A model generated the notes under the pieces. The model had not been told where the DNA came from. It saw only the letters and a program-made list of their open reading frames with translations, and did no database searches. This document shows, piece after piece, positions 1 to 64,000 of a stretch of DNA of 64,000 bases. The DNA lies in IMG/VR virus record IMGVR_UViG_3300046028_006919, positions 12,475 through 76,474 of that record, one strand, 5' to 3'. The translations under genes and the position numbers were made by a program. Numbering within the stretch: position 1 is the stretch's first letter; the number at the start of each line of letters is the position of its first letter. Source of the stretch: a virus.

Positions 1-155
1 TGTCTTTGATAGGGTCAGGGTCATTCCAAACTAATTTTTTATTTTCAGCAATAGCTTTTTTTAATTCAGCAAAATTTTTCATAACTAAATAGTTTTAATC
101 GGTTATATACGCGTACTAGACACAAATGTGTACTTGGGTGATTTAATTAAAAGGG

Positions 156-743
156 TTATTGATTAACCACTTGTCTATCTTCATCTTGCAAACATTCAGC
201 TTCCCATTGTTGAGCATAGTGTAACACTTCTTCAAGTGTATCAATATCCATATCGTGATACGATAAAAAATAGCCATCAATTTCATTCTCACCACCATCT
301 TCGTAAACTTCAACTTCTGCATTATCATAGTTAAATATATTTGCCAAATGAATATGATTACCGTTAGTTGGTATTGATACATCACTATCAGCACTAATAT
401 CAGCAGTAGAAAAACTACCAAATTCTTTAACGATTTTTTGTATATCGTCAATTAATTTATTTTTGATAAACATTGGGTTATCATTGTTTGGCAACACAGC
501 ATCAGCATCATCTTCGGATAAATCAACTGTAAACTTTTCTTGAGTTAATTCGTTGGTAACATCATAAACCATTGCATCAGCTTCCGATAACCATTTAAGA
601 ATTTTCTTGGTTGCTTCCAACGGATTTTTAGCATCAATATCAGTAAAGGTTAAACTTACTGAATACGTTTGCGTATTGTCCACGTGTTCTGTATTGTCGG
701 AGTTGTGTTTACCACCGTCCATTCCGTCCATATAATTTGACAT
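156..743 (-). CDS. hypothetical acidic protein
   Basis: 195-aa ORF with its own TAnnTTTG promoter upstream. Confidence 0.75.
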   Translation of the reverse strand: MSNYMDGMDGGKHNSDNTEHVDNTQTYSVSLTFTDIDAKNPLEATKKILKWLSEADAMVYDVTNELTQEKFTVDLSEDDADAVLPNNDNPMFIKNKLIDDIQKIVKEFGSFSTADISADSDVSIPTNGNHIHLANIFNYDNAEVEVYEDGGENEIDGYFLSYHDMDIDTLEEVLHYAQQWEAECLQDEDRQVVNQ

Positions 744-757
744 AATATATTTTGTTT

Positions 758-804
758 AATTGATTAACTCTGCAAAGATATAACAAATAATTAACCCTAC
801 CAAA
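758..804 (-). promoter_or_regulatory. Bacteroidota sigma-A type promoter (TTTG -33 / TATCTTTG -7) with conserved leader; representative of about 30 copies in the window
   Basis: minus strand TTTG (801-804), 20 nt, TATCTTTG (773-780), then CAGAGTTAATCAATTAAA leader; similar -7 boxes near 1732, 2119, 3327, 4910, 5629, 6118, 6891, 8125, 9072, 14026, 15737, 17558, 22988, 24621, 26447, 30112, 32014, 40026, 44606, 47442, 52800, 56064, 61935, 63088. Confidence 0.85.
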
Positions 805-839
805 TTTATTTTAAATTATTTTTGATAGGGTTGTTTAAT

Positions 840-1409
840 TTACCAACTTGAACTATAACAAATAACTTGCGTTTTGAAATCTGTTTCTTCCAACACTTTC
901 TCAATCAATTCAATAGTTTCTTCAACATCGTTGAAATACCATTCGTTAAATTCAGTTCCACCAAAGAAGAAACCACTTGTAGTTGGCAAATATTCTTCAA
1001 TACCCTCACCATCTTTAAGTATTCCATCATTCAAATATATATCTTTGACAGATATAGCTTTCTTGCAACGCTTTAATAAGTCCTTTAAATGTTTTTTTCT
1101 TACAATAGATAACTGACATTCATCGACACCATCTTGGCACTCTTGAACAAAGAAATTGTGTATGGCGTTGGCTTTTCTCCAATAGCCAATATCCTCAAAT
1201 ATTGATAACCAACTAAAATGTTCTCCACGTTCTTTGACAACTTCATCAAATTGTGAATAAGCTTCTTTGGTTCTACCTTTGATACTTTCACGTACTGACT
1301 TAAAAGCTTCTTTGGGTACATCGCTAATAGTATTATCCACTTTAGAATAATCTTTAGCCGTAAGTCCTTTGACTTTTTTTGTTCGGTATAACATCATATC
1401 TAATCCCAT
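840..1409 (-). CDS. conserved phage protein (MGLDM...YWRKANAIH...SGFFFG...YSSSW type)
   Basis: 189-aa ORF with motifs typical of a widespread phage hypothetical family. Confidence 0.75.
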   Translation of the reverse strand: MGLDMMLYRTKKVKGLTAKDYSKVDNTISDVPKEAFKSVRESIKGRTKEAYSQFDEVVKERGEHFSWLSIFEDIGYWRKANAIHNFFVQECQDGVDECQLSIVRKKHLKDLLKRCKKAISVKDIYLNDGILKDGEGIEEYLPTTSGFFFGGTEFNEWYFNDVEETIELIEKVLEETDFKTQVICYSSSW

Positions 1410-1414
1410 AATTC

Positions 1415-1702
1415 CTAATTTTTAAAAGTTACTTTAGTTTTAATCCAATCCATAATTTCACCTGCCCAATAAGAAGTAGTCAAGTCAAATAGAAACCAGT
1501 CCACATTGCTTTCAGCATCACCACTCGATAAATTTACTTCAAGTCTGTTCCACTCTTTAGCACCACTTTGGTCGCTACCTTTGTTCCAACCCTTTGAAGC
1601 ATCCCACGCTTTAGCAATAACTTTTACTTGCGTTTTTGTTGTTTCAATGGTTACAACACCACCTCTACAAACTTCACCTAATTTCCACGTTTTTGTTGCC
1701 AT
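1415..1702 (-). CDS. hypothetical protein
   Basis: 95-aa ORF with own promoter. Confidence 0.7.
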   Translation of the reverse strand: MATKTWKLGEVCRGGVVTIETTKTQVKVIAKAWDASKGWNKGSDQSGAKEWNRLEVNLSSGDAESNVDWFLFDLTTSYWAGEIMDWIKTKVTFKN

Positions 1703-1780
1703 AATAAATTTGTTTATTGATTAATACAATGCAAATATATAACATTTATTTTACTCTACCAAATTTATTTTGTTTAAATA

Positions 1781-2089
1781 TTATAGGTTTTTAAGACTAT
1801 TTATTAACGGATTTTGAATACGTGGGTTTTTACTTGTGAAAAAATCCAAATGTTCTAAGAAAGTAACATCATGGTTCAAGAACAAATCGACTGCTACTAA
1901 TTCTTCTTCTTCGCTACAAAATTCGTCATTGTGTAAACATAAAGGTTCATCTTGTGCGTTCTCAAATAATGTTATAGTTTGTCTATTTGTGTGTTCACAA
2001 GTAGTAACTCTTAAAAAAGGGTAAACACCTTTTTCTACTTCTATAAAAATAGATTTTTCATCATCTACTGTAAAAATTGTTTTAGTCAT
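1781..2089 (-). CDS. hypothetical protein
   Basis: 102-aa ORF with own promoter. Confidence 0.65.
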   Translation of the reverse strand: MTKTIFTVDDEKSIFIEVEKGVYPFLRVTTCEHTNRQTITLFENAQDEPLCLHNDEFCSEEEELVAVDLFLNHDVTFLEHLDFFTSKNPRIQNPLINSLKNL

Positions 2090-2132
2090 AATAAATTTGT
2101 TTAATGGTTAATACATTGCAAAGATATAACAT

Positions 2133-2537
2133 TTATTTTACAACTGCAAAACAATATCCAACTTTTTTTATTGTTAAAATTCTTTCTTTACCAATAATTT
2201 GTCTTAACTTGCATACACATACATCAATAGTTCGTGTTACAACACATACATCATCACCCCATACATCACGCATAAGAATTTCTCTAGGTACATTTGTACC
2301 TTGTCTTTCTATAAGATAAACCAATAAATTAAACGACAACTTTTCAAGTCTAGTTTTTTTACCCTTGACTGAAACAGTCATATCGTTTCTATCTAATTTA
2401 ATGACACCACACTCAATAACTTTAACTTCGTCATCTTTGGTAACACTCAATACCAATTTAAAGATTTCAGCTTGGGTTAAACTTTCTTGTTGTGTACGCT
2501 TAACGGCGTTAATAATATTCTCGGCAATTCTGCTCAT
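2133..2537 (-). CDS. OmpR/PhoB-type winged-helix DNA-binding protein lacking a receiver domain
   Basis: LSFNLLVYL...VPREILMRDVWG...RTIDVCVCKLRQII...ILTIKKVGY matches the Trans_reg_C pattern. Confidence 0.85.
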   Translation of the reverse strand: MSRIAENIINAVKRTQQESLTQAEIFKLVLSVTKDDEVKVIECGVIKLDRNDMTVSVKGKKTRLEKLSFNLLVYLIERQGTNVPREILMRDVWGDDVCVVTRTIDVCVCKLRQIIGKERILTIKKVGYCFAVVK

Positions 2538-2585
2538 AGATTTTTTTTTTACAAATATAATAATAATTTTTTAACTTTCAAACTT

Positions 2586-2984
2586 TTAATCACAATAAAT
2601 TTTCAACACACCAATTACACTCGCATCACGATATTCAATATCGACTGGTTTTCTATACTCTTCCCAAATACCGTCTTCACCAAAATTGAAGTCATACTCA
2701 CAAACCATTTCAGTAAATTTCTTATTTAAACCAAAACCCATATAAGAAATAACAAAATAACCATCTTGACTATCGTCAATAAATTTAACGTGATACATAT
2801 TGTCAGGGTCTTGCGCCAGTAAATTTAATATCAACTCTTCATCTGTACCCTCATCACCAGCAACTTGCTCAAGGATATCCAACGGCAAACGTTGTTCAAG
2901 AATACCCAAATCACCCTCTTTGTACATTTGGTACAATTCAGCGTAATTCTTTACGCTGAACGTATGCAATACTTTTGCTACCAT
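2586..2984 (-). CDS. hypothetical protein
   Basis: 132-aa ORF. Confidence 0.65.
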   Translation of the reverse strand: MVAKVLHTFSVKNYAELYQMYKEGDLGILEQRLPLDILEQVAGDEGTDEELILNLLAQDPDNMYHVKFIDDSQDGYFVISYMGFGLNKKFTEMVCEYDFNFGEDGIWEEYRKPVDIEYRDASVIGVLKIYCD

Positions 2985-2991
2985 AATAAAT

Positions 2992-3297
2992 TTATTCAGT
3001 TAAAACAACTCTTTCTTTTAGCTTATCGCTTTGCTCTTTCATCATATCCATTTGTTTTTGGAGTTTAATTAAATCAGCTTCACGTTTATCATGCAATCTG
3101 CGAATAAGCGAAAGCATTATATCATTTTGTTCCGACATATCAAAATCTCTGCGTAACAAATAAAGTGTTTTCTCAATCGCTTCAGCTTTCATCATTGGCT
3201 CATGGCGAGTAAAGTCGTCAAACTTTGCTTTCGCTTTGCGTTTTAACGCTTGGAAAAGCAAACCCGCTTTTCTCATTTTTGTAACTTCTGTTCTCAT
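2992..3297 (-). CDS. hypothetical coiled-coil protein
   Basis: 101-aa ORF with own promoter. Confidence 0.65.
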   Translation of the reverse strand: MRTEVTKMRKAGLLFQALKRKAKAKFDDFTRHEPMMKAEAIEKTLYLLRRDFDMSEQNDIMLSLIRRLHDKREADLIKLQKQMDMMKEQSDKLKERVVLTE

Positions 3298-3613
3298 AAT
3301 TAAAATAGTTTTATTGATTAACTCTGCAAATGTATAACATTTATTTTACACTACAAAATTATTTTACAATTATTTTATATTTAATTTTACGCGTGTATTT
3401 TTTCTTGTTCTTATAAACGTTAGGACGCGTAGCCATTCTACGCTCCTCTAACGTTATTACAATCATTTTTAATGCTCCCATAGGTCATTTAATTTATTCA
3501 GTTTCTTGTTCGTGGCACTTCTCACATACACCCTCAAACCATTGGTCATGCCTACCTTGTTCTTGCCCACACTCGGAGCAACCCCAAATATCGTCTTCTC
3601 TAGTCATATAACT

Positions 3614-3796
3614 TTATTTTTCGTTTAACCCAACAAATATGGTGATACTATCTTCCCCATCATCCCACACTTCAAGTTTGTCAAAATACATATCAGTATC
3701 TTCATCTTCTGGGTTACCTGTGTTACCCAACAATACAATATCTGCGTTGGGTTTATTTAACGCTTTTAATTGGTCAATAAGTTCTTGAATTTTCAT
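3614..3796 (-). CDS. small hypothetical protein
   Basis: 60-aa ORF, MKIQELIDQL start typical of phage small proteins, own promoter. Confidence 0.6.
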   Translation of the reverse strand: MKIQELIDQLKALNKPNADIVLLGNTGNPEDEDTDMYFDKLEVWDDGEDSITIFVGLNEK

Positions 3797-3852
3797 AGTA
3801 TTGTTTTTTTAATGATGGTGCAAATGTATAACAATATATTTACACCACCAAA

Positions 3853-4878
3853 TTATTTAACTCTTTTTATTGCATAAAATACCATTGGTGATTTTGTCTT
3901 ATATGGTATTTTTTCAACTAGTGTAAATTTGTCAGTCATTAAGTCTTTTAATAATTGGTTATTAGCAAAATCACTATCAGTCATTTTGGTATTGTTCATT
4001 TTTCGATATGTATTGAATATCAAAGCGTAATCACCTTTGACTACTTTTCTTACTCTTTGAGTAAAAGTCAAAAACAAGTAACCACCAACTTGTACCAAAT
4101 TATTGTCAATAGCATAAGCAACCGACTTCGCTTGTGTTGGTAAAACACCGCAAAAATCCATATTGATATGGGCAAATGAATTGCTAGGGTACTGCGATAT
4201 AACATCGCACACATCACCAAAAGCCATACTACCAACAAGTCCTAACAAGTCTTTTTTAATATTAGCACCGCTAAAAACATTCAAGTTGTTTGCTATACCC
4301 AAGTAAGTATTATTTTTGGCATATTTGTTTATAAAAACTTCACCCAACCAATCAAAATGCGGTAAGCAACCTATAAGACCAAATACACCACTTTCCAACA
4401 CCAACTCACCAACTCGATTTCTTACATCATTTTTACCCCCAAAATCTTTATCAGCATAAGCGTTTTTAGAAAGCGATTTTAGGTAAGCACTTCTATACAC
4501 CTCAACTTCTTTGTATAAGCGAGAAGTTCTATATTCGTCAGCAAATACACCTTTACGCAACCCAGTTATTCGTCGCCAAGAAACTTGGGGAATTAACTCG
4601 CTTATTTGCATTGGTCTTAACGTAGGGTTTTCAAGTATGATAGCCCTAACTTTATCATCAGAAAACTCTGTATCGTTGATAGTTAAAACTTTATCTAGTT
4701 CTCCCTTGATAACCTCAAATACAAGACCTTGACGTACTAATCGTTTACGAATAGCACCAAATTGTTTTCTTGAAATAGTTGGGTGTAAATCATTTAATTC
4801 ATTTACACTAAGTTCTTTGTCTTTAAGAATTAGTGAAGTAACATAAGAAGTCGGGTAATTTAACGTAGATAATTCCAT
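3853..4878 (-). CDS. HTH-containing protein with C-terminal SAM-dependent methyltransferase-like fold
   Basis: N-terminal helical HTH-like segments; C-terminal FAHINMDFCG and GGYLFLTF resemble class I methyltransferase strands. Confidence 0.5.
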   Translation of the reverse strand: MELSTLNYPTSYVTSLILKDKELSVNELNDLHPTISRKQFGAIRKRLVRQGLVFEVIKGELDKVLTINDTEFSDDKVRAIILENPTLRPMQISELIPQVSWRRITGLRKGVFADEYRTSRLYKEVEVYRSAYLKSLSKNAYADKDFGGKNDVRNRVGELVLESGVFGLIGCLPHFDWLGEVFINKYAKNNTYLGIANNLNVFSGANIKKDLLGLVGSMAFGDVCDVISQYPSNSFAHINMDFCGVLPTQAKSVAYAIDNNLVQVGGYLFLTFTQRVRKVVKGDYALIFNTYRKMNNTKMTDSDFANNQLLKDLMTDKFTLVEKIPYKTKSPMVFYAIKRVK

Positions 4879-5028
4879 AATATCATAAGTTTTTAATTGT
4901 TTAACTCTGCAAAGATATAACGTTTTTTTAAACTACCAAACTTTTAATGAACTTTTTTTAATCTAAATGTAAAAAAAAATCCGTACCCTTTATAGGTACG
5001 GACTTTAAACCATTATAAGACGTTTAAT

Positions 5029-5601
5029 TTATTCGTCTTCATCAACTAAATTCATACTTTCCCAATCTTCGTCTTCACTCTCATCTGCATGAATAAAGAT
5101 AACAGAAAAATGAACATACTCACCACTACCGTCTTTCGCACCATAAACATCATAAGAACCGTCACCGAAACCACTTGACGATACGACACCGTTTGACATT
5201 ACACCCCAATTTTCTTCACCCAATGTTTGTTTTGAACAAGCACGATACCAAGCATCGCCCTCTTGAACATCATAGTTAGCACCGAAATCTTCTTTCTCCA
5301 AATCTTTGGCAAGTTCGTCATTACGATAAAAATCTTTATCGAAGAAACCAAATTGCCCACTATCAACACCACCAACAAAATTCATAATATCAACGTTTGC
5401 CTCTGGCTCATTAATATCTTTGTGGTTAATCGATAACAACGCAATACGTTTACCCCAATCGCCCTCATCGGTTACAATAACCTTAGCAACCCAAGTACCA
5501 TTTTTTACATTCTCAACAATACCTTGACACCAAGTCGGTATTGAATAACAAGGGTCACTACATACAATAGCACCACTCTTAACTTCAAATTCTTTTTGCA
5601 T
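5029..5601 (-). CDS. DUF4241-like protein
   Basis: SDPCY, GVDSGQFG and SSGFGDGSY motifs. Confidence 0.7.
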   Translation of the reverse strand: MQKEFEVKSGAIVCSDPCYSIPTWCQGIVENVKNGTWVAKVIVTDEGDWGKRIALLSINHKDINEPEANVDIMNFVGGVDSGQFGFFDKDFYRNDELAKDLEKEDFGANYDVQEGDAWYRACSKQTLGEENWGVMSNGVVSSSGFGDGSYDVYGAKDGSGEYVHFSVIFIHADESEDEDWESMNLVDEDE

Positions 5602-5730
5602 AATAAATTTAATTGATTAATAACACCGCAAAGATATAACAATTATTTAATTGACAAAACTTTTTTACAATTATTTTTTAATTATATCTTTGCACCACTA
5701 GTTAACTATTATTCTATATACTGAATAAAT

Positions 5731-6087
5731 TTAACCACGTGACGGGAATAACTTCTCCATTGCTTTACGTTGGTTAATCTTTTCAACAATATCTTTCTTG
5801 GTTAACCTTTCCACATATTGATACTCCCATGCATCCCACAACGGTATGTGAATTAATTCAACTGGCGACAATGAAGCTACCATATATTCTGCGTAACTAT
5901 CAGCAACAGGGAATTGAATTATAACCCCAAGGTTTTCATCGGTTACACCCGTATTTGCCGCACGATTAATACACCATTGTTTTAAGTCTTCAATAAATTT
6001 TTTGTTGGCCGACTCATACGCGGGAATGTCTTCCCAATTAAAATCAGGAACTTTAATCTCAGCAGGTAATAAAAATACTTTTGCCAT
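5731..6087 (-). CDS. conserved phage protein (FPVADSYAEYMV motif)
   Basis: 118-aa ORF with own promoter. Confidence 0.7.
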   Translation of the reverse strand: MAKVFLLPAEIKVPDFNWEDIPAYESANKKFIEDLKQWCINRAANTGVTDENLGVIIQFPVADSYAEYMVASLSPVELIHIPLWDAWEYQYVERLTKKDIVEKINQRKAMEKLFPSRG

Positions 6088-6224
6088 AATAAAATGTTTT
6101 AATGATTAATAACTCCGCAAAGATATAACAATTATTTTATCCCACCAAATATTTTTTGAATTATTTTAATCCCATAAAACCACTGGACCCCAATCGTACA
6201 CAAAAGTGTACATAACATGTATAT

Positions 6225-6262
6225 AAAAGAAAATGACCTCCCAATAAAGGGAAGTCACTTTC
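6225..6262 (-). terminator. Rho-independent terminator
   Basis: GTGACTTCCC/GGGAGGTCAT hairpin followed by a U-rich tract on the minus strand. Confidence 0.7.
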
Positions 6263-6312
6263 AGCGTTAAATCAATTAAACTATTATGGATTACTAGTTT
6301 CTCTTCTCATGG

Positions 6313-6861
6313 CTACGCCTCAATTAAATTAAATTCAATTTCCTTGTAACCTTTTGGTACTGTATCATCAGCGCTAATCAAATGGCGCGCCCATGAACCA
6401 ACCAATTTATTAGGGTCATTACCCCTAAAATCACCACCACCTGAACCGTTTCCGTCACTGGTTAACAATGGCAACGGGTGAATACGATAATCTGAATCAC
6501 CAACCCATTCAGCAGTTATTCTAGGTACTTTGGTAGTATCAACAAATAACTTTTTGGTATGGTTGATAATAAATTGACAATCTTTTTCATAAGCTATCAA
6601 TTCTGAACCAACATTATTTTTGTCGTTACAACGCCCATATGTATTGGTTTTACGACCAGAACATGGCTTTGCGTAATCACCACCCCAAACAACAATTTGT
6701 GGGTTTCTATAAATAAGGCTTTCAAAAGCTCTTACAAAATTGTTACCAATCCATGAATGCTCCATAAGCTTAAGCCCATTGTCAAAGTCATGTGAATACA
6801 TCCATTTAATAACTGTTTTTTTGTTTTTAGCCAATATAACTGGCTTGTAATACTGTCCCAT
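6313..6861 (-). CDS. conserved phage protein (MGQYY...GLKLMEHS...WGGDY...HPLPLLT...GGGD type)
   Basis: 182-aa ORF with characteristic motifs, own promoter and terminator. Confidence 0.75.
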   Translation of the reverse strand: MGQYYKPVILAKNKKTVIKWMYSHDFDNGLKLMEHSWIGNNFVRAFESLIYRNPQIVVWGGDYAKPCSGRKTNTYGRCNDKNNVGSELIAYEKDCQFIINHTKKLFVDTTKVPRITAEWVGDSDYRIHPLPLLTSDGNGSGGGDFRGNDPNKLVGSWARHLISADDTVPKGYKEIEFNLIEA

Positions 6862-6909
6862 AATAAAATGATTTATTGATTAATACTTGGCAAAGATAAA
6901 AAGAATAAT

Positions 6910-7179
6910 TTACATTACCAAATAAACTTGATTAATTTTTTCATTTTTATCATAATGAACCTCTAAGGTCCTGTCTTGATAGTTGATAGCAATTATCTCA
7001 TCATCAACTTTGCCATGCTCATCATCCATTTTATAATCAGAACTCAATCTTTGAATCGTTCCAACTCCATGCGGGATACGTTCAAAAACCTTCAGCTGTT
7101 TTATATCATGCTTCTTCTTGAAGCTCTTCATAACTTTGATAACCAAATCATCCGTTGGTATTGGTAAATGTCCCGCCAT
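6910..7179 (-). CDS. hypothetical protein
   Basis: 89-aa ORF. Confidence 0.6.
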   Translation of the reverse strand: MAGHLPIPTDDLVIKVMKSFKKKHDIKQLKVFERIPHGVGTIQRLSSDYKMDDEHGKVDDEIIAINYQDRTLEVHYDKNEKINQVYLVM

Positions 7180-7181
7180 AA

Positions 7182-7553
7182 TTAATACGCAATTAATTTA
7201 TTACCTATTGTTTGTAATTTGTCAAACTTCCAATTGTCAGCAACTTTACCGTTACACATCCAATGCGGATATACCCTTGGATTATATGATACCTCAATAC
7301 CCTTGTCAGTCATATATCGCATTGATATAGATTCACACCATACCCACGCACATACAACCTTCTCACCACCTTTATGAATACTAGCAGCTGTACCTTTCCT
7401 GTTATGTAACTGACAATTATATAACACCATGTTATGCTCAGCTGGATTGATAAATTGATAGTCACCGTTTGGATATTCTATTTTCCAATGTTGGTAATGC
7501 TCACCAGCACCCAAATGAAATCTAACTTTAATTCTGTTGTCTTTGGCTCTCAT
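7182..7553 (-). CDS. conserved phage protein
   Basis: 123-aa ORF, KVVCAWV and VSYNP motifs. Confidence 0.65.
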   Translation of the reverse strand: MRAKDNRIKVRFHLGAGEHYQHWKIEYPNGDYQFINPAEHNMVLYNCQLHNRKGTAASIHKGGEKVVCAWVWCESISMRYMTDKGIEVSYNPRVYPHWMCNGKVADNWKFDKLQTIGNKLIAY

Positions 7554-8094
7554 AGAAATCGCGTGATGTAGGAAATTGCTCCCTGTGTTTACTAATCAAT
7601 TCTTTGTACTCCTCCAGCGGTTTAACCTCATCTCGTTTGAAAATATACATACCTTCACCGCCATAACCTGGTTTTGCATATAGCTTATCAGGATTCTCAT
7701 TGCACACTGGATAACGCAAATCAAAATCATGCGCATAACCATTAATGTGAGATAAACTTGTATCACTCAATTCAGCAAATTTTTTCTTGCTAGTAGTAAC
7801 ACATAACAATTGTAATTCAACTCCCCTGTGATATGTGGTAAGCCCATACGTCTTATGCTTCTTGGTTAACGGCTGTTTAAAACCAAATGCTTCAATACCT
7901 TGAACATAGTCAATAACTTCATTCTCCTTACATATTTTGATAGCGTCAGTAAATTTACTTGCACTACCTACAGTCATTCCAAGTACCGTATCTTGAAAGA
8001 TAGTATACTTATCCAGCTGTGGGTGATTTTGCTCTTGTATAAAACATCCTTTGAACCACCACTCACCAACCTCTATTTGAAACGGTTTATTCAT
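7528..8094 (-). CDS. hypothetical protein
   Basis: 188-aa ORF with own promoter. Confidence 0.65.
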   Translation of the reverse strand: MNKPFQIEVGEWWFKGCFIQEQNHPQLDKYTIFQDTVLGMTVGSASKFTDAIKICKENEVIDYVQGIEAFGFKQPLTKKHKTYGLTTYHRGVELQLLCVTTSKKKFAELSDTSLSHINGYAHDFDLRYPVCNENPDKLYAKPGYGGEGMYIFKRDEVKPLEEYKELISKHREQFPTSRDFYESQRQQN

Positions 8095-8241
8095 AATTAT
8101 TATTCTTTAATTGTTTAACAGTACAAAGATAATACTTTATTTTAATATACCAAACTTTTTAATAAAAAAAATTAGGGTACCAGAAAAACTAGCACCCAAA
8201 GTCTGCCGCCACTCAATTATAGTTTTCGAAACTCATTTAAT

Positions 8242-9042
8242 TTATTCACCCATTACAAGCTCTTCATTCTTGATAAATTCATAGGTAACAACCGTATTAG
8301 AAACTTTAACAATAAAGTCATTCTCACTATAATCATTTTTACCTTTGCTACCTGCACCTGTAAGATTTTTATAATGCAATCCAACAACAACATTTTGCTT
8401 GTCTTTAAACCTTAAATCCGTTTCATCACCATTGATAACCTCAAAACCCATATACGTTTTTGGCAATGCTTGATTTTTATTCAATCCAAACACAACCGCA
8501 ACATTAAAACCACGCTTCAATAACTCCAAAGATTTTCCATGATTATTTTCAGAACGTGAAAACGTTAAATGATAATTAGAATAGTTAACTTTGTCAAATC
8601 TTAAATGATTTTTTGTATAATCATAAAATTGTACACTTGGAAACAACTCGAATATATTCTTATCGTCAACAACCTTAAATTTCTCAAATGGAATATCACT
8701 AGTACCATTTAATCTAATTGCAATATCCCACTTAGAACTATGCAATCTAACAATAGTCTCAATTTCACTCTTCAATTGTAACATGAAATTTTTTCTATCA
8801 GCCAAATAATATTCTGTCTTGTTTAATTTACCAGCTTGAACACCAGTAAATCTAGCAGCACCGCTACCAAATAAACAAGCCTTGGCACAACCCTCTGTAG
8901 CATGACTACATAAATTTATTCCCTTGGAATTTTGTGTGTGTGGGGCTAAATACAATATAGCAGTCTTAACACCCAATTTTTCACCCTTAACAGTCTTCGC
9001 ATTCTTAAAGCTCAATAGCTTTTTTGGTACATTGTAACTCAT
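8242..9042 (-). CDS. Gp88-like (radical-SAM-related) protein
   Basis: C-x6-C-x3-C (CSHATEGCAKAC), RLNGTSD, FYDYTK, HLTFSRSE and GDETDLRF motifs. Confidence 0.8.
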   Translation of the reverse strand: MSYNVPKKLLSFKNAKTVKGEKLGVKTAILYLAPHTQNSKGINLCSHATEGCAKACLFGSGAARFTGVQAGKLNKTEYYLADRKNFMLQLKSEIETIVRLHSSKWDIAIRLNGTSDIPFEKFKVVDDKNIFELFPSVQFYDYTKNHLRFDKVNYSNYHLTFSRSENNHGKSLELLKRGFNVAVVFGLNKNQALPKTYMGFEVINGDETDLRFKDKQNVVVGLHYKNLTGAGSKGKNDYSENDFIVKVSNTVVTYEFIKNEELVMGE

Positions 9043-9131
9043 AATAATAAATGTTTAATTGTTTAACAGTGCAAAGATATAACAATATTTTAAACCTGCA
9101 AACTTTTTTACAATTATTTTTAAATTATTTT

Positions 9132-9398
9132 TTACATCCAACCTTGTTTCACTATTTCTGGCCTGCCGTTTACCATGGACCAATGCTCAAACCATTCTCC
9201 CCATTCCCCGCGGCGATGACGATATACACACACTTCATTGTCATTGGATATTTCTAACAGGTCCCTCATCCGACGCTTTACTTCAGCATAGGTACCAAAG
9301 CTTTGTTGCAGCTTGCCGTTGGATATCTTGAAATTATTCTCATCCGAATAATTCCTAACCACATTTACATACACACTAGGTTTAAAACTTCTGGCCAT
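9132..9398 (-). CDS. hypothetical protein
   Basis: ORF with own promoter. Confidence 0.6.
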   Translation of the reverse strand: MARSFKPSVYVNVVRNYSDENNFKISNGKLQQSFGTYAEVKRRMRDLLEISNDNEVCVYRHRRGEWGEWFEHWSMVNGRPEIVKQGWM

Positions 9399-9703
9399 AA
9401 TAAACATTATTTAATATTAGGACGCAAAGATAATACATATATTTGTAACCACCAAATTTATTTCATTTACTTTAAATAATCCTTAACTCTTCAGGTCCCT
9501 ATTGCAACATCCAAAAAATCTTCGAATCTTTGCAGCATGATTCTAACCCACATATATCCCATCCTATTATGATGGAGTCTCATCCCAGCAGCATGCACAC
9601 CCGCGTAGCGGGCCCAGACACAAATGTGTACATAGGGAAAATATTTTTTAAGTAGTATTTACTTTTTGTGTCATATTACACATATTTATAATAAAACTGT
9701 AAT

Positions 9704-10132
9704 ATGAAATACAATGAAAAGAAAAGATTGCAATTAGGTCTAAGAAGACTTTATACTGGGGAGGCGCCTAGCAAAGAGTTATTAAATTTAATAGGTACCG
9801 ATAAGGATACCTTTGTTAACCATGTTAACGCTTATAGATTGTCTGGGATGACGGATGAGAATTTTGGGAAAGAATGGACACTGGACCATATAGTACCAGT
9901 AGATATCTTTGACATTTCTGATGAGCAGCAATTAAAGCTTTGTTATAACTATCATAACATAATGCCCATGTTTCTAAATGACAATAGAATAAAAGGTGCG
10001 AGCTCGCACTTCAGCTTGATTAAATTAAACCACATGAAAAATAACCCTAAACTAAACAATGAGATGGTCAATAAATTAATCACCGAGTGCGAACAACACA
10101 ACGATAAAATATACGCGAAATACCTAGTTTAA
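9704..10132 (+). CDS. HNH / endonuclease VII-like nuclease
   Basis: WTLDHIVP...CYNYHNIMPM...NRIKG; one of only two plus-strand units. Confidence 0.75.
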   Translation: MKYNEKKRLQLGLRRLYTGEAPSKELLNLIGTDKDTFVNHVNAYRLSGMTDENFGKEWTLDHIVPVDIFDISDEQQLKLCYNYHNIMPMFLNDNRIKGASSHFSLIKLNHMKNNPKLNNEMVNKLITECEQHNDKIYAKYLV

Positions 10133-10360
10133 AAATTTTCTGGAGAAAAAGTTGTGAGAGTAGATGAAGCATATAAAGCTTTCTATACTTTTCTAATACT
10201 ATATAGTTTACCACTATCTACCACCCTTTCCCACCATTTACCATTTTATGAATCATTTTAAGGCCTGATTTCTTTTAAAATGATATCATATACCTATTTT
10301 TTGTTATTTGCCCTTAAAAAGCTCATACGGGCTTGTAGGTGTACTTATATTATATATAGA

Positions 10361-10380
10361 ATGTACACAAATGTGTACAT
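10361..10380. repeat. palindrome ATGTACACA-AA-TGTGTACAT; related copies at 118-133, 6196-6212 and 9616-9632
   Basis: four intergenic copies of ACACAAA(T/A)GTGTAC. Confidence 0.8.
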
Positions 10381-10684
10381 ACAAGTTATATTATTCTTCT
10401 ATATTAAAAAGATAATCAACAATAATATATATACATCCAAGTAATGTTATTATAGGAATAGTTATTGGTCTAAGTATTTTTCTCATGTGTCATAATCTTA
10501 TTTGTTTTTAAATTGTTCAGGATATAAAATATTATATCTTCTAGTAATACACCATTTAGCATACATTAAAGGAATGCCCCAGAACTTATCTAATACTGGT
10601 TTTACAAATCTTTGCCCTTTATAATCTCCACTTAATAAATAACTACCATAGCTATAATCGTGGTCTATGTTCCATTTTATTATT

Positions 10685-11707
10685 TCATTCATAATCCTTT
10701 TTCTTTTTATATTGTTCAAACCATACTTCAAAACTTTCATATACTGGTGGCATATTCTTTTCAAAGATTAATGCTTGTCTTGATTGCTTAAATGCTTCTT
10801 TTAAATCTTCCTCGCTATACCTTCTCTCTTGTTGTGAGATACCAGCATCATACCCTTCACTAAATGTATTAATGTTTTCAAGTTCACATTTACATCTTTC
10901 ATCTAATCTAATACTATCTTCATCAAGTTTGTCTTGCTCTTGTTGCCATTTAGCACCAAACACACTTCCTCTAACATAAGCATCTACTTCATCTCCATAA
11001 TAAGATAATTGAGCTTGTTTTAGAGCAGCTTCTTCAAGTGTTTCAACTATCTTAATTTTAGAGGCTATTTCTTTAGCATCATGTAAATTATCATAATTGA
11101 ATTGTTGCTTTTGTGCCTCTTCAAGAGTAGTTTCTTGTTGAGGTTCTTCAGGTCCGCAATCACAAGTTGTAGTATGACCACAGTAGCATTTTGTTTGTTC
11201 ATACAGTCCTAACTCTTCATCTGATTTCATTATATCAATTAAATGTTGTTTAGGTTCTTCACTTGGAATTACAACTCTATATTCCTTCTTAACATTGTAA
11301 GCAGGCATTGTCCAATTAATCTCAACATCCTCACAACTTGGATTCTTAACAAACCATTCTAAAAACTCATCATCAATAGCTTGTACACCATTTTTGATTA
11401 AGTCTTGGTCTGTAGTCATTATAATTTTTTTACACATATTTCCATTGTTCATATATGTGTGGAACTTTCCAGCAGCAATAGTATCTTTGTTAATATAGAT
11501 TGGTGAAAATATATGTCTTGTTTTATTGTAAATATCAATAAAATATAAACCAATTGAATATTCTGTAACTATTTCATCAGAAGTGATGTAGATGTTTTTA
11601 CATTGACTTGAACGAACATTACCACTATATAAATCTAATTTTTTAGTGGTTGAGTTATATACTAACCTACTTGGTTTATCTGTTGGTAATATGTGTATGT
11701 TTTTCAT
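10685..11707 (-). CDS. mosaic hypothetical protein with short repeated modules ((E/T)TLEEA)
   Basis: 340-aa ORF with two TLEEA modules and a CYCGHTTTCDC cluster. Confidence 0.7.
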   Translation of the reverse strand: MKNIHILPTDKPSRLVYNSTTKKLDLYSGNVRSSQCKNIYITSDEIVTEYSIGLYFIDIYNKTRHIFSPIYINKDTIAAGKFHTYMNNGNMCKKIIMTTDQDLIKNGVQAIDDEFLEWFVKNPSCEDVEINWTMPAYNVKKEYRVVIPSEEPKQHLIDIMKSDEELGLYEQTKCYCGHTTTCDCGPEEPQQETTLEEAQKQQFNYDNLHDAKEIASKIKIVETLEEAALKQAQLSYYGDEVDAYVRGSVFGAKWQQEQDKLDEDSIRLDERCKCELENINTFSEGYDAGISQQERRYSEEDLKEAFKQSRQALIFEKNMPPVYESFEVWFEQYKKKKDYE

Positions 11708-11892
11708 AAACAACTAATTGTTACTATATTATTATCGTAATCATAATGTACGTTTTTCACATCATAACTTTTGCTATCATGTGTAAATCTTTCTCCTTCT
11801 CTTGGAATTATTTTCCAAAGAGATTTAACCTTTATTTTCTCAGTAGTATAATCTCCTACTATTTTACTGTGAATTTTAAAAACTATTTTCAT
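11704..11892 (-). CDS. small hypothetical protein
   Basis: 62-aa ORF coupled to its neighbours. Confidence 0.55.
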   Translation of the reverse strand: MKIVFKIHSKIVGDYTTEKIKVKSLWKIIPREGERFTHDSKSYDVKNVHYDYDNNIVTISCL

Positions 11893-12153
11893 AATCTACT
11901 TGGTTTAGGTGTTGGTAATACGTGTATGTTTTTCATAATTTATATTTTTTATATTCTCCTTGTTTATAATAATACAGTACATCATCGTGTTTTCTGAACA
12001 CAACATCATCAGGACAGTAGTATATAGTATCTCTAACCAATATTTTCTTATTGATAATAGTGTATTTTACTTGGTTAATTGTTATTGATGATTTTCTTAT
12101 ACAGATTGTAGATTGAAACAGTATTAGTAACAAGAGTGATAGGTTAATCACTA

Positions 12154-12540
12154 TTATTCTTTATGAAATTCAACTAAATATCCTTTTGCAATCAGCACTC
12201 TTAAACACTTATCATCTTCATACAATTGAAGCATCACTGTTTTACCTTCTTCTGTTAAACATTCTATTAATTGATAATTCATACCATTTTCTGATACACC
12301 TGTAGTAACATCTCCTATTTGATAATAAGTGTATGTGTTACCATTTGGAAAATAGAATTTAACTTCTGATTTTCCTTCAGGGTTAAACACGACAGTGGTT
12401 TCTTTATACACCCATTCACCTACTACATCATCTTCTTTTGATATCATAGATGTGTATTTTTTTACAAAGGTTGAATTCTCTTGTGCAATACATGCAAAGC
12501 TGCTCAATAGTAGTAGAGCTCCTAATAGTAATTTTTTCAT
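12154..12540 (-). CDS. secreted/periplasmic protein
   Basis: MKKLLLGALLLLSSFACIAQ signal peptide. Confidence 0.7.
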   Translation of the reverse strand: MKKLLLGALLLLSSFACIAQENSTFVKKYTSMISKEDDVVGEWVYKETTVVFNPEGKSEVKFYFPNGNTYTYYQIGDVTTGVSENGMNYQLIECLTEEGKTVMLQLYEDDKCLRVLIAKGYLVEFHKE

Positions 12541-12764
12541 AATAGTTTTTCTATTTGGTTGGTTTTTGTATTAAACAGCAAATTATCACCCACGTATTCG
12601 TATAGGGTTCCGTTTCTCTCAATGGTTTTGCCATGTTTTTTTGCTTTGGTTATTTCTTTGAGTGTTGTTGATGTATCTTCACACCAATATCTTTTGGGTT
12701 GTTTTGCCATGATTTATTTTGTATTATGGGACAAATATACCACATTGTTTTTATATATGCAAAT

Positions 12765-12941
12765 TTATCTTGCATAATATATTTGGTCTTTTAAATTACT
12801 TTCATGATAATAATACCTTACCCATAAACCAAATTGTTCACCATTGATATAATTACCCATATTGCATAGATTCCCATTTGTCCAATACCATTCCCACAAT
12901 CCGTGGCGTTGGCTTCTTCTATGTGGTCTTTTATCTTGCAT
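12765..12941 (-). CDS. YYAR-array mini-protein
   Basis: MQDKRPHRRSQRHGLWEWY...IYYAR, 58 aa. Confidence 0.8.
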   Translation of the reverse strand: MQDKRPHRRSQRHGLWEWYWTNGNLCNMGNYINGEQFGLWVRYYYHESNLKDQIYYAR

Positions 12942-13110
12942 AGTAATCAAATTCTATTCCAAGTTCATCAAAAAAAAGATATTCTACCAACCCTTTTATT
13001 TCGTTGTTTACATAATTACATTTATAGTAGAATTCTCCATTGGTTTGGTGCCAATATCCTTGTGCTCTTGCTTGTCCATCTGTTTGGTTTATTTTGTTAT
13101 CTTGCTGCAT
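12931..13110 (-). CDS. YYAR-array mini-protein
   Basis: MQQDNKINQ...QGYW...DYYAR, 59 aa. Confidence 0.8.
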   Translation of the reverse strand: MQQDNKINQTDGQARAQGYWHQTNGEFYYKCNYVNNEIKGLVEYLFFDELGIEFDYYAR

Positions 13111-13267
13111 ATTGTTTACGTATTTTATTATTAAAATTGTGTTCAAAATATCCATACCATGCTCCGTTTATATAGTTGATTCTAAAAGATGGTTGACCGT
13201 TTCCATGGTATATTTCCCAATAACCATGCGCTTCACCTTGTTCGTTAAGTGGTTTTTTATCTTGCAT
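13097..13267 (-). CDS. YYAR-array mini-protein (below ORF-track cutoff)
   Basis: MQDKKPLNEQGEAHGYWEIY...QYAAR, 56 aa, translated by hand. Confidence 0.8.
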   Translation of the reverse strand: MQDKKPLNEQGEAHGYWEIYHGNGQPSFRINYINGAWYGYFEHNFNNKIRKQYAAR

Positions 13268-13505
13268 AATAACTTTTACCTATTGTTTTAATTTGTGGAT
13301 AATTAGATTCACAGTATCCTATGAAATCATTATTGACTATATTTACTTTATAATCTAATACGCCATCATCAAAATATTTTTCATAAAAACCACATATTTC
13401 TCCGTTACTGTATACTGTTTTAAAAGATGGTTGACCGTTTTCATGATATATTTCCCAATAACCATGTCGTTCACCTTGTTCGTTAAGTGTGTTTTTATCT
13501 TGCAT
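13257..13505 (-). CDS. YYAR-array mini-protein (extra internal repeat)
   Basis: MQDKNTLNEQGERHGYWEIY...SYYAR, 82 aa. Confidence 0.85.
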   Translation of the reverse strand: MQDKNTLNEQGERHGYWEIYHENGQPSFKTVYSNGEICGFYEKYFDDGVLDYKVNIVNNDFIGYCESNYPQIKTIGKSYYAR

Positions 13506-13665
13506 TATATATTAAAATAAGAGGGTTAGAAGATTTAATTTCTTCAAGACCTAATATAACACCATTGACATAGTTTCGTTTAAAATAACGTAGTTTATCG
13601 CTACTGTATTGTTCCCAATAGCCATTTCGTTGACCTCGTTCGTTATATGGTTCATTATCTGGCAT
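13495..13665 (-). CDS. YYAR-array mini-protein (below cutoff)
   Basis: MPDNEPYNERGQRNGYWEQY...IYNAR, 56 aa. Confidence 0.8.
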   Translation of the reverse strand: MPDNEPYNERGQRNGYWEQYSSDKLRYFKRNYVNGVILGLEEIKSSNPLILIYNAR

Positions 13666-13840
13666 AGTATGTTTTGGTTATTCGTTTGGTATATAAATTT
13701 TTTGCTTCACGGAAACCACATCGTTCACCGTTAACATAGTTTGTTCTAGAACATAGACCACCGTCATGCCAATATAGAATCCATAGTCCGTGTCGTTCGC
13801 CTTGTGCGTTATGTGGTTCTTGTCCTTCTCTATGGTACAT
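13655..13840 (-). CDS. YYAR-array mini-protein
   Basis: MYHREGQEPHNAQGERHGLW...TYYAR, 61 aa. Confidence 0.8.
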   Translation of the reverse strand: MYHREGQEPHNAQGERHGLWILYWHDGGLCSRTNYVNGERCGFREAKNLYTKRITKTYYAR

Positions 13841-14021
13841 GATAAAATATTTCTCCGTTACCCCATTTTTCATGTCCGTATTCCACACCGTTGACATAAT
13901 GACATTCATACCAGAAAGTACCATCTATCTTGTGGTATATTACCCAATGACCATGACACTGTTTTTTTTCGTTTAGTGGCGCTAAGCTTTCTTCATTCAT
14001 ATATCTTATTGAGTCCTGCAT
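13830..14021 (-). CDS. YYAR-array mini-protein (divergent C-terminus)
   Basis: MQDS...PLNEKKQCHGHW...FYHVP, 63 aa; same 11-nt overlap geometry. Confidence 0.75.
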   Translation of the reverse strand: MQDSIRYMNEESLAPLNEKKQCHGHWVIYHKIDGTFWYECHYVNGVEYGHEKWGNGEIFYHVP

Positions 14022-14045
14022 AATGCAAATATACAATTTATTGTT

Positions 14046-14216
14046 TTATCTTGCAATAAAACTTTTATTTAGATAAGAATTGTTTTGTGTTATCCAATAA
14101 CCATATACACGACCATGGATATAATATCCTTTGCTATATACATTATCAGCGTAAATGGTTTCCCAATAACCGTGACAGTCATTATCTTTGGTGACTTGAT
14201 TTATTTTATTTTGCAT
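14046..14216 (-). CDS. YYAR-array mini-protein (below cutoff)
   Basis: MQNKINQ...CHGYWET...SFIAR, 56 aa. Confidence 0.8.
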   Translation of the reverse strand: MQNKINQVTKDNDCHGYWETIYADNVYSKGYYIHGRVYGYWITQNNSYLNKSFIAR

Positions 14217-14370
14217 GGTATTCGTTAGAGATTAATTTTGTTTCTCTAATATATTGATAGTGGCCGCATATGGTGCCACCAATATATGTTTGTTTATACG
14301 ATGACAAGCTCCATTGGCATGACCAATCACCGTGTCGTTTTCCGTTCTTGTGACTTAGTTTATCTGGCAT
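14206..14370 (-). CDS. YYAR-array mini-protein
   Basis: MPDKLSHKNGKRHGDW...EYHAK, 54 aa. Confidence 0.8.
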   Translation of the reverse strand: MPDKLSHKNGKRHGDWSCQWSLSSYKQTYIGGTICGHYQYIRETKLISNEYHAK

Positions 14371-14524
14371 AATATTTTCTAAAAAGTTTTTCATTCTCAC
14401 ACAATTCCCATAGACCAAATCTAATACCGTTTAGGTAATGACCCTCAAAATAACCTTCTTTAAGAACCAAAGACCATGGGCCATGATGTTGTCCTTTATC
14501 GTTAAAATTTCGTTTACCTCGCAT
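14360..14524 (-). CDS. YYAR-array mini-protein
   Basis: MRGKRNFNDKGQHHGPW...KYYAR, 54 aa. Confidence 0.8.
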   Translation of the reverse strand: MRGKRNFNDKGQHHGPWSLVLKEGYFEGHYLNGIRFGLWELCENEKLFRKYYAR

Positions 14525-14684
14525 AATATTCTCTATCTTCTCTTCCATGCCAATCAAAGAAATAGTATCCGTAACGGACTCCGTTGATGTAATTGGTTAT
14601 ATACCATAAACTATCGCTGCACCAATATTTTTCCCAATACCCATGTTTTTGACCTAATTCATTATATGGCGTTTTATCTAGCAT
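14514..14684 (-). CDS. YYAR-array mini-protein
   Basis: MLDKTPYNELGQKHGYWEKY...EYYAR, 56 aa. Confidence 0.8.
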   Translation of the reverse strand: MLDKTPYNELGQKHGYWEKYWCSDSLWYITNYINGVRYGYYFFDWHGREDREYYAR

Positions 14685-14850
14685 AGTATTCTTTTTTTGA
14701 TGAACTGTTAGACCAGTCCCAATATTCAAAACAACCATATTCTAAACCGTTTATGAAGTATCCGTTAAACCATAGTCTATCGTTGCTGTGGTGTATTATC
14801 CAATACCCGTGGGCTTGTTTTTTTTCGTTATGTGGTTTTTTATCTTGCAT
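14674..14850 (-). CDS. YYAR-array mini-protein (below cutoff)
   Basis: MQDKKPHNEKKQAHGYW...EYYAR, 58 aa. Confidence 0.8.
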   Translation of the reverse strand: MQDKKPHNEKKQAHGYWIIHHSNDRLWFNGYFINGLEYGCFEYWDWSNSSSKKEYYAR

Positions 14851-15088
14851 AGTATCGATTATCTAGTTGATTATCACCAAAGTGGTGTTCACCATACCCA
14901 TGAAATTGACTATTTATGTAATTGATTATGGAGATTAACTTACCGCTATTCCAATATCTTTCAATCTTACCGAAAGCGTAGCCATTTACATATAACCCTT
15001 TAAATTCCAGAACACCATTAGAGGCGTAATAAACTTCCCAATATCCGTGTTTTTGACCTTCTTTATTTGTTGGTTTTTTATCTTGCAT
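14840..15088 (-). CDS. YYAR-array mini-protein (extra internal repeat)
   Basis: MQDKKPTNKEGQKHGYWEVY...RYYAR, 82 aa. Confidence 0.85.
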   Translation of the reverse strand: MQDKKPTNKEGQKHGYWEVYYASNGVLEFKGLYVNGYAFGKIERYWNSGKLISIINYINSQFHGYGEHHFGDNQLDNRYYAR

Positions 15089-15257
15089 AATATTCTAATA
15101 CTAACAATTTACCGTTATGGTTAAAATTTTGATATAACCCGAATGCGTTTCCATTAATATAATGTAGCTTATACCATAGAGTACCATACATAGAATGGTA
15201 AGCTTCCCATAATCCATGTGCTTGTCTATTTTTGTTAAATGGTTTTTTATCTTGCAT
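15078..15257 (-). CDS. YYAR-array mini-protein (below cutoff)
   Basis: MQDKKPFNKNRQAHGLWEAY...EYYAR, 59 aa. Confidence 0.8.
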   Translation of the reverse strand: MQDKKPFNKNRQAHGLWEAYHSMYGTLWYKLHYINGNAFGLYQNFNHNGKLLVLEYYAR

Positions 15258-15426
15258 AATATCTATTTTGGTCTAAATTACCGTTTGGGTCATATACCTT
15301 GCTATGACCAAATCTAAATCCGTTAATGAAAAATGAATGCCATCTTATGTTGTTGTTACTCCATAAGTTTATCCATTCTCCATGACGTTCTTCATTAGCG
15401 TTACGTAGATTAATTTTATCTTTCAT
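15247..15426 (-). CDS. YYAR-array mini-protein (below cutoff)
   Basis: MKDKINLRNANEERHGEW...RYYAR, 59 aa. Confidence 0.8.
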   Translation of the reverse strand: MKDKINLRNANEERHGEWINLWSNNNIRWHSFFINGFRFGHSKVYDPNGNLDQNRYYAR

Positions 15427-15429
15427 AAT

Positions 15430-15458
15430 AAAAAAAGGGTAGCTTTTGGCTACCCTTT
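15430..15458 (-). terminator. Rho-independent terminator
   Basis: AAAGGGTAGC/GCTACCCTTT hairpin plus U-tract. Confidence 0.75.
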
Positions 15459-15466
15459 GGTGTTTG

Positions 15467-15700
15467 TTAGTCCCAAGCGTTTTGTAGCTTTTTGGTTACT
15501 GGGTTCAACTCTTGTTGAACGTACTTGATAACGTGAGGTGCTTCTATTGCTATGGTCCCGTGTTCTCCGTGCAAAACTTGGCTGTTTTTACCAGCTTTGA
15601 TTTTAAGGATGTTCTCATCGATTTTTTCAACTTCTACAACGTTAGTCATTGTGTGTGTGTTTGTACTTGGTTCAAGCACGATAGTCTTCTGATTTCCCAT
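15467..15700 (-). CDS. small beta-rich phage protein (LHGEHGTI...YVQQE motif)
   Basis: 77-aa ORF with own promoter and terminator. Confidence 0.7.
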   Translation of the reverse strand: MGNQKTIVLEPSTNTHTMTNVVEVEKIDENILKIKAGKNSQVLHGEHGTIAIEAPHVIKYVQQELNPVTKKLQNAWD

Positions 15701-15771
15701 GTTTTTATTTTTAAATGGTTTGTTATAATTACAATACAAATATACTACTTAGTTTTTAATTGTGCAAATTT

Positions 15772-15951
15772 TTATCGACAATAATAACTTTTTATTTTTG
15801 GTCGACCTTCAAACCAGCAAGTTATTTCACTATATCCATATGCTACATCGTTAACATAGTGCGAAGTTTCCCATGGTCGCCCATCATCACGATAGTCTTG
15901 AAATGGTCCATGTAGTTGTCCTTTTTCGTTTCTGGTATACTTATCTCGCAT
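15772..15951 (-). CDS. YYAR-array mini-protein
   Basis: MRDKYTRNEKGQLHGPF...SYYCR, 59 aa. Confidence 0.8.
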   Translation of the reverse strand: MRDKYTRNEKGQLHGPFQDYRDDGRPWETSHYVNDVAYGYSEITCWFEGRPKIKSYYCR

Positions 15952-16117
15952 AGTATTCTTCATCTTCAATATCGTTATTTTTGTTTCTCCATATAAAGTA
16001 CCCATACTTTACACCATTAAGATAATAACCTATATAGAAAGCAACATCGTTGGACCAATATTCTTCCCAATGTCCGTGTTTTCGTTGTAATTCGTTATAG
16101 GGTCTTTTATCTAGCAT
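15941..16117 (-). CDS. YYAR-array mini-protein
   Basis: MLDKRPYNELQRKHGHWEEY...EYYAR, 58 aa. Confidence 0.8.
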   Translation of the reverse strand: MLDKRPYNELQRKHGHWEEYWSNDVAFYIGYYLNGVKYGYFIWRNKNNDIEDEEYYAR

Positions 16118-16346
16118 AATATTTTTCATCAATTTCTTTGGTGAATTTTGTATAAATAAATTGTTTAGAATAACCATGAGCTCTATCATTGATGTATGAT
16201 TCCATAAAGTTAAAACCACCATCAGCAAAATGTTTTATCCATTGTCCGTGACGTTGCCCTTTTTTGTTTCTTGGTATAACATCATTTTGATAAACATATT
16301 TTCTAGGTTCTCCATTTTCGTTTTTTGGTTCTAAATTATCTGGCAT
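16107..16346 (-). CDS. YYAR-array mini-protein
   Basis: MPDNLEPKNENG...PRNKKGQRHGQW...KYYAR, 79 aa. Confidence 0.8.
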   Translation of the reverse strand: MPDNLEPKNENGEPRKYVYQNDVIPRNKKGQRHGQWIKHFADGGFNFMESYINDRAHGYSKQFIYTKFTKEIDEKYYAR

Positions 16347-16530
16347 AATAATTATTATAATTTCCATCAATAGAACCTCTACCAAATCTCAAATGATGTC
16401 CAAATCGTTCACCGTTGATATATGGTCCAGAGAACCATAGCTCACCATTTGGTGAATATACTTCCCAATACCCATGACGACGATTTAGTTTGTTCTTGGG
16501 TCTCTTGCATTTTGGTTGTTTATATTGCAT
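16336..16530 (-). CDS. YYAR-array mini-protein
   Basis: MQYKQP...RRHGYWEVY...NYYAR, 64 aa. Confidence 0.8.
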   Translation of the reverse strand: MQYKQPKCKRPKNKLNRRHGYWEVYSPNGELWFSGPYINGERFGHHLRFGRGSIDGNYNNYYAR

Positions 16531-16693
16531 AATAATGTTTACCTTTTGATTTTAAACCTAAATAATAACATTCATAGTACCCATGTCGAACAGAACCAAC
16601 AAAAAAAGCTTTGTACCATAGTTGACCACCATTGTAGTATAGTTCTCTATAGAAGCTTTTATCTGTTAATATTATTGTTTTATTTTTTTCCAT
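16520..16693 (-). CDS. YYAR-array mini-protein
   Basis: MEKNK...GGQLWYK...RHGYY...HYYAI, 57 aa. Confidence 0.75.
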   Translation of the reverse strand: MEKNKTIILTDKSFYRELYYNGGQLWYKAFFVGSVRHGYYECYYLGLKSKGKHYYAI

Positions 16694-16758
16694 AGTTTTA
16701 AAAAGAAAACCACACACCAATTACTAGCGTGTGGTTTTCAAAGGGAATAAAAAATTTA

Positions 16759-17532
16759 TTATGATTGTGCTACTAACAGACCAAAGTATTGTTCTTTGGT
16801 TAGTGATACCATTTCACCTTCTGGTTTCACATCTTCATCCATTTCAGTAAGCAAGATATCACCTTGGCGTTTCAATGCTTTGATATGTGGAATGATGTTT
16901 TTGTGAACGACAAACGTTGATGCGATTGCGGTAAGTGGGTCGTCTTTGTATTGGTCGTCAATCCATAACCAATGTTCTTTGTTGGTTGATGTGCACCAGC
17001 ATTTTACTGCGTATAGTGATTCATCAAGACCTAACTTCTTGCCCTCGATTTCGTGAGTTTCGTAGATGTTGTCATATTCTTCAACGCCAGTGAAATTACC
17101 CTCAGCATCATATTGTCTATGATTAACTTTGACACCATCAGTTTTGATTCTTTTGGCACCCAACTCATTAATCATTTGAGGGATATCGATTGACGAGAAT
17201 ACAAGAGCTTGAAACTCTCTACCATCTAACTCAAAAGATTCTTTGAAAGTAAACGGTTCCACTGTATCATACATTTCAGCAAGGCTGTCGAAGAATTTTA
17301 CGGTTTTATCGTAATCCTCTTCTGATACTTCTTTAAGACCAGCGATTTTATGTTCTGGGTATCCGTTAAGAAAAATGTTTTTCTTTACATTGATGAAACG
17401 ATTCATAAATCTTTCATAGTTTGTATGAACACCTTTAAGGTATTTTACCAATTCAGTTGGGGTACAACCTACCATTTGTTCTGTGTCAGTTTCGAAGTAG
17501 ACACCATTGAATGCTGTGAAAATAATTTTCAT
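16759..17532 (-). CDS. phage protein with DUF6745-like C-terminal domain
   Basis: AVKCWCTSTNKEHWLWI...AIASTF and RQGD motifs; own promoter and terminator. Confidence 0.6.
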   Translation of the reverse strand: MKIIFTAFNGVYFETDTEQMVGCTPTELVKYLKGVHTNYERFMNRFINVKKNIFLNGYPEHKIAGLKEVSEEDYDKTVKFFDSLAEMYDTVEPFTFKESFELDGREFQALVFSSIDIPQMINELGAKRIKTDGVKVNHRQYDAEGNFTGVEEYDNIYETHEIEGKKLGLDESLYAVKCWCTSTNKEHWLWIDDQYKDDPLTAIASTFVVHKNIIPHIKALKRQGDILLTEMDEDVKPEGEMVSLTKEQYFGLLVAQS

Positions 17533-17594
17533 ATGTTATTGTTATTTAATTACTGTGCAAATATACTATATTGTTTTTATATGTGCAAACTTTT

Positions 17595-17990
17595 TTAACT
17601 ATTTTTTATCAACTCAGCAATAAGTTTGCTTTTTTCCAAGATTGATAAGTCTTTTTTCTCTAACAATTTAATGGTTGTGTAAACCTTATATTGTTCTTCA
17701 TCAAATTCAAAATTACCAGTTTCACTTAACCAATCAATTTTGGTTTGAATCAAATCAATTTTAGATTTCAACGAACTTTTTTCAACATCTAATTCTTCCA
17801 AAGTTATTGTTTTATCAATTTCATAATCATAAACCCAACCAGAATCTCTACCGCAAATACTTTTGATATAATTTTTATTGCATTCAAAAGTTGAGGTGAT
17901 GATAAACTCTTCGTTTTTGCCCATGTGAATGTTATTTGATGTTTGTTTACCCACTGGGGTACATTTTTTTAATTTAATTGTTTTTTCCAT
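17595..17990 (-). CDS. hypothetical coiled-coil protein
   Basis: ORF, start uncertain. Confidence 0.6.
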   Translation of the reverse strand: MEKTIKLKKCTPVGKQTSNNIHMGKNEEFIITSTFECNKNYIKSICGRDSGWVYDYEIDKTITLEELDVEKSSLKSKIDLIQTKIDWLSETGNFEFDEEQYKVYTTIKLLEKKDLSILEKSKLIAELIKNS

Positions 17991-18049
17991 TTTTATTTTT
18001 ACGTTAAAAAATTTAATAATATTGCGTTTTATTTTATTGTATGATTTCA

Positions 18050-18334
18050 TTACTCTATTGTTATTTTTGTTTTGTCATGGTATTGGTGAGCATCGTAGCC
18101 ATCGATTCCATTTTTTTGGAAATCAGCATCGTTTAACCAATATACTTTACCATCATCTTTTGCACATTTAATGATGTGTCTGGAACCTGTGTTCCATATG
18201 GTATAATTGCCTTTGGGTAGTCTTTCAACGGTACCCATGTCGTTTTTATCTCTAGGAGCGTTGCAGTTAACTAGTGTTATCATCATTCCCAACGAGAATA
18301 GGAACACTATTGCAAATGTTTTAATTTCTTTCAT
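18050..18334 (-). CDS. putative lipoprotein/membrane-anchored protein
   Basis: N-terminal hydrophobic segment ending at Cys. Confidence 0.55.
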   Translation of the reverse strand: MKEIKTFAIVFLFSLGMMITLVNCNAPRDKNDMGTVERLPKGNYTIWNTGSRHIIKCAKDDGKVYWLNDADFQKNGIDGYDAHQYHDKTKITIE

Positions 18335-18549
18335 TATAATCGATTGTTTATAGTTAACACTTCAACCAACTCTGGTCTTGTTTTAGTTCTACATTGTGAG
18401 CATGTGCATTTTTCCCCTTCTCGGAATCTACCACAACCAACATTGAATGTATAACCTTCTTTGATAGTTTCATCAAACCACCCAAAATCAATCCAGCGTT
18501 GTAAAGTTTTAGGGTTGCTTATTCTTGTTGTTCCTGAATAGTTTTCCAT
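18334..18549 (-). CDS. small Cys-containing protein
   Basis: 71 aa, CxCxxC. Confidence 0.55.
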   Translation of the reverse strand: MENYSGTTRISNPKTLQRWIDFGWFDETIKEGYTFNVGCGRFREGEKCTCSQCRTKTRPELVEVLTINNRL

Positions 18550-18839
18550 TATTGTTTTCTTATCATATTAATGATTTCTTGATTGCTTAAATAGTCTACT
18601 GAGCGAACATCGTCACCAATTAGTGCGTGGCTTCTACCCATGTTGTATGCTCTGTTTTTGATTGGTGAACCAAAATCATAGTCTAAGTTGTTATCCAATT
18701 CATCCATGAATCCATGCATGTAAAAACCCAACAGTTCTTCATCTGAAACTGAGTTCGCTTGCTCAATTGATTCAAGCAAGCGTTCTTTGTTTTTGTCAGA
18801 CGACATCAAGTGTTCAGTATCATCTAATTCTTCAGCCAT
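18549..18839 (-). CDS. hypothetical protein (N-terminus resembles a YefM-like tail, TEHLMSSDKNKERLLESIEQ)
   Basis: 96-aa ORF. Confidence 0.55.
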   Translation of the reverse strand: MAEELDDTEHLMSSDKNKERLLESIEQANSVSDEELLGFYMHGFMDELDNNLDYDFGSPIKNRAYNMGRSHALIGDDVRSVDYLSNQEIINMIRKQ

Positions 18840-18842
18840 GGC

Positions 18843-19145
18843 TTAATTGTTTTTAAGGTAATGGTCGATGATTCTTTTAGACAATTTAATACAGTAGTTT
18901 ACGTCTTCTTCTTCAATTGACCCAGTGGTTTCTTTTACCTTGCTCAAATGGTATTGAGTTGCTTGGTGGTTGAAGTCCATTAGTTGAACTAGATTGTCTT
19001 TTTGTTCTGACAGTTTCTCATTCTTTGAAACAAGGTTGTTGATATCTCTAGTGAGTCTATCTCTAAGGTCTTGTTCTGTTGGTTTTGGTTTATGTTTACC
19101 ATTACCTCTTCTATCACTTTTTCTTTGGTTAGGATTCTCGCCCAT
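18843..19145 (-). CDS. hypothetical protein
   Basis: 100-aa ORF with own promoter. Confidence 0.6.
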   Translation of the reverse strand: MGENPNQRKSDRRGNGKHKPKPTEQDLRDRLTRDINNLVSKNEKLSEQKDNLVQLMDFNHQATQYHLSKVKETTGSIEEEDVNYCIKLSKRIIDHYLKNN

Positions 19146-19636
19146 AATTATTATTTTTAAAGTTATACAAATATACTAATAAAAAATCAATCTTGCAATT
19201 TTTTATATTTTTTTATTGTCAATATATTCACCAAACAGCATCATAATGTAACCAACAAATGGTGTTGGCAACGCCCACAAGAAGTTTAACCATGAGGTCC
19301 AAGTTGTTCCTTGTGTTATTAATGTATATAATTGAAGAAACATACACGTTGCAAATGTAATACAAACTATCGTTAGTAGTACTAGAAACGCTCTAATCAT
19401 TTTATTTTCCATGCTTTATGTATTTACGTTTTAATTTAGTTTGTTGTTTGTTTAACACTATGATGTAACGTTGTCCGATACTGGTTTTATACACTTGGTA
19501 TCTTACATCATTTTCATAATACCATTCGTTGGTATAAGAATGTTCATGTATTCTTTTTTCAACATCACAGGACAAAGATAACCAGAATAAACATAAGAAT
19601 AAAAATATTTTTGTTAACAAATTGTTAATTCTCATA

Positions 19637-20065
19637 TTAATAAAAATCAATTTTGTTTGCGAACATTTGAACCACAACGTTTTCTGGAATCTCATATTCT
19701 TCGATTTCGTTTGCTATGTCGTTTATGTGACCAGCGATTCTGGTCAACGCTTTGTTGATAGGAACTGAATACTCTATGATACCTCTAAGACCATCAACGA
19801 CAGTATCAAGGTCTAGGTCTTTAAACTCTTTGGTTTCATTATCGTAATTGTCGTAGACTTCGTAGTGGATAACAGACTCAGGTTCATCTTTTGGAACCAA
19901 GTTGTATTGAATAGCAATTGGTCTATTTGAGTTTTCAAGGTCAAATTCAATAAACATTGATACTATCAATATACCTAGATAAACTTCTATGGTACAATCA
20001 CCATCAAAAGAAAATCTAAATTGTTCGTCGTTTAATTTATTGACTATGTCGTTAATCGTTGTCAT
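19637..20065 (-). CDS. hypothetical acidic protein
   Basis: 142-aa ORF. Confidence 0.65.
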   Translation of the reverse strand: MTTINDIVNKLNDEQFRFSFDGDCTIEVYLGILIVSMFIEFDLENSNRPIAIQYNLVPKDEPESVIHYEVYDNYDNETKEFKDLDLDTVVDGLRGIIEYSVPINKALTRIAGHINDIANEIEEYEIPENVVVQMFANKIDFY

Positions 20066-20077
20066 TTTAGTTTGGTG

Positions 20078-20596
20078 TTATTTACCGTTAATACATTTAA
20101 TATCCTTTACAACAAAATTAGTAAACGCGTTAATGAAGAAAGACTCCTCAGCATCTTTAAGTTGGTAAGTAAAGCTAGTCCCATCAAGACCGTTTACATA
20201 TTTGATTGAAGTTAGTGGATAATTTTTAAGAACATAAATGTCTGATACACTTGCATAGAAATTGGTAATTCCACCATATTCATCAATTATGTTGTATGCT
20301 TTTAACATAACTGTTTTTCTACCAGAAAAACGAATTATTAATTTATCAGTTTTGCTAGATTTTCCAATATTAAGTTTAATAACCGAAAAACCATTTGGTA
20401 TTGGGTTGATTGTACTAGTTAGGTATGTTGGTACCATAGCAAACCACTTAGTTTTAGTTTCATTGGAACAAATAAGCCCAGTTTTTGGTTGAAAAGTAGA
20501 ACTATCCAAACAGTATTCAACAACAAATTCTGATTGTTGTGAGTTGATATTTTGCGATACAAGTAATATCGTTAATAATGTGAATATTTTTTTCAT
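20078..20596 (-). CDS. secreted protein
   Basis: MKKIFTLLTILLVSQNINSQ signal peptide. Confidence 0.65.
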   Translation of the reverse strand: MKKIFTLLTILLVSQNINSQQSEFVVEYCLDSSTFQPKTGLICSNETKTKWFAMVPTYLTSTINPIPNGFSVIKLNIGKSSKTDKLIIRFSGRKTVMLKAYNIIDEYGGITNFYASVSDIYVLKNYPLTSIKYVNGLDGTSFTYQLKDAEESFFINAFTNFVVKDIKCINGK

Positions 20597-20599
20597 AAT

Positions 20600-20986
20600 T
20601 TAAAGTTGAGGGAATTCTAATAAGAATTCAACACTATTCATATCATTCAAGGTAATCAACTTTGTTACAGTTGATGTATCTTGTTTGATGACGATGTGTT
20701 GAAAACGTTCGTATACTTTGTAGTCGATAGCCTCAAACTCATGAATAAACCATCCATGGTCTTGTAGTTTTTGAATATCGTCTTTCGTAAACCAACGCCA
20801 TAGTTGTTCTAGACTTTCGGTTGCAGATAACCAACCCACAATTTCTGGGTCGAAATCCATAAGTAATTCATTGTTGGCACAGAAATTTAAATCCTCATGG
20901 ATAAGCCCTGTGAAGTTACCTTTGTAATCGTACCAAAGGCCTTGTAATGTGTGTTTATGACACACTCTGTAGAATTTCTTTTTCAT
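20600..20986 (-). CDS. conserved phage protein
   Basis: FYRV...GLWYD...WF motifs. Confidence 0.65.
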   Translation of the reverse strand: MKKKFYRVCHKHTLQGLWYDYKGNFTGLIHEDLNFCANNELLMDFDPEIVGWLSATESLEQLWRWFTKDDIQKLQDHGWFIHEFEAIDYKVYERFQHIVIKQDTSTVTKLITLNDMNSVEFLLEFPQL

Positions 20987-21169
20987 AGTTAGTCGATTTC
21001 GACATATTGTAACTGATAAGAACATCCAAAGATGACATCTTGAATCAATACAAGTCTAAGTTCTAATTTTTTCATACCGTTTTTTGTTAATCTATAATAT
21101 GCTGACGCTTCGTAAGTCATTGACTCACCGCCCAACATAGATAAAAGTTTATTGTTGCTCATTGTTACT

Positions 21170-21469
21170 TTATTTAATAATGTAATCGTTGCCATACCAT
21201 GAACTGGTTCTAACCCACATCACTTGTGGTTTATTCAAACTATCTTTCACATTTAGCTTCCAAATATATTCACTTTTGTGAACATAATTGAAAGGACTAC
21301 CAATATTGGTCAATTGCCAATCTTCATCAACTATAGTATAGTTATGGTCAGTAGTCCACTGATGAATTTCTTTTTGTTGGTTATTGAAATGGTTTACGTT
21401 AATTAACCACGCAATACATATAGCGATAGGTATTAACACAAACACCAAATAAATTTTTATATTTTTCAT
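21170..21469 (-). CDS. membrane-anchored protein
   Basis: N-terminal TM helix. Confidence 0.6.
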   Translation of the reverse strand: MKNIKIYLVFVLIPIAICIAWLINVNHFNNQQKEIHQWTTDHNYTIVDEDWQLTNIGSPFNYVHKSEYIWKLNVKDSLNKPQVMWVRTSSWYGNDYIIK

Positions 21470-21943
21470 TTTATTCGTCTTCTGGGTCCAATTCAGAACC
21501 TTCTTCGTAGGTTATTGGTGCATATTTTTGTTGAAACTCACGTTCATAGTCGTGTAGTGCTTTAAGTGCGGCACCACTATTCTGCCAATCTTCTGGAAAA
21601 GGTTTAGCTTTAGAACCAAAGCTTACGATTTGTTGAGCAATTACTTTACCTGATTTGCTTCTTATAGTAAATTTGAAATCCTTTTTTGACATTTTAAATT
21701 GTTTTACAGTACAAAGATACTAATTAATTTTGGATTACCAAATTATTTATCATCTTTTTCGTGTTCAACACCAAATATTTCCACTAATAGTTCAAAAAGA
21801 CCAACAATAATAGCCATAGCTATTGCAAATAACAAAATTATAGCTTCTGGTGATATGATTAGTATTATTAGTAATATCAATAACCAAATCATAGTGTATC
21901 GTTTTTAAAGTATAACCAGTAAGGTTTATTTTCACTCATAATA

Positions 21944-22489
21944 TTACAATTTACCTTCTTGTCCTGATAAGAAATCCCCATCAACTTCTTTCCAATTATC
22001 TCTAATCCATCTAGCCACGTGAATAAAACCTGATTTGGCTTTGGTGAACTGTTCAGCAGTAAGACTGCCCTTCTCTGACACAATTCCAAAAGCAAATCTC
22101 AACCCATTGCTTAGCATCGCTTCATCACTAAAGTTAAGCGTTTTTAACACTGGTGTGTTGTCTGGGTCTGGAACACTACCAACCTCTTGTAACGCTGACA
22201 TGGCGTGGTCGTTTAATTTTTTAAACAACTCTTGACCCTTTAATTTTTCAGCGACCTCTTTTAATTTGTCGCTTTGTACCACGATAGCCATTGGTTCAAA
22301 TTCACCACCATTTTTCAAATTAGGACAATCCTTGATTGTGAACCAACCCGTTTGGTTTTCTTTAGCGTATCTTGTATTGTTTGGATGCAACATCACTTGT
22401 TCAAAGTGTTGTTCATCACCATCTTCTACTTTATAACGTACTTCCCAAGTTCCCTTGTTGGAAATATATTGTCCATTTACTTTGCTCAT
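21944..22489 (-). CDS. hypothetical protein
   Basis: 181-aa ORF. Confidence 0.65.
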   Translation of the reverse strand: MSKVNGQYISNKGTWEVRYKVEDGDEQHFEQVMLHPNNTRYAKENQTGWFTIKDCPNLKNGGEFEPMAIVVQSDKLKEVAEKLKGQELFKKLNDHAMSALQEVGSVPDPDNTPVLKTLNFSDEAMLSNGLRFAFGIVSEKGSLTAEQFTKAKSGFIHVARWIRDNWKEVDGDFLSGQEGKL

Positions 22490-22497
22490 ATTATTAT

Positions 22498-22968
22498 TTA
22501 TTTAAACCATTCAGGTGTTTCTCGGTTTTTCCAAACCGCTATTTTTCTTTTCTCTGTTCTATAATATTCTCTATAGCTATCCACAGCATCACCAACCTTG
22601 CATTCATCTGGCATAGCCAAAACAAATGGTGTTAAATCATCCATGTATTGTAATTTAGGTTTGTGTGTTAGACACCATTCAATTACATCTTGTGACTTAT
22701 GTCTTTTCTCGTAACGATACGTGTATTCTTTACATAATTCAAGACCTAAATCACAAAGCCAAATATAGTTTTCAATACATTCTCTGGCCCATATAGCGCT
22801 TGGGTGATTTTTATGTGATAGTTTATAAGGAATCTCATAACCAGATTCTACTACGTGGTGAACACCACATAGCAATTGTGCATATTCAACTATCATCTTG
22901 GTACAATGGCGATTTACATGGTATTTTGCACATTTTTTAACATCTAAATCTAAAACGAATATGTTCAT
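22498..22968 (-). CDS. pyrimidine-dimer DNA glycosylase / endonuclease V-like protein
   Basis: MNIFVLD...HCTKMIVEYAQLL...HKNHPSAIW...EYTYRY..RH...AMPD..K...YREYY. Confidence 0.8.
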   Translation of the reverse strand: MNIFVLDLDVKKCAKYHVNRHCTKMIVEYAQLLCGVHHVVESGYEIPYKLSHKNHPSAIWARECIENYIWLCDLGLELCKEYTYRYEKRHKSQDVIEWCLTHKPKLQYMDDLTPFVLAMPDECKVGDAVDSYREYYRTEKRKIAVWKNRETPEWFK

Positions 22969-23196
22969 AATTTTAATTTTTATTATACAAAGATACTATT
23001 TTATTTTAAATTACAAAATTAATATCTATATTTTTTAAAAATATTTTCAGAATTTTTTGTTAATTTCACAATACCAGATAAAATTAATTCAATTATTTTT
23101 TGTTTTGTAACATAGCATACAACACAATAGCTATTCTGTTTCTAAATTCAACTTTTGTTTTCATTTTGCTTATTTTAGTTATTAATTTAAAATACC

Positions 23197-23611
23197 GTTA
23201 GCTACAATGCTTTAAGTAGTTGTTTAAAATACCAAGTATGTTATCCGCACCTACGGGATTAGCAGAATGAACGTAAAATATAGGTAACGATTGATTGTTA
23301 TCAATACAATAATCGACAAGCCATTTAGCACAATCCATTCCCGTTTTTTCTTGATAATTTTGTGCGTCTTGGTATTCTTTGCTAATTTGGTAATCGTGCC
23401 AGTATTCTTCGGGTGTATAATGTTCATCCGCTAAATCGTGGTCAAAAGAAATTATCTTTGGTAATCCGTGTTTTTCAATCCATTGAACAAATTGCTCATA
23501 ATTTAAAACCCAGTCAATTATTAGATTTTCTTTTGGAACTCTACCCTCAATATTTATAAAAGGGTTTCTTAAATCATCGAGCCATAATATCCTATCCGCA
23601 CTGTAGCTAAC
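23197..23611 (-). mobile_element. integron-cassette-like segment bounded by 14-bp inverted cores
   Basis: GTTAGCTACAATGC (23197-23210) and GCACTGTAGCTAAC (23598-23611) are 13/14 inverted repeats that delimit one protein domain. Confidence 0.55.
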
Positions 23612-23950
23612 AGCCATTTGGCAAGATTGGGTATCGGAATTTTCAACAGCACTAAAAATTTCATAGCTAGATTCGCGTTCAATTGGGTTCTCATCTGTTG
23701 ATTTAGAAAACGACAACAACAAACGTAACTCAGCCAATTGGCTATAGTCCATTTTTTTTGAAGCTTTGCTAAGTTTAATACCATTACCATCGTCAACCAT
23801 TTTTAGTAGCTTAGTGCCACGTAAATCAAGTCTCCAGAATTCAGCATCTGAATAGAATAGTGTCAGGATTCTACAACCCTTTTTGTTCTTTGATTCCGTA
23901 ATGGTGTATTCATGCTGACCATCCAGCATCACAATATATTTCTTTTCCAT
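23198..23950 (-). CDS. two-domain protein with C-terminal cyclic-phosphate-processing receiver domain
   Basis: LWLDDLR, ISFDHDL, TGMDCAKWL and VHSANPVG motifs. Confidence 0.8.
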   Translation of the reverse strand: MEKKYIVMLDGQHEYTITESKNKKGCRILTLFYSDAEFWRLDLRGTKLLKMVDDGNGIKLSKASKKMDYSQLAELRLLLSFSKSTDENPIERESSYEIFSAVENSDTQSCQMAVSYSADRILWLDDLRNPFINIEGRVPKENLIIDWVLNYEQFVQWIEKHGLPKIISFDHDLADEHYTPEEYWHDYQISKEYQDAQNYQEKTGMDCAKWLVDYCIDNNQSLPIFYVHSANPVGADNILGILNNYLKHCS

Positions 23951-23961
23951 TTTTATAATTT

Positions 23962-24288
23962 TTAATAGTCGTCTTCGTAACCACAGGTTGAACATTTGTA
24001 ATATGTTTTGTGACTATCATTACCAGAGTAACGCATAAGACTTTCATCATCCTCATCTTTGTGGGTGCAAACATCTTGGAAACCTTCTATCGCTTTTGTG
24101 AAACCTTTAATTTGATTTGTAGTATCATCATATTGATAACGTAACAAACCTATAGTTTCTGTTGCACATGTTGGGATTTCTTTACCTTTGTAAAATTTTT
24201 CTAACCCACCTAGCGCTTTCCAAATTTCTGATTGTTTTTCAACCAAATTTTGTTTCTCTTCTTGAAGTTTTTTAATACTTTCTTTCAT
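23962..24288 (-). CDS. coiled-coil protein with zinc ribbon
   Basis: CTH...CSTCG. Confidence 0.6.
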   Translation of the reverse strand: MKESIKKLQEEKQNLVEKQSEIWKALGGLEKFYKGKEIPTCATETIGLLRYQYDDTTNQIKGFTKAIEGFQDVCTHKDEDDESLMRYSGNDSHKTYYKCSTCGYEDDY

Positions 24289-24293
24289 ATTTT

Positions 24294-24602
24294 TTAATTT
24301 AAACAAACCAATGGTAAGTCTTTAATTTTAACAAACGATTTCATTTCCATTGAATCTAGAACTGACACCGCTATTTTTATGTTTTTAAAAACATAATCTA
24401 ACTGAGTATCCATGAATTTCATTTCACTAAGCATTTCTGGGGTTAAATAACCGTCTTCTTCTTCCGTTAACTTGATTTCATCCAAAGAATATTCTAAGTC
24501 TTCAGCAACTTCTAAAAGTCCTTCTAGGAAAACAACTAAGTCTCCGTATTTTTTCGTTTTTAAATGCTCAGCTGAAAATAATTTTGTGTTTATTGTGCTC
24601 AT
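24294..24602 (-). CDS. hypothetical protein
   Basis: ORF with own promoter. Confidence 0.6.
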   Translation of the reverse strand: MSTINTKLFSAEHLKTKKYGDLVVFLEGLLEVAEDLEYSLDEIKLTEEEDGYLTPEMLSEMKFMDTQLDYVFKNIKIAVSVLDSMEMKSFVKIKDLPLVCLN

Positions 24603-24683
24603 GATGTTATTATTTTGATGCAAATATACAACTTATTTTTTAACTACCAAATTTTTTTTTAAAAAAATTGAGGGCCAATAAAA

Positions 24684-25844
24684 TTAGTCCTCAGGATTTT
24701 CTTCGTTAGCAACTGCCCACCATACACAACCAACTGAAATCAATATAGTCATTATATAAACAAACCATAACTGACCAGATGTCGGCTCAAACGATAAGTA
24801 GTTAAAATCTTTGAATGATTTGTAGTGCCAGTGAGTGCTTATACCTTTCATATAAGCGTTGTAAAAGGCTTTCTCATCTTTAACTGGTGCTTCCATCAAA
24901 TCTTCTCGAATGTCTATTAAAACTCGCTTATTATCGCACCATGAAAAAGGTTTAACCCATTCAATGTTACCTAAATTATCCAGACCAACGCAAACGATAA
25001 TTTCATTCTGGTTCCCACCATCCCAATACGCTTCTTGCTGGAACGCAGTACTGATATCTCGGTTCTTATAGAACAGTGTAAACACTTTTACTTTATATTT
25101 TCGACCATACGCACCATTTATATAATCAAGGGTTTTAATGATTTTACCTTTTGATTTTGAATTTAAGTCTTTAATTCCGATAACACTAGATTGATAATTA
25201 TAATCAACTACCTCTGGGTATTCATATAAACCAGAAGTTTTGGCTTTTTCTTTTTCAATAGTTGGGTAATTAAACGCCGAGTGATTTGATTTTAAGATAT
25301 TAGTAAAAGATTTAGTGTGTGTTGTTATTATGGAAGTATTAATATCTCTATCCCAAAAAATTCTGTACATATCACCATCTTTACCACAACTACCACGATA
25401 ATTAATATCTCGATTTAATTCAACAAACTTAGGGTTAGATTTCCATTGTTTTATCAACGACTTGTACTTTGTTTCACTAATACTAATTTCGTTTCCATCA
25501 GAGTCAATCATAACATAATATTCTGAATTGTAATCACAATAAGAACAATCATAATATACAGTATGTGTTGTTCTATGCTTACCAGTACCAGTGCTGTAGG
25601 TTCGACTACATGTTTTCTTAACCCATGTTTGCCATGGCTCGTAATACCTAGCTTCGGTTACAATAAAACCGTTGTATTCCACATCTTCAAGTGTTATTGA
25701 TTTCATTGTATAATACGATATAAGTATAAACAACGCACTACCAGCAACTGGTATAAGAATTTCCCACCAAACTATTTTGTTTTTAAACAAAACCCATCCT
25801 ATCACAGCGGCTAGGATGGGGATTATAAGTGCATACCAAACCAT
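24684..25844 (-). CDS. membrane protein (two N-terminal and one C-terminal TM), partner of the LemA-like gene
   Basis: hydrophobic termini; WDGGNQNEIIVCVG motif. Confidence 0.7.
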   Translation of the reverse strand: MVWYALIIPILAAVIGWVLFKNKIVWWEILIPVAGSALFILISYYTMKSITLEDVEYNGFIVTEARYYEPWQTWVKKTCSRTYSTGTGKHRTTHTVYYDCSYCDYNSEYYVMIDSDGNEISISETKYKSLIKQWKSNPKFVELNRDINYRGSCGKDGDMYRIFWDRDINTSIITTHTKSFTNILKSNHSAFNYPTIEKEKAKTSGLYEYPEVVDYNYQSSVIGIKDLNSKSKGKIIKTLDYINGAYGRKYKVKVFTLFYKNRDISTAFQQEAYWDGGNQNEIIVCVGLDNLGNIEWVKPFSWCDNKRVLIDIREDLMEAPVKDEKAFYNAYMKGISTHWHYKSFKDFNYLSFEPTSGQLWFVYIMTILISVGCVWWAVANEENPED

Positions 25845-26413
25845 TATAGGTCTAGTTTTATGTTATCGTCTTTTCCAGTTTTCATCACTTCTTCTGTAAG
25901 TGAAGATTTGATAGGTGTGTATTCCAACTTGGTGCGTCCGTAAAAAACGTTATAGAACGAATTTGGAAACTTTTGTATCAAATTCTTGTGTTGTCTAACA
26001 ACATCTTGCAGAACTTTTTCTTCGTTAAAGAACCCTTCACGTTGTGCTTCAACAGCACGTGATAAATCTTTATACAAGACACTAACTTCGGAATAATTTG
26101 CGTTTGGGTTAGATTCGGTTATCCATTTCATAAACACACCCTCAGAGTCTTTACGACCTTCCATGATGATGTTAATGTTTTTTCTGAATGATTCATCATT
26201 CTTAACAGCAATTTGAGATTTCTGAGAAATCACTTTGTACATTTTATCGTAGAATGAAGTTCTTTCATCTATTTTTTGTTCAAAGGTATTTCTTAAGTCA
26301 ATTTCATTGTTTGAAAACGAGATAAAGTTACCGATGAATACGAACAACATAATTACACCTAATCCAATTAGACCAAATTTGATTAATGTACCGTTACTGA
26401 ATTTGTTTTCCAT
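25844..26413 (-). CDS. LemA-like membrane-anchored coiled-coil protein
   Basis: N-terminal TM, helical body, FP.S motif. Confidence 0.65.
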   Translation of the reverse strand: MENKFSNGTLIKFGLIGLGVIMLFVFIGNFISFSNNEIDLRNTFEQKIDERTSFYDKMYKVISQKSQIAVKNDESFRKNINIIMEGRKDSEGVFMKWITESNPNANYSEVSVLYKDLSRAVEAQREGFFNEEKVLQDVVRQHKNLIQKFPNSFYNVFYGRTKLEYTPIKSSLTEEVMKTGKDDNIKLDL

Positions 26414-26771
26414 TTTGTGTGTTTTTAAAGTTTTTAAATTAGATTGCAAATATACATATAATAATATTAATGTACAAATTTTTTATTGATTATTTTTTCT
26501 TTTTTTCTCTGAGTCGTAATAATGCTTGTTGATTGTTATCTTTGGGAATCCATGTAACATAATTGCAACACCAACAAAACACAAGGCAATTCCACCTAAC
26601 GCATATAATGTTTCCATAATTAATCTTGTATAAAATTAAAAATAAATATAATACCAATTAATACCGTTAATATTAAAGGTATTAATATTTCTTGACTATG
26701 AATAACACTAGATAAACATACGCCAAACGCGATGCCCCACATAAAATTTTTAAATTTTTCTAGTTTCATAA

Positions 26772-27398
26772 TTATTTCTTTTTATTAATTATAGATTCGG
26801 TTTGTTGTTTAAACGTTTTTACAACCGCGCTAATTTTACGACAATCTTCATCGGTAAAATTATCCCCACCACCTAATAAATCTTTGATAGTTCTATCTGA
26901 TAATTTAACATAAATGTTTCTAACTTCATTCAAATCAATCATCGCTCGTTGTAGAGCAGTTGCTGGAAAATCTTGTTTTTTGACGTCTTCTAGAATTTTT
27001 TCTTTACCATAACGTCTAGGTAAAGTTTTTTCTTTTTTAGTTTTTTCGACGATAACTGTTTTTTCGGGTGCTACTTCTACTTTTACTTCTGTTTCTAACT
27101 TTGAAGAATAGTTTTCCCCTAATTTTTTAGAAACAAACCCAGAATTCTGTAAGTGTTGGTATCTTTCAGATAAACCTACCCCAGTTGAAATAAGTTTATC
27201 AAAAATTTCAAATATAACTTGTTTTGTTTCACTACTTACCGTGTCCCCACCATCTTTAATTAAAAGATACAACATATTAAAAGGTGTTTTAACCTTTTCT
27301 TCAAAAATTTCTTTTAACATATCATCAGTTTCAATAACATATAATGAAACCAATTCGTCAAATTTTAAATCAGCAACTTTTTCAAATGTAATACTCAT
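26772..27398 (-). CDS. hypothetical protein
   Basis: 208-aa ORF with own promoter. Confidence 0.65.
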   Translation of the reverse strand: MSITFEKVADLKFDELVSLYVIETDDMLKEIFEEKVKTPFNMLYLLIKDGGDTVSSETKQVIFEIFDKLISTGVGLSERYQHLQNSGFVSKKLGENYSSKLETEVKVEVAPEKTVIVEKTKKEKTLPRRYGKEKILEDVKKQDFPATALQRAMIDLNEVRNIYVKLSDRTIKDLLGGGDNFTDEDCRKISAVVKTFKQQTESIINKKK

Positions 27399-27513
27399 AA
27401 TTTTTAATTTTTAATTATTGAGACAAATATACAACTTATTATTACAACTACCAAATATTTTTAGTTTTTTTTTATAAAATAAAAAAACCCCGATAAAATC
27501 GAGGTTTAATTTG

Positions 27514-27951
27514 TTAGTTATATGCTTGCGGGTTATCAACTACTTTACCCATTGCCGTTACTTTACTAAGCTTTGGGTGCCTTGTTTTACCATCAGCGTC
27601 TGGTTTACCAGATATTTCTTTTGCTGTAATCGACCTATCTGATGCGCTATCAGCGTTACACTTATGTTCGCCACACATAGCACCAGAGGCATCCATTACT
27701 TGTGATAACTTAAGAATTCTATTAGAACCTTGTGTTGAATTTTTAATTTTAGTTGAAAGAGTTTTTACTTTTTTCTTTTCCCCAGCATTTAATTCTTCAT
27801 AATCTTTATCCTCAGATGGTTCATCTTCTTTAGAATTATCCGTGGAAGATTTGTCTTTAGAGTCTTTTTTACTCTCAGAGTTTTTTCCAACTTCACGTAT
27901 TCTAGACAATAAATCCTCTCTTACTAATTGTTTTATAAAATTTTTATTCAT
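27514..27951 (-). CDS. hypothetical charged protein (IKQLVRE N-terminal motif)
   Basis: ORF followed by a terminator at about 27481-27507. Confidence 0.6.
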   Translation of the reverse strand: MNKNFIKQLVREDLLSRIREVGKNSESKKDSKDKSSTDNSKEDEPSEDKDYEELNAGEKKKVKTLSTKIKNSTQGSNRILKLSQVMDASGAMCGEHKCNADSASDRSITAKEISGKPDADGKTRHPKLSKVTAMGKVVDNPQAYN

Positions 27952-27995
27952 GATATTCACATTTATATATAAATATCACAAAAACCTTAAAAATA

Positions 27996-28868
27996 TTAAC
28001 TTTGAGCAATTAATTGAATTCTTTTTATTTGGCTCATTTGTATTAGTGATTTAGTTTTCACTTGTCTTACCATCTCTCTAGTCAAACCAATTTCATTACC
28101 AACTTCTTGTAATGTCATTGGTTGATAACCATTCATACCAAAAAGCATTTCCATTATTTTTTTGTTTCTTGGTTTAAGTGTTGATAAAGCACTGTTAATT
28201 TCTGATTTAACATCAGACTCACCCAATAAATAATCAGTTTTATCATCGTTTTCATCACACATTAAATCAGATATGCTAACACCAGAACCTTCATCAGTTC
28301 CAACTTCACGGTCCATGGATTCAATTGAAAAACAATTTAACGAGTCCAATAGAACGAATTCATCAGCTGACATTTCTTTCGAAAATTGATTGATTACTTC
28401 TTCAATATCAGCTTTATAACAATTTTTTTGTTCAACAGCTGAAACATACTTATTTAATTTAGATAGCTCGTTTACACGATTTGCTGGAATACGAACACTT
28501 TTACCGTAGTTGGAAACAAACTCCATTATAAGTTTTCTAACCCACCAAACAGCAAATGAAATAAATTTATAACCCTTGGTTGGGTCAAATTTCTCAACAG
28601 CTTTGATTAAACCGATGTTTCCTTCATTTACCAAGTCTTCCAAGCTTATTTTATCAGTAGCGTATTGTTTGGCAACAGAAATAACAAAACGTAAATTTCT
28701 AGTGACCAATTCATCAGCTGCTGATTTGTCACCTTTTACAGCTTTTTCAGCCAAGTCATATTCTTCTTTAGGAGAAAGCAAAGGTATTTCATTAACCTCT
28801 CTTAAATATTGTTTAAATGATGAGATTTCTCTGCTAGTAATTTTTTGATTGATTCTAAGTGTTTTCAT
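27996..28868 (-). CDS. RNA polymerase sigma-70 factor, Bacteroidota SigA/RpoD-like (no region 1.1)
   Basis: YLREV, NLRFVISVAKQY, DLVNEGNIGLIKAVEKFDPTKGYKFISFAVWW and TLQEVG...LTREMVRQ. Confidence 0.93.
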   Translation of the reverse strand: MKTLRINQKITSREISSFKQYLREVNEIPLLSPKEEYDLAEKAVKGDKSAADELVTRNLRFVISVAKQYATDKISLEDLVNEGNIGLIKAVEKFDPTKGYKFISFAVWWVRKLIMEFVSNYGKSVRIPANRVNELSKLNKYVSAVEQKNCYKADIEEVINQFSKEMSADEFVLLDSLNCFSIESMDREVGTDEGSGVSISDLMCDENDDKTDYLLGESDVKSEINSALSTLKPRNKKIMEMLFGMNGYQPMTLQEVGNEIGLTREMVRQVKTKSLIQMSQIKRIQLIAQS

Positions 28869-28917
28869 AGATTTGGGTTTAAATGTTTATTTATTGGGCA
28901 AATATAATACTTATTTT

Positions 28918-29379
28918 TTATTCCCCAAAACTTTTTTTCAATATTTTTTTCATATCTCTATCTAAATCTTTTTCTTTTATAGCTATAGATTTGTCTCTCA
29001 CGTTTTTACCTTTGGCTAAACCCACAACAATTTTTATAAGACCTTTGTCGTTTAGAACTATATTCAACGGGATTATGGTAAGTCCCTTCTCACCAACTTT
29101 TTGTTGTAACCTTTCAATTTCAACTTTTTTAGCTAAAAGCTTTCTATCTCTATTGGTGTTGTGAACATAATTATTGATACCACCATTGTGTGGTGCCACA
29201 TACATTCCTTTTATAAACAACTCACCTTCTAAGATATAACAGTAAGCTTCACTAATCGATGTTCTAGAATCCTTTATTGGTCTTATTTCAGAGCCATGTA
29301 GTTGAACACCACACGATAATGTGTCTAATATTTGGTATTCGTAATAAGCTTTACGATTTGAAATTAAAATTTTATCCAT
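28918..29379 (-). CDS. smpB: SsrA-binding protein SmpB
   Basis: NRKAYYEY, GVQLHGSEI, RKLL and GLAKGK..RDK motifs. Confidence 0.93.
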   Translation of the reverse strand: MDKILISNRKAYYEYQILDTLSCGVQLHGSEIRPIKDSRTSISEAYCYILEGELFIKGMYVAPHNGGINNYVHNTNRDRKLLAKKVEIERLQQKVGEKGLTIIPLNIVLNDKGLIKIVVGLAKGKNVRDKSIAIKEKDLDRDMKKILKKSFGE

Positions 29380-29381
29380 GT

Positions 29382-30095
29382 CTAATTATTATTGTTAAGA
29401 ACTATTTTTCTGGCTAACGCTTCACCATTTTGAATTACCAGATACTCTTTACTAGTACCAAGGCAATCAATTGCTATGACGCTATTTGTCATATGCATTT
29501 CTCTAATTGTAGTATGACCAATCACATAGGTAAAGCCTTTTACCATATCTTTTAACAACGATGGTATTCTAACCCAAATTGGTGATTGGGTTATATCGTC
29601 ACCACTTCTGTCTAAGTTTTCACCATATTCAAATTTAAATGATTCCATACTTTCCATAAACTTTACGTTTACCGATTCTTCAATGTTGAATAAATCAATT
29701 TCGTTGTTTTCACACCATGTTTGAGTCAACCCAGCATGTGAGAAAATATACTCATCAAAAACATGACATATTTGTAAATGACCAGAAGTTAATGCTGGTT
29801 GCAACACTTCGTTTATATCCACAGCAGCATACTGCTGATAACCAGAATAAGTTTCACCACAACCCTTAAGATAATGAAAATCGTGGTTACCGATAATCAA
29901 TATCACTTTGTCTGGATTTTCTTTCTTAAATGTTAATATTTCTTTGAAGTTTTTAATTTGTGTTGACGCGTCTATGTCTTCTCTAGAGTCGAAGTAATCA
30001 CCCACAAAAATAAATTTGTCAAAGTCTTCTTCAACTTTGACAATTTTTTTCCATATATCACGACCATGTGTATCGCCTAGCGCAACAATTTTCAT
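29382..30095 (-). CDS. calcineurin-like metallophosphoesterase
   Basis: GDTHG, GDYFD, GNHD, SHAG and GHT motifs. Confidence 0.9.
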   Translation of the reverse strand: MKIVALGDTHGRDIWKKIVKVEEDFDKFIFVGDYFDSREDIDASTQIKNFKEILTFKKENPDKVILIIGNHDFHYLKGCGETYSGYQQYAAVDINEVLQPALTSGHLQICHVFDEYIFSHAGLTQTWCENNEIDLFNIEESVNVKFMESMESFKFEYGENLDRSGDDITQSPIWVRIPSLLKDMVKGFTYVIGHTTIREMHMTNSVIAIDCLGTSKEYLVIQNGEALARKIVLNNNN

Positions 30096-30158
30096 ACTTA
30101 GTAATTTTATACAAATATACTAAATAAAATAATAAAAAGCAAATTTTTTTAGTTTTTT

Positions 30159-30335
30159 TTATGCGTATGACCAGTTAGATGAATCGTTGTGGTCATCTAG
30201 TTCACCATCATTATGATTGTTATTATGATTGTGATGATTGTGATGATTTTCTTTAGGTTTACCACCAACAATGTTTTTAAATCTATTTCTGATTCGACTA
30301 GATTTTACAATTATATTTAAAAATTTCTTTTTCAT
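30159..30335 (-). CDS. 58-aa basic-leader, His/Asn-rich peptide (below cutoff)
   Basis: MKKKFLNIIVKSSRIRNRFKNIVGGKPKENHHNHHNHNNNHNDGELDDHNDSSNWSYA; starts 4 nt after the glycosyltransferase stop. Confidence 0.55.
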   Translation of the reverse strand: MKKKFLNIIVKSSRIRNRFKNIVGGKPKENHHNHHNHNNNHNDGELDDHNDSSNWSYA

Positions 30336-30339
30336 TTTG

Positions 30340-31368
30340 TTAATTTTTTAATTTTATTAACCACTGTAGTTTGGCTTTTATGTTATATATGTTCAAATTA
30401 AAACTTTGTAACCATGTAATAACTCCTCTATATTTATATGCTAATTTTAATTTTCTAACAATACCCTTGTGTGATGTAGGTGACACCTTCATAATCCATG
30501 GCATCCAACTTATATCATCAGAAGCAACTATTGGAACTTTAGCTGTTACAAAATCTGCTGTTACTATATTAAAAGATTCAGAAAAAGAAACTTGCATACC
30601 AATATCCATTTTAGATGCCGCTTCTAAAAATTCAGCATGTTTATACCATCTATGTTCAACTAACTCGTGTTTAGAATGTTCAAATAATGCTTGAATATTT
30701 CTTAACGCGTTGTCACCAGATTGTTCAGTTCTTGTTCCGTTGATATGAAATCTTAATGTTTTATCTATTTGTTCAGCAAACTCTATCGCAGCCATTGCTT
30801 GTTGATATGTATTTTTCATTGGTCTAATAGCACCAAAAGAACCAATATCAACAAAGTCTTTGCTTTTCACATGTTTTTCAGGTGTGAATGGTTTCGCTTT
30901 ATAAATGTTGGGTAAAAAAATAAACTTGCCTTCTGGAAAACAATAAGTTAATTGTTCTGTAAGTTCAGTTGTGTTAGGTGCTATCTCAATTTTTAACTCA
31001 TTGATAGATGCGTATTGTTTTATCCATCTAGTTGCAATACCTTCGTTGGCCAAAAATGGTGCTTTTGAATGTAGTCTAACTACCCATCTTCTATCCTTAT
31101 GTCTTTGGATTTGAAATAATTCTTTGAACTTTGCTGGTGGAACCCAAATAGCTTCAATTACAACCACATCTGGGTTAAATTCAGTCACGACTTTATCAAT
31201 AGAATTTGAGTCAGGCACTGGAGTTATTTTAGCCTCAAAATCGTTTTCATTTAGATAATTAACAACAAAACTGGCAGAATTAAATAAGCCAGAAGTAACA
31301 CCGTAATAATCTTTTACCTTGTCACATGTTATAAATTGAATACGTTTTTTTGGGGTGATTTCTTTCAT
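30340..31368 (-). CDS. GT-B fold glycosyltransferase
   Basis: FGAIRPMKN and SFSESFNIVTAD (E-x7-E-like) motifs. Confidence 0.75.
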   Translation of the reverse strand: MKEITPKKRIQFITCDKVKDYYGVTSGLFNSASFVVNYLNENDFEAKITPVPDSNSIDKVVTEFNPDVVVIEAIWVPPAKFKELFQIQRHKDRRWVVRLHSKAPFLANEGIATRWIKQYASINELKIEIAPNTTELTEQLTYCFPEGKFIFLPNIYKAKPFTPEKHVKSKDFVDIGSFGAIRPMKNTYQQAMAAIEFAEQIDKTLRFHINGTRTEQSGDNALRNIQALFEHSKHELVEHRWYKHAEFLEAASKMDIGMQVSFSESFNIVTADFVTAKVPIVASDDISWMPWIMKVSPTSHKGIVRKLKLAYKYRGVITWLQSFNLNIYNIKAKLQWLIKLKN

Positions 31369-31434
31369 CGAAGTTGTTTTATAATAAATATATAAAACAA
31401 CCTAGAAATAATATTTTTTTTATGTTAATTTTTG

Positions 31435-31553
31435 TGCCGAGGACTGGATTCGAACCAGCAATAGTACCATACTCACCAACTTTCGTTGACTTCAAGGATT
31501 CGAACCTCATCTCCCGTTTTCAGACGGGTGGTTTACCATTTCCCCACCTCGGC
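31435..31553 (-). ncRNA. chimeric tRNA-like RNA (Leu-type acceptor and D arm, two T-arms)
   Basis: GCCGAGG/CCTCGGC-A acceptor, TGGTAAA D-loop, CCCGT-CTGAAA-ACGGG hairpin, internal GAGG-TTCGAAT-CCTT and terminal GCTGG-TTCGAAT-CCAGT. Confidence 0.7.
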
Positions 31554-31723
31554 ATTTTGAGAGGAATAGACCCCTTCACCTCTCATTGATACACGTGTCA
31601 CCTAGCGTTTATCATGTCCACTCCAAGGCTGTATCTTCTGCCTTTCTAAGTATCTGTGCTGACTAACATTTCGTTTCTTAGAATATACCAAGCAAGTGGC
31701 AGAGCAGTTTATTAAACTGATTG

Positions 31724-31852
31724 TAGTCAGAACAGGATTCGAACCTGTAACTGTGGATTTCCAAGCAGGACCTCGCATGGGCTTTTTTCATTCCACACCC
31801 ACGATGAAGCTAGTACCTATCTTTTTGCGTCTACCAATTTCGCCACCTGACC
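31724..31852 (-). ncRNA. tRNA-shell RNA: Leu-type D arm, T arm and acceptor stem around an approximately 75-nt non-tRNA insert
   Basis: GGTCAGG-TG-GCGAAATTGGTAGACGC ... ACAGG-TTCGAAT-CCTGT-TCTGACT-A; no canonical anticodon arm. Confidence 0.75.
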
Positions 31853-32048
31853 TGAGAGGATTAGGTATGGCTCACCCCTCTATAACTGACGTCCTACCTT
31901 GACAGTCTTTGTTTTTGGTTAAGAATAGGGTTCACACCTAAAAAGAGACTCACGTTCTCGATAACCCTTAGATTACCACCACCTTTTGCGACTTGTTAAC
32001 CGATTTTGTTTTGCAAATATACTAACTTTTTAAATACAAAGCAAATTT

Positions 32049-32714
32049 TTAATTTTTTATTTCTACAACAATTGGTTTGTTTTGCACTTGGTAATTTAAG
32101 TTAAGTGTTGATGCGTTTACGAACACACCACCATCTGGGAACTCAAACTTACCGTAAGCTTCATGTATGTGACCACAAACGAATAATTTTAGGTTGGTCA
32201 TCTCAGCGGACTTCTCCAATAAATAAGGACAGCCAGTTGATACACCTCTAGCAGTCATATCCAAGAAACCTTTCATTGGACCGTGCGTAACCAAAACTTG
32301 TATATCTAACGGTATCATATCCCAATGTTTGCAAATATCAGTACCCATTCTGTTAAATGCCCAATCATAGAACCATGGGGTGACTCCACTACCATGAAAT
32401 TTTAACCCTTCAATTTCTACATTAGTATCATGTAAATAAATTATAGTTGGGTATTTTTCTTGTAACATTTCGTTAACAGCAAAAGTACTAACTTTTTCAA
32501 ACCAAAAATCATGATTACCTGGAATAAAAATTTTATATTTATAATTTAAAGAATTATACCAACCTAGGAAATCTTCTACTTCTCTTAAGCTACCCCTTCC
32601 AGATATATCACCAGCGTGTATTATCATATCAATAGAACCGTCTTTATTATCTAACCAATCTGGTGGTATATGAGAATGTTGATTATGCGTGTCAGAAATT
32701 AAAATTATCTTCAT
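32049..32714 (-). CDS. metallophosphoesterase (MPPED/239FB-like)
   Basis: SDTH, HAGD, GNHD, THGP and GHIHE motifs. Confidence 0.9.
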   Translation of the reverse strand: MKIILISDTHNQHSHIPPDWLDNKDGSIDMIIHAGDISGRGSLREVEDFLGWYNSLNYKYKIFIPGNHDFWFEKVSTFAVNEMLQEKYPTIIYLHDTNVEIEGLKFHGSGVTPWFYDWAFNRMGTDICKHWDMIPLDIQVLVTHGPMKGFLDMTARGVSTGCPYLLEKSAEMTNLKLFVCGHIHEAYGKFEFPDGGVFVNASTLNLNYQVQNKPIVVEIKN

Positions 32715-32740
32715 TTTTATATTATTTTTATTATTTTATA

Positions 32741-33529
32741 TTAAAACCCACCATAATTACTAGTTACTAATTTTTCAACAGCTTTCTCAACAGCTCTATC
32801 ATACCATAAGTCGTAACGGTCCATGATATATTCGTAAATAGAAGGTGATTGACTGCCAAATATGGATTCTATCTTGGGTCTATTCAATTCACCATGACCT
32901 ATCCATGTAACTTTCCAGTTTCTAGGACCCAACGTAACAATTAATTGACTTAGCAAATCATCTATTTTTTCATCAATTATAGTATCTTTATACCATTTTA
33001 GTAAATATTCTCTAACAAATTCTTGCTGTTTAAACCCTTCAAATTTCATTTGTGTTTCAAAATCTGAAATTGTTTTATCGTAAGTAAGTTTGTTTGAGTC
33101 TAAATTTTTAAGATACTCAACATGTTTTTTTAGTTTTGGTAATATAATCCTTTCATTGTAGTACTCAGAGGCATATTCTAACATAAAACCTTTATTATAA
33201 GTAAAATTGTCAGAATATTTTTTTAACATTTTTTCTGAAATGTATTCAAAACCCTTGCTTAAATCCACACTTTTGACAAAGGAATGTAAGTCTTTAACCA
33301 AAAATCCTTTTTGTTCTGTAACCCATTTCCTTACAATCTCTATAGCGTTATTATCGCCTTTGCCAAAATCACCTAAAATAACAACCATTTGAGAGTAAAA
33401 CGACTCCATGCTAAGCATATTATGGTCAATTTTGTCATAGATTAGAAATTTATCAGATAACTGAACAGTGTAGTTTCTGTTAACAAAATTTAAAATGATT
33501 TTTTTATCTGTCATAACTTTAATTTTCAT
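32741..33529 (-). CDS. hypothetical protein
   Basis: 262-aa ORF. Confidence 0.7.
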   Translation of the reverse strand: MKIKVMTDKKIILNFVNRNYTVQLSDKFLIYDKIDHNMLSMESFYSQMVVILGDFGKGDNNAIEIVRKWVTEQKGFLVKDLHSFVKSVDLSKGFEYISEKMLKKYSDNFTYNKGFMLEYASEYYNERIILPKLKKHVEYLKNLDSNKLTYDKTISDFETQMKFEGFKQQEFVREYLLKWYKDTIIDEKIDDLLSQLIVTLGPRNWKVTWIGHGELNRPKIESIFGSQSPSIYEYIMDRYDLWYDRAVEKAVEKLVTSNYGGF

Positions 33530-33562
33530 ATAATATAACGTTTTTATACGTTAAAATAAATA

Positions 33563-35563
33563 CTAAAGATTAATCAAAGATAAATTTATGTTCTTTTTTT
33601 CTATATCAACACTTGAAACAATCACATGAACCATATCACCAAGTCTAATTTTATGACCTGTGTTGTAACCTTTTATACAATGATTGTTGGTATCTGCTTG
33701 ATATGTGTCACCGTTGATATCCGATAGTTTTATGAAACCATCACATTTGTTCTCCAGTATTTCAACAAACAAACCATAATCGGTTACAGAACTAACAATA
33801 CCTTGAAACACTTTGCCAATATTATCACTCATATAAACACACTGCATGTATTTGATTGAATCTCTTTCAGCTTTAGCAGATTTAACCTCACGCTCAGACA
33901 AGTGTTGACATCTGCTTTCAAGTTTCTCAATCTTAGGTAGCGTTGGTTTATTCTCCAAGTACAACCCTAACAATCTGTGTGTTATAACGTCTGGATAACG
34001 TCTAATAGGACTGGTAAAATGGCTGTAGTCTTTGAACCCAAGACCATAGTGACCAATGTTTTTGGTTGAATAGTTTGCTTTCTGCATTGTTCTCACAACC
34101 AGATTGTTAATCATATCTTCCTCGGCAGTACCTCTTACGTCCGATAACAATTGGTTAAGTGTTCTGGTTGTTTCCTCTGGCGTATCAATACGAATTTCAT
34201 ATCCAAATTGTGATATAAAGTCTTTAAGGTTAGCCAACTTCTCGTCGTTAGGTTTGTCATGCGCTCTGTTTACGTTAGGCAACCCTCGGCTGTTGATGTA
34301 TTGAGCAACGTGTCTGTTAGCCAACAACATAAACTCTTCGATAAGTTTATTTGAATCCTTCGCAACCTTGAAGTGAATACCAACTGGTTTGTTGCTTTCA
34401 TCCAACTTGAACTTAACCTCTTGTTTATCAAACGAAATGGAACCTCTTTTGGAACGTTCTTTACGCATCATCTTAGCATATCTATCCAAAGCTTTGATTG
34501 ATTCAGCTAACGCATTAGCTTCAAACCATTTTGATTCATCTGTTAGTTTTTCTTTCAAACCACATTTATCAATTACTTCTTCGTTACATAAATCATCTTT
34601 TTTGCAACTCGCAGCTTCAATAATAGCTTGAGCTTCTTCATAACTAAATCTATGGTTAGAGTTTATAACAGTTTTACCAAACCATTCATCAACTACCTTA
34701 CCTTGTTTATTTATTCTAAAGATTGCTGAGAAACATAGCTTGTCCTCATTAGGTCTCAACGAACACAATCCGTTAGACAAGTTCTCTGGCAGCATCGGAA
34801 CGCATCTGTCAACTAGATACACACTGGTACCTCTGGCAAACGCTTCTTTGTCTAACTCTGTTTCAGGTCTTAAGTAGTGTGATACGTCAGCAATATGAAT
34901 ACCAACAAACAACTCACCGTCAACCCATTCAACACTCAACGCATCATCAAAGTCTTTGGCGTCCGCTGGGTCAATGGTAAACGTAAGAACATCACGCATA
35001 TCTCTACGCTTATCGATTTCAGCTTGTGTTATCTCTGTTGGGATAGCTCTAGCTTCTGCCAACACATCTTCTTCAAAGTCGTATGGTAAACCATACTCTT
35101 CTAGAATACTGTGTATTTCAGTTTCATGTTCACCAGCATCACCTAACACTCGAATGACTTCTCCGTTAGGGTTTTTAGCATCATCTTTCCATTCAGTTAA
35201 TCTAACCACAACCTTTTGTCCATCTAAACCTCCATTACGCGCGCTCAACGGAATAAAAAAGTCAATTGATAGTTTGTTACTATCTGGAATAAAAAACGCA
35301 AATTTAGGGCTTATTTGAAGCGTACCTACGAATTCTGTTCTGAACCGTTCAACAATTTCAATTACCTCACCTTCCATTGCGCGACCAACACCTTCTTTTA
35401 TGCGTATTTTAACTTTATCCAAGTGCAAACCCTTATTGGTGTTAGACTTGTGAATGTATATGTCTTTTGGTAGGTTTGGGTCCGTCAAGTATGCTGAACC
35501 ACTAGCGTTAACGCTTATTCTACCTTCTAATATATCATTAATTTTTATTTTTTCTTCTTTCAT
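33563..35563 (-). CDS. rnr: ribonuclease R
   Basis: TIDPADAKDFDDALS, HIADVS, RGTSVY, HFTSPIRRYPD and C-terminal S1 domain. Confidence 0.95.
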   Translation of the reverse strand: MKEEKIKINDILEGRISVNASGSAYLTDPNLPKDIYIHKSNTNKGLHLDKVKIRIKEGVGRAMEGEVIEIVERFRTEFVGTLQISPKFAFFIPDSNKLSIDFFIPLSARNGGLDGQKVVVRLTEWKDDAKNPNGEVIRVLGDAGEHETEIHSILEEYGLPYDFEEDVLAEARAIPTEITQAEIDKRRDMRDVLTFTIDPADAKDFDDALSVEWVDGELFVGIHIADVSHYLRPETELDKEAFARGTSVYLVDRCVPMLPENLSNGLCSLRPNEDKLCFSAIFRINKQGKVVDEWFGKTVINSNHRFSYEEAQAIIEAASCKKDDLCNEEVIDKCGLKEKLTDESKWFEANALAESIKALDRYAKMMRKERSKRGSISFDKQEVKFKLDESNKPVGIHFKVAKDSNKLIEEFMLLANRHVAQYINSRGLPNVNRAHDKPNDEKLANLKDFISQFGYEIRIDTPEETTRTLNQLLSDVRGTAEEDMINNLVVRTMQKANYSTKNIGHYGLGFKDYSHFTSPIRRYPDVITHRLLGLYLENKPTLPKIEKLESRCQHLSEREVKSAKAERDSIKYMQCVYMSDNIGKVFQGIVSSVTDYGLFVEILENKCDGFIKLSDINGDTYQADTNNHCIKGYNTGHKIRLGDMVHVIVSSVDIEKKNINLSLINL

Positions 35564-35632
35564 ATTGCAAAAATACTATTTTTTTATTTCAAATACAATA
35601 AAAAAACCCACTATTTTACTGTGGGTTGTTTA

Positions 35633-36154
35633 TCAGTGCCTTGTAGAAGGCACAACATTTATGTTAAATTTGTTAAGTCTACCAGACTCAACTTGTTCAT
35701 CACCCCAAGCTTGGAATATAGGTATGTGTTCTTCCCTATCATCCCATAACTCCACTTCTTTGATTGAAGGGTGCTGTGATAGAATTTGGTCAAATGTTTT
35801 CTTTTTAGCTGAATCTGTGCTACCACCTCTATTGAAATGATATTCGTGAAATCTAAGACCATGTCTGTTAAGAATATCTTTGACAAAATCAGTTAATTTA
35901 ACCATTCTACCAGTAACCATAACAACCATAGTATCTGGGTTAGCGACTTCTTTCTTGTAATCGCTGATTACGTTTGGGATTGTTGGCATGTCAAACACGC
36001 TCATATCAAGGCTCATTGGTTGTCCCCACCATCCAGCGTGTGGCCAATCCTTGCCAGTTTTTTCTTTATATGTTTTTTTACCCTCTTCTGGTAGTGGAGT
36101 TGATATTAAAGTACCATCAAAGTCCCAGATAGTCAATTTTGTAAAATTTTTCAT
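35633..36154 (-). CDS. HAD phosphatase (Swiss Army Knife RNA-repair-like)
   Basis: WDFDGTL, VTGR and WDDREEH motifs. Confidence 0.8.
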   Translation of the reverse strand: MKNFTKLTIWDFDGTLISTPLPEEGKKTYKEKTGKDWPHAGWWGQPMSLDMSVFDMPTIPNVISDYKKEVANPDTMVVMVTGRMVKLTDFVKDILNRHGLRFHEYHFNRGGSTDSAKKKTFDQILSQHPSIKEVELWDDREEHIPIFQAWGDEQVESGRLNKFNINVVPSTRH

Positions 36155-36158
36155 AATT

Positions 36159-37001
36159 TTAATTTTCTGTTTCTAGACGTTTTATAACGTCTTTAATGTT
36201 AATAAATGATATGATGATATATGGTAATATTGAAACTGAAGCAACAAAATCAAATAGATATCTATATGTTGAGAACACACTACCAACACTAACAGTGTTG
36301 AATACAACATAATAAGTTAACAAAGCTGTTACAGTTCCATATGCTATGAATTGAATCAAAAAGATAAACTTAGCATCTAAGTTGGATAACTTTATTGATA
36401 GCAATTGTTTTCTTTTTAACAAGTTATTAACCAAAGAAATCTTCCTATGATTGATTATTTCTGTTTGTTCTTCAGATATATCATTTGAATCTTTGGTAAT
36501 TGCAGCAATTTTAGGTGAGAAATAATAACTCACAATTAAAGTTAATATAGCACTAAAAATTAAATATGGTACCAATGTAACATCTACTAACGATATAAAA
36601 TATATTGAACCTAATAAACCGAAAGCGGCATTTAATATGAGAATCATATCAGTTTCAAAAAATCTAACAACACTACTCATCAAAGTTAACCTTCCATTTA
36701 TTTTTGTTGTTTCAACATTGTTGTCAAACTGGTTGCTAGTTTCAATAGAAGCAAATCTTCTGTAAATCTTAGAAAAAACAATAGTATCATAAACTCTACT
36801 TATGTAATTAAAAACCATCATCCCAAAAAAAGTTAACAACAGATAAAAAATAAAAGAATAATCTTTAGCGATTAAATGGTCAATAGATTCACCCAACACT
36901 TTTGGGTATATTAACATAAAGATAGATTGCATTGAAAAAAGGAAATATGAAAATAAAATTGATTTCCAATTTTCTTTAAAAATAGTTTTTAATTTTAACA
37001 T
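36159..37001 (-). CDS. stand-alone ABC transporter six-TM domain protein
   Basis: six hydrophobic segments; YPKVLG..ID, RVYDTIVFSKIY; no NBD. Confidence 0.7.
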   Translation of the reverse strand: MLKLKTIFKENWKSILFSYFLFSMQSIFMLIYPKVLGESIDHLIAKDYSFIFYLLLTFFGMMVFNYISRVYDTIVFSKIYRRFASIETSNQFDNNVETTKINGRLTLMSSVVRFFETDMILILNAAFGLLGSIYFISLVDVTLVPYLIFSAILTLIVSYYFSPKIAAITKDSNDISEEQTEIINHRKISLVNNLLKRKQLLSIKLSNLDAKFIFLIQFIAYGTVTALLTYYVVFNTVSVGSVFSTYRYLFDFVASVSILPYIIISFINIKDVIKRLETEN

Positions 37002-37022
37002 TATTATTTTGAAGTTTTGTGA

Positions 37023-37409
37023 TTAAAAAATGAAACCAATTACAATAGAAACAAAAACAGCGACACATAATAAAGTGAAAGTACCTTTGTCAATTTTTAT
37101 AAATTTACTTTCATTATTTTCATCGTTTAACAATGAACCGTATATTCTTTTTGTTGCTGAACCTATTAATTCTTTGGTTATTGGTCCGTGTGCGTGTATT
37201 GTTTGTTTAATAGCACCACTTATTCTTTTAGATTCTAGCACTTTATCTTTTTTCAACTTTTGAATAGTTGCTAAGTTAGCTTTTTCGTAATCTTCAACTA
37301 TTGTCATCAACGTTTCAACGTCTTTGTCAGTTAGTTTGTTTTTTGGAAAATTATTAATTAATTTATTTCTTAATTTTCCGTTTCTAGTTTTTAAAATATT
37401 AAATTTCAT
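37023..37409 (-). CDS. C-terminally anchored hypothetical protein
   Basis: 128 aa, C-terminal TM. Confidence 0.6.
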   Translation of the reverse strand: MKFNILKTRNGKLRNKLINNFPKNKLTDKDVETLMTIVEDYEKANLATIQKLKKDKVLESKRISGAIKQTIHAHGPITKELIGSATKRIYGSLLNDENNESKFIKIDKGTFTLLCVAVFVSIVIGFIF

Positions 37410-37542
37410 TTATTAAACAGTGCAAAAATACATCTTATTTTTGAGTTATACAACTCTTTTAATAAATATTTTCATTATTCCAAAAGTTGTCTGACTTGAC
37501 TTTCATAGCCCATTATACTAACGGAAAACTAAAATGTAAAGA

Positions 37543-38049
37543 TTATTTCTTTGCTTTGGGTTTCAAAGTACATTGAAGTCTTTTCCCTTCAAGTTTTGGA
37601 ATTGATTCAGCTGAACCATGTTCTTCAACGCTAATAATTAAATTTAACATCACTTCTTGTCCTTTGTCAACAAAAGCCATTTGACGACCTCTAAATTGCA
37701 TAGTCAACTTGACTTTGTGGCCTTTTCCCAAAAATTCAATTATGTGTTTGGTTCTATAAGACAAATCATTTTCAGATGTGTTTGGACCCAATTTGATTTC
37801 TTTTATGTCTAAGGATTTATGCTTAGGTGTTTTGCTTTGTTGATAAATGAATTTTTCATAATCCATTATTTTACAAACTGGGGGTTGAGCGTTTTCGTTT
37901 ATGAGGACAAGGTCTAACTCTTGTTCATCAGCCAACTGTTGAGCTTCTTTTAAAGATAAAACACCATATTCACCAACCCTTACAGTTGGGTGGTTTATTT
38001 CAATATTAGTTTTATGTTGTTTTTCTTTTTGTTTGACTTTTTTGTTCAT
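37543..38049 (-). CDS. infC: translation initiation factor IF-3
   Basis: LDLVLI...PPVCKIMDYEKFIY, IKEIKL and KVKLTMQFRGR motifs. Confidence 0.93.
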   Translation of the reverse strand: MNKKVKQKEKQHKTNIEINHPTVRVGEYGVLSLKEAQQLADEQELDLVLINENAQPPVCKIMDYEKFIYQQSKTPKHKSLDIKEIKLGPNTSENDLSYRTKHIIEFLGKGHKVKLTMQFRGRQMAFVDKGQEVMLNLIISVEEHGSAESIPKLEGKRLQCTLKPKAKK

Positions 38050-38520
38050 TTACATGTGGTTTTTCATAAATTCTATTAATTCATCCATGGAATCAAATTG
38101 GTTGATACCATAGAACTCACACGTTACGTCAATGTTACCTTTCTTCCAGAAACCATCTGGACAAACTACCATTACTTTTTGTTCTTTGGCGTGTAAACCC
38201 AACTCAAGCATACTTATCGGAGATAATGTTTTAGGGTCAAATACCATAACTATAATATGTGACATTTCCATTGAATTTAACTCCCATTGGACTTGTTCTA
38301 AAAATTTAGGGTCATCCATTGTTTGACCCCAAGATGAATCCCAATCATCTCTTCTTGGGTTAAGAAATCTGATATTTTTATCAGATAATGCGGCAATAAA
38401 TTCTTTTTGCCATTCAATAGCTTTCCCCATTTCAATACTACCAGCCAAGAATATGTTGATGTATTCTTGGTCTATGGTAACTTCATTGGGTGCTTGTACT
38501 TCAATTGCTTTTTGTTGCAT
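38050..38520 (-). CDS. nucleoside 2-deoxyribosyltransferase-like protein
   Basis: IFLAGSI, NPRR, QVQWE and SPISMLELG motifs. Confidence 0.85.
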   Translation of the reverse strand: MQQKAIEVQAPNEVTIDQEYINIFLAGSIEMGKAIEWQKEFIAALSDKNIRFLNPRRDDWDSSWGQTMDDPKFLEQVQWELNSMEMSHIIVMVFDPKTLSPISMLELGLHAKEQKVMVVCPDGFWKKGNIDVTCEFYGINQFDSMDELIEFMKNHM

Positions 38521-38529
38521 AAAATTTTT

Positions 38530-38748
38530 TTAATTTAAACTAATGTTGTAGTCATCAAACCCTTCTATATCAATATCGTCATCATTATCATCTTTGTTAT
38601 CATTTTCACCTATAACATTGGTTATAACAATGGTTTCAATCACATCGTGTAATTCATCCAATACTGATACTTCAATTGAGCCCGTTTCATTATCGTATTC
38701 TATTGTTACGATATATTCACCCAAATCAACGGTTTTTTTGATTGACAT
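38530..38748 (-). CDS. small acidic protein
   Basis: 72-aa ORF. Confidence 0.55.
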   Translation of the reverse strand: MSIKKTVDLGEYIVTIEYDNETGSIEVSVLDELHDVIETIVITNVIGENDNKDDNDDDIDIEGFDDYNISLN

Positions 38749-38931
38749 TTTTTTTTAATAGTTCATTGTATTTGGTGTTATTTTTCCAGAAATAATATCT
38801 GGTATTAACTTTTCTTGGTAATCGTTCAACAATTTCTCTTTGGTGGTTCCACCATCCAAAATAACTTCGAACTTTCCATCGTTAACGTGTTTTACTTTAT
38901 TATACATAATTTTTTCATTTATTAATAAATA

Positions 38932-39159
38932 TCATGATATTGTTATAAAATCAACTGTTATACTACCACCTAAATTAAAGAAATTACATGATTGTAAACC
39001 ATAATCCATCAGTAAGTTTTTTACTATGGTCTTCATTTCCGTTGAATTTCCCGTTATAATCTCAGCTTGGTCAACTCCAAGTCTAACACAATCCCAAACG
39101 AATGAATCTATCACTTCTGGGACTTCACTATGTTTATATCCGTGTAAATCTAATCTCAT
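38932..39159 (-). CDS. Smr domain protein
   Basis: LDLHG...IITG...NLGG. Confidence 0.8.
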   Translation of the reverse strand: MRLDLHGYKHSEVPEVIDSFVWDCVRLGVDQAEIITGNSTEMKTIVKNLLMDYGLQSCNFFNLGGSITVDFITIS

Positions 39160-39611
39160 TCTGTTATTATTTCTTTAATCTTCCCAATACACGCAACTTG
39201 AGTATCATGTAAAACTTTAGAAGCTTCATCCAATGTAACCCATTTGTACCCATCCATTTCTGGAAAACCGCCTCGGTCTTCTGGAACGTTTGAGTTACAT
39301 TTCAATTCAACTCCATCCCAATCAAACTTAGAATCATTGTTTTCATGAACCAAAAAAGGGTAAAGCATTTTTTTCTTATGTTTATAGTTGACAGAATTCA
39401 ATGGGTATATCGTGAAGTCAGTCGAACCGTTAAGGTCCAAATTGGTTTCTTCGTAGGTTTCTCTGAAAGCAGCTTCTAAAAAGATTTCATCGTCTTCTAC
39501 TTTACCCTTTGGTATACTGTAAAAGTTTGCTGGATGATTTGTTGGATGACAAATCAACAATTTCTTGTCTTTTCTGACAATAAACAAACCTGATGCAATT
39601 GTTTTACTCAT
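39156..39611 (-). CDS. NUDIX hydrolase
   Basis: PKGKVEDDE..LEAAFRETYEETN Nudix box; FPEMD. Confidence 0.9.
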   Translation of the reverse strand: MSKTIASGLFIVRKDKKLLICHPTNHPANFYSIPKGKVEDDEIFLEAAFRETYEETNLDLNGSTDFTIYPLNSVNYKHKKKMLYPFLVHENNDSKFDWDGVELKCNSNVPEDRGGFPEMDGYKWVTLDEASKVLHDTQVACIGKIKEIITE

Positions 39612-40021
39612 TATATTAAATTATTTGCGTTTAACATCAATTCTAAATAAAACCAATCAACAAATGGTCTTGGTGATAGTTCTTTATCAATTTTCAACGG
39701 AACACCAATAGCTATATCATCAATCATAAGCTGACCATAAGCTTTAGGACTATCTGTCCATTCATGTTGTGTTGGGTTCGTGTTTATCCCATACAATGGA
39801 ATATTATTTTTAGCAAACCAATCAATAGCGTCTTGAAGACAATCTCTTGGTTTTCCATCTGGATGAATATAAGGTCTATGACTACGCATTGTAAACAATA
39901 TAAGTTTATGTCCTTTTTCAACCAATTTTTTTAAAACGGGTACAGAACCAATGTCTTTCCCAACAAATGGGAAGTCGTGTGTCGTACACGTGCCATCAAA
40001 ATCCAAAATTATTTCTTTCAT
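39611..40021 (-). CDS. HAD hydrolase (BT0820-like)
   Basis: LDFDGT, ILFTMR, SPK and IDD motifs. Confidence 0.85.
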   Translation of the reverse strand: MKEIILDFDGTCTTHDFPFVGKDIGSVPVLKKLVEKGHKLILFTMRSHRPYIHPDGKPRDCLQDAIDWFAKNNIPLYGINTNPTQHEWTDSPKAYGQLMIDDIAIGVPLKIDKELSPRPFVDWFYLELMLNANNLI

Positions 40022-40132
40022 AATACAAAGATACTAACATTATTTAACTTATACAAATTATTTTAAATTTATTTTTAAAACTTTACTTTTTATTTTTTTT
40101 CTGTATATTTATTATTATACAAATAAATTAAA

Positions 40133-40285
40133 ATGAAAAAAGAAAAACAAAAAGAAGTTGTGTGGCCAATAAGAATGTCACAAGAACTAAAAGACAAGTT
40201 TAAAACTTATTGTGACGATAAGGGTTATTCAATGAATAAATTAATAAAAATATTAATAGAAAAAGAAATAAAAAATGAAAAATAA
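40133..40285 (+). CDS. ribbon-helix-helix (Arc/CopG-like) small DNA-binding protein (below cutoff)
   Basis: MKKEKQKEVVWPIRMSQELKDKFKTYCDDKGYSMNKLIKILIEKEIKNEK; overlaps the LAGLIDADG start. Confidence 0.65.
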   Translation: MKKEKQKEVVWPIRMSQELKDKFKTYCDDKGYSMNKLIKILIEKEIKNEK

Positions 40286-41111
40286 ATGGACACAAGACGA
40301 AATTAATTTTTTAATCGAAAATTATCCTTCATATGGAAAAGAATACTGCGCAAAAAAATTAAATAGAGAAGGTTCGTCAATATTTAAAAAAGCTAGTCGT
40401 TTAAAATTAAAAGTTATTTCAGATGTTAGATTAGCTAATAACATAAAAGCTCAAGTTAAATTTCAAAATGAAAGACCTAATAACGATTTTAATATTAATA
40501 TTGAACAATTTTTAAATATTCAAAAACCAGAAGTTGCATATATTTTAGGGTTCTTATGGGCTGATGGGTATATTATAAGAAATGAAATTAGACTTGAAAT
40601 CGTTAAAGATGATTTAGACCATATTAAACCAATACTTGAGTCTATTGGTACTTGGACCTACAGTTATAGAGATAGAAATAGAAATGGTGTTAAAACTAAA
40701 ACTAGTGGTCGTGCTGTAACATCAAATAGAAAACTAAAAGAATTTTTAGCGTGCCATGATTATGATAAAAAATCATATATCTCTGCTGATAAAATACTTT
40801 CAAAAATACCTAACGAATTAAAACATTATTTCTTTAGAGGTTTTGTGGATGGTGATGGTAATATTTATCCACCTAAAAAACGAATAACTTTAGCTGGGTC
40901 ATTAAAACAAGATTGGAGTTTCATATCTAAAATTTGTGATGAATTAAAAATTAAACATAACATTTATCGTAATAGTAATAAATCGACCAATTCCGTTGTT
41001 GAAATTAACGGTATAAATGGTGTTATTTTCGGTAATTATATTTTTAAAGGAAATGAATTTGGGTTAAAACGAAAAAGTGATAAGTTTAATAAAATTAAAA
41101 AGGACGATTAA
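40275..41111 (+). CDS. free-standing double-motif LAGLIDADG homing endonuclease
   Basis: AYILGFLWADG and HYFFRGFVDGDG; N-terminal KWTQDE HTH-like segment. Confidence 0.9.
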   Translation: MKNKWTQDEINFLIENYPSYGKEYCAKKLNREGSSIFKKASRLKLKVISDVRLANNIKAQVKFQNERPNNDFNINIEQFLNIQKPEVAYILGFLWADGYIIRNEIRLEIVKDDLDHIKPILESIGTWTYSYRDRNRNGVKTKTSGRAVTSNRKLKEFLACHDYDKKSYISADKILSKIPNELKHYFFRGFVDGDGNIYPPKKRITLAGSLKQDWSFISKICDELKIKHNIYRNSNKSTNSVVEINGINGVIFGNYIFKGNEFGLKRKSDKFNKIKKDD

Positions 41112-41126
41112 TCGTCCTTTTTAATT
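41093..41126. terminator. bidirectional terminator
   Basis: AATTAAAAAGGACGA-TTAA-TCGTCCTTTTTAATT palindrome between convergent genes. Confidence 0.8.
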
Positions 41127-42711
41127 AATACTTAAAAGTAGTAAATTCTCCATTTATAAAATTAATATGCTGGGCACGTCCATCATTGTGGATTATCACG
41201 TGGCTTTGAAGCCAAGATGATGGACCTTGATTATACCCTACTCGTAAACGTGTACTAGTACCAACAGATAATGCTCCGTCTTTTCTTCCAGGAGAATGAT
41301 AATGCCCAACTACAATTTTGGTATTTAATTTACGAAATTGTAGTAAACTACCTCTTGACCCATTAGTTCCTATATCACCGTGGGCTCCAAGTTCATAACC
41401 TTTAACTTTGTAAGAAGCTGCTCTTCCAAGTGTTTTGAATTTAGGGAATTTATCATTTATAAGTGTTGGTATAACACCTTTAACATTGTAAGGGTCTCTA
41501 CCATACTGTTCTAACAAAATATCAGAATACTTCATGTACAATCTAGAGTTCTTATATGTAGGTTGTTTTTTCCAATCCTCGTTCTTTAACCATCTATCCA
41601 AGAAATCATCGTGATTACTCCTTACAATCACCACATTATTAAATTTCTCAAATGGTTCAAGACCAACCATCATAGCGTTGACTTCTTTTTCCAAATCATT
41701 GGTACCAGTCATTTCTTTACCATATTGAATAAATGGGTCTTTCATCTGGTGATGACTAATTGAATCACCGTCAAAAATATCATGTAAAACAACATGTTCT
41801 GGTTTTATTTTGTCCAAAAATGATAGCGTTGTGTCTAACACTTCTTGGTCATGATGACCGTAGTGTATATCACCCAATATAGCAGCAGCTATTGAGTTAA
41901 TTTGACTTATACCACCATCTTCAACACGATAAATTAAATCAGTAAAATTACCTGATTTATCATCGGCAGTTACTTGTCTAACAAAAAATGTTTCATCATC
42001 TTTGATTTCGACAATAGCGAAACCAAATGTGTGGTGGAACTCTCCTACTTTACCAGCTTTAGCATCAGTGTAGTTCTTCATTGTAACAGCACCAGTGGTA
42101 AGCATGATTTTAGGTTTGTTTCCTTCCAACACAGGAATCATCTCTAGTTGTACCTTCGGACTACCAAAGACACATGAGTTAACCCCGCTAAGGGCTTGCA
42201 TACCAGTCATTGGATTTACAGCTGTTGGTTGTACTTTGATATCTGACAAAATAGAAACATACTTGTGTATGTCGTGTCTGTTAGCATCTAAATAAGGTTC
42301 AACTTCTTTTTTCCAATGTTCTTCATTTTTGTTATTGTTACTCCAGATACTCGTAGGGTTTTTGTAACGCCCAGCGATTACCAAGATTTCAGCATCAATG
42401 AATTCACCATAAGCTTCCATGTTTCGTAACAGTTTCTTATGCACTGGTGTGTTATTTTGTGCCCAACTAATAATGAACCTTTTCTTTTCATCACTATGTT
42501 GTTTTGTTTTGGCTTTGATGTACTGCTCTGGTTCAACTTCTTGTTTTTCTTTAAAACCAAGTTTTTCAGAACACCATTTTCTGACAGTACGTTCAGACTT
42601 ACCGAAAAGGTTTACCAATAAACTCATTCGTTCATCCCAAGACATGTCTTTGTTTAAGTAGATTTCTTTAGCTTCTTGAATGCGTTCATCCGTTAATTCA
42701 TTAAATTTCAT
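41125..42711 (-). CDS. T5 A1-like protein (N-terminal HTH, C-terminal calcineurin-like phosphoesterase/nuclease)
   Basis: SWAQNNTPVH, GDIHYG, HDIFDG, SNHDDFL, HGD and GHYHSP motifs. Confidence 0.7.
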   Translation of the reverse strand: MKFNELTDERIQEAKEIYLNKDMSWDERMSLLVNLFGKSERTVRKWCSEKLGFKEKQEVEPEQYIKAKTKQHSDEKKRFIISWAQNNTPVHKKLLRNMEAYGEFIDAEILVIAGRYKNPTSIWSNNNKNEEHWKKEVEPYLDANRHDIHKYVSILSDIKVQPTAVNPMTGMQALSGVNSCVFGSPKVQLEMIPVLEGNKPKIMLTTGAVTMKNYTDAKAGKVGEFHHTFGFAIVEIKDDETFFVRQVTADDKSGNFTDLIYRVEDGGISQINSIAAAILGDIHYGHHDQEVLDTTLSFLDKIKPEHVVLHDIFDGDSISHHQMKDPFIQYGKEMTGTNDLEKEVNAMMVGLEPFEKFNNVVIVRSNHDDFLDRWLKNEDWKKQPTYKNSRLYMKYSDILLEQYGRDPYNVKGVIPTLINDKFPKFKTLGRAASYKVKGYELGAHGDIGTNGSRGSLLQFRKLNTKIVVGHYHSPGRKDGALSVGTSTRLRVGYNQGPSSWLQSHVIIHNDGRAQHINFINGEFTTFKY

Positions 42712-42767
42712 TTAAAATTATTTATTCTCTTGTTATGTTTTCAACAAATATACACATAAAATGTTAA

Positions 42768-43592
42768 TTATACAATATTATCCTCAATAATTTGAATTAC
42801 TGGAATCAAATTATACAAATATTCTTTTTCTTGCGTAAAAATTGGTATGTTGTAGTCTGGCAACCACTTGCTTCTTTGAACTGGTTCACCGTTTTGACCG
42901 TCAACCCAAATGGTTTGTTTCTTTATAACAACACCTCTTTTGTATTTAACTTTGTAATCGTCCCAGTTGATACCTTTCTCTTTGAAAAGCATTTCTTGTT
43001 TTTCACTACCAGATAACCCATGTAATTGGAAATGACTGAAATTAGCACTAGCAGCCATACTAACACTATTTCTAGTACAATCTTGTTGTCTCCAAAGGAA
43101 ATAGTTAGAAACTTCTCTAAAGTCTGGAATAACAAACACCCTTGAATCGAACACAGCGTCAATCTCAGCAAAATCTCCACGAGTAATTTTTTCAAACAAT
43201 TCTTCTGGGTTATATTTGAACGACCCCAACAATCTAAGCATTGTCTTGTTAAATGCTGCTGTAACTTTTGAAGCTGAAATGCTACATAGCTTTTGTACTT
43301 TACCATCAAACGGCAATTCAGCATCAATATTCTCAATAGTAGAGAACACAAGGCTAATCTCGTCTGATTGCGTATAAGCAAATAACGGATTCAAATATTT
43401 ACATAGTTCAACAGTAGCGGCATCCATCACGTTGGATAGAATATCATCAAATGGTTTGTCAAACATTGTTGTATATTTGCTAAACCCTTTACCATCAAGT
43501 CTTATGATAACATAAGACCTATTCGGAATTTTAAAATTATAGCAATTTTCGTATTCTTTCATACGGTCGCTAAAACTAGTGTTTTTTGCCAT
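42768..43592 (-). CDS. tRNA(His) guanylyltransferase Thg1-like protein
   Basis: RMKEYE, IRLDGKGFSK, YTQSDEIS, FDSR and WRQQDCTRNS motifs. Confidence 0.93.
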   Translation of the reverse strand: MAKNTSFSDRMKEYENCYNFKIPNRSYVIIRLDGKGFSKYTTMFDKPFDDILSNVMDAATVELCKYLNPLFAYTQSDEISLVFSTIENIDAELPFDGKVQKLCSISASKVTAAFNKTMLRLLGSFKYNPEELFEKITRGDFAEIDAVFDSRVFVIPDFREVSNYFLWRQQDCTRNSVSMAASANFSHFQLHGLSGSEKQEMLFKEKGINWDDYKVKYKRGVVIKKQTIWVDGQNGEPVQRSKWLPDYNIPIFTQEKEYLYNLIPVIQIIEDNIV

Positions 43593-43605
43593 TTTTTTTT
43601 ATTAT

Positions 43606-44589
43606 TTAAAATCTAGCTTTTTTAAGTCCTTCGTAGCTTGATTGACTGTTGATTGCTACAACAGCGTATCCAATTTGTGTTGCGACTGAAATTGATTTAA
43701 TTTTACTCATACCAAAACCAATTGGACCAGTACCCTTATCCAAAGAATCACTAATAACCAATTCGGTAAGAACTGATTTCTCAATACGACCCAATGCTGG
43801 CCCAGACAACACACCGTGGCTAATAATCGCTCTTACACTGTTAGCACCAGCTTCCATGACAACCTCAGCCGCTTTACATAGTGTACCAGCGGTATCAACC
43901 ATATCATCTAAGATGATAACGTCTTTGCCAGTTACATCACCAATGATAATCATTTCATCGATTACATTGGCTTGTTTACGCGTTTTATCCAACATAACGT
44001 AATTGATTGAAATATCGTGATACTTGGCTAGTTGGTCTTTCATACGTTTAACTCTTTTTCCAGAACCAGCATCAGGCCCGCACAATATTGTGTTTTCGTT
44101 GTAGATACTAGCAATGTAGTTATCGAATACGTTTTTACCTTCCAAGTGTGTTACTGGAATATTGAAGAACCCTTGGATTTGGTCTGCGTGTAAATCAAAC
44201 GTAATAACACCAGTAGCCCCACGATTTTCAATCATTTCAACCATCACCTTCGCACCGATTGGTCCACGTGATTGGTCTTTTTTGTCTTGACGAGCATAAG
44301 GGAAATAAGGTAAAATAGCAACAATTTCTTTAGCAGCAGCACGTTTGGCTGCATCTATAGCTAAATTTAACTTGATGATTTCATCAGAGTTATTTGGGCT
44401 AGTTAACAAATAAACTCTTTTACCTCTAATCGAATTTGTAAAGTCAACACATAATTCACCATCGGAAAATTTCTGTGAGTTGACAGTATCAATAACAATT
44501 GGGTCTTTTTTTATTTGTTTGATTGAGTTAAGGATAGCTTGGGCCAAATCTTGTCGACCATCAATTGCTATAAGGACTGATTCTAACAT
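43606..44589 (-). CDS. prs: ribose-phosphate pyrophosphokinase
   Basis: FSDGE, PYFPYARQDK, DLHADQIQGFF, PDAG and DDMVDTAGTL motifs. Confidence 0.92.
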   Translation of the reverse strand: MLESVLIAIDGRQDLAQAILNSIKQIKKDPIVIDTVNSQKFSDGELCVDFTNSIRGKRVYLLTSPNNSDEIIKLNLAIDAAKRAAAKEIVAILPYFPYARQDKKDQSRGPIGAKVMVEMIENRGATGVITFDLHADQIQGFFNIPVTHLEGKNVFDNYIASIYNENTILCGPDAGSGKRVKRMKDQLAKYHDISINYVMLDKTRKQANVIDEMIIIGDVTGKDVIILDDMVDTAGTLCKAAEVVMEAGANSVRAIISHGVLSGPALGRIEKSVLTELVISDSLDKGTGPIGFGMSKIKSISVATQIGYAVVAINSQSSYEGLKKARF

Positions 44590-44828
44590 ATCTTGTAATT
44601 TTTAACAAAGATACAAAATAAAAAATGAATAACCAAATGGTTATTCATCTTTTTTTAATTTTTTGCTCAACCAATAGGCTCCATAGGCTATTGCAGCTGC
44701 TATGGCTATGTATTTCACAAGGTGAACAAAGATAACCACACCAACAAATACCATCTTGAATATGATTATAGCTAGCAAAGCTGCTAGGAAAAATAAGATT
44801 ATTTTAAGTTTCATATATTTATTTTTTT

Positions 44829-45188
44829 TTAGTTAATTTTTTTCCACACTCTATCATGCCATTTTGTTTTATATAACCCCAACTCGTAGTTTCCATTGTA
44901 CAAAACAATATCCAACGCTGTTGGAAGTTCATTGTATAAATTATCCCACTCGGCTTTTTGTTCATCTGTATATTCAATTGTTTCTTCGGTGTTAAATGGG
45001 TTAAAGTTGGTTGGTTTACCATTTAATATAACATCAATCGCCTCATACAGATTATCTTCACCAAATGGTGGGATATAATCATCACCATCGTTATGCATGT
45101 TTACTATAAAACCACCCTTCATACCCCATCGCAAGTTCTTCAACAGTTTTACATGTTCTTCTTTTAATTCAAATTTAATTACACTCAT
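44829..45188 (-). CDS. hypothetical protein
   Basis: 119-aa ORF. Confidence 0.65.
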   Translation of the reverse strand: MSVIKFELKEEHVKLLKNLRWGMKGGFIVNMHNDGDDYIPPFGEDNLYEAIDVILNGKPTNFNPFNTEETIEYTDEQKAEWDNLYNELPTALDIVLYNGNYELGLYKTKWHDRVWKKIN

Positions 45189-45940
45189 TATTCGTCATTT
45201 TTATTATCTCCAACGGCTTGTACCATTAGATTATTTACTAGTTCTGTAACACCTTCAACGGCACCTTTTTTGATGTATGTGATGTCTAATTCTGGGTATT
45301 CTAACCCCAAAGACTTTGTAGGTTCTGGGTCAACGAAATAAATTGGTATGTTTTTTTTGCATTTACTAAAAAACTCATAAGTATAACCAATATTCATACT
45401 AGTACCTATCACAATTATAATGTCAGCTTCTATAAACGCTTCCAAGGCGTTATAAAAGAAGAATGGATACTCACCAAACCAAACAATGTGTGGTCTTAAC
45501 TGTGCACCATACTCTTCGTCTTTATCCCCCATATTTATATCGTTATAACCAATATCATAAACAGTTTGAGTTGCAACTAGGTTTGGGTTGTTCATACCAA
45601 AACATGTTCTTGCTTTGGTCAACTCACCATGCAAATGGATTATATTAGTTGAACCAGCTCTTTCCAATAAATCATCTACGTTTTGTGTAATGTGTATTAC
45701 ATCATATTTTGATTCAAGTGTGACCAATGCATTGTGAGCATCATTAGGTTGAACAGTTGGGAGTTGTCTACGTCTAGCATTGTAAAAATCCAACACCTGA
45801 GAGCGGTCTTTTCTCCAACCTTCTGGAGTAGCTACTTCATCAATCTTGAAATTTTCCCATAATCCATTAGAATCTCTAAAAGTGTCAATACCAGATTCTT
45901 TACTAACACCAGCACCAGTAAATATTACTATTTTTTTCAT
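45188..45940 (-). CDS. Sir2/CobB NAD-dependent deacylase
   Basis: TGAGVSKESGIDTFRD, TQNVDDL, HLHG, RPHIVWFGE and IGTS motifs. Confidence 0.93.
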   Translation of the reverse strand: MKKIVIFTGAGVSKESGIDTFRDSNGLWENFKIDEVATPEGWRKDRSQVLDFYNARRRQLPTVQPNDAHNALVTLESKYDVIHITQNVDDLLERAGSTNIIHLHGELTKARTCFGMNNPNLVATQTVYDIGYNDINMGDKDEEYGAQLRPHIVWFGEYPFFFYNALEAFIEADIIIVIGTSMNIGYTYEFFSKCKKNIPIYFVDPEPTKSLGLEYPELDITYIKKGAVEGVTELVNNLMVQAVGDNKNDE

Positions 45941-46239
45941 TATCTACCGCTTATTAACTTTAAGATTTGAACTAAGATTTTTAACATGATGAAAAACCCA
46001 CCAACAAATCCGAAATTATACCAAGCACCATTGTTATGTATCGCATATACAGCAATATCATCCCAGATAAGACTACCAATAAAGCTTGGAAACATTATCA
46101 TACCGTGCCAAGTCCCACCCCAAAAACCATATATTTGTTCGTTAGGGTTGGTAAACGTAACATGTGCAACATCAGCACAGCTTATAGTCAACATTGCAAC
46201 CAGCAACACTAACAAAATTGTAAATATTCTATTTTTCAT
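45940..46239 (-). CDS. small membrane lipoprotein
   Basis: lipobox TISC; GFWGGTWHG...GAWYNFGF. Confidence 0.7.
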   Translation of the reverse strand: MKNRIFTILLVLLVAMLTISCADVAHVTFTNPNEQIYGFWGGTWHGMIMFPSFIGSLIWDDIAVYAIHNNGAWYNFGFVGGFFIMLKILVQILKLISGR

Positions 46240-46249
46240 TTGTATTTTA

Positions 46250-46693
46250 TTATTTATTCTCGCCATAATGGTTCAACATCAAATCATAAACCTCTTGCCA
46301 TTCTGTTTCTGGGTTGAACCCAGCTTTGTCTTCAAACAAAACATTCATATAAGGTTTTTTATTGTAATTCCCATAACCGTTTGGGTCAGTGGGAACCTCT
46401 GGGTTCTCATTTACATATTTGAAATGAATATCGTTATCAACGAACAATTTTTGATACTCAACTATTTCATGTGGGTGAGAACACGTATACAAGAACATAA
46501 CAACTTCTGATATCTTACCCAATAATTGTAATGTTTCTTTTGCCATCGGATAAAACTCGTCAGGCGTGTTACCGTATTGGTAATTGGGTTTAAGTATGGT
46601 ACCATGGATATCAAACGCCCAAAACGTTCTATCCCAATTTCTTTTTTCTTTCAGTTCGAAATGATTAATTTCTATTGCTCTTTTTACACTCAT
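46250..46693 (-). CDS. HAD-like hydrolase
   Basis: FDIHGT, LYTCS and KPY..VLFEDKAGF motifs. Confidence 0.75.
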   Translation of the reverse strand: MSVKRAIEINHFELKEKRNWDRTFWAFDIHGTILKPNYQYGNTPDEFYPMAKETLQLLGKISEVVMFLYTCSHPHEIVEYQKLFVDNDIHFKYVNENPEVPTDPNGYGNYNKKPYMNVLFEDKAGFNPETEWQEVYDLMLNHYGENK

Positions 46694-46870
46694 TGGAAAA
46701 TTTTATTATAATCTAACACTTTCATCGAATAATAGGTATTACCTTGTTTAAAGAAAACCGTATTACCAAACTGTGATTTATTTACTGGTGACCATTTTTT
46801 AACAACACTGATAGCTATGTTTATTTCACCTTCGTTGGCAACACCAACTTTAACTGTTTCTTCAGCCATT

Positions 46871-47437
46871 TTAAATATTTAAAAAACTTATTATCTTTTC
46901 TTTGACACCAGATTGTTTGATACCTTCGTATAGTCTTGGTGTGTGAACAAAATTCGTTAAACCACCGTTTGTTTCGCCGTCTATGTTTATGTATTCACCT
47001 AGTTGCATATCATCAACAGCTACCCAAGCATCAACTGAGTTATTCTTTAACCAATGGTTGATTTCAAGGATTCTAGCACGTTCATACCATCCTTTATAGT
47101 GGAATAAAACCTCACTATATTCGTCAAAATCCTTAAGATTTGGTGTTAGCGCTATGGGTTTTTTAATAATACCTTGCAACCCATAAAACTCACCTAACTC
47201 TTCAAGATTAGCCCATCTCTTCCAATCAGACGAAACAACAATCTCAGCACCAGTTTCTTCTAGGATTTCATTAAGAACCTTGATTGCTTTAGAATTGAAA
47301 TTGTCGAATCGTTCTATGACTGGTATAGACCCGTCAGCTATTGTTTGTCCGACACTTCTGTTTTGTTTCTTGAATCTGCTACCAAATTCACTACCCAAAC
47401 AAATTACGCCGTCATGGTCTAAAAATAATGCTTTCAT
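46871..47437 (-). CDS. HAD domain protein (Swiss Army Knife RNA-repair type 2)
   Basis: FLDHDGV, VVSSDW and WVAVDD motifs. Confidence 0.8.
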   Translation of the reverse strand: MKALFLDHDGVICLGSEFGSRFKKQNRSVGQTIADGSIPVIERFDNFNSKAIKVLNEILEETGAEIVVSSDWKRWANLEELGEFYGLQGIIKKPIALTPNLKDFDEYSEVLFHYKGWYERARILEINHWLKNNSVDAWVAVDDMQLGEYINIDGETNGGLTNFVHTPRLYEGIKQSGVKEKIISFLNI

Positions 47438-47467
47438 ATTACAAAGATACGAATTTATTTTGAAAAA

Positions 47468-48130
47468 TCAAATATTTTTTCTTTTTTTTACTTCATTTAA
47501 TCTGTCCCAATGATATCCACCAGCAGTTTTTTGTTTACCATCAAGACAACCTTGAATATCACCTTTACCTAACCATCTTTTAGCTTCGTTAATACTTTTA
47601 AAAATTTGATTAGTTTCAACACACTTAATAATAGAATAAACTCTTTTTTCTAAATTAGCTTTTGCGTTATTTTGTTTATGTTCTTCAGTATGTGTTTTAC
47701 CAGAATGAGATATTTTAAGTTTTTCTTTAGTTTCTTTTGAATGATTATATTCACCTTTTTGTCTATAAACTCTTTTTTTTCGACTAACCATTTGTTTTTT
47801 AACATATTCTGGGTCAGACCATAGTTTTTTACTTACTTTAGATAAATGTTCAATAGATGATGTTAAACCACCATCACCACCCTTAGTTATATTGTAACCA
47901 ACCAAAATATCTGTAGAATTATATTCTTTTATCCAGTATTGTTCTCTCGCTTTAAGTTCATCTTTATTTAAACATGTTTCAAGTATTTCTTTTTTAAAAT
48001 TTTCTTTACCATATTTTTTAATAGACCTAGTTATTAATAAACCAGAACCAATGTAATTTGGTGTATTTTTTTCATCTTTACCAATGTAAATTTTACCATT
48101 AATTAAATTTGTTGTTTTATATATTATCAT
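47468..48130 (-). CDS. free-standing GIY-YIG homing endonuclease with NUMOD repeats
   Basis: IIYKTTNLINGKIYIG, YIGSG, GYNITKGG, HSKETKEKL and KTAGGYHW motifs. Confidence 0.92.
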   Translation of the reverse strand: MIIYKTTNLINGKIYIGKDEKNTPNYIGSGLLITRSIKKYGKENFKKEILETCLNKDELKAREQYWIKEYNSTDILVGYNITKGGDGGLTSSIEHLSKVSKKLWSDPEYVKKQMVSRKKRVYRQKGEYNHSKETKEKLKISHSGKTHTEEHKQNNAKANLEKRVYSIIKCVETNQIFKSINEAKRWLGKGDIQGCLDGKQKTAGGYHWDRLNEVKKRKNI

Positions 48131-48193
48131 ATTATTTGTTTATTAATAAATATCACGAACCATATAAAAAAACAACTATAGGGTTAATTTTTA

Positions 48194-48862
48194 TTAAGGT
48201 TTATAATTAACAATCGTCACATCTTCACCATTCATTTCTTCTTGGATAATTCTTTCAATAATATCCCAATCACCGTTTGCTAATCCAGCACCTATTTTTG
48301 GTAAACCAAACTTTTTACCTTTAAATTTAATTACCATATTTTGTATAGACAATCTTAATGCATCATATTTAACCATAACTTCATTATAGTGCGTTTTGTT
48401 AAAATGGTACATACCATACAAGTTAACAACGATAGGTGTTGTAGTTTCAGTGTAAGTTATTGTACCCAATTTTGATTGGTCCCCCGATGTGGTTGTACAA
48501 TCAGCAGCATAAGCTTCTGGAAACTTGTGTTTAATTTGTGGGGCTATACCTGCACCCATCACGCAAAAACAATTACAGCAATGGGCTATAACGTCGTAGT
48601 TATCGGCATCCCTAACTAGGTCGCCATCAATGTATTTTATCATAGTTAATATTGGTGTTGTAAATTTACGGTACAAGAACACAGTTTCAGCGCTGTATCT
48701 TCTTCTACCGTTTATAATTGTTGGATTTAAAACCGTATCGATTGTTTTTAATCGATGTTTTCCGATTTTAAGAATGTGTTTTACTATTCCGCTTCTTAGC
48801 GTTTTAAATTTCCCAGTCTTTTTGATTAGAAAATCAGTTTTTTGGTAATTGTCTTTTAACAT
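48194..48862 (-). CDS. macro domain (ADP-ribose processing) protein; macro domain begins at Met 48643
   Basis: GDL, HCCNC...MGAGIA and PKIGAGLANGDW motifs. Confidence 0.9.
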   Translation of the reverse strand: MLKDNYQKTDFLIKKTGKFKTLRSGIVKHILKIGKHRLKTIDTVLNPTIINGRRRYSAETVFLYRKFTTPILTMIKYIDGDLVRDADNYDVIAHCCNCFCVMGAGIAPQIKHKFPEAYAADCTTTSGDQSKLGTITYTETTTPIVVNLYGMYHFNKTHYNEVMVKYDALRLSIQNMVIKFKGKKFGLPKIGAGLANGDWDIIERIIQEEMNGEDVTIVNYKP

Positions 48863-49344
48863 TATTTGCTTTCTTCGTCAAATTTATCTCTAACTTTCAT
48901 AATAGCCTCACCAAGCCAGTTGGTTCCTTGCCATTTTGTTTTGTCGTTAATGTCTGGGTGTGATTCGTGCATACCAATACCCCAGATTTTATCTTCTGGA
49001 CTAGCTTCAACTATTTCTAAATTACCACTTCGTAACAATTCTTTTTTCATCAAAGGATTTTGACTAAACTTAGCGTAGTTAGCCTCATACACAACTTCAC
49101 GACATATAGCTTCCCATTTGTCCTTGTTAAAGTTTTTAACCTTACGTCCGAGAGCTTTTTGTTCTTTAGGTCCTTTGGCATTCATTATTTTGTTGTAAGA
49201 ATCAACGTCTTCAAACAATAAAGATTTTTTGGCCATCATGTATTGCTCACAACAGTTGTATTCAACACCATCGATTGTAAAGTTTGAGGGGTACCACTGA
49301 CTGAATGTGCCACCCCAAAAGAATATATATTTATCTGTTTTCAT
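48862..49344 (-). CDS. NADAR (YbiA-like) family protein
   Basis: FSQWY, EQYMMAKK, KALGR, KFSQN, EASP.D.IWGIG and GTNWLG motifs. Confidence 0.93.
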   Translation of the reverse strand: MKTDKYIFFWGGTFSQWYPSNFTIDGVEYNCCEQYMMAKKSLLFEDVDSYNKIMNAKGPKEQKALGRKVKNFNKDKWEAICREVVYEANYAKFSQNPLMKKELLRSGNLEIVEASPEDKIWGIGMHESHPDINDKTKWQGTNWLGEAIMKVRDKFDEESK

Positions 49345-49366
49345 AATTACTAAATTAAAAATTCTA

Positions 49367-49612
49367 TTATTTTTTTGTTTTTATTAATGTTGGTTTAAAA
49401 ATTAATCTTAGTCCGAACTCTTCGGAACCATTAGTGAGCACATCAATCTCATGTCTTGATAAAATATTGTTTTCAACAAATTCAGTCATTAGAACATATT
49501 TGTTGCAAACTGCTTTATATAAAACCATTAGTTTATCATTTTCCATTTTAAAAAATATATCATCACCATGTTGCGTTTTCTTAACAATTGGTTTTAACAT
49601 GTTTTTACCCAT
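49367..49612 (-). CDS. hypothetical protein
   Basis: 81-aa ORF in operon context. Confidence 0.5.
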   Translation of the reverse strand: MGKNMLKPIVKKTQHGDDIFFKMENDKLMVLYKAVCNKYVLMTEFVENNILSRHEIDVLTNGSEEFGLRLIFKPTLIKTKK

Positions 49613-51170
49613 TTAATTTAGCTCGTTCTCTTACTTCTTCAAAGGTCCATTCTTTAAGGATTTCACCATTTCTGAACACTTCAACCAGTTCGTCGGTTAC
49701 ACTATCGAAATCAGCATCCATCGATGTAACAGTTCTGTATGTACCATCTTCATTCTTAACCAATTTAAGTTTACCTTGTTTTGATTTTTTAAATGATTTG
49801 GTAATGTTGCCATCAGCATCCATTTCAGTTGGTGATTTAACAATGTTTCTTTCTTCACCATTAACGATTGCAAAACACGCTTTGGTGGCGAAGTTTTGTG
49901 TGTCGCGGTTGATGTCAGCTTGTAACAATTTACCACCCATACCCAACGCTAAGTTCTCTGGTGAAATACCTTCAAAGTCTAACATTTCATAGATTTCTTT
50001 AATTGATTCTAAGTTCACACCATCACCTTGGATAACACGCACTTGTGGTGGCAATACTTTGTAACCTTTATCATTCACAGTATATCCGAATTTATCGAAC
50101 AATATGTGGAAAATCTCTCTTAATGAATTGATTACGTGACCTGAGTCAGGTCTGATAACCAATTGATTACCTGGCTCACTTGGTCGTGATAATATAAGGT
50201 CAATAAGGTCTTGACCCCAATATTGTGAACATGCTCTAAAAATGTTGTAAGAATCAGACACACAAGCCACCAAACCAGTTGGGAACATGGTCAACACTTT
50301 TCTCATCATTTCCAATTCACCCTCTTCACCTTTAAGGGTCATGATAGAGTGTTCTGTTGCTGGAATAGATAAACCATAAATGATTTCTGTGTTGTAAATT
50401 TCTCTAATCATCTTAGAAGCAATTACAGTATCTGAACCCTTGAAATTCACCAAGTGCGCTGAACCACCAATCTTAGCTGATTGAACACTTGATACGCCAC
50501 GGAACCCAAAGTCATTCAACACAAAGTCAACCAAGAACTCACGTAACGCAGTGTCATAAGACGTACATTTTTGGAACGCAGAATCAACAATCTTTCTTAC
50601 TTCTCTAGAAAGAGTAGCAACCGTAATAGGGTACCATACTTGAAGCAAGATTGACTCTAAGAAGTTTGTCAACCAAGCACATTCTGGGTCAAGACTTTCA
50701 ATTGTAAACAACACGTTTTTGGTTTCAACGACAGTCCCTTCTGGAACAGCTTTGATACTGATAGGTAATTTACCATCATATTTGTCAACGATATAATCAA
50801 ACTTGCTTCTGTCAAATACATCATCACGACCGAAGACACCTAATTTGGTACCTAAGTATTCGTAAGCTTCATCAACTTCTTCTTTTACGATTGCAATACC
50901 CTCAAGGTATTGTTTAAGGATAATTTGTAGACCGTAAAATACAGTGGTATTAAATTTACCACCTCTAGATTCCAAATATGAAATCATTTTGGTCATTTCA
51001 ACACCGTAGAATCTGTGGTGTGAATATTTGTAAGCATCGCTACACAAGATAAGGTTATCTGGTTTAACAAGTACTTTTGATAATACTTTTTGGATTGATT
51101 TGATATCATTCAAATCAGCGTTGGCTAACGCTCTCTCTAGTCTTCTGACTAAGTTTCTTTGTATACTCAT
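49605..51170 (-). CDS. nadV: nicotinamide phosphoribosyltransferase (NAMPT/NadV)
   Basis: SDAYKYSH, DFGFRG, GSDT, PATEHS, VSDSY, IRPDSG, IQGDG, GGKLLQ and KKSKQG motifs. Confidence 0.92.
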   Translation of the reverse strand: MSIQRNLVRRLERALANADLNDIKSIQKVLSKVLVKPDNLILCSDAYKYSHHRFYGVEMTKMISYLESRGGKFNTTVFYGLQIILKQYLEGIAIVKEEVDEAYEYLGTKLGVFGRDDVFDRSKFDYIVDKYDGKLPISIKAVPEGTVVETKNVLFTIESLDPECAWLTNFLESILLQVWYPITVATLSREVRKIVDSAFQKCTSYDTALREFLVDFVLNDFGFRGVSSVQSAKIGGSAHLVNFKGSDTVIASKMIREIYNTEIIYGLSIPATEHSIMTLKGEEGELEMMRKVLTMFPTGLVACVSDSYNIFRACSQYWGQDLIDLILSRPSEPGNQLVIRPDSGHVINSLREIFHILFDKFGYTVNDKGYKVLPPQVRVIQGDGVNLESIKEIYEMLDFEGISPENLALGMGGKLLQADINRDTQNFATKACFAIVNGEERNIVKSPTEMDADGNITKSFKKSKQGKLKLVKNEDGTYRTVTSMDADFDSVTDELVEVFRNGEILKEWTFEEVRERAKLNG

Positions 51171-51172
51171 AA

Positions 51173-51796
51173 TTATTTTATTTTTACGTTTTCAAAATCA
51201 ACATGTAAGTCAGTAGTAAATTCTTTCCCATATCTGTTTTTAACAACCTTGATATAAACATTTGGTTCTTTTTTCCAAAACATAAGTTTGTTCAACAATC
51301 TAACAAAAAATGTTTTTTCTTTTGATTCTTTTCGAGTAACAACTGCAAATATATCCGTAGAATATAACGGAACCTTGTTGGTTTCAACCACACCTTCTTG
51401 TGGTTTAAATCGGTTTAATTGAATGCTAGTAATAACAGCAACACCATAATGTTTAGACAATTCAGATATTTTTTCAAATTGATTTGGTTTAACTTGATAA
51501 TCAACCACTATTAAATCATAATCCTTTTTGAAATAAGGTTCCAAATCAGTTTCATTTAAACCAACTGACAAAACTGTTAGTTTTCCATTAAACTCCTTTG
51601 TACCTAAACATCTATTAAATCTTTTAAGAATATGCATTGCTTTGGTTTCAGTCAAAAACAATATCTTTTTACCATCCGAATAACATTCAGCTGCAAGTAT
51701 TGTTAATAATGTTGATTTACCGCTACCAAAATATGAAGCAAATGTCACTCTTGGATTGGTGTCTAGGTCTATGTTTAAAAGTTCTTTTAGTTCCAT
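51173..51796 (-). CDS. RecA/DnaB-fold P-loop NTPase-like protein
   Basis: GSGKST, IVVDY, QLNR and KNRYG motifs. Confidence 0.7.
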   Translation of the reverse strand: MELKELLNIDLDTNPRVTFASYFGSGKSTLLTILAAECYSDGKKILFLTETKAMHILKRFNRCLGTKEFNGKLTVLSVGLNETDLEPYFKKDYDLIVVDYQVKPNQFEKISELSKHYGVAVITSIQLNRFKPQEGVVETNKVPLYSTDIFAVVTRKESKEKTFFVRLLNKLMFWKKEPNVYIKVVKNRYGKEFTTDLHVDFENVKIK

Positions 51797-51797
51797 T

Positions 51798-52778
51798 TTA
51801 TTTAATTAAATTGTCGGTTACAACTTTTTGTAAGAATATTTTCATTAACTCAACATGCTCTGGAACAATCTTATCTTCAAGTGTCCACGTGTATTTGATT
51901 GGTGGGACGTGACCATCACCAAGACTTGGTTCTTGTGTATGTTCAAATAAATCAGACAAGTCAAACCATTTAACTTCGGCAATGTCATCAGAAGCTTCTG
52001 GCATACCCATTTGGTCCCATTCATAGAATAAGAACAAACTGGTCATGATACCAGAATCTTCTCTTTCATAACGCCAATCTACTATTTGTTTGCTAGCGAT
52101 ATACGTAGGTTTTAAACCAGAAAGTTTGGTTTCCTCGTATAATTCTCTACGAGCGGCTGTTTCATAACAATCATCAGTTCTATCTACAAAACCACCAACG
52201 AACCTAAACTTATCTTCGGCTGGTTTTCTAGCCAAAAGTATCTGACCATCATAGTTTGCAACTACGATATCAACTGTTGGGTAAGTTACTGGACGTTGCT
52301 TGGTGATACCATAGATAACACCCGCTCTAAATTCATCTGAATCTAAAACTTCACTAGCAGCATTTGCTCTTATGTCAGTCGCATTATGAGATTCAATAGC
52401 TTCTAACATTTGAGTTTTATGTTTACCATGATAGTGAGCCATAAAAGAATCTCGACTACCATACAATATGGCTTCTTTTTCAGGGAATATTGTTGATAAT
52501 ACATTGTCAACATTCTCAGACCATTTTTCGTCGCTCCTATGGTCTGGTAACGCCATTATGATTGCTTCTGGGCATTTCTCTTGAATTAGCTTTCTACGGG
52601 TAGCAAAGTCTAAAGGGTTTCTTTTAGTGTTTTGAATTCTTGGTATACCCAAAAATATAACTACATTTGAATGCATTTCAGAAATTTTATCTAAAACACC
52701 TACATGACCTTCATGTAAATATGGTGTTTGAAAACGCCCAATCATAACACCCACTTCATTTTTTTTAATATCTTCCAT
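51798..52778 (-). CDS. bifunctional NMN adenylyltransferase / Nudix ADP-ribose pyrophosphatase (NadM-Nudix, NatV-like)
   Basis: GRFQ...HEGH, NPL, NATDIR; Nudix box GGFVD...ETAARRELYEET; ASDD. Confidence 0.9.
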   Translation of the reverse strand: MEDIKKNEVGVMIGRFQTPYLHEGHVGVLDKISEMHSNVVIFLGIPRIQNTKRNPLDFATRRKLIQEKCPEAIIMALPDHRSDEKWSENVDNVLSTIFPEKEAILYGSRDSFMAHYHGKHKTQMLEAIESHNATDIRANAASEVLDSDEFRAGVIYGITKQRPVTYPTVDIVVANYDGQILLARKPAEDKFRFVGGFVDRTDDCYETAARRELYEETKLSGLKPTYIASKQIVDWRYEREDSGIMTSLFLFYEWDQMGMPEASDDIAEVKWFDLSDLFEHTQEPSLGDGHVPPIKYTWTLEDKIVPEHVELMKIFLQKVVTDNLIK

Positions 52779-52848
52779 TATTAATATTTTTTTACAATGC
52801 AAATATACATAAAAAAACCCAATAAAAAAATTTATTGGGTATTTTTTT

Positions 52849-54168
52849 TTAATTTACAAAACCCATTTTGGATTTTTCTTTATCTATTTGACTCAAATAA
52901 AAACCTTTATAAGATTCTTTGATTAAACTTATTGTATCATCAACAGTCCAGTTATCATCTTCTTCAGACATTTCAACAATGTTTTCAGCCAAATTAGCAA
53001 TAAAAGCACCAGTAATGTTTGGTTTCTTACCATTTATGTTTTCCGTCAAAGCTTCGTATACTTCTTTTAATCTCCATTTTTCAGGTAAATGAATATCACA
53101 AACTTTGATAATTTGTTCTTGGTCCAAAAACGTGTAGTCTAAAGTAAAATTAAATCTACCTGGTCTCTCAGCTGCTTTATCAACAAGTCCTTTGTCATTG
53201 GTTGAAGCCAAAAGACTGATTTTACGTTTTTTAACACCGTCAAAAAATGATAAAAATTGACCTAGCATTCTAGTATAAGAACCATTATCGCGTGAACCCA
53301 AATATAAATCAATATCATCCATGATGATTACCGAGTTTTCAAAAATCTCACATGCTTCCATGATTGAGTTTAGGTCACCAGTAGTGGTGAAATCTGGGAT
53401 AATAAATGTAACATTTGGTATCAAACGACGACATATTTCACGAATACTTTCAGTCTTTCCAGTACCTGGTTCTCCATTCAACAAATATCTAGCACTACCA
53501 CCTCTGGCAACACGAGTAATAAAATGGTCAATATATCTACGTTGAACTTCGGTCATAATTAGTTCGTTAGAAGCTTCTTTGATATCTATCACTGAAATGC
53601 CTTTAAAACGACCTTCAATCAAAGAAATTTTAACACACTTACCTTTGTATTCAGAATTATTAAACGCAAGTGATTTAACTTTTTTAAACGTTTCTTCAAA
53701 TTGTTTGTATTTCAAACCTTTTTTACTTGTGATATGGACTTGATTGATTAAATCACCCCTACCATCTGTAAACATTTTAGTTTGGATAAACCAATCGTTA
53801 TCGTCGCCAGCAAATGTACAGTTAAACCAAAAAGAATCTACGTTGTTAAAAGAACCGCCAATGCTGATTCTACCAACATTATCAGTATCACCATACATCT
53901 TAACACTTATATCCTTTGTTTCTTTTTTAACATATAAATCATGAAAATAAGAATTTATGATAGAAAATTCAACAAAAGATACTTCTTCAGTATGCTCATT
54001 GCTGGTGTAATCGTCAAATTCATCTTCTTCAGGGTCAATTTGTGTATTTTCTGGGTCTACGTACTTAATTTCTAATTCATCCATATTTTTCTTTTCTTTA
54101 TTTGTTCCTTTAATAGCTTCTAATAAAAACTCTGTTGTTAATCCTCTAGCTATGTTTTTTTCTGACAT
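52849..54168 (-). CDS. AAA+ ATPase
   Basis: GEPGTGKT, IIMDDID, STN and RPGRF motifs. Confidence 0.9.
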   Translation of the reverse strand: MSEKNIARGLTTEFLLEAIKGTNKEKKNMDELEIKYVDPENTQIDPEEDEFDDYTSNEHTEEVSFVEFSIINSYFHDLYVKKETKDISVKMYGDTDNVGRISIGGSFNNVDSFWFNCTFAGDDNDWFIQTKMFTDGRGDLINQVHITSKKGLKYKQFEETFKKVKSLAFNNSEYKGKCVKISLIEGRFKGISVIDIKEASNELIMTEVQRRYIDHFITRVARGGSARYLLNGEPGTGKTESIREICRRLIPNVTFIIPDFTTTGDLNSIMEACEIFENSVIIMDDIDLYLGSRDNGSYTRMLGQFLSFFDGVKKRKISLLASTNDKGLVDKAAERPGRFNFTLDYTFLDQEQIIKVCDIHLPEKWRLKEVYEALTENINGKKPNITGAFIANLAENIVEMSEEDDNWTVDDTISLIKESYKGFYLSQIDKEKSKMGFVN

Positions 54169-54180
54169 ATTTTTTTGTTT

Positions 54181-54771
54181 TTAATGGTGGTCCACCGATT
54201 CAATTTCTCTGCTTTTCATCACCTCTTTTATTTGAGCGTAACTAACAGGTTTATAATCCCATCCATTGCAACCCATATCCAAAACTTTTCTTTTGTAATA
54301 GTCTGGATTGTTAGGTACTAAACTCTGATGACAGTGCCCATGTAAGTGCCAGTCACCATGGTGAGCTTTATCCCATGATAATATAGGATAGTGCATTATG
54401 ATAATCCCTTGTTGTTTTCTAGGATTATCTAGGTCCGATACAGATAGATTTATGTAATCACTAACTGTTTCAAACCTACCCAATTTTCTGATATCTTTAT
54501 CATTGTCATGGTTACCCAATACGAAATGTATTTTACCGTTTAATTGGTCTACTATGGATTTGGCTGTCCCACCTGAGCGGTCGAAGCATAAATCCCCCAT
54601 ATAGATTACGGTATCGTTAACACCAACCAATTCGTTCCAGTTCTCTATCAGAGTATGGTCCATTTCTTGCACATTGGCAAATGGTCGGTTATCGTATTTG
54701 ATAATATTAGCATGACAAAAATGATAATCAGACGCAAACCAAATGTTTTGGTTATCTATTTTTAATCTCAT
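54181..54771 (-). CDS. calcineurin-like phosphoesterase (phage type)
   Basis: SDYHFCH, GD, GNHD, HYP and HGHCH motifs. Confidence 0.9.
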   Translation of the reverse strand: MRLKIDNQNIWFASDYHFCHANIIKYDNRPFANVQEMDHTLIENWNELVGVNDTVIYMGDLCFDRSGGTAKSIVDQLNGKIHFVLGNHDNDKDIRKLGRFETVSDYINLSVSDLDNPRKQQGIIIMHYPILSWDKAHHGDWHLHGHCHQSLVPNNPDYYKRKVLDMGCNGWDYKPVSYAQIKEVMKSREIESVDHH

Positions 54772-55354
54772 TTTTTTCTAATTGTTCTTTTAATTTTAGG
54801 AGTGCATTACTAGCATCCCCTAATGAATAAGTTGCACCTTGTTTCTTAGGTTCAATTTTTTTGATTTTACTTTGAAGACTTTCATCCCCAATTTGTTTTG
54901 CTCTTTCTAAGAACGATTCTCGTCTTATATCACCCAACAACCAACTGACGTGTTTATCACCATTTAAAGATTTTGTTATAACCCAATCAAAAAAATCTTG
55001 ATAAGATTCTAAAGACATAAATGTTGTTGTGTTTTCACCACTAACACCTAACTTTTTATCACCAATCAATTTTTTAATCGGTGTAATACTAGGTGTTTTG
55101 TCATCCAAAGCTAATTTAAGGCTATCAAACAAATTCTTTTTAAACTCTTCCGTTTGAGTTCCTTCTAACACTTCTTGAATTGAGAATAATTGAACGTTTG
55201 TTAGAACACAATTAAACGGTCCTTTTGGTTTGTCAAAAACTCTTTCAGCTTTTGAAATTGGAACGTATGAGCGCACCAAATGGTTTAAGAAGTTTCTTTT
55301 TTTACTGTCTGCTAGCATAGCATCTAGCTTGCTAAAAATTTCGTCTTTGGTCAT
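54752..55354 (-). CDS. hypothetical protein
   Basis: 200-aa ORF. Confidence 0.7.
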   Translation of the reverse strand: MTKDEIFSKLDAMLADSKKRNFLNHLVRSYVPISKAERVFDKPKGPFNCVLTNVQLFSIQEVLEGTQTEEFKKNLFDSLKLALDDKTPSITPIKKLIGDKKLGVSGENTTTFMSLESYQDFFDWVITKSLNGDKHVSWLLGDIRRESFLERAKQIGDESLQSKIKKIEPKKQGATYSLGDASNALLKLKEQLEKNEIKNR

Positions 55355-55371
55355 TTTATTTTAGATTACGA

Positions 55372-55764
55372 TTATATTTCTGAAATTATACTAGAAACTA
55401 GTTTCATGTCGGCTAGTCCTTTATGTTCTTTACTGAACTGACCCATTATTTGACCAGCGTTGGTTAAACCAGTCGATTTGTAACCGCTAACGATTTCTCT
55501 AATTTGGTCCTCAGACATAAACTTAGGTAAATATGGTTCCATGTATTGTAATTCAACCAAGGATTCAGCTGTGTCGGTTTGTTTAAGCGATTTTTCCATT
55601 CTACGAAGAATAGTTAACGTGTTTCCATCACCGCTAACAGCATTTGGACGAGTTTCTTCGTTTTGAATTTCACTTTTCAATAACCCCAAGAAATTTTTTC
55701 TTTGAAAGTCTTGCGATTTAAACGCTGTAATAAAATCAACGTTTATTCTTTCTTTAATTGTCAT
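55372..55764 (-). CDS. GatB/YqeY domain protein
   Basis: LKSEIQNEE, YLPKFMSEDQI and GQIMG...GLADMKLVS motifs. Confidence 0.85.
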   Translation of the reverse strand: MTIKERINVDFITAFKSQDFQRKNFLGLLKSEIQNEETRPNAVSGDGNTLTILRRMEKSLKQTDTAESLVELQYMEPYLPKFMSEDQIREIVSGYKSTGLTNAGQIMGQFSKEHKGLADMKLVSSIISEI

Positions 55765-55769
55765 AATAA

Positions 55770-56057
55770 TTAAATTTTGTTAATATAATAATAATGGTAA
55801 CTGTTATCACCATCAACGGCATAATACGCTAGTGACAATTCACCTTTTTGTACTCTATCAGATATGTGTTTACGTTCTTCAATATCTGCATTTGACGCTA
55901 CACGCAATGTTTTAAAATCGATTTTACGTTTTTTTTCTTCTTTGTTTGGAACCTCAACAACTGATATTTTTTCTGGCACTTCAATCACCTCTCTTTTTTT
56001 TGGGGTGACTGGTTTAACCATTGATTTTACTTCAGATTTTTTTCTTTCTTGACTCAT
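55770..56057 (-). CDS. hypothetical protein
   Basis: ORF with own promoter. Confidence 0.6.
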   Translation of the reverse strand: MSQERKKSEVKSMVKPVTPKKREVIEVPEKISVVEVPNKEEKKRKIDFKTLRVASNADIEERKHISDRVQKGELSLAYYAVDGDNSYHYYYINKI

Positions 56058-56084
56058 ACATTGCAAATATACAATTTAAAAACT

Positions 56085-56591
56085 TTAAAAACAATCTTTT
56101 TTATCATTTTTTTTATATAACTCAAACCTAAACTTATGTCCGTTTTCTTCGTGCATTTCGCTACCTTCTATCAAACACCAATCTTCAGTTTCTAAATCTT
56201 CTAAATAAACATCACCTTCAACCTCACTATAAATCTGTGTTAAATACAATCTATGAGCGTATTTAAAAGCTTCCTTGTACAAACCAGCACCACCTATGAT
56301 AAAAACTTCTTTATCACTATGTTCATACATCTTTAAAAGTTTTCCTAAATCATCAGATACAGTAGCACCATTGGCTACATAGTTCTTATCACGACTCATT
56401 ACAATATTTGTTCTGTTAGGTAATGGTCTATACTTCTCTGGTATGCTCTCCCAACACTTTCTACCCATTACAACAATGTGTCCTTTGGTTGTTTCTTTGA
56501 AATATTTCATGTCAGTTGGCAAATGCCATGGCAAGTCATTATCTTTACCGATAACTAAATTAGTTGATGTCGCTACTATTATGTTTATCAT
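56085..56591 (-). CDS. folA: dihydrofolate reductase
   Basis: IGKDNDLPWHLPTDMKYFK, VMGRK, RPLPNR and IIGG motifs. Confidence 0.95.
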   Translation of the reverse strand: MINIIVATSTNLVIGKDNDLPWHLPTDMKYFKETTKGHIVVMGRKCWESIPEKYRPLPNRTNIVMSRDKNYVANGATVSDDLGKLLKMYEHSDKEVFIIGGAGLYKEAFKYAHRLYLTQIYSEVEGDVYLEDLETEDWCLIEGSEMHEENGHKFRFELYKKNDKKDCF

Positions 56592-56865
56592 CTTTTTGTT
56601 GTTTTAAACTTTCTTCTGTTATTGATACTAGAGTGTGTTTGTCGTAAGTCATTACATCAAACACAACTGAACGACCTTGGTTTAACCAACGCTTAAAAAT
56701 AAGCTCACCTTTGGCGTTGAATAGGTATAGTTCATCCCCATGAATTTCTTTTCTAAACGTACCTTGCATTTTGTTTATAGATTGAGAATTAAATTCTGAA
56801 ATCGCAGTTAAGTTCTTCCCTTTTATTGTTAAGTTTTTTAACCAATTTGGTATAAAATTCTTCAT
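56560..56865 (-). CDS. hypothetical protein
   Basis: ORF; the true start may be Met at 56769. Confidence 0.5.
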   Translation of the reverse strand: MKNFIPNWLKNLTIKGKNLTAISEFNSQSINKMQGTFRKEIHGDELYLFNAKGELIFKRWLNQGRSVVFDVMTYDKHTLVSITEESLKQQKDDKHNSSDIN

Positions 56866-56989
56866 TGTTTGATTGTTGTCTAAAAATTTCTAAATAGTTT
56901 TCAGCGTTACCCACATGGTCACATGTTGTACATGAAGCTATAATATTGCTAGCTTTTTGGACCGCTTTGATTAATTCTTCATTATCCAT
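56789..56989 (-). CDS. hypothetical protein
   Basis: 66-aa ORF. Confidence 0.55.
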   Translation of the reverse strand: MDNEELIKAVQKASNIIASCTTCDHVGNAENYLEIFRQQSNNEEFYTKLVKKLNNKREELNCDFRI

Positions 56990-56993
56990 AACA

Positions 56994-57236
56994 TTATTTT
57001 AAGTCTTTATTTAACCTGACAATAATCTGAGTAAGAGTTTCGTTTGCGTTGGCGTAACCATTATCCTCAGCAACACCAACCATAAAACACAAAGCTTCAG
57101 TAAGACATTTTATATCTGTAGTAATTACATCTTTGGCTTCTTCAGCTGTTGTAGGTGGTGAAACTTCTTCTGGTTTGTTAATAGATATCGGAGTTTTGCT
57201 TTCAGTGTCGATACTAATATTTATTACTGTTTTCAT
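56994..57236 (-). CDS. hypothetical protein
   Basis: ORF with own promoter. Confidence 0.6.
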   Translation of the reverse strand: MKTVINISIDTESKTPISINKPEEVSPPTTAEEAKDVITTDIKCLTEALCFMVGVAEDNGYANANETLTQIIVRLNKDLK

Positions 57237-57356
57237 TGTTTTTTTTACAAATATACTAATTATTTTATAAAACACCAACATTTGTATTAAAATTTACTTA
57301 AAGAAGAAATCTATAGGTCAAGGTTAAAAAAAAAGAGGGGCAACACCCCTCTTTTT

Positions 57357-58838
57357 TTAATATGTAAATTCATGCCAAGTGTCATAATTTTTACCCAATG
57401 CATCCATTGCCAGTTCAACCTCTTTTAAACATTCGTCGATACCTCCACCAACTAGGACTATATTATCATAAGAATCCAAAAAATCCATTAAGTCTGGAAT
57501 ATTGATACAGACTTCGGAATCGTCCATTAATTCTCTGATGTTTTTAGAACCATATTGTTTAATAAAAGCTTTCCAGAACTTTTTATCCAACTCTCTGGAA
57601 TCATTTATATCGTTATCTCGCATAAACTTAACTAAATTAACCAATTCTTCATCATTACCACCACCGTCCATACAATCTCTAAAAAATGCGTAACCTTTAT
57701 CGTATAATCTAGCACCGTAAGCTATGTCCTCATCCAACCCGTTATCCATTAACCAATCCCTATAATCGCTCTCAGATACCATACCCATAGTATCTTCACC
57801 GTTGTATAAGAATGTTAACCCAGCTAACTCATTTATATGTGTGTTAATGTATTCAAACAATTCATATTGCATTTTATTCATATAAGGTGCGTATTCTGGT
57901 TGAACGTCAACAACTACCAAATGTTTACCAACAGCATTTTCAGTAATCAATGGTGTGTTTTCGTTAATTTCACCAGTTGCTGATTTATCGTTGTGTTTTT
58001 TGATGATATCTAACATTTGATAATAAGCTTGAGATAACCTTCTCATAAGCCTTTTTCTGAAATTTGGTGTCATTTTCTCATAAGCACCAAAGTTACGCTC
58101 AAATTGATTTTTAACGCTACTGAATGGAACTGGTATCAAATAACCCTTGGGTTTATTTCTATCCATCCCATTGTTAGTTATATAAAATTGAACTTCTCTA
58201 ATTGCTTGGGTAAACCTAGCGTTTATTTCGTATTCAAGCTTATCGTAGTCGTCGCGTTGTTTAGGGGTTATAGGTGTACCTTTAGGTTGTGGTGGGTAAT
58301 TTTTATCGTAATCATGACTTCTTTTAGTCGACATATACATATTTTCACTCCTCCATGAATCATACGCATGTTGTAATTCATGTAATATGGTTGAGATGGT
58401 TTTTCTATCATATAAAATACGATGTACTTGATTGCACATTTTATCATATATCCCTTGATTAATTTGTTTTTCAGATTTTAATACTGGGAAAACTACAGTT
58501 TCAATAGCTTTTTGTAAAACAGATGCTTTATACCTTACAATTATATCACCATTGTTTTCAGGGTGTGCTACGAACTCACCTAAAGAATCTAACTTTCCAC
58601 TATATCTAAAACCTAAATCATATTCATTAACAAACAAATTTAATTTTGAATAATTCCCTCTGTTTATTTTTGTAAATATATCTGAAATTCTATCAACAAC
58701 ACTTAAACTATTTCCATTGTTTATCGTTTCATTTACAAAATATCTAATACTAGTCATAAACACATCCTCAGCTAAATTTTGCAATTCAACGTGGATATTC
58801 ATGTCTTCTCTAAGTAATTGTTTGATTAATCCTTTCAT
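57357..58838 (-). CDS. fusion of a zincin-like HExxH domain and an isochorismatase/nicotinamidase-like domain
   Basis: HELQH...E.NAR; C-terminal VVVDVQP, DKGY and GGGIDECL (Asp-Lys-Cys triad). Confidence 0.6.
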   Translation of the reverse strand: MKGLIKQLLREDMNIHVELQNLAEDVFMTSIRYFVNETINNGNSLSVVDRISDIFTKINRGNYSKLNLFVNEYDLGFRYSGKLDSLGEFVAHPENNGDIIVRYKASVLQKAIETVVFPVLKSEKQINQGIYDKMCNQVHRILYDRKTISTILHELQHAYDSWRSENMYMSTKRSHDYDKNYPPQPKGTPITPKQRDDYDKLEYEINARFTQAIREVQFYITNNGMDRNKPKGYLIPVPFSSVKNQFERNFGAYEKMTPNFRKRLMRRLSQAYYQMLDIIKKHNDKSATGEINENTPLITENAVGKHLVVVDVQPEYAPYMNKMQYELFEYINTHINELAGLTFLYNGEDTMGMVSESDYRDWLMDNGLDEDIAYGARLYDKGYAFFRDCMDGGGNDEELVNLVKFMRDNDINDSRELDKKFWKAFIKQYGSKNIRELMDDSEVCINIPDLMDFLDSYDNIVLVGGGIDECLKEVELAMDALGKNYDTWHEFTY

Positions 58839-58959
58839 ATAAGTTTATGCGTTTTTTAATCTACTAATGATTTCTTCGTTTTTCTTAATAACGGTGTTTC
58901 TTTTTACTTGATTACCTCTGTTTGCTTTAGGTTTCCCTATTTTTTTAGATTTTGACATT

Positions 58960-59430
58960 TTAAATTTTTTTTATCATTTTTTTATTTTTAACTGCAAATA
59001 CGAATTCATTAGGAAATCCAGCATCTTCACCATATATCGCATCACATTCGTTAAACGCATTAATAAACTTATTTACAGTTTCTTTAGGGAAAGCTAATGC
59101 AAACCTAGATAATGGTTCTTTATATTTTGATTCTATAGATTCCTCACCTATAACGAAAATACCTTGAATCTTATTATAGAAATTACCATTTATACCAGTT
59201 TTATCTTTATATAATTTGTTCCAATATTCTAGGTTTAATATTTTAGTGTTATCAGTATTGATTAAAAATTTATTTTCATAATCACCAAAATGTGAAGCAT
59301 ATTCTTTGTTAACAGCAAAATATTCTATTGGAGAATATTCTGAGTCATAGTCTTTATCCAAATATCTATACACTGTAACCAAACTTTCATGAATATTCAT
59401 GATTTTATTAATCATTTCTCTAATTTCCAT
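58960..59430 (-). CDS. hypothetical protein, possibly ADP-ribosyltransferase-like fold
   Basis: VYR...YFA...YA..FG...D...E pattern; weak. Confidence 0.45.
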   Translation of the reverse strand: MEIREMINKIMNIHESLVTVYRYLDKDYDSEYSPIEYFAVNKEYASHFGDYENKFLINTDNTKILNLEYWNKLYKDKTGINGNFYNKIQGIFVIGEESIESKYKEPLSRFALAFPKETVNKFINAFNECDAIYGEDAGFPNEFVFAVKNKKMIKKI

Positions 59431-59470
59431 AGATGTATTTACAATTTATTATAAATATCCCGTTAAAAAC

Positions 59471-59498
59471 AAAAAAACCTATACATAGTATAGGTTTT
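59471..59498 (-). terminator. terminator after the RNase P RNA
   Basis: AAAACCTATAC/GTATAGGTTTT hairpin plus U-tract. Confidence 0.8.
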
Positions 59499-59502
59499 CA
59501 GT

Positions 59503-59758
59503 ACAAAGTGAGCTTAGCCGCGATTCTGTTTTATCTCATCATTTATCTTCGCCACTACCCGTCTATCGTAGCAATCCAAGTTCCCTTGCTAAGACTGTAT
59601 GTGTTGCACCCCGTGTTGCGGTAGTAGTAACGAATGTTCAGATGTTCACTAAAGTATTTAAACTTAGGTTCCAGCCAACCGCTGCTTACTAATTCTCCTA
59701 CCTCTTGGAGAGATGTCGCGAACTTCCTCTGTTGCCAGCGATGAGTTCTCTGCTTTGT
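59503..59758 (-). ncRNA. rnpB: compact RNase P RNA
   Basis: P1 ACAAAG../..CTTTGT; P2 CTCATC/GATGAG; P3 CTG-GCAA-CAG; CR-I GAGGAAGTTCGCGA; P4 AGT(T)CGCGA/TCGCGGCT with bulged U; CR-IV AGATAAAT; CR-V ACAGAA. Confidence 0.85.
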
Positions 59759-59762
59759 TTTG

Positions 59763-59880
59763 TGGGGGCGGCTGGAATTGCACCAACGTTTTTCAAATTT
59801 ACAGTTTGGTTTTTGTGAATTAATTTGCTGCAAACATTCTTCATAAACAGAATGTGTTGTTCTAACATTTTAACACCCCC
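59763..59880 (-). ncRNA. tRNA-Tyr(GUA)-like RNA with the D arm replaced by an approximately 60-nt CAGCAA module
   Basis: GGGGGTG/CGCCCCC-A acceptor, CAAA-CTGTAAA-TTTG anticodon arm, AAAAC variable loop, GTTGG-TGCAATT-CCAGC T arm. Confidence 0.7.
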
Positions 59881-59892
59881 TTGTATTTTAAT

Positions 59893-60609
59893 TTATTCAC
59901 CAATTGAAATCCAATCTAGTTTTTCTCTTTTTTGCGAAAGGTTACCAGCACCATGAGTTCCTCTTAGGATAGCGTTTGATTTGTGATATTCAAACCATTT
60001 ATTTTTTAATTCATCACTTTTAAACGTTGAAAAAATACCGTTAATCTCTACCAACTCAATATCTTTAAAATTAATATTGTTTTCTTTTAAAAAATTAAAA
60101 ACTAAAACATCGAATGTCAATGGTGGTGTGTGGTCTATATGACATGTTTTTTTAGAAAAATTTATTCCTAATATCGGACATGTTAAATATGTTTTTTTTA
60201 CAAATATTTTTTCTCTAAACTCATTTATTTGTGATTTAACAATAAATCTCATACTTTTTTTTACATCAATACTATTTTCACTACCAACTGTTTTACCACT
60301 ATTAATATAACCAATAGTTTTATGATAAGAAAAATCGATTACACTCCCATCAACTCTATTTATTTGAAAATGTGGGTATTTAGCTAATTTATTTGTTAAA
60401 TCATCTCTATGATATTCAATTGAAATTGATTCAATTCCAGCCCCTACTTTTTTATCATACTCTATATGATATTTCAATAATTCACTTACGTCTTTAAAAT
60501 CACTATCATTTAAAGGTTTACTAACCTCTCTATTATTTAAAATAGATGCAAAATACTCTGTTATGTTTTTTTTACTCTTAAAAAATTGACCATTAATAAG
60601 ATACCCCAT
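59893..60609 (-). CDS. DCL/DUF3223 domain protein with HNH-like C-terminus
   Basis: LLKYH...KKVGAGI...DGSVIDFSYHK; CPILG...HIDH..P..F...N. Confidence 0.7.
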   Translation of the reverse strand: MGYLINGQFFKSKKNITEYFASILNNREVSKPLNDSDFKDVSELLKYHIEYDKKVGAGIESISIEYHRDDLTNKLAKYPHFQINRVDGSVIDFSYHKTIGYINSGKTVGSENSIDVKKSMRFIVKSQINEFREKIFVKKTYLTCPILGINFSKKTCHIDHTPPLTFDVLVFNFLKENNINFKDIELVEINGIFSTFKSDELKNKWFEYHKSNAILRGTHGAGNLSQKREKLDWISIGE

Positions 60610-60628
60610 ATTTATTATTTTTTATTAG

Positions 60629-60701
60629 AGCGGATGACGGGATTCGAACCCGCGACCTCTGCCTTGGCAAGGCAGCGCTCAACCAGCCGAGCTCCATCCG
60701 C
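60629..60701 (-). tRNA. tRNA-Gly(GCC)
   Basis: GCGGATG/CATCCGC-T; CTGCC-TTGCCAA-GGCAG; GCGGG-TTCGAAT-CCCGT. Confidence 0.95.
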
Positions 60702-60780
60702 ATACATGCCTCTCTCTGCATCCGTCACCTTATCCTGTGTTATTTAATTTCGGACGTTTAAGGTCACACCGACGTACTTC

Positions 60781-61587
60781 TTACCAATACCACCATCTAG
60801 CTTCGTTTCTGGTTCTGTATTTAAACTCGTAAAAGTCTTGACTCCAAGCGCTAGCACAAGCCCAGTTGGTCCAATCGCTATCAGTGACAAAATCCCTTTC
60901 AGTCATCTCATTACCTTGTTCTTTATGCCACTCGTGAGAGTCGTTGATAAAATCAGTATTGAGGTTTTTGATAAGAGCCATTTTGTCTTTGCGTCTGTTA
61001 GCTTTAGTTATGCGTTTTAAAAAATTAGAATAACCGTTTTCATTCCATGGTTTAATCTTATCTTCTAAAACCCATTTTTGGTCTTTAACAAAAGCTCGTT
61101 GGCTTTCCAGCTCACCATCAACCACTTTACGGTGGGTGATATAGCTATTTTTAATCTTCATTACCAAATAATAATCAGGGACATAAGGAACATAATAAAC
61201 ATATTCGTTACCCCAATTGTATTCGGTTCTTTTGTGAAGATGCTCTTGAACCCATGGCAAGAAACCATCGTATTCTTTTTGAGTCAATCTTCTAAATTTT
61301 GGTCTATTATCACTAACTTTACCTCTTTTGTTTTTGGTGTAAAATTCTGGTAATCTTGACCAAGGTTCTGATGCAAAATTATCAATAAAGTATTGATATA
61401 ACCAAGCTACTCTATCTTCTCGTTTTGCAACATCTTCTCTTAGCGTTAAGTAAGCATTGAAACCGTGATGTACTGGTTTTTCAAGCTCAACATAACCTAA
61501 ATTTTTGATAGCGGCATCAAGCTCACTTTCTCTTTCTCTTAACGCTAATAAGCGTTTGTAATCTTTGTGTTTTGTGTTTTTACTCAT
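60781..61587 (-). CDS. basic hypothetical protein of Bacteroidota type
   Basis: 268 aa; LGYVELEKPVHHGF...LREDV motif. Confidence 0.7.
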   Translation of the reverse strand: MSKNTKHKDYKRLLALRERESELDAAIKNLGYVELEKPVHHGFNAYLTLREDVAKREDRVAWLYQYFIDNFASEPWSRLPEFYTKNKRGKVSDNRPKFRRLTQKEYDGFLPWVQEHLHKRTEYNWGNEYVYYVPYVPDYYLVMKIKNSYITHRKVVDGELESQRAFVKDQKWVLEDKIKPWNENGYSNFLKRITKANRRKDKMALIKNLNTDFINDSHEWHKEQGNEMTERDFVTDSDWTNWACASAWSQDFYEFKYRTRNEARWWYW

Positions 61588-61649
61588 CGTTCTCGGTATA
61601 GGGAATTGACCCTTAGAACCTCGAACCTTTTAAAATTGCAATCATAATA

Positions 61650-61913
61650 CTATAAATTTATTTTACCTATTATTGTAAAACCCTTAGGTTTCCATTTTTC
61701 TTTTTCTTTGTCAGTTATCGTGTTGCCATTTTTACCAACATGAAATTTGTAACAACTTTTGCATTTATACGCCACTACCTTGAATTTTCTATCTGGTAAT
61801 GCGTTTACACTCTTAGCATGTTTGATAGCTTGTTCAAGCATATCAAATGGTTTCTTTGGTTTGTCAACCAACTGTCCATTTATTCTACTTACGATTTGAG
61901 TTGTACAATCCAT
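61650..61913 (-). CDS. small zinc-finger protein
   Basis: AYKCKSCYKFHVG; own promoter. Confidence 0.65.
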   Translation of the reverse strand: MDCTTQIVSRINGQLVDKPKKPFDMLEQAIKHAKSVNALPDRKFKVVAYKCKSCYKFHVGKNGNTITDKEKEKWKPKGFTIIGKINL

Positions 61914-61954
61914 AATTTGTAATTTATTAGAGTACAAATATACGAACTATTATT

Positions 61955-62143
61955 TTACTTACCAAACTTTTCTTCAGTTATTTTTCCAGAAACTTTTGAA
62001 AATTGATTAATAGTAAGACGATGTACTTCAAACGCTTCAGTTATTGCTACATAAGCATCTTCTAAATCACTTGCGTAAGTAACTATATCCAACTCTGGAA
62101 TAGTAATCTTAATAAAACCGTCTATACATTTTTCAATTAACAT
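61955..62143 (-). CDS. small HicB-N-like protein
   Basis: IPELDIVTYASDLEDAYVAITEA resembles the HicB partial RNase H fold. Confidence 0.5.
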   Translation of the reverse strand: MLIEKCIDGFIKITIPELDIVTYASDLEDAYVAITEAFEVHRLTINQFSKVSGKITEEKFGK

Positions 62144-62159
62144 TGTTTCTAAATTTTAG

Positions 62160-62231
62160 AGCACATAGACGGAACTGACCCGACAACTGAGGGTTACAAA
62201 TCCCCTATTTTTCCTGTTAAACTATACGTGC
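62160..62231 (-). tRNA. tRNA-Thr(TGT), divergent
   Basis: GCACGTA/TATGTGC-T; GGGGA-TTTGTAA-CCCTC; atypical T loop GTCAGTT. Confidence 0.75.
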
Positions 62232-62239
62232 ATATTTCG

Positions 62240-62321
62240 TGGGGCACACAGGATTCGAACCTGCTCAGCTTACGCACCGCTTTTACAGAGCGGCCCAACT
62301 CTCCTACGTTGGCGGTACCCC
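62240..62321 (-). tRNA. tRNA-Tyr(GTA)
   Basis: GGGGTAC/GTGCCCC-A; CCGCT-CTGTAAA-AGCGG; long variable arm; GCAGG-TTCGAAT-CCTGT. Confidence 0.9.
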
Positions 62322-62326
62322 AAATA

Positions 62327-62387
62327 GAACAGAGAGATATTGTTTCAAATTAAAAGTTTGTTTTTGTTAATTGCTGAAATCTCTCTT
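62327..62387 (-). ncRNA. small CAGCAA-module RNA displaying a tRNA-Lys(UUU)-like anticodon stem-loop
   Basis: AGAGAGAT/ATCTCTCT closing stem enclosing TTCAGCAATTAACAAAAA-CAAA-CTTTTAA-TTTG; homologous to 59794-59843. Confidence 0.65.
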
Positions 62388-62394
62388 TATCTTG

Positions 62395-62465
62395 TTAGGG
62401 TATAAGGAATTGAACCTTATCAGCAACTGTCAAAGAGTTGTATGCAACCATTACATCTTACCCCA
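62395..62465 (-). tRNA. tRNA-Gln(TTG)
   Basis: TGGGGTA/TACCCTA-A; CAACT-CTTTGAC-AGTTG; TAAGG-TTCAATT-CCTTA. Confidence 0.9.
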
Positions 62466-62468
62466 AAA

Positions 62469-62659
62469 TTTCTAATTCTACGCTTCCCACTTTTCAGGTG
62501 CTATGTATTAGTAACAGTCTGTCTTCGAGCGACTTACGGGATTCGAACCCGTCCTATTCCTGATTGGAAGTCAGGTGCCATGCCAGCTAGGCGAAAGTCG
62601 CAATTTTCTAATTCTACGCTTCGAGTTCTTCACGGTCTTCTATGAATTAGTAACAGTCT
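62469..62659 (-). repeat. two copies (62469-62520, 62605-62659) of AGACTGTTACTAAT-n-CATAG-variable-GAAGCGTAGAATTAGAAA
   Basis: direct repeat with constant ends and a variable core, each copy just 3' of a tRNA. Confidence 0.85.
62528..62601 (-). tRNA. tRNA-Gly(TCC)
   Basis: GCGACTT/AAGTCGC-T; CCTGA-CTTCCAA-TCAGG; ACGGG-TTCGAAT-CCCGT. Confidence 0.9.
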
Positions 62660-62667
62660 CTTCTCAG

Positions 62668-62754
62668 TCTAAAGGGTGGGATTCGAACCCACGGTGTTAT
62701 CTCTAACTCTTGCGTCCAAGGCAAGCGAGTCTAGCCATCTGCTCTAACCTCTAG
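62668..62754 (-). tRNA. tRNA-Pro(TGG) with a long variable arm
   Basis: CTAGAGG/CCTTTAG-A; CTTGC-CTTGGAC-GCAAG; variable GTTA-GAGA-TAAC; GTGGG-TTCGAAT-CCCAC. Confidence 0.85.
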
Positions 62755-62770
62755 TTTATATATTATTTTG

Positions 62771-62842
62771 TGACCCCAGAGAATTTTGAAATCTCGACTC
62801 CTCCGTTAAAAGCGGAGTGCTCTGCCTCTGAGCTATGAGGTC
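62771..62842 (-). tRNA. tRNA-Lys(TTT)
   Basis: GACCTCA/TGGGGTC-A; GCTC/GAGC D stem; CTCCG-CTTTTAA-CGGAG. Confidence 0.9.
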
Positions 62843-62862
62843 GTTTGTTAATTTTGTCGCAT

Positions 62863-62898
62863 AAAAAAACCCAGTTTAGATTTTACTCTGAACTGGGT
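62863..62898 (-). terminator. attenuator terminator (3:4 hairpin) ahead of the tRNA cluster
   Basis: ACCCAGTTCAGA-GTAAAA-TCTAAACTGGGT followed by U6, ending 20 nt before tRNA-Lys. Confidence 0.85.
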
Positions 62899-62923
62899 CT
62901 ATAATCTGTACTTACGTACTTGC

Positions 62924-63025
62924 TTATATTGTCGTCAAATCTAACAACTTGACATACCCAGTCACCTTGAACGGTTTCCCGCCTTTAGGTTGATATTGCG
63001 TTTGATATGTGGTTGTTTTTTTCAT
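62924..63025 (-). CDS. putative attenuator leader peptide MKKTTTYQTQYQPKGGKPFKVTGYVKLLDLTTI
   Basis: 33-codon ORF between promoter and terminator; codons 2-18 encode only K/T/Y/Q/P/G. Confidence 0.8.
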   Translation of the reverse strand: MKKTTTYQTQYQPKGGKPFKVTGYVKLLDLTTI

Positions 63026-63087
63026 TGTTGTTTATAAATATGTTGTTTTTTGTAAAAATTCTTTTTTATCTATTTTTAATTACATTG

Positions 63088-63119
63088 CAAAGATACTAAC
63101 TATTGTAATACAAGTCAAG
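63088..63119 (-). promoter_or_regulatory. promoter of the leader/tRNA operon
   Basis: CTTG (63116-63119), 20 nt, TATCTTTG (63088-63095). Confidence 0.8.
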
Positions 63120-63152
63120 TTTTTTTATTACTTTTTTTAAATTATTTTTTAA

Positions 63153-63632
63153 TTATCTGAATTTCAGTTTAATGTCTATTAATATTTTGTTAGGTGCGTT
63201 TTCTGTTCCGCCAAAATATGGGTTTAATTTATATCTAATTAAATCCCAAGTTGAGCTTCTTTTAGCGGCAACTACTGATTTATTTATTGTGATTTTATAA
63301 TAACCATCTAAAATATCAATCGAAAAATAATGTTGTTTGTTCGGTTCTACGTGTGTAATAGCAAAGATACTTCTTTTAGAGTTGTTATATATTATACCAA
63401 CAATTTCAACCATATCTGGGTATTTTGGGTTGTATCTCCAACCTATTCTAACACTATCTAAATGATGATGCCAGTTATCTGATAAACCAATTAATTTATT
63501 TGAATCTTTTTGTTTTTGAATTGAATACTTGTACCCATCAATAAAGGTAAAAACCCCAGTTATGGAGTCTTTGATAGTAAACGTTGGTGTCAACGTACTT
63601 CTATGTTTACCTTTATTGATTATATACGTCAT
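63153..63632 (-). CDS. hypothetical beta-rich protein
   Basis: NKLIG, SVRIGWR and LNPYFGG..AP motifs. Confidence 0.65.
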   Translation of the reverse strand: MTYIINKGKHRSTLTPTFTIKDSITGVFTFIDGYKYSIQKQKDSNKLIGLSDNWHHHLDSVRIGWRYNPKYPDMVEIVGIIYNNSKRSIFAITHVEPNKQHYFSIDILDGYYKITINKSVVAAKRSSTWDLIRYKLNPYFGGTENAPNKILIDIKLKFR

Positions 63633-63799
63633 TTTCTTCTAAATGAATTAATAGCTGAAATTGTTAATATTATAAAACTATACGCTATGTAAAGTCCACA
63701 TGGGATTAAAACATATTTTGACCATATTTCATTTTGAAATAATGATGTAATGAAACCAATTACGAATGCAGCTAACAATAAATATAAACTAACTTTCAT
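63629..63799 (-). CDS. small membrane protein
   Basis: two TM segments. Confidence 0.55.
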   Translation of the reverse strand: MKVSLYLLLAAFVIGFITSLFQNEIWSKYVLIPCGLYIAYSFIILTISAINSFRRK

Positions 63800-63800
63800 T

Positions 63801-64000
63801 TTATTTTTTAATTTTATTCGCATTTCTCTTAGCGATTCTATCTCTAAGTTTAGCTGCTAACTCGTAATTTTCTTCTTTTACAGCGCTAAGTAACTGAACC
63901 TCTAAAGGTATTCTAGTTTTCTTAGCTTCGATTTTTTGTTTAACAAAAGGAACATCTGAAATGATAGTCTTTATAACTTGACCATGTTTAGTGTTCCAAT
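63801..64000 (-). CDS. UvrB/UvrC (UVR) motif protein, 5' end outside the window
   Basis: LSAVKEENYELAAKLRDRI. Confidence 0.7.
   Translation of the reverse strand, partial: WNTKHGQVIKTIISDVPFVKQKIEAKKTRIPLEVQLLSAVKEENYELAAKLRDRIAKRNANKIKK

Follow-up and report, generated by a model that had tools for sequence, protein, structure and literature searches.

An array of 20 genes for predicted MORN_2-type mini-proteins in a large uncultured lake-water phage

Layout of the array

The genome of a roughly 360-kb uncultured phage from lake water contains a chained array of 20 paralogous genes, coding for proteins of 54–82 aa, on the minus strand between positions 12765 and 16693 of the window, i.e. 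the 64,000-nt stretch analysed here (positions 12,475 to 76,474 of IMG/VR record IMGVR_UViG_3300046028_006919). With moderate confidence, we regard the array as a multigene family of discrete, directly initiated mini-MORN genes that most likely constitutes a diversified panel of binders. Along the plus strand the units form blocks of 7, 8 and 5 (5, 8 and 7 in the direction of transcription), within which adjacent genes overlap by 11 nt at 16 of the 17 internal junctions and by 14 nt at the remaining one (13097/13110). A first-pass annotation of the same DNA had described this number of units, their sizes, the blocks and the overlaps, all of which were recovered on the minus strand at the coordinates listed in Table 1. 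The pattern is far beyond chance, and both the scaffold of the units and the junction recur in four related phage contigs. No two units are closer than 17 and 18, whose 5′ halves had been called nearly identical; this overstates an identity of only 89–90% over the first 60–90 nt.

Table 1. Positions, in the window, of the array units and of the features around them (orthologues and identities refer to the relative G001)
Feature	Position	Strand	Remarks
257-aa gene	16759..17532	-	upstream of array; 98% identical in G001
Terminator-like hairpin	16705..16739	-	between 257-aa gene and unit 1
Unit 1	16520..16693	-	57 aa; tail YYAI; most canonical MORN of the array
Unit 2	16336..16530	-	64 aa; MORN_2 E 7e-4
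Unit 3	16107..16346	-	79 aa; long N-terminus
Unit 4	15941..16117	-	58 aa; orthologue, 66% aa identity
Unit 5	15772..15951	-	59 aa; tail YYCR, no embedded ATG; closes block 1
Bacteroidota-type promoter, TTTG-N-TAnnTTTG	15737..15768	-	serves the embedded 78-aa gene
78-aa non-family gene within array	15467..15703	-	76/78 aa identical in G001
Terminator-like hairpin and T-run	15434..15458	-	abuts ATG of unit 6
Unit 6	15247..15426	-	59 aa; opens block 2
Unit 7	15078..15257	-	59 aa
Unit 8	14840..15088	-	82 aa; three predicted hairpin repeats
Unit 9	14674..14850	-	58 aa; AF2-modelled; orthologue, 62% identity
Unit 10	14514..14684	-	56 aa
Unit 11	14360..14524	-	54 aa; AGG-TAA at the junction before it
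Unit 12	14206..14370	-	54 aa; tail YHAK
Unit 13	14046..14216	-	56 aa; tail FIAR, no embedded ATG; closes block 2
Unit 14	13830..14021	-	63 aa; tail YHVP; opens block 3
Unit 15	13655..13840	-	61 aa; junction ATGTACCATAG, 11 nt
Unit 16	13495..13665	-	56 aa; tail YNAR
Unit 17	13257..13505	-	82 aa; three predicted hairpins
Unit 18	13097..13267	-	56 aa; tail YAAR; overlaps unit 19 by 14 nt
Unit 19	12931..13110	-	59 aa
Unit 20	12765..12941	-	58 aa; 90% identical orthologue ends the G001 array
Bacteroidota-type promoter	12732..12763	-	directly after last stop codon of array

Blocks 1 and 2 have no promoter of their own and each begins right after a terminator-like hairpin, so that their level of expression is uncertain. 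Neither promoter nor terminator is present inside a 17-unit array of the relative G003. Unit 14 is preceded by a TAnnTTTG box 4 nt 5′ of its ATG, with Met8 as an alternative start. A family search with the 78-aa gene embedded in the array gave no match. Neighbours of the array within ~5 kb contain no toxin domain and match either no family or DUF6705 or GP88, and no neighbour gene is conserved across the array lineages, where homing endonucleases, TnpB or unknowns flank the array. Nothing was matched in PADLOC or PHROGs.

Predicted fold of the units

Profile and structure comparisons indicate that the units are MORN_2-type (MORN-variant/YwqK-like) beta proteins, with two predicted hairpins in most and three in the 82-aa units. 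Single units match PF07661 with E-values from 4e-6 to 2e-3, the best at 26.8 bits; they remain under the gathering score of 29.6 bits because they are too short for the repeats to add up. A family profile built from 60 units matches 9341 proteins, the best of which are long MORN_2 proteins (E 6e-40) that themselves score 91–152 bits on PF07661. The YYAR-tailed relative P0107 reaches 42.2 bits, above the Pfam cut-off, and a gene from an array of the ATGA type described below 55–115 bits. The AF2 model of unit 9 (pLDDT 89.7) has four strands, the last comprising residues 51–56. When it was compared with 48,161 chains (VIA), the five best matches were all MORN proteins (Z 5.4–6.3; 55–56 residues aligned, rmsd 2.2–3.3), the next row having a Z of 4.2; the Foldseek top list was likewise dominated by MORN proteins, albeit with E-values of only 0.2–2. 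The MORN-variant/YwqK-like beta-hairpin identity suggested at first pass is supported by the model, the structural matches and the profile.

The fixed frame of the units consists of N8, H14-G15-x-W17, Y20, Y32-x-N34-G35, G39 and Y55-Y56-A57-R58, and the residues that separate G39 from the YYAR tail vary greatly. Clusters of array-type small proteins in the ESM Atlas are 100% viral. The N-terminus of unit 1, MEKNK, is like that of a continuous 127-aa MORN_2 protein (P0001).

The dual-coding junction

At all 17 internal junctions the downstream gene starts within the last bases of the upstream one, as in translationally coupled genes. A single start/stop word had been assumed for all of them; the geometry is indeed common to the 17, but the exact word, TAY-TAT-GCN-AGA-TAA, is found at 11 only. 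The six variants, which keep the geometry, are YYAI/ATGCAATATAA, AGG-TAA, YHAK/ATGCAAAATAA, YHVP/ATGTACCATAG, YNAR and, at the 14-nt junction, YAAR. Loss of the embedded ATG from the block-terminal FIAR and YYCR genes, reported earlier, was confirmed, and in unit 20 an embedded ATG survives, from which only a 41-aa frame outside the family runs.

Junction statistics were drawn from 38 11-nt junctions of four related phage contigs, ignoring the shared ancestry of duplicated junctions. The codon that gives the A and T of ATG is NAT in all 38, and the preceding Tyr codon is TAT in 17 and TAC in 21. The start codon is always kept, GTG replacing ATG at two junctions, and ATG has been lost in four of nine terminal or isolated units. 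The junction Ala codon is GCA in 30 of the 38 (79%) compared with 22% genome-wide, and the Arg or Lys codon is always A-initial, whereas 31% of Arg codons in the genome are CGN. Judged by this codon usage, the dual-coding junction is constrained in both reading frames. Selection had previously been attributed to the YYAR tail; the tail does appear to be constrained, but not the tail alone.

Selection and translation

Comparison of the units with their G001 orthologues gave dN/dS values of 0.19–0.49 (pooled 0.36 at dS 0.43); for the flanking 257-aa gene, which served as anchor and dN/dS control, the ratio was 0.04 at dS 0.33. The units are separate genes on which purifying selection acts, though in relaxed form, and single units have orthologues in many metagenomes. 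Positive selection is not demonstrated, since overall dN/dS is below 1. The earlier description of the units as diversified discrete genes agrees with these ratios, with their own start codons and with the same boundaries in relatives.

Promoter and SD features alone point to a probable host among the Bacteroidota. The TTTG-N-TAnnTTTG motif occurs 33 times versus 4 expected, 29 of these on the gene strand; an SD-like motif precedes only one of 55 genes, and 38 of the 55 have A at −3, a base that counts as a positive determinant in SD-less Bacteroidetes (PMC6847099). The junctions are A-rich with A at −3, i.e. of the type used by SD-less Bacteroidota ribosomes for de novo initiation. Their RNA is unstructured (z-scores −1.8 to +0.3) and so gives no sign of a masked start that upstream translation would have to open. 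Termination-reinitiation may occur, but nothing requires it, as the sites appear equipped for direct initiation independent of an SD.

Two other accounts of the chained frames have to be weighed here. Long MORN_2 ORFs are common and one G001 unit is broken by a frameshift or stop, and the array might accordingly be what frameshifts have left of a long MORN ORF or a few such ORFs, or a set of pseudogenes without translation. We find this scarcely credible: the 20 frames are all open at a genomic G+C of ~32%, dN/dS is in the range given above, every unit has its own start codon and a conserved N-terminus and tail, and the boundaries are unchanged in relatives whose units share only ~30–40% identity. 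Decay of a long ORF, already judged unlikely at first pass, is effectively excluded by the open frames, the dN/dS values and the kept boundaries. Very improbable, too, is fusion of neighbours into long MORN proteins by programmed +1 (or −2) frameshifting in the 11-nt overlap, the +1 form of which had been suggested at first pass. The next frame is indeed +1 at every junction, and the AGA-stop unit ends could in principle act as a pause; AGA, however, is the commonest Arg codon of the phage (296/478), so such a pause is not indicated. By inspection, TAT-TAT-GCA-AGA-TAA allows no slippery re-pairing, and stimulatory structure is absent at the junctions; SD-type stimulators are reported to be disregarded by Bacteroidia ribosomes. 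The strict conservation of the start codon, ATG-to-GTG swaps included, makes sense only for initiation, and in sister arrays the offset is −1 (ATGA), or spacers of 11–14 nt replace the +1 overlap, with the protein ends unchanged.

Variation among relatives

Array variability in relatives, predicted at first pass, is evident in both copy number and make-up, also within lake populations. Compared with the 20 units of the window, the complete 362-kb relative G001 has ~11 and the more distant G003 at least 21, and isolated single units persist in G002–G004. In one lake-metagenome contig units 15 and 16 are joined into an in-frame hybrid, and another has 415 other bases in place of block 1. A natural in-frame fusion of two units (P0061) also exists. 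Recombination had been expected at the junction; the sole recombinant seen, the 15/16 hybrid, is joined instead within the conserved Gly codon of HG-x-W.

Other IMG/VR contigs of uncultured large phages contain such arrays, with 82 ATGA-overlap junctions; up to 137 family-profile matches are found in one 115-kb fragment, spread over ~38 kb (77–115 kb). Mini-MORN arrays prove to be common in big uncultured phages; no cultured phage with such an array was found, nor any paper describing phage mini-MORN arrays. The other arrays share the N-terminal P-x-N-x-K-G-x-x-H-G-Y-W, variable hairpin number and an aromatic tail, and are likewise tandem, same-strand, chained and of fast turnover, but their genes are linked by an ATGA overlap of 4 nt (tails YYI or FYL, then TGA) or separated by a short spacer. 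Only the lineage of the present array and its metagenome relatives showed the 11-nt YYAR-stop/MQDK junction; since the other large-phage arrays are chained by ATGA overlaps, this junction is a lineage-specific variant.

Comparison with known systems

Coupled stop/start overlapping genes, in which the downstream start lies within the upstream end and the two genes are co-transcribed, occur in bacteria and phages. The array has its start codons in the same position but differs from coupled pairs in that one 11-nt word stands at nearly every paralogue junction, is conserved across diverged phages and encodes conserved residues in both frames.

YwqK of B. subtilis (MORN_2, PF07661) is the antitoxin of the LXG toxin YwqJ (PMC8321402). 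The units resemble MORN_2/YwqK in the 22–23-residue G-x-W-x-x-Y...N-G hairpin repeat and in the predicted beta-hairpin sheet fold, and some small homologues are labelled 'antitoxin component YwqK' in the sources. Unlike YwqK, they have two or three hairpins, a fixed N-terminus (MQDK-P-x-N) and the tail YYAR, and they are phage-encoded, 20 in a row, with no adjoining toxin gene.

Homogeneous polyimmunity loci are tandem same-strand paralogues of polymorphic-toxin systems; they are tightly spaced, vary in number and type between strains and are thought to be polycistronic, the paralogues being considered functionally equivalent and not subunits or pathway steps (Zhang et al. 2012, PMC3482391). 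The array has the same layout, being tandem, same-strand, variable and minimally spaced, with no toxin genes between the units. However, polyimmunity loci are bacterial and derive from SUKH, Imm6, Imm11 and similar families, whereas the array lies in a phage genome and its genes are chained by a fixed dual-coding overlap; neither MORN nor YwqK is named by Zhang et al. 2012 (PMC3482391).

Proposed function

We propose that the product of each gene is a single small beta-sheet of the MORN_2 type, built from two hairpins or, in the 82-aa units, from three. The units would lie on polycistronic messages, each being translated from its own start codon 11 nt before the preceding stop; the junction encodes Y-Y-A-R-stop, the closing strand and tail of one protein, together with the Met-Gln-Asp-Lys that opens the following one, its first Tyr codon also providing the A at −3 favoured by SD-less Bacteroidota ribosomes. 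Initiation probably takes place directly on the unstructured, A-rich site, and terminating ribosomes that re-initiate may assist it. The family would grow by duplication of a unit plus its junction and is remodelled by in-register recombination between units, as exemplified by the unit 15/16 hybrid. Within the infected cell the proteins most likely form a diversified set of small protein binders that would serve take-over of the host or neutralise its toxins or defence effectors, after the fashion of a polyimmunity locus.

A more specific version, possible though doubtful, is a phage 'polyimmunity' library in which every mini-MORN protein would bind and neutralise its own host toxin or defence effector; candidates include deaminase-type toxins and other toxins of abortive infection in Bacteroidota. 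Turnover of units would then track the toxin repertoire of the host, and the junction would allow recombinants to be expressed at once, a new unit needing no regulatory sequence of its own. Alternatively, the units might be subunits whose edges pair to build a long MORN-like sheet or filament, held together non-covalently and with a structural or scaffolding role, strand 1 and the YYAR strand being the free edges and neighbours being made in a fixed ratio from one message. In keeping with this, the last strand of the AF2 model, an edge strand, is made of the conserved YYA residues, both protein ends are the most conserved parts and the middle is variable, covalent MORN_2 proteins with 10–17 repeats exist, and two units are naturally fused in frame in P0061; in the work on 6t4d/6t68, MORN1 proteins are said to dimerise via their terminal repeats. 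Yet unit number and order vary freely among close relatives and within populations, with which a defined hetero-assembly is hardly compatible, and single units persist in isolation in three relatives, which makes docking of this kind unlikely.

Large uncultured phages spend kilobases (~4 kb here) on rows of tiny MORN-variant genes that turn over faster than anything nearby. The junction of the present array is a clear natural example of one short sequence under constraint in both frames, in a group with SD-less initiation, and a ready test bed for internal cistron starts in Bacteroidota. If the units do bind host proteins, they would represent a new and very compact class of factors by which phages counter defence or take over the host, and ~55-residue beta-sheet binders would be available as a natural library.

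Organization of the array and geometry of its junctions

Twenty open frames of 54–82 aa, alignable to one scaffold, occupy positions 12765–16693 of the window on the minus strand and fall into three blocks (see the table), as the first-pass annotation had described; they are referred to here as units 1–20, in transcription order. The overlap between consecutive units is 11 nt at 16 of the 17 internal junctions and 14 nt at the remaining one (13097/13110). The annotation had also proposed a sequence word common to all 17. The geometry is indeed shared, but the exact word, TAY-TAT-GCN-AGA-TAA, occurs only 12 times, at 11 internal junctions and in the last unit, while six junctions display the same geometry in other letters (YYAI, AGG-TAA, YHAK, YHVP/ATGTACCATAG, YNAR and YAAR). 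As claimed, the embedded ATG is missing from the block-terminal units 5 (YYCR) and 13 (FIAR); it is kept in unit 20, where, however, it opens only a 41-aa frame not belonging to the family. Units 17 and 18 resemble each other most (61% aa identity), but 'nearly identical' overstates the likeness of their 5' halves, which share 89–90% of positions over the first 60–90 nt. The original observation is confirmed, and its interpretation is partly supported.

Coordinates of the features discussed in the text (positions in the window unless a locus is named)
Feature	Positions	Strand	Remarks
Block 1	16693–15772	-	five units
Block 2	15426–14046	-	eight units
Block 3	14021–12765	-	seven units
Terminator-like hairpin	16739–16705	-	directly before unit 1
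Terminator-like hairpin	15458–15434	-	directly before unit 6
Embedded 78-aa gene	15467–15703	-	between blocks 1 and 2; no family match; own promoter and terminator
257-aa gene	16759–17532	-	upstream of unit 1
Consensus Bacteroidota-type promoters			before the 257-aa gene; before the embedded 78-aa gene; after the array
Promoter-pattern sites (examples)	773–804, 9072–9102, 17558–17589, 61935–61966		
128-aa protein	12154–12540	-	just downstream of the array
Seven-tRNA cluster	60628–62842	-	Gly (two), Thr, Tyr, Gln, Pro, Lys
Nicotinamide phosphoribosyltransferase	49605–51170		
T5 A1-like 'DNA transfer protein'	41125–42711		
GP88-family protein	8242–9042		
Homing-endonuclease-like and TnpB genes of other-phage arrays	L014 3284–4207; L012 3499–4464; L020 6974–8278		

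The units belong to the MORN_2 superfamily

Single units score below the threshold of the Pfam family PF07661 (MORN_2), with E-values of 4e-6 to 2e-3 and at most 26.8 bits (cut-off 29.6). A family profile constructed from 60 units of the window and its relatives was searched among 1.84 billion representatives and retrieved 9341 proteins. The best of these were long multi-repeat proteins (E 6e-40), and the best long matches scored 91–152 bits on PF07661. Many of the top matches are 59–109 aa long, consist of two to four repeats and have the same ends as the units (MQDK ... [YF]YAR); one such metagenomic relative, P0107, lies above the Pfam cut-off. The AlphaFold2 model of unit 9, computed with the 60-unit alignment (pLDDT 89.7), contains strands at residues 15–20, 26–33, 36–44 and 51–56, the tail Y-Y-A being part of the last one. 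Foldseek matches were mostly MORN proteins (SET7/9 N-domain, MORN1, MORN4 and radial-spoke proteins), albeit with weak E-values, and an exhaustive structural search of 48,161 chains placed five MORN proteins at the top (Z 5.4–6.3; next row 4.2). In the ESM Atlas, proteins of this kind (59 aa and 83 aa) form clusters that are 100% viral. A PDB sequence search returned SET7/9 only (E 0.1–0.2), and nothing informative on the units came from PHROGs, NCBIfam or PADLOC. The resemblance to a MORN-variant scaffold noted at first pass is thus borne out by the profile scores, the model and the structural matches, and the units are members of the MORN_2 superfamily. Judged by column entropy, M1, N8, H14, G15, W17, Y20, Y32, N34, G35, G39, Y55, Y56, A57 and R58 are fixed, and residues 41–54 form a very variable stretch. 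Covalent two-unit forms arise occasionally, as seen in the metagenomic protein P0061 (108 aa), in which the N-terminal half of a unit-13-like gene is naturally fused in frame to a whole second unit (internal ...YIQDKRP...).

The named bacterial MORN_2 member, YwqK, acts as antitoxin to the LXG toxin YwqJ (PMC8321402). The superfamily is common to both, but no toxin gene lies near the array, which by its gene neighbourhood does not qualify as a set of antitoxins. Homogeneous polyimmunity loci (PMC3482391) share the formal layout of the array (tandem, same strand, tight spacing, strain-variable); unlike the phage MORN array, however, they are bacterial and made of other families. The function of the units we can only infer.

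Constraint on the junctions and initiation of translation

Junction statistics were gathered from 38 junctions of the 11-nt type in the window, its complete 362-kb relative G001, the more distant relative G003 and a G002-type locus, treating duplicated junctions as independent despite their common descent. The A and T of the ATG come from a NAT codon in every case, whereas the preceding Tyr codon is TAT in 17 cases and TAC in 21 (66 : 34 genome-wide). Since this neighbouring wobble base flips freely, there has been time enough for synonymous sites to change. At two G003 junctions (L010 4532–4877) GTG stands in for ATG at the same position without altering the 11-nt overlap, at the price of a Tyr to Cys replacement in the upstream protein (tails YCAK and YCAR). 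Four of the nine units not followed by another family member have lost the ATG. The constant NAT, the GTG replacements and these losses argue that the start codon is selected wherever a unit follows. Selection had been ascribed to the YYAR tail; this holds for the tail frame, but the other frame is constrained as well. The junction Ala codon is GCA in 30 of 38 cases against 22% genome-wide, which yields Gln at residue 2 of the next unit, and the Arg/Lys codon invariably has A in first position (CGN makes up 31% of genome-wide Arg codons), so that residue 3 stays Asp or Asn.

The first Tyr codon of the junction places an A at position -3 of the start, and eight 61-nt junction windows fold no better than shuffled sequences (MFE -0.1 to -6.9 kcal/mol; z -1.8 to +0.3). 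The starts are not masked and, judging from the sequence, look suited to direct initiation; re-initiation by terminating ribosomes would be possible but is not required. Fusion of units by +1 frameshifting, also suggested at first pass, is unlikely, as the junction word offers no re-pairing option, a stimulator is absent and sister arrays have a different frame offset.

Selection on the units and turnover of the array

The units with orthologues in G001 (4, 5, 9 and 20; 62–90% aa identity) have dN/dS values of 0.19–0.49, pooled 0.36 at dS 0.43, compared to 0.04 at dS 0.33 for the flanking 257-aa gene. Selection on the units is purifying, though approximately nine-fold relaxed. Orthologues of single units were found in many metagenome assemblies, and the family is limited to one region in each genome. 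The array could conceivably represent the frameshifted remains of one MORN gene, an explanation deemed improbable from the outset; the dN/dS values and the orthologues of single units agree with that judgement, and the units are real, separate genes. Decay of a unit is exemplified by a broken copy in G001 (L011; G001:C1:270156-270329), in which the embedded ATG opens MQDKEPT... and is followed by a frameshift, with one TAA within the match. A tree of 57 units (60 usable columns) is mostly unresolved and supports only four window–G001 pairs and the unit 17/18 pair.

Copy number varies among relatives, as the check proposed at first pass reveals: against the 20 units of the window, G001 contains about 11, with orthology confined to the ends and a few inner units. 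G003 carries 17 units in one array and four near its counterpart of the 257-aa gene. Logan contigs across the array were short and fragmented; two joints with long sides were used, and those with sides of 20–37 nt were left out as possible repeat artefacts. One contig, from a lake metagenome, joins 13621 to 13788 (sides of 159 and 211 nt) within the conserved Gly codon of H/N-G-x-W, as derived by coordinate arithmetic, producing an in-frame unit 15/16 hybrid and one unit fewer. In another contig block 1 is replaced by 415 other bases. The hybrid joint places recombination inside the units, in register, rather than at the junction, where the first-pass annotation had suggested that the array could expand.

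Transcription signals and the putative host

Strong terminator-like hairpins precede units 1 and 6, so that blocks 1 and 2 would be reached by read-through; alternatively, these hairpins may act as 5' stabilisers. By sequence reading, the ATG of block 3 is preceded, at a distance of 4 nt, by a TAnnTTTG box. Neither a promoter nor a terminator lies within the 17-unit G003 array, and the closest promoter is 1.3 kb upstream, consistent with one long message. The product of the embedded 78-aa gene is identical at 76 of 78 aa in G001, and is hence far more conserved than the surrounding units.

The window derives from a 76-kb IMG/VR contig, estimated to be 22% complete, and is present in 24 lake-water metagenome runs. 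The 257-aa protein is 98% identical in G001 and 78% in three more relatives. The nearest GenBank phages are uncultured (634–642 kb; nuclease identity 48–50%), and an 8-kb blastn query had no match among 50,697 GenBank phages. The pattern TTTG-N18-21-TAnnTTTG occurs 33 times in the window (~4 expected), 29 times on the minus (gene) strand and mostly between genes. A Shine–Dalgarno-like motif precedes only one of 55 genes, and 38 have A at -3; Bacteroidota ribosomes do not use Shine–Dalgarno pairing and favour A at this position (PMC6847099). Taken together, these signals suggest that the phage infects a Bacteroidota host and relies on its RNA polymerase. The 128-aa protein encoded just downstream of the array shows a weak match to DUF6705 (E 6e-4); its N-terminus, a hydrophobic stretch and then a Cys, resembles a lipoprotein signal peptide on sequence reading.

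Related arrays in other phages

A search for related loci with a single unit as query found nothing, and a small MORN protein used as tblastn query had one weak match; essentially none of these arrays was found in cultured phages. Searches of IMG/VR with three-hairpin members identified 19 loci in other viral contigs, comprising rows of up to 22 genes. Their products, 26–202 aa long, contain one to seven hairpins between a conserved N-terminus and an aromatic tail (YYI, FYL, YYL). A 115-kb contig is especially rich (G005:77000-115661; L012, L013, L015 and L022), with 137 profile matches between about 77 and 115 kb; in its four fetched stretches 43 MORN genes were called, with 1–7 hairpins each and nearly all ATGA-chained. 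In the other phages the genes are linked by an ATGA overlap at 82 junctions and by a spacer of at most 20 nt at 15; the 11-nt overlap occurs at none. The proteins of one lineage end in FYARM and are followed by a spacer, implying that the Y-A-R tail is in itself a feature of the protein. The flanks of nine other loci have no partner gene in common. HNH/NUMOD3 homing-endonuclease-like and TnpB/IS605 OrfB genes lie within or adjoin some of these arrays, which suggests that the arrays occupy insertion-tolerant regions. The literature on MORN repeats and YwqK in phages and jumbo phages, as far as covered (not exhaustively), describes no such arrays. This type of array is widespread in phages and, in the literature covered, undescribed, and the window contains a lineage-specific variant of its junction.

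Follow-up and report, generated by a model that had tools for sequence, protein, structure and literature searches.

The locus under study is a non-coding island within a 64-kb stretch of viral DNA (hereafter the window), which belongs to a 76-kb IMG/VR virus record rated 22% complete. Its central feature is a gene of 129 nt on the minus strand (31852..31724), the strand being set by the fact that the letters quoted in the initial annotation are the reverse complement of window positions 31724-31852. That annotation had described leucine-type 5′ and 3′ parts, here called the shell, enclosing a sequence other than an anticodon arm, and the description is confirmed. The 5′ strand of the acceptor stem, GGUCAGG (31846..31852), pairs with the 3′ strand UCUGACU (31725-31731), which together with the discriminator A at 31724 occupies 31724..31731 and is followed by a C at 31723; the helix has 7 bp, two of them G-U, and U8 is present. 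The D arm, GCG-AAAUUGGUAGA-CGC (31827..31843), is of the tRNA-Leu type with A14, A15, G18, and G19, and its exact string occurs in 55 viral loci. The place of the anticodon arm is taken by a cargo of 78 nt (31749..31826) with U48 at 31749, just before the T stem. The T arm, ACAGG-UUCGAAU-CCUGU (31732..31748), contains two pairs that change on both sides among homologs (AU/GC and CG/UA).

The leucine-type core kept in the element comprises a 3-bp D stem, A14, the A15-U48 pair, G18 and G19, the T loop UUCGAAU, and A73. Decoding by the element is excluded because the anticodon arm is missing. ARAGORN calls seven tRNAs in the window, none of them the element, and makes no call for it when introns are allowed; no Rfam family, tRNA included, matches the element at E ≤ 10. 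Its minimum free energy of −33.1 kcal/mol is ordinary (z −0.54, with 60 of 200 shuffles as stable or better), so that energy by itself proves nothing and the case beyond chance is made by recurrence in viral loci.

Upstream of the element, a promoter-like site, TTTG-N20-TATATTTG (32014..32045, minus strand), lies 162 nt from the 5′ end and is one of 34 matches to this motif in the window. The site places at 32007 the probable start of a leader of ~155 nt (31853..32007, minus strand) that ends exactly at the 5′ end of the element. This leader is 93% identical over 157 nt in loci L057, L090, and L091, in which it precedes a different tRNA-like gene, and ~75% identical across its first 90 nt in L092-L094; its fold is no better than that of shuffles. 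Downstream, a spacer of 170 nt (31554..31723, minus strand; no Rfam match at E ≤ 10) leads to a second odd tRNA-like gene of 119 nt (31435..31553, minus strand), whose anticodon loop reads CUGAAAA and whose variable region contains an insert of 49 nt bearing a second GGUUCGAAUCC hairpin. The second gene matches the Rfam tRNA family with this 49-nt insertion (43 bits, E 7e-07) and receives no ARAGORN call. Beyond it lies an ORF of 342 aa (30340..31368, minus strand) with 33 related viral loci and, in Pfam, sub-threshold glycosyltransferase matches only. The ORF is probably in one transcription unit with the element; the next promoter-like site on the minus strand past the element is at 30143, and the minus strand around the element has no detectable sigma-70-type promoters or intrinsic terminators.

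Nearly all genes of the window are on the minus strand, the same as the element, and those nearby encode a sigma-70 factor, SmpB, two metallophosphoesterases, RNase R, an RNA-repair-type HAD protein, and IF3. The SmpB gene is 2.3 kb from the element, and a link between the two was rejected: the closest relative of the window, a complete 362-kb contig (locus L057, genome G005), has an ordinary tmRNA (63 bits) that accounts for SmpB, and the shell-bearing genomes G001-G003 are without SmpB. The tRNA cluster of the window (60.6-62.8 kb) is 29 kb away from the element, which sits outside it in a separate island with one other tRNA-like gene beside it, unlike most relatives in the family, which lie inside phage tRNA clusters. 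The same phage has a second shell copy with the acceptor UGUCAGG/CCUGAUA (G000:1282..1189), giving two copies in the 76-kb record. Blastn of this region of the window returned no match among 50,697 phage records, and no cultured phage was found with either the region or the shell.

The runs that hold the window are lake-water metagenomes, and the 22 runs listed all consist of DNA contigs from lake-water or other metagenomes. The motif TTTG-N17-21-TAnnTTTG, which we take to be the Bacteroidota-type promoter consensus, occurs 34 times in the window compared with 5.3 ± 2.0 times in 100 shuffles, none of which reaches 34, and 29 of the 34 sites are on the minus (coding) strand. The excess of this motif and the lake-water origin of the runs together suggest that the host of the phage is probably a freshwater member of the Bacteroidota.

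A phage family of shells with unrelated inserts

Relatives of the element were sought among 2.9 million viral contigs as exact matches to its D arm and T loop with a gap of 20-49, 50-80, or 81-110 nt between them. The three classes contain 10 loci (with actual gaps of 43-48 nt), 30 loci, and 15 loci, respectively, and the normal spacing of tRNA-Leu (34-38 nt) is seen in none of these 55. Joined by the window element, they amount to 42 distinct elements whose inserts are unrelated. The 21-nt 3′ shell alone is present in at least 136 viral loci and at least 160 copies; AGTCAGG lies ≤190 nt upstream in 137 of the 160 copies listed, yielding at least 133 distinct elements of 54-182 nt. Constant flanks around variable inserts, the pattern that the initial annotation proposed to look for, are what is found across 195 distinct elements among the matches listed, drawn from viral and metagenome contigs, with unrelated inserts of about 20-146 nt. 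The window element has all of the features that define the family, namely the 7-bp acceptor stem, the leucine-type D arm, U48, the T arm GGUUCGAAUCC, a purine at 73 followed by C74, and an insert other than an anticodon arm. It differs from the commonest shell at two positions, which create G1-U72 and G7-U66 and are partly common to two other members. Not every member is intact: the 5′ strand of the acceptor is unpaired in L009, and L032 probably represents a chance join to the tRNA that follows.

The shell is phage-specific. Among 185,579 prokaryote genomes, the 21-nt 3′ shell was found in 20 stretches, all of them on MAG contigs, with a Bacteroidota label on 9 of 18 contigs. Copies also form arrays, with 11 packed into 6 kb of G006 and 12 into 5 kb of G008, on a single strand throughout; these arrays are interleaved with full sets of ordinary tRNAs, among them normal tRNA-Leu genes whose acceptor stems are quite different. 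Small ORFs between the shells of two arrays match no informative Pfam family. Many contigs in four metagenome runs also join both shell halves around other sequence; read depth was left unused, as generic tRNA T arms with 80% likeness raise the apparent depth over the shell. The literature searched holds no description of the family, and this very large phage RNA family is apparently undescribed.

Conservation extends to parts of the shell that the search patterns do not fix. The U just before the T stem, a position left free by the search pattern, is present in 168 of the 195 elements among the matches listed, and the neighboring base is mixed. Among the 133 listed elements of the AGUCAGG type, the base at −1 is U in 112 (the ordinary tRNAs beside them have it in 24 of 35), the discriminator is A in 122, G in 10, and U in 1, and C74 is found in at least 125. 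Within the set anchored on the D arm, each acceptor position, read in a fixed register, is paired in 35-42 of the 42 elements, the unpaired cases including register shifts, the chance join of L032, and the unpaired 5′ strand of L009; both the acceptor and the T stem covary by compensating pairs in this set. Such comparisons indicate that the tRNA core of the shell is under selection at positions that the search patterns leave unfixed.

The near-identity of the AGUCAGG shell in most members is a separate matter. A role as scaffold does not explain it by itself because the processing enzymes need no fixed sequence, and it would instead reflect recombination together with common descent. Homogenization of T stems within genomes was considered and is not general: GUAGG/CCUAC stands beside ACAGG/CCUGU in 4 of 15 loci (L309, L311, L315, and L322), and one locus has GUAGG/CCUAC twice.

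The cargo module and its exchange

The core of the window insert was recovered in 11 more contigs from one metagenome and one viral scan, giving 10 distinct variants. The copies have flanks that are unrelated to each other, and the same cargo is carried under six acceptors, all fully paired: GGUCAGG/UCUGACU, GGAGAGA/UCUCUCU, AGUCAGG/CCUGACU, AGUCGGG/CCUGACU, UCGGGUG/CACCCGA, and AACUAAG/CUUAGUU. It recurs inside shells of the commonest type, and three cargo copies are accompanied by a second insert in the D loop.

The 10 variants fit one structure. Helix P1, AAG/CUU (31821-31823 with 31763-31765, minus strand), and helix P2, of 4-6 bp (31816-31819 with 31766-31769, minus strand), fit all 10, as do P3, UCG/CGA, and P4, UGGGU/GCCCA (31797-31804 with 31773-31782, minus strand). 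An asymmetric internal loop of variable sequence separates P2 from P3, and a freely varying 2-nt bulge separates P3 from P4. The GTGGG/CCCAT stem noticed in the initial annotation is real and falls within P4, where it is kept in 10 of 10 homologs with one double change from U-A to C-G. The hairpin is closed by a 14-nt loop, GUGGAAUG(A/G)AAAAA (31783-31796, minus strand), whose first five bases, GUGGA (31792-31796), can pair with UCCAC (31753..31757, minus strand), the proposed pseudoknot strand just before the T arm. GUGGA and UCCAC are invariant in 10 of 10 homologs; because neither strand changes, covariation speaks neither for nor against the pseudoknot, which is a possible feature of the fold.

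The alignment of the 10 homologs (A2) has 98.5% of its cells paired compared with 28-46% in slid controls, for a structure that was derived from these same 10 mutually related sequences, and 0 of 500 shuffles reach its score. Double-sided changes affect four pairs: P2 and P4 have one each, and the T stem has two. The comparison indicates that the module is conserved, structured, and under selection. The variability that was first attributed to the insert describes the family, in which inserts are unrelated, and does not describe the window's own insert, which is conserved and structured in its 10 variants. No reading frame is conserved in the insert, as an AUG-led frame is broken by a 1-nt indel in variants of the L304 type.

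Other cargo groups, such as L048/L244 and L052/L273, have fully replaced stems and retained loops. Inserts as a class are slightly more stable than mononucleotide shuffles (mean z −0.75, with 35% below −1, n = 120), and their k-mers show a modest excess of GGTGG and AGGTA (z 4-6) that is inflated by related inserts.

Comparison of related loci reveals how the modules move. A 560-nt stretch that takes in their copy of the window element is ~99% identical between L304 and L307; in the shell genes on either side the shells align and the inserts are unrelated, and homology stops after the last shell. The window and L057 are 93% identical across the leader, and the match breaks off exactly at the first base of the element, after which L057 has a different tRNA-like gene, an ORF with a weak match to GIY-YIG endonucleases, and a third tRNA-like gene. 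At the corresponding locus, L093 and L094 have a shell with the acceptor GGUUAGG/CCUAACC and another insert, and the shell is adjoined by an Rfam freshwater-1 match of 70.6 bits, just below the gathering score of 72. These joints indicate that modules are swapped between close relatives inside a shared shell.

Comparison with known RNAs

Several known classes of RNA were considered as an identity for the element and rejected. A canonical tRNA-Leu fails, as the structure of the insert, a long and irregular hairpin closed by 14 nt, is not a 5-bp stem with a 7-nt loop bearing a leucine anticodon. A tRNA with a group I intron fails on length (78 nt compared with ~200 nt or more), on the lack of any Rfam intron match, and on the lack of a deletion that would restore the anticodon arm. 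The element resembles tmRNA in having a tRNA-like acceptor and T-arm domain around a large non-tRNA insert with pseudoknots, the element's own being a proposed one, but it has a full D arm, a length of 129 nt and not ~350, U3-A70 in place of G3-U70, no conserved frame, and no Rfam match to tmRNA. The ends of the Y RNA YrlA close a Ro-binding stem and not an acceptor stem, whereas those of the element form an acceptor stem; no match to RF02553 was obtained, and a Ro/TROVE gene was found in 0 of 5 phage records. YrlA is itself described as an RNA that does not decode, has D and T arms resembling those of a tRNA, and is present in phages too (PMC4201824).

Phages are not without precedents. An RNA like rnaC of T4 fails as an identity for the element, the search against the 50,697 phage records having given no match, and still T4 offers a likeness, the closest classic one, in its species 1 RNA (rnaC), and with it species 2 RNA (rnaD), small stable phage RNAs that stand among tRNA genes where its tRNA cluster ends, with a homing endonuclease gene adjoining. 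The end of rnaC has a T arm, CCGGG-UUCGAAU-CCCGG, and an acceptor-like stem without an anticodon arm, like the element, and the RNA as a whole is weakly tRNA-like (Rfam tRNA-Sec, 17.5 bits, E 0.83). T4 has one copy each of rnaC and rnaD, with no shared shell and swapped modules, unlike the family described here. Phage non-decoding tRNA-like RNAs have been known since T4 species 1 RNA and are without an assigned function; none is known for rnaC or rnaD.

A match in design is man-made. Ponchon and Dardel reportedly engineered a tRNA scaffold in which the anticodon arm is swapped for a foreign structured RNA, the product being processed and stabilized like a tRNA. The element has the same design, but the family is natural, occurs in hundreds of versions, and is built on a leucine-type core. 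A tRNA-like fold can also serve its neighbors: in MALAT1-mascRNA and in the TMERs of murine gammaherpesvirus 68, it recruits RNase P or RNase Z and thereby defines the ends of an adjacent RNA. The useful RNA lies beside the tRNA-like part in those systems, whereas the conserved module lies inside it in the element; by analogy, release of an adjacent RNA may possibly apply to the conserved leader. Later work on the engineered tRNA scaffold is represented by PMC3753655.

Functional readings and their implications

At roughly even odds (a probability of about 0.5), the gene specifies a stable scaffold RNA that would be processed like a tRNA and would present a swappable structured module. The argument for this reading comes from the parts that are kept, which serve folding into the L shape, cutting by RNase P, 3′ maturation, and recognition by LeuRS. 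Transcription would start at the promoter-like site 162 nt upstream; host RNase P would cut the 5′ end, and the 3′ end would be matured by host enzymes through trimming and completion of the CCA, as happens with ordinary tRNAs. A gene for a CCA-adding enzyme was found in G005 alone among the phage records searched, and G005 is without a shell of the element's type. The 7-bp acceptor helix, the D arm with G18 and G19, U48, the T arm, and A73-C74 would be kept for folding and processing, and the anticodon arm is replaced by an irregular hairpin of 78 nt and four helices, the loop of which is able to pair with the strand before the T arm. The shell would confer stability and a common handle, and the module would be the working part, most likely binding a protein or a folded RNA and not acting as a long antisense. 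The analysis turned up no partner or target of the module. As one shell is present in many genes and phages, recombination within it would exchange modules between phages.

One alternative, an unlikely one, is a non-decoding leucine acceptor, in which the leucyl-RNA made by host LeuRS would be the active species, either as a donor of amino acids apart from normal decoding or as a tmRNA-like entrant into the ribosome; it is compatible with the scaffold reading. [quoted passage not shown] The element has every determinant listed in that paper together with a regular acceptor helix, and the family counts are in keeping with the same requirement (A73 in 122 and C74 in at least 125 of the 133 elements listed, U48 in 168 of the 195 listed). 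Nevertheless, G73 is present in 10 of the 133 elements listed and in 8 of 42 members, and the leucine-type D arm, as searched with a regular expression, is missing from 73 of the 153 listed elements anchored on the 3′ shell. A LeuRS gene was found in 0 of 5 phage records, and a donor function would leave the dozen different conserved modules per phage unexplained. The tmRNA-like form of the idea has further difficulties in the lack of G3-U70, the frame broken by the 1-nt indel of L304-type variants, and the ordinary tmRNA that explains SmpB. Charging of the element with leucine, as distinct from a function that depends on it, is possible from its sequence at somewhat below even odds, and the scaffold reading does not need it.

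Another explanation gives the insert no task at all: the tRNA-like top half would be a mere signal for cutting by RNase P and RNase Z that frees the leader, the spacer, and the downstream mRNA. A tRNA top half alone suffices as a substrate of both enzymes. The conserved leader ends exactly at the 5′ end of the element and does so in L057 before a different tRNA-like gene, and the L093/L094 locus alternates tRNA-like genes with the freshwater-1 match (70.6 bits, gathering score 72). Such a signal is nonetheless rather improbable, given an insert with compensatory changes that is found under six acceptor stems between unrelated flanks, and a 170-nt spacer (31554-31723) that has no homolog among the family loci compared. 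A cargo kept under different acceptors and between unrelated flanks implies that the unit conserved and moved is the element with its cargo and not its neighbors.

The initial annotation had proposed a natural tRNA scaffold with a variable antisense or guide cargo, and the first half of this proposal, the design of shell and cargo and the existence of a family, has held up better than the second. Pairing of single-stranded parts of the insert with host or phage RNA or DNA would suit the conservation of loops and linkers in sequence while the stems covary, and many inserts per phage would suit many targets. The longest complement of the insert in the 64-kb window, however, is 12 nt, where shuffles have a mode of 11 and a maximum of 16, and the inserts of the related phage G002 fall within the shuffle range against its own 170 kb in 7 of 7 cases, a comparison confined to phage DNA that would miss short seeds. 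Base pairing moreover takes up most of the insert, and the conserved loop supplies the proposed pseudoknot strand. With its conservation and structure in 10 variants, the cargo looks more like a folded module than a guide, and antisense action appears improbable.

Defense against host nucleases provides a further possibility, in which many copies of the top half would act as a decoy or sponge for enzymes that attack the T loops or 3′ tails of tRNAs. Defenses directed against tRNA top halves do exist, as prokaryotic Schlafen Cash cuts the UUC of the T loop (PMC13462974) and Cas12a3 cuts tRNA tails (PMC12851939). The top half is the part that is kept, copies number up to 12 per 5 kb, and fast turnover between close relatives would be typical of conflict loci. 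A decoy, though, needs no inserts that are conserved, structured, and diverse, and the 76-kb record has two shell copies only, the closest complete relative having no shell of this type; we regard the idea as decidedly improbable.

It is very improbable that the element is a decayed tRNA-Leu pseudogene or a selfish DNA repeat without a function at the RNA level. The broken acceptor stem of some members (L009), the mosaic joints formed by the shells, and the presence of homing-endonuclease genes at the same loci, such as the weak GIY-YIG match in L057, would fit decay or mobility, but the acceptor stem, the T stem, and the cargo helices covary, U48, U−1, and A73-C74 are conserved, and the same cargo is kept in at least 11 contigs. 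Least credible is a short intron whose removal would turn the element into a decoding tRNA-Leu, since the calls that ARAGORN makes with introns allowed for 146 of the 195 family members listed scatter over nearly all amino acids as well as stop, Sec, and Pyl with odd intron positions, no contiguous deletion of the 10-sequence structure yields a 5-bp stem with a 7-nt loop, and ordinary tRNA-Leu genes stand beside the shells in these phages; the null ARAGORN call for the window element, the lack of an Rfam intron match, and the conserved structure bear out the doubt about an intron expressed at the outset.

The scaffold reading can be extended to a bolder picture, tentative and on balance doubtful, in which freshwater Bacteroidota phages keep a shuffled library of RNA effectors that resembles an 'RNA integron'. 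A single, universal and leucine-chargeable tRNA shell would be at once the handle for processing and stability, the address tag for a partner, and the homology arm, and co-infecting phages would trade modules, perhaps aptamer-like binders or decoys of host factors, with up to a dozen per genome.

For annotation, 'tRNA' matches with insertions of 40-150 nt are to be expected from gene callers in phage tRNA clusters and should not be reported as tRNAs. A family with a fixed shell and hundreds of natural modules to compare makes the function of phage non-decoding tRNA-like RNAs tractable, and its members constitute natural, evolution-tested tRNA scaffolds for the expression of RNA. If the modules bind host factors, they would represent a new kind of phage accessory gene that is invisible to protein-centered annotation. 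Should the 'RNA integron' prove true, nature would have its own equivalent of the laboratory tRNA scaffold, and phage accessory genes would gain a new, RNA-based class.

Variation in the shell and at its locus

The shell family, in which phage tRNA-like genes share acceptor, D and T arms around differing inserts, includes members with more than one insertion. Copies of the main element's cargo are present in three doubly inserted shells on other contigs (L334 603-777, L336 621-776 and L338 604-777), each of which harbors a second insert of ∼30-55 nt within the D loop; therefore, two modules can share one shell. The phage of the window encodes a second member of the family beyond the window (minus strand, G000:C1:1189-1282 of its 76-kb record, equivalent to L332 1189-1282), with the acceptor UGUCAGG/CCUGAUA and a ∼43-nt insert made up of two hairpins. 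A 69-nt minus-strand gene in this record (G000:C1:8724-8792, L332 8724-8792) has normal acceptor, D, and T arms and an anticodon arm shrunk to a 4-bp stem and 4-nt loop (CACU-AACA-AGUG), and is a further non-decoding tRNA look-alike.

Next to the main element lies a 119-nt tRNA-like gene (31435-31553, minus strand) that scores 43 bits with the Rfam tRNA model and receives no call from ARAGORN. Its D loop is type-II-like, its anticodon loop reads CUGAAAA (GAA, Phe), and its variable region carries a 49-nt insertion in which a second GGUUCGAAUCC hairpin is found. At the corresponding locus in related phages (L093 3887-3949 and L094 3601-3663), a match to the freshwater-1 RNA (RF02979; 70.6 bits, E 3e-14), falling below the gathering score of 72, is flanked on both sides by oversized tRNA-like genes. 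In the closest relative, a plus-strand ORF of 215 aa (L057 1595-2242) with a weak, below cut-off match to SegE-type GIY-YIG proteins (E 0.007) sits amid the tRNA-like genes, a placement that resembles that of segB in the T4 tRNA cluster.

Leader and promoter-like sites

The main element is preceded, behind a promoter-like site, by a leader of ∼155 nt (31853-32007, minus strand; counterpart L057 981-1137) that displays 93% identity among the closest relatives. In every case the leader ends at the first base of the tRNA-like gene, while the gene itself varies by phage, and one leader hairpin shows compensating base changes (GGUAAUC..GGUUAUC versus GGAAAC..GGUUUCC). The leader may be a separate small RNA that is freed by RNase P.

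The motif TTTG-N17-21-TAnnTTTG, which we take to be the Bacteroidota-type promoter consensus, occurs 34 times across the whole window against 5.3 expected (for example, at 32014-32045, 30112-30143, and 28899-28929, all minus strand). Because of this excess, with 29 of the sites on the coding strand and most positioned immediately 5' of ORFs, the motif points to a Bacteroidota host and its sites appear to mark transcription units.

An atypical tRNA-Pro and trans-translation genes

The window also harbors an 88-nt tRNA-Pro(UGG) (62667-62754, minus strand) whose variable region, at ∼16 nt, is unusually long and whose Rfam tRNA score is just 32.6 bits. An SmpB gene is present at 28918-29379 (minus strand; Pfam E 3e-43). 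In the complete 362-kb relative (G005, region 58850-59227) there is, in addition, a canonical tmRNA that scores 63 bits; this phage lineage therefore has its own trans-translation pair.

Follow-up and report, generated by a model that had tools for sequence, protein, structure and literature searches.

A phage-encoded homologue of bacterial type A RNase P RNA with a much reduced specificity domain

RNase P RNA is the ribozyme that trims new tRNAs, and to our knowledge it is regarded as a universal cellular ribozyme. The bacterial type A form, represented by the M1 RNA of Escherichia coli (gene rnpB, Rfam family RF00010), is ~350-400 nt long, and the GGU of bacterial loop L15 reads the 3′-CCA of the tRNA by pairing with it. 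The type B form (RF00011) is marked by P5.1, P10.1, and P15.1 and by the lack of P6 and of P16-P17. In archaea, the type T enzyme, a minimal form known from Pyrobaculum and other Thermoproteaceae, is active with most of its specificity domain (S-domain) missing (PMC7191817), while the bacterial catalytic domain (C-domain) alone cleaves pre-tRNA with reduced efficiency (PMC5839562). The C-domain-only RNA of E. coli is a laboratory construct. In the literature searched (full text, the P Finder paper included), no report of a phage- or virus-encoded RNase P RNA was found, and the literature searched yielded no description of a bacterial-type RNase P RNA that naturally lacks the S-domain.

The RNA compared here with these systems is encoded in a 64,000-nt stretch of DNA (the window), taken from a 76,474-base IMG/VR virus record rated ~22% complete by CheckV. 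The stretch occurs in lake-water metagenomes, and part of it in freshwater metatranscriptome runs. It has phage-type genes, with PHROG matches, among others, to a nuclease, to a DNA-transfer protein, and to enzymes of NAD salvage. The last of these, at 49605-52802 (minus strand), are a nicotinamide phosphoribosyltransferase (521 aa) and a cytidylyltransferase-NUDIX fusion (334 aa); NAD+ salvage genes are known from large phages. An RNase II/R-family exoribonuclease of 666 aa with RNB, CSD2, and S1 domains is encoded at 33563-35563 (minus strand, E 1e-110), and this phage 3′-5′ RNA exonuclease could join in the trimming of tRNA or other RNA 3′ ends.

The RNase P RNA gene is on the minus strand at 59758-59503 (256 nt), and the reported ends are exactly the outer ends of P1. 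It occupies a 460-nt gap between the open reading frames 59893-60609 and 58960-59430, where the RNA has a G+C content of 43-46% and the flanks one of 23-30%. The former frame encodes a DUF3223-family protein of 238 aa (minus strand) with a C-terminal C-x-HIDH, and lies between the tRNA-Gly(GCC) gene at 60628-60701 and the tRNA-like/RNase P unit. The setting is a tRNA island: seven canonical tRNAs are found in the window, and directly upstream of the RNA gene is a 118-nt tRNA-like element (59763-59880) that was not called by ARAGORN. In this element the acceptor stem is GGGGGUG/CGCCCCC, a T arm and an anticodon-like hairpin are present, ~60 nt take the place of the D arm, and the 3′ end abuts P1. 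The seven tRNA genes at 60628-62842 (minus strand), like the tRNA-like element, end in the discriminator, a C, and then a sequence other than CA; since at most one C of CCA is encoded in the tRNA genes of the window, a CCA-adding enzyme is needed. Several further odd tRNA-like elements occur in the same genome. A 119-nt tRNA match at 31435-31553 (minus strand, 43 bits) has an insert of ~49 nt in the variable region with a second T-arm-like GGUUCGAAUCC. The features of the locus, in order of transcription, are as follows.

59763..59880, minus strand: tRNA-like element (7-bp acceptor stem, T arm), directly upstream of the RNase P RNA
59474..59761, minus strand: probable primary or processed transcript, 288 nt (a hint only, from one contig in one run)
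59503..59758, minus strand: reduced RNase P RNA, bounded by the two strands of P1 (all helices mapped, covarying in the family)
59758-59753/59508-59503, minus strand: P1, ACAAAG/CUUUGU (helix mapping)
59750-59748/59512-59510, minus strand: continuation of P1, GAG/CUC (helix mapping)
59745-59740/59540-59535, minus strand: P2, CUCAUC/GAUGAG (mapped, covariation)
59738-59729, minus strand: P3, 3-bp hairpin CUG-GCAA-CAG with a GCAA loop (mapped, covariation)
59720..59729, minus strand: CR-I GAGGAAGUUC, J3/4 and the start of P4 (invariant in the family, aligned with E. coli rnpB)
59716..59724, minus strand: P4 5′ strand AG(U)UCGCGA with bulged U 59722 (8/8 pairs in 26/26 sequences)
59714-59712, minus strand: P5 5′ strand AUC (mapped, covariation)
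59709-59705, minus strand: P6 5′ strand UCCAA (pseudoknot with UUGGA 59579-59575 in L17)
59620..59702, minus strand: specificity-domain remnant of P7, asymmetric loop, Px, and insert (mapped, no Rfam match)
59601..59610, minus strand: P5 3′ strand GGU, J5/15 GCAA, and P15 5′ strand CAC (invariant or covarying in the family)
59553..59594, minus strand: P16 UCU/AGA, P17 GCAA/UUGC, L17, L15, and P15 3′ strand GUG (mapped, covariation)
59561-59556, minus strand: L15 CGGGUA (G-G-U invariant in the family)
59548-59539, minus strand: CR-IV AGAUAAAUGA in J18/2 (invariant columns, aligned with E. coli AGAUGAAUGA)
59524..59548, minus strand: the whole CR-IV/P2/J2/4 block, with J2/4 AUAAAACAGAA and its ACAGAA at 59529-59524 (aligned with E. 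coli ...ACAGAA)
59516..59523, minus strand: P4 3′ strand UCGCGGCU, CR-V (mapped, covariation)
59473..59499, minus strand: intrinsic terminator hairpin and U-run (from the sequence)

All elements of the catalytic domain are present in canonical order: P1-P5, the P6 pseudoknot, P15-P16-P17, CR-I, CR-IV, and CR-V. An initial annotation, made from the letters of the window, had named P1, P2, the 3-bp P3, P4 with its bulged U, and the motifs GGUGCAA, AGAUAAAUGA, and ACAGAA, and each of these lies on the minus strand where that reading had placed it; the terminator that it saw after the RNA is intrinsic (59499-59473). It had missed the P6 pseudoknot, the full P15-P16-P17 arm with L15 CGGGUA, and the P7-closed remnant of the S-domain. 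The CR-I of the window copy, GAGGAAGUUC, differs from the bacterial consensus GAGGAAAGUCC by having one A fewer and a U.G pair beside the bulged U. P4 is formed by AG(U)UCGCGA and UCGCGGCU, P5 by AUC and GGU, extendable to 6 bp, and P6 by UCCAA(G) in J5/7 with (C)UUGGA in the P17 loop. The GGUGCAA motif lies at 59610-59604, and we take an A of the J5/15 GCAA to correspond to A248 of E. coli. The combined pattern CR-I...CR-IV...ACAGAA occurs once in the window against 0.00 expected (100 shuffles); a chance origin of the combined motif is excluded. Single-sequence minimum free energy folding was unremarkable (z = -1.25), as expected of a pseudoknotted RNA, and was therefore set aside.

Between the 3′ strand of P15 and AGAUAAAUGA there are just four nucleotides, GCGA, so P18 is absent, in agreement with the initial remark that there was no room for it; some relatives do have a hairpin at the P18 position. 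Of the P8-P14 specificity domain only P7, an asymmetric loop, and one variable helix/hairpin are left. P7 (GGUAG/CUACC) encloses the loop, which is conserved (5′ GA; 3′ GUUACUA), and inside it are the helix Px, formed by GAAU and AUUC, and an insert of ~56 nt that is lineage-specific and contains two small hairpins. The earlier failure to find the usual CR-II and CR-III was borne out: neither could be aligned in the window RNA with E. coli rnpB, and no S-domain motifs were in register. Variants in RNA-library contigs fall at 59678-59680, the predicted hairpin loop of the insert, and at 59635, where a U-A pair of Px becomes U-G. Besides the missing P18 and the insert, the features particular to the window copy are the 3-bp P3, an enlarged L17, and the direct fusion to an atypical tRNA-like element.

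Set beside the described systems, the RNA is closest to type A. The two are alike in the order and pairing of P1-P5, the P6/L17 pseudoknot, and P15-P16-P17, as well as in L15 GGU, J5/15 GCAA, CR-I/IV/V, and the bulged-U P4. Unlike type A, the phage RNA has 256 nt instead of ~350-400, lacks P18, P8/P9, P10-P14, and CR-II/CR-III, has the CR-I sequence GAGGAAGUUC, and is virus-encoded, without a cognate rnpA, and below every Rfam threshold. It differs from type B in having P6 and P16-P17 and in giving no match to RF00011. The resemblance to type T is in the losses only: type T is archaeal, has several archaeal proteins, and has another core sequence, whereas the phage RNA, which has P6, P15-17, and L15 GGU, descends from bacterial type A. 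The C-domain-only RNA of E. coli was made in the laboratory, while the phage RNA is natural and maintained, with P7 and a conserved internal loop.

No RNase P family was reported by Rfam cmscan of the whole window at gathering thresholds, or at E<=10 on 651 nt and on the 268-nt RNA alone, the archaeal models included. RF00010 and RF00011 gave no match over the full record, the window copy does not reach the RF00010 gathering threshold (100 bits), and blastn of the intergenic region against 50,697 GenBank phage records found no match. The initial annotation had looked to covariance models for a hit and had named the lack of one as counting against an RNase P RNA. The family-level evidence outweighs this silence of Rfam.

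Relatives were sought in IMG/VR with the degenerate CR-IV/CR-V motif AGATRAATGA-N6-24-ACAGAA-NNNN-GGCT, which gave 45 loci. About 34 distinct sequences also have GAGGAAG(U/C)UC (CR-I) 117-275 nt upstream, and in these the bases after CR-I are complementary to the NNNN of CR-V, giving a covarying P4; the pairs CGCGA/UCGCG, CAGAA/UUCUG, CUGGA/UCCAG, CACGA/UCGUG, CGCAG/CUGCG, and CCGGU/ACCGG are examples. The GAGGAAGUUC form of CR-I was missing from 10 of the 45. Five with the variant GAGGAAGCUC (L002, L010, L015, L027, and L035) were retained. L018, L023, L026, L033, L041, and L042 were dropped as chance motif matches within coding sequence.

Twenty-six reduced members were aligned with MAFFT, and pairs of the structure defined on the window copy were counted. 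Paired cells amount to 88.8%, against 64.6% in column shuffles, none of 500 of which reached the observed value, and pairing falls to 35-47% when the partners are slid by 1-3 columns. Double-sided changes occur at 36 of the 45 pairs. The description of P4 as atypical but fully paired holds for the family, since all eight pairs form in every one of the 26 members, with compensatory changes at four of them; P5, P7, P15, and P16 are each 94-96% paired with nearly every pair covarying, and P16 and P17 covary. P6 was scored sequence by sequence, because in the window copy L17 is longer and was misplaced by MAFFT; in 25 of 26 members J5/7 pairs with L17 over at least 5 bp, with about a dozen different sequences. 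The bulged U, ACAGAA, J5/15 GCAA, and L15 GGU are invariant. The compensatory changes throughout show selection for the fold of the RNase P catalytic domain, both pseudoknots included.

Larger relatives connect the reduced RNAs to bona fide RNase P RNA. L007 scores 168 bits with RF00010 (RNaseP_bact_a) and L008, of only 263 nt, 132 bits, both over the full model and above threshold, and both have the GAGGAAGUUC form of CR-I found in the window copy. Against the annotated E. coli rnpB, the UCGC linker after P2, CR-I, CR-IV, CR-V, and the GGCUA tail are in register in both, and L008 and E. coli are almost the same from J5/15 through P15. A covariance model of 97 positions, built from the 3′ halves of 20 reduced members, gave 91 bits for the window copy, 41 for L007, and 25 for L008. 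It also found E. coli rnpB at the homologous place within the annotated gene (24 bits, E 0.003); decoys score like E. coli (L026, picked for having the same motifs, reached 23.5 bits), so the E. coli match rests mostly on CR-IV/CR-V. The window RNA is a homologue of RNase P RNA, its structure is conserved under selection, and it is located in a phage; it is one more member of an unpublished phage RNase P RNA family. The initial proposal of a minimal catalytic RNA is upheld as to the catalytic core by the covariation, the Rfam-positive intermediates, and the detection of E. coli rnpB, but the RNA is not wholly minimal, as a remnant of the S-domain (P7, loop, and hairpin) is kept.

Two loci found in the same scan have unusual arrangements. 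At L024:775-1068 (minus strand), the RNase P RNA gene is apparently circularly permuted and is without recognition by Rfam: the order starts with CR-IV, the P2 3′ strand, CR-V, and the P4 3′ strand and goes on with the P2 5′ strand, P3, CR-I, and the rest. A 7-nt linker takes the place of P1, the ends AAAGCCUU ... AAGGCUUU can pair, and tRNA genes lie on both sides; part of the body presumably resembles type B RNase P RNA. A complete phage genome of 488 kb has two RNase P-like 3′ halves on the minus strand, ~400 nt apart: L021:1890-1989, with 70 bits in the 3′-half model of the reduced family, and L021:2382-2511, with 46 bits; they may be tandem gene copies.

Among the carriers of the family are three genomes with direct terminal repeats (488, 357, and 305 kb) and a record of 385 kb that is rated 95% complete. 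Their loci are inside or beside tRNA arrays, with tmRNA, GOLLD RNA, and a group I intron in the same islands. GOLLD RNA and tmRNA (standard and permuted) matches are at L032:7888-8305, L038:10629-11095, L038:5067-5412, L020:1261-1644, and L012:7151-7485, and a group I intron is at L038:12532-12733. A search for the most reduced form (CR-I to CR-IV spacing of 115-145 nt) gave one match in 185,579 cellular genomes. This match, L047:324-560 (minus strand), comes from a Candidatus Roizmanbacteria MAG, on a 3-kb contig made up of the RNA and an array of 13 tRNA genes; the contig may be phage DNA or may hint at a host.

The initial annotation had seen no RnpA gene in the window, and a profile search with PF00825 found none in the whole 76-kb record. 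The same search was negative for five large carrier phages, of which four reach a completeness of 90% or more, and positive for the controls, 10 bacteria. For the RNA to function in a holoenzyme, its protein would have to come from the host or be an unrecognized phage protein.

RNA contigs from four libraries, belonging to four studies, contain the gene, and over the 59100-60200 examined all pieces fall within 59462-59788. The flanking reading frames (59100-59430 and 59893-60200) have no RNA contigs, an absence that is not taken as evidence that the RNA is discrete and stable. Two contigs, 59603-59788 and 59613-59777, span the junction of the tRNA-like element and the RNase P RNA, which fits co-transcription with the upstream element. 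In an X23 contig, a terminator-like piece is separated by 46 other letters from the stretch that runs from 59777 downward, and so stands 46 nt upstream of the gene. A head-to-tail joint of 59761 with 59474, a step back of 288, is present in a single metatranscriptome contig, from run X21; 59761 is 2 nt past the discriminator of the tRNA-like element, and 59474 is in the U-run of the terminator. The joint would fit a 288-nt RNA with ligated ends, and a related strain with a tandem duplication of the DNA would explain it just as simply. For RNase P RNA, circular isoforms have been described in a preprint (10.1101/2025.06.30.662392).

The best explanation of the locus, to which a probability of about 70% is given, is a working RNase P RNA that depends on host RnpA and serves the tRNA island of the phage. 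Homology is demonstrated, and it is the catalytic activity, the partnership with RnpA, and the substrates that we infer. As a virus-borne homologue of type A RNase P RNA that has lost P18 and nearly the whole S-domain, the RNA is predicted to fold into the canonical P4-centred active site. It would borrow the RnpA protein of the host, a step suggested by the absence of a phage rnpA, and would cleave the 5′ leaders of the phage's own pre-tRNAs, probably with the acceptor stem, 3′ end, and leader as the main points of grip in place of the tRNA elbow. Cleavage of pre-tRNA by the C-domain-only E. coli RNA makes such a mode of action chemically feasible. The 5′ end of the RNA would probably be made by 3′ processing of the upstream tRNA-like element, and the phage would gain its own tRNA-maturation capacity for the island.

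A more adventurous version, rather unlikely on present evidence, holds that loss of the elbow-reading domain is adaptive, relaxing or shifting specificity towards RNAs that the host enzyme handles poorly, and that the RNA may also act as a covalently closed 288-nt circle. The candidate RNAs would then include the D-arm-less or otherwise aberrant tRNA-like RNAs of this genome, one of them fused directly to the 5′ end of the RNase P RNA. Going further, the RNA could be a specialized RNase P whose substrates are aberrant tRNA-like or non-tRNA phage RNAs and not ordinary tRNAs. The reduction of the S-domain to P7, one loop, and one hairpin would suit such a role, as would the position of the gene directly behind an odd D-arm-less tRNA-like element, with several more in the genome, and the RNA-library contigs that bridge the junction. 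However, the reduced form is family-wide in phages with canonical neighbouring tRNAs, seven canonical tRNAs are present in the window itself, and L15 GGU and J5/15 are kept as in enzymes that act on ordinary pre-tRNAs, leaving this explanation unlikely. The initial suggestion that the reduction is suited to the atypical tRNAs of this phage is not favoured for the same reason: equally reduced relatives sit among normal tRNAs.

The RNA might instead be no enzyme, and block host tRNA maturation as a decoy or regulator that titrates host RnpA or competes with the host RNase P RNA. With no phage RnpA, any bound protein would be that of the host, and the most conserved regions (J18/2, J2/4, and P2-P3) are RnpA contacts in bacterial holoenzymes. 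The invariant residues, however, are those of catalysis and docking (the bulged U of P4, ACAGAA, the A of J5/15, and L15 GGU), not those that bind protein; P6 and P15-17 are maintained through compensatory changes, and the gene sits in tRNA arrays that need processing, all of which makes a decoy distinctly unlikely. A decaying, functionless relic of a captured host rnpB gene, as the large deletions relative to type A and the lack of an Rfam match might suggest, is highly improbable, since dozens of diverged copies keep every core helix by compensatory substitutions, complete phage genomes carry the gene, and a terminator is present.

A widespread phage family of RNase P RNAs of 200-290 nt would mean that large phages supply, besides tRNAs, some of the apparatus for their maturation. 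In evolution, the minimal ribozyme known to biochemists from deletion constructs would have been reached repeatedly, in genes that are missed by standard annotation. The family may offer compact natural scaffolds for substrate recognition without an S-domain and for the use of a host protein by a phage RNA.

Follow-up and report, generated by a model that had tools for sequence, protein, structure and literature searches.

The six-tRNA array on the minus strand of the 64,000-nucleotide stretch of viral DNA analyzed here (hereafter, the window) appears to be gated by a ribosome-mediated transcription attenuator, in which translation of a leader peptide would decide whether the RNA polymerase enters the tRNA genes. 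Judged from the sequence of the locus and its relatives, we put the probability of this reading at roughly 0.8. Under such control, the tRNAs would probably be made only when ribosomes read a set of sensor codons in the leader slowly. An initial annotation had proposed this mechanism together with two comparative tests in related phages, namely that the leader codons should covary with the content of the array and that the stems should show compensatory changes, and the results of both tests support it. Attenuation by leader peptides is in itself known; what would be new is the use of tRNA genes as the regulated target.

Organization of the tRNA locus

The promoter, the 33-codon ORF, the intrinsic terminator and the order of the tRNA genes on the minus strand, as described in the initial annotation, were all confirmed (Table 1). 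The promoter is of the Bacteroidota type, with TTG at 18 and 23 nt 5' of the -7 box, TATCTTTG, and transcription probably starts near position 63081. The motif TAnnTTTG occurs 91 times on the minus strand, as compared to about 38 occurrences expected, and the same promoter precedes all three leader types in the related phages described below. Upstream of this promoter, the contig extends for a further 1 kb only. The leader ORF translates into MKKTTTYQTQYQPKGGKPFKVTGYVKLLDLTTI.

Table 1. Features of the tRNA locus and its leader region, with positions in the window.
Feature	Position	Strand	Description
Bacteroidota-type promoter	63088..63119	-	TTG(-33) ... TATCTTTG; perfect -7 box at 63095-63088
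Leader ORF, 33 codons + stop	62924..63025	-	A-rich untranslated stretch 5' of the ORF
Putative sensor codons 2-18 (KKTTTYQTQYQPKGGKP)	62972..63022	-	Only K, T, Y, Q, P, G, the amino acids of the array
Segment 1 (ACATATC) of the proposed 1:2 pairing	63004..63010	-	90.5% of pairing cells paired, no covariation
GNRA-loop hairpin (CCT..GGCGG-GAAA-CCGTT..AGG)	62964..62990	-	Inside codons 12-21; -8.7 kcal/mol
Segment 2 (GACTGGGT)	62956..62963	-	Near copy of the terminator 3' arm; pairs with segment 3 (predicted antiterminator)
Hairpin M (GTCAAGT/ATTTGAC)	62934..62953	-	ORF tail; one arm of the predicted antiterminator three-way junction
Stop-codon hairpin (ATATA..GTAC-GTAA-GTAC..TTATA)	62900..62928	-	Second arm of the predicted three-way junction
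Intrinsic terminator	62863..62899	-	Segment 3, 62898-62891; segment 4, 62876-62869; T7 tract, 62869-62863
Six-tRNA array, putatively regulated	62159..62842	-	Lys, Pro, Gly, Gln, Tyr, Thr
tRNA-Lys(UUU)	62770-62842	-	Array
tRNA-Pro(UGG), long	62667-62754	-	Array
tRNA-Gly(UCC)	62527-62601	-	Array
tRNA-Gln(UUG)	62394-62465	-	Array
tRNA-Tyr(GUA)	62239-62321	-	Array
tRNA-Thr(UGU)	62159-62231	-	Array
62-aa ORF	61955..62143	-	Starts 16 nt past tRNA-Thr; no family match
tRNA-Gly(GCC)	60628..60701	-	Reader of the leader GGC codon; 1.5 kb past the array

The gap between the T-tract of the terminator and tRNA-Lys is 20 nt, and no TAnnTTTG box was found from the terminator through to the last tRNA gene of the array, which together argue that there is no promoter between the terminator and the tRNAs. 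A promoter of their own at this place had been named beforehand as an observation that would count against attenuation, and it has no -7 box there. The 62-aa ORF probably shares the transcript of the array, the next promoter-like box being located at position 61942. For the more distant tRNA-Gly(GCC) gene, which lies behind further promoter-like boxes, control by the leader is uncertain.

An Rfam scan of positions 60000-64000 at E < 1 recovered tRNAs only, with no match to a T-box or to a leader family, and neighboring ORFs gave no informative family, with the exception of DUF3223 in one of them. Searches of 50,697 phage records with blastn and megablast yielded matches at the tRNA level only, and tblastn with the upstream protein identified one distant uncultured match; hence, no cultured model phage was identified. 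A scan of genome contigs for the peptide motif gave 18 matches, all of which were due to chance and located in unrelated frames, and this search thus provided neither a prophage or host copy nor a host assignment. The phage originates from lake water.

Amino acid composition of the leader peptide

The list of codons 2 to 18 given in the initial annotation is exact, and these codons specify six amino acids only, all of which are those of the array tRNAs. In the ORFs of this phage, K, T, Y, Q, P and G together account for 30.7% of the residues, and at this background the probability of a run of 17 or more within 32 codons is 2.2e-8. Of the residues that precede segment 2, 18 of 19 belong to the six-amino-acid set (binomial P = 8e-9), as compared to 6 of 13 in the tail of the ORF, which corresponds to the background level. 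Codon 5 (ACC) is matched poorly by tRNA-Thr(UGU). Four of the features by which an attenuator is recognized were found at this locus: a short ORF with a start codon between promoter and terminator, regulatory codons enriched for the amino acids of the array products, an intrinsic terminator directly 5' of the tRNA genes, and an alternative antiterminator pairing that uses the 5' arm of the terminator.

Terminator, antiterminator and other RNA structures

The terminator hairpin (62898-62863) has the stem ACCCAGTT-C-AGA / TCT-A-AACTGGGT, followed by T7, with a predicted folding energy of -15.3 kcal/mol; owing to its C/A mismatch, it escaped a simple terminator scanner. Both the 3:4 and the 2:3 pairings are present as originally quoted, and in the relatives the two stems retain their pairing through compensatory changes. 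The 3:4 terminator stem was paired in 99.1% of the pairing cells, with both partners altered in four pairs (0 of 500 shuffles), and the 2:3 antiterminator in 97.6%, with both partners altered in two pairs, as compared to at most 54% in slid controls; since the relatives share ancestry, independent events are fewer than these counts of cells suggest. The segment 2 motif, ACTGGGTATG, is conserved at the nucleotide level, even though leaders of the L017 type read it in a different frame.

The 1:2 pairing that had been proposed to complete the classical set fared less well. Its two sequences, ACATATC and GGTATGT, are present, but the pairing is weak in this phage, where the antiterminator fold is favored over the 1:2 fold by 7 kcal/mol, and it shows no covariation. 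It shares only 3 nt with the 2:3 pairing and was part of the minimum-energy fold in 14 of 21 relatives. Some hairpin is predicted at the site of the GNRA-loop hairpin in all 21 leaders, with a shifted register in the L010 type, and it may serve as a pause or synchronizing hairpin. Hairpin M was paired in 84.6% of the pairing cells, with both partners altered in five pairs (0 of 500 shuffles). The stop-codon hairpin is likewise predicted in 21 of 21 leaders, in which its sequences differ (GTAG/CTAC, GATA/TATC, ATAC/GTAT, TCTAC/GTAGA).

Without segment 4, the minimum-energy fold of the leader of this phage is the antiterminator junction (-32.9), and at full length it is the terminator (-44.1 vs. 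-39.3 for the antiterminator), an order that matches classical attenuators. Folding with ribosome-masked nucleotides, which had been suggested as a check of the mechanism, gave no contrast between the two states: at equilibrium the antiterminator was favored with or without segment 1 masked, with a 2:3 pairing probability of 0.91 vs. 0.93. Equilibrium masking was therefore rejected as a test of the stalled ribosome, as it does not tell the two states apart in this phage, and the indifference of the fold to the masking of segment 1 means that the switch has to be kinetic or steric.

Leaders and arrays in related phages

The module is kept in about 40 related viral and metagenome loci and is widespread, with more than 100 viral contigs containing arrays of this kind. 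The same-strand arrays behind the module consist, in every case, exclusively of Pro, Lys, Gly, Gln, Tyr and Thr tRNAs, and HNH insertions or shifts in gene order and copy number leave this set of isotypes unaltered. As the pattern used to retrieve the first sample of relatives fixed YQPKGGKP, the invariance of this block, and its variation at third positions, are partly built in. A metatranscriptome contig from a close relative covers the 5'UTR, the ORF and the terminator and enters the first tRNA, which is a weak hint that the leader region is expressed; the four RNA runs examined gave fragment coverage only, in which uncovered parts are uninformative.

In larger relatives, the tRNAs are split into three arrays, with the amino acids P, K, G, Q, Y, T in the first, C, V, L, F, E, D, A in the second and S, H, W, I, M, N, R in the third, each of which has its own promoter, small ORF and terminator. 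Two additional paralogous leaders thus precede arrays of disjoint amino acid sets, and the codons of each leader mostly specify the amino acids of its own array. The counts of residues from the sets of arrays 1, 2 and 3 were 18, 1 and 0 in leader 1, 2, 14 and 2 in leader 2, and 2, 0 and 16 in leader 3 (P = 5e-15). The last of these leaders reads MRTINIHMISRNWRRNSH.., and the 16 of 18 residues that fall in its own set include Trp. A relative in which the second array is restricted to Cys, Val and Leu has a sensor stretch (the part before segment 2) without Phe, Asp, Glu and Ala. Every paralogous leader also contains a copy of the 3' arm of its own terminator: the terminator sequences differ among the leaders (ACCCAGTT, ACCCATC, CTCGATGT, ACCCGAC and ACTTGAC), and segment 2 follows all five.

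We also assembled a leader-independent sample of 29 distinct leader/array pairs, identified by means of an inter-tRNA spacer motif inside the array. The match score of these pairs was 3.45, as compared to 0.05 +/- 0.57 for shuffled pairs, and none of 20,000 shuffles equaled it. The covariation of leader and array that had been predicted for related phages is thus seen both in the three paralogous types and in the independent pairs. Exceptions are L001, which lacks the Thr and Gly(UCC) tRNAs and yet retains those codons in its leader, and L154 (Ala) and L124 (Glu), in which the array contains an isotype that is absent from its own leader. Some arrays, such as those in L077 and L080, are leaderless and located under plain promoters. 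With a crude leader detector applied to 59 spacer-anchored arrays, no hairpin with a T-run was found upstream of 20, a number that is not an estimate of leaderless arrays since the array starts may be misjudged, and a hairpin without an ORF was found upstream of one.

Alternative explanations

Read-through is predicted by folding whenever segment 2 is ribosome-free, with no translation included, and the 1:2 helix, which is the source of specificity in the classical scheme, is weak. Both observations would suit an attenuator that reports general translation or transcription-translation coupling, such as host shut-off or ribosome availability, with the codon choice having another cause. We consider this very improbable, because it leaves unexplained that three paralogous leaders are each written in the amino acids of their own array, and that leader and array track each other in the 29 pairs.

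The leader might instead be a structured non-coding RNA, with an incidental ORF and an antiterminator that is stabilized by a phage or host factor or by T-box-like binding of tRNA. However, a start codon and an open frame are present in every copy despite indels in the 5'UTR, the ATG being located at a constant distance of 15 nt from ACATATC despite an indel of 13 nt, and the reading frame is open in all relatives. Leaders that were located by position alone also contain ORFs with matching amino acid content, and synonymous changes are seen in sensor codons at positions free of the search pattern (CAA/CAG, ACA/ACG/ACT). In an untranslated RNA, 17 to 20 consecutive in-frame codons that match would serve no purpose, and the lack of an Rfam match at E < 1, T-box included, also speaks against it. 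The covariation of several hairpins, the conservation of the segment 2 motif whatever the frame, and the non-synonymous leader changes Y24C and G15S, both of which preserve RNA pairs, are as expected for such an RNA, which we nevertheless regard as very improbable.

Least probable of all, the ORF would be a conventional gene for a small protein, equipped with a promoter and a terminator of its own, with the tRNAs expressed by leak-through and the amino acid match arising as a compositional accident. Small phage proteins are common, and the TYQ.QYQPKGGKP block is conserved as a protein sequence, but the invariance of this block stems in part from the retrieval pattern and variants occur (QPKGGT, TKGGQP, TQGKPS), the C-terminal halves are not conserved as protein and shift in frame against the conserved nucleotides, an accident cannot recur across three paralogous types and 29 pairs, and the copy of the terminator 3' arm inside each ORF would have no explanation.

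Proposed mechanism

In the leader-peptide attenuator that we favor, transcription would start at the Bacteroidota-type promoter and a ribosome would then translate the 33-codon leader. If it is slowed at a Lys, Thr, Tyr, Gln, Pro or Gly codon anywhere within codons 2 to 17 or so, segment 2 would be left naked and would pair with segment 3 once segment 3 has been transcribed. The 2:3 helix and the two small hairpins would form a three-way-junction antiterminator, and the RNA polymerase would continue into the six tRNA genes. With fast decoding, the ribosome would pass segment 2 and both hairpins and reach the stop codon, 25 nt before segment 3, where it would keep the junction unformed, so that the 3:4 hairpin and the U-tract would terminate transcription 20 nt before tRNA-Lys. 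Since the leader would be decoded faster once the array products are available, the circuit should be a multi-input OR gate combined with a product-feedback homeostat. We infer leader translation, stalling as the signal and the direction of the switch; the opponent of the antiterminator when no ribosome stalls may be either ribosome occupancy or the 1:2 helix. Amino acid starvation, through uncharged tRNA, would trip the switch too, and extra tRNA would then be of no help to the phage.

Comparison with known regulatory systems

Several leaders in enterobacteria are multivalent, such as the thr leader (Thr and Ile) and the ilvGMEDA leader (Ile, Leu and Val), and others include trpL and hisL. 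As in these systems, a promoter is followed by a short ORF, here presumably translated, that is rich in regulatory codons, and then by an intrinsic terminator, whose 5' arm is contested by an upstream segment and which is thermodynamically stronger than the antiterminator; as in thr and ilvGMEDA, several amino acids would be sensed by one leader. Unlike the enterobacterial leaders, the phage leader would regulate tRNAs rather than biosynthetic enzymes, so that the products act directly on the sensor, and it would have six inputs, or up to all 20 amino acids in the relatives. It is also phage-borne, with a host that uses Bacteroidota-type promoters, its stop codon is located past segment 2, in the antiterminator loop, rather than between segments 1 and 2, and its 1:2 helix is weak or dispensable. 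In E. coli, the pheM leader controls pheST, which encodes phenylalanyl-tRNA synthetase, by leader-peptide attenuation. This system resembles the phage leader in that a gene of the translation apparatus rather than of biosynthesis is attenuated, but it is cellular, has one amino acid input and targets an aminoacyl-tRNA synthetase protein.

T-box riboswitches, which control synthetase and amino acid genes, bind uncharged tRNA directly via a specifier codon and the T-box sequence, with no involvement of the ribosome. They too switch between terminator and antiterminator according to the state of a specific tRNA, but the phage leader has an in-frame ORF and no T-box match, and identity with a T-box riboswitch was rejected on the basis of the Rfam scan. 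Phage tRNAs are known to replace host tRNAs that are cut by anticodon nucleases, as in the case of the T5 tRNAs against PARIS or retron systems. The tRNAs described here would similarly be a phage-encoded back-up supply for decoding; to our knowledge, no translation-sensing control has been described for such anti-nuclease tRNA genes. An attenuator-like leader was considered for the E. coli tRNA-Phe genes pheU and pheV and discarded as a precedent: a plain promoter precedes pheV by about 30 nt, and 106 nt separate pheU from dicD.

The trn operon of Anabaena sp. PCC 7120 is a long tRNA array that is induced under translational stress (PMC8421152, PMC10272220). As proposed for the phage array, these accessory tRNAs are silent by default and are turned on when translation is impaired, but the operon is cellular and located on a megaplasmid, and a published description of it mentions neither attenuation nor a leader or a terminator. 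The initial annotation knew of no attenuator that controls a phage tRNA array, and our literature search also found no published account of leader-peptide attenuation controlling tRNA genes.

Biological implications

Leader-peptide attenuation has been a textbook mechanism of amino acid biosynthesis for about 50 years, and bacterial tRNA genes are known to be controlled by promoters. Here, the logic of attenuation appears to gate the tRNA genes themselves, with products that feed straight back on the sensor. Tentatively, and with considerable doubt, the leaders may be seen as tRNA-depletion alarms in the arms race between phage and host. The loss of any one tRNA species, to host anticodon nucleases or to the shut-off of the host tRNA pool by the phage, would stall the matching codon and release an array that contains the replacement, and the distribution of 20 amino acids over separately gated arrays would form a modular, evolvable circuit for counter-defence and homeostasis. 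Some array members might conceivably also act as anticodon decoys, as the initial annotation proposed. If confirmed, attenuation of the array would provide a compact reporter, of natural origin, for the speed at which particular codons are decoded, and programmable multi-codon sensors for synthetic biology, and it would offer a testable link to tRNA-targeting defence and explain how tRNA-rich phages dose their tRNAs.

Organization of the leader and the tRNA array

The window represents the final 64 kb of a single virus contig of 76,474 bp, and its DNA recurs in lake-water metagenomes. All large ORFs are located on the minus strand, including those for a nuclease, a nicotinamide phosphoribosyltransferase and an ATPase. 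The Bacteroidota -7 box, TAnnTTTG, was identified in 91 copies on this strand, as compared to about 38 expected, with a TTG located 15-26 nt ahead of 46 of these copies. This excess of the promoter box points to host-type Bacteroidota promoters throughout the phage fragment, and because of it the host is most likely a member of the Bacteroidota.

The promoter, the 33-codon leader ORF, the terminator and the tRNA genes listed in the initial annotation were all recovered on the minus strand, with the leader module located 1 kb from the contig end. In the window, the stretch from the terminator to the array end contains no -7 box, and the tRNAs must thus be reached by terminator read-through. Codons 2-18 of the leader ORF exclusively encode K, T, Y, Q, P and G, which together account for 30.7% of the residues in the ORFs of the phage (P = 2.2e-8 for a run of at least 17 codons from a six-amino-acid set in 32 codons). 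Residues of this set make up 18 of the 19 positions before segment 2, the leader RNA part that pairs with segment 3 in the antiterminator, versus 6 of 13 after it.

Table. Features of the leader and the tRNA array in the window (all on the minus strand).
Feature	Position	Description
Promoter	63119-63088	TTG...TATCTTTG
A-rich 5'UTR	between promoter and ORF	
5'UTR motif	within 63026-63087	(C/G)ATATTTAT or TATATATTAA
Leader ORF	63025-62924	33 codons
Terminator hairpin	62898-62863	ACCCAGTT-C-AGA/TCT-A-AACTGGGT, then T7; -15.3 kcal/mol
tRNA-Lys(UUU), Pro(UGG), Gly(UCC), Gln(UUG), Tyr(GUA), Thr(UGU)	start 20 nt past terminator	
tRNA-Pro(UGG)	62667-62754	88 nt; long variable arm GTTA-GAGA-TAAC; discriminator A
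Inter-tRNA spacers	62466-62526, 62602-62666	conserved blocks GACTGTTACTAATWCATAG ... GAAGCGTAGAATTAGAAA
Tyr-Gln spacer	62327-62387	8-bp stem AGAGAGAT/ATCTCTCT around a small CAAA/TTTG hairpin
tRNA-Gly(GCC)	farther downstream of the six-tRNA array	

The tRNA-Pro(UGG) has a type-II body with a Pro anticodon and a low Rfam score (32.6 bits); versions of 88-96 nt of this long UGG tRNA occupy the first or second position in most related arrays. The conserved blocks shared by two of the inter-tRNA spacers are able to pair as a CTAATTC/GAATTAG stem, and the first block, which invariably lies within tRNA arrays, recurs in at least 119 stretches of viral contigs; the blocks may represent a processing signal. 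The hairpin loop in the Tyr-Gln spacer, CTTTTAA, is identical to the anticodon loop of tRNA-Lys(UUU). The 5'UTR motif follows the -7 box in leader 1, the type in the window, as well as in leaders 2 and 3, and its distance from the box is about 45 nt greater in the window than in leader 2.

Conservation of the leader in related viruses

Relatives of leader 1 were sought by three routes, using the upstream protein, the exact terminator and degenerate patterns at the protein level. In total, viral and metagenome contigs yielded about 40 related loci, among which 21 different leader sequences were distinguished. Wherever downstream sequence was available, the same-strand arrays contained exclusively Pro, Lys, Gly, Gln, Tyr and Thr tRNAs, with one exception (L018/L045), for which ARAGORN adds three odd calls, Ser(aga), Pyl(cta) and one unassigned. 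The restriction to these isotypes is maintained despite differences in gene order, copy numbers ranging from 5 to 20 genes and inserted HNH-type ORFs.

The spacing from the ATG to ACATATC is fixed at 15 nt despite a 13-nt indel in the 5'UTR, and the N-terminal block of the leader varies inside the amino-acid set (KKTTT, KTQTT, KTTKT, TTTTT; QT vs TK). At the protein level, the tails share no relationship (..VKLLDLTTI, ..MRCDDITEF, ..VVNATEI), and the segment 2 motif ACTGGGTATG is kept as nucleotides, in the frame ACT GGG TAT G in the window and CTG GGT ATG in leaders of the L017 type. The 5' half thus behaves like codons, and the 3' half like RNA, as would be expected for a leader-peptide attenuator. 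The invariance of the YQPKGGKP block is partly built in, since it was fixed in the main search pattern; leaders found by another route contain QPKGGT, TKGGQP or TQGKPS in its place.

Several features of the related arrays were observed in addition. At locus L001 (4213-5070), the long UGG tRNA appears split within the variable-arm loop by an insert of about 0.8 kb with an HNH-type ORF and a further tRNA-Pro. Scores of just 29-31 bits were obtained for two tRNAs at this locus, and the array is without Thr and Gly(UCC) tRNAs. In the subfamily of L013, L015, L017 and L018, the stretch from the terminator to the first tRNA contains an extra hairpin, in which compensatory changes were observed (TCATCTT/AAGATGA, TTCATC/GATGAA, CCTAT/ATAGG). 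Downstream of this hairpin, at a distance of about 20 nt from the first tRNA, lies TTTGAMATATTG, which does not fit a -33/-7 promoter. A tRNA-Gly with anticodon ACC (A34) replaces GCC in arrays L013, L014, L017, L018, L025 and L070, and suppressor-like tRNAs were called by ARAGORN in L018 (anticodon CTA) and L070 (TCA).

Paralogous leaders and covariation with array content

In the three larger relatives examined, tRNA matches numbered 51 for a 92-kb fragment, 53 for a complete 360-kb genome and 27 for a 96-kb fragment. Most tRNAs in the 92-kb and 360-kb relatives fall into three disjoint amino-acid groups that jointly cover all 20 (G004: L002, L069-L071; G002: L075-L081), namely P, K, G, Q, Y, T in array 1, C, V, L, F, E, D, A in array 2 and S, H, W, I, M, N, R in array 3. 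Only groups 1 and 2 are present in the 96-kb fragment; in the 360-kb phage, group 2 is divided over two arrays and a few single tRNAs lie apart.

Each of the three arrays is headed by its own copy of the same promoter, followed by a small ORF and a terminator of its own; these leaders were located by position, with no sequence pattern used. Leader 2 is exemplified by MKTFNNAVVLLVLCLLVVD.. and leader 3 by MRTINIHMISRNWRRNSH.. or MMMQTISIHINSIMNWRRNSS.., and leader type is strongly associated with amino-acid set in a table built from one representative per leader type ([[18,1,0],[2,14,2],[2,0,16]]; chi-square P = 5e-15). Each leader copies the 3' arm of its own terminator as segment 2, although the terminators differ: the 5' arm ACCCATC corresponds to GATGGGT, CTCGATGT to ACATCGAG (a perfect 8-bp complement), ACCCGAC to GTCGGGT (7/7) and ACTTGAC to GTCAAGG (7/7). 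The part of array 2 behind the leader in the 360-kb phage contains Cys, Val and Leu tRNAs alone, and the sensor stretch of this leader before segment 2 is without Phe, Asp, Glu and Ala; the part with the Asp/Glu/Phe/Ala tRNAs is headed by a plain promoter. In both G004 and G002, an ORF of about 57 aa (MGELVKCLGREK.. / MEKLVRKLGSEK..) is conserved between the leader-3 terminator and the first array-3 tRNA.

A leader-independent sample was obtained with the repeated inter-tRNA spacer of the window as the anchor, its matches in at least 119 viral stretches giving 69 loci whose arrays differ widely in content. A crude detector was applied to the 59 arrays with enough flank, and for 38 of them it identified a small ORF together with a hairpin and T-run immediately upstream. 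A leader with all 20 amino acids precedes an array of all 20, a ..AASWAPSYEPSSAYES.. leader precedes a Tyr, Pro, Ser, Trp, Glu, Glu, Ala array, QPDQDPD-type leaders precede Asp/Pro/Gln arrays, and a leader-1 variant with a Glu codon precedes an array that has gained tRNA-Glu. The covariation of leader codons with array content predicted in the initial annotation was borne out by 29 distinct pairs, which are not phylogenetically independent (score for the match of leader residues to array isotypes, 3.45 vs 0.05 +/- 0.57 for shuffled pairings; reached in 0 of 20,000 shuffles, and in 1 of 20,000 for arrays of 3-9 isotypes alone). Exceptions are L001, L154 and L124.

RNA pairings and folding

Pairings were counted on an alignment of the 21 distinct leader sequences (A1). 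The 2:3 and 3:4 pairings of the initial annotation were upheld, including the compensatory changes predicted for them; slid controls gave at most 54% of cells paired. The proposed 1:2 pairing shows no covariation, and its end pairs are broken in 6-8 of the 21 sequences. An 8-11-bp version of 1:2 is part of the minimum-energy fold in 14 of 21 relatives.

Table. Pairing and covariation in the alignment of 21 leader sequences.
Pairing	Cells paired	Pairs changed on both sides	Shuffles reaching the value
Terminator 3:4	99.1%	4	0/500
Antiterminator 2:3	97.6%	2	11/500
Hairpin M (ORF tail)	84.6%	5	0/500
Proposed 1:2	90.5%	0	65/500 (cells paired; not separated)

Truncated before segment 4, the window leader adopts the antiterminator at minimum energy (-32.9), in which 2:3, hairpin M and a stop-codon hairpin meet in a three-way junction; forcing 1:2 in its place carries a penalty of 7 kcal/mol. 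The terminator is favored in the full-length leader (-44.1 vs -39.3). A stop-codon hairpin is predicted in 21 of 21 leaders, with differing sequences, and the stop codon is located 25-30 nt ahead of segment 3 in all of them. Masking by a stalled ribosome alters equilibrium folding little, and the decision of the switch must therefore be kinetic or steric.

Proposed mechanism and relation to known systems

A ribosome held at about codons 2-17 would leave segment 2 free, and a ribosome that continues over segment 2 and both hairpins (M and the one at the stop codon) would block the junction, so that the terminator forms. This dependence on ribosome position is the simplest reading of the pairing and folding data. 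Host anticodon nucleases may provide the trigger, and some of the tRNAs may serve as decoys, as suggested in the initial annotation. A 260-nt contig of a close relative, recovered in two metatranscriptome runs of one freshwater study, covers the leader from the 5'UTR to the terminator, and beyond its aligned part it matches the beginning of the first tRNA in an L009-like relative; the contig is only a weak hint of read-through, as contigs show no RNA ends and DNA carry-over is possible.

Four of the five sequence-testable defining features of leader-peptide attenuators are present, and the fifth, the 1:2 helix, may also contribute. Since the comparative tests named in the initial annotation were passed, the comparative data support the interpretation that the element acts like a multivalent leader-peptide attenuator.

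A full-text literature search returned no paper in which tRNA genes, of phages or of cells, are controlled by leader-peptide attenuation. One conceivable precedent, an attenuator-like leader ahead of the E. coli pheU or pheV gene, is not supported by the K-12 sequence. The closest known case is the trn operon of Anabaena (PMC8421152, PMC10272220). Translational stress induces this operon via promoter repeats and a repressor, and the paper describing this makes no mention of attenuation. Compared to classical leader-peptide attenuators, the putative attenuator differs in the number of inputs and in geometry, and its new aspect is the target: tRNA genes, the products of which would feed back on the sensor.
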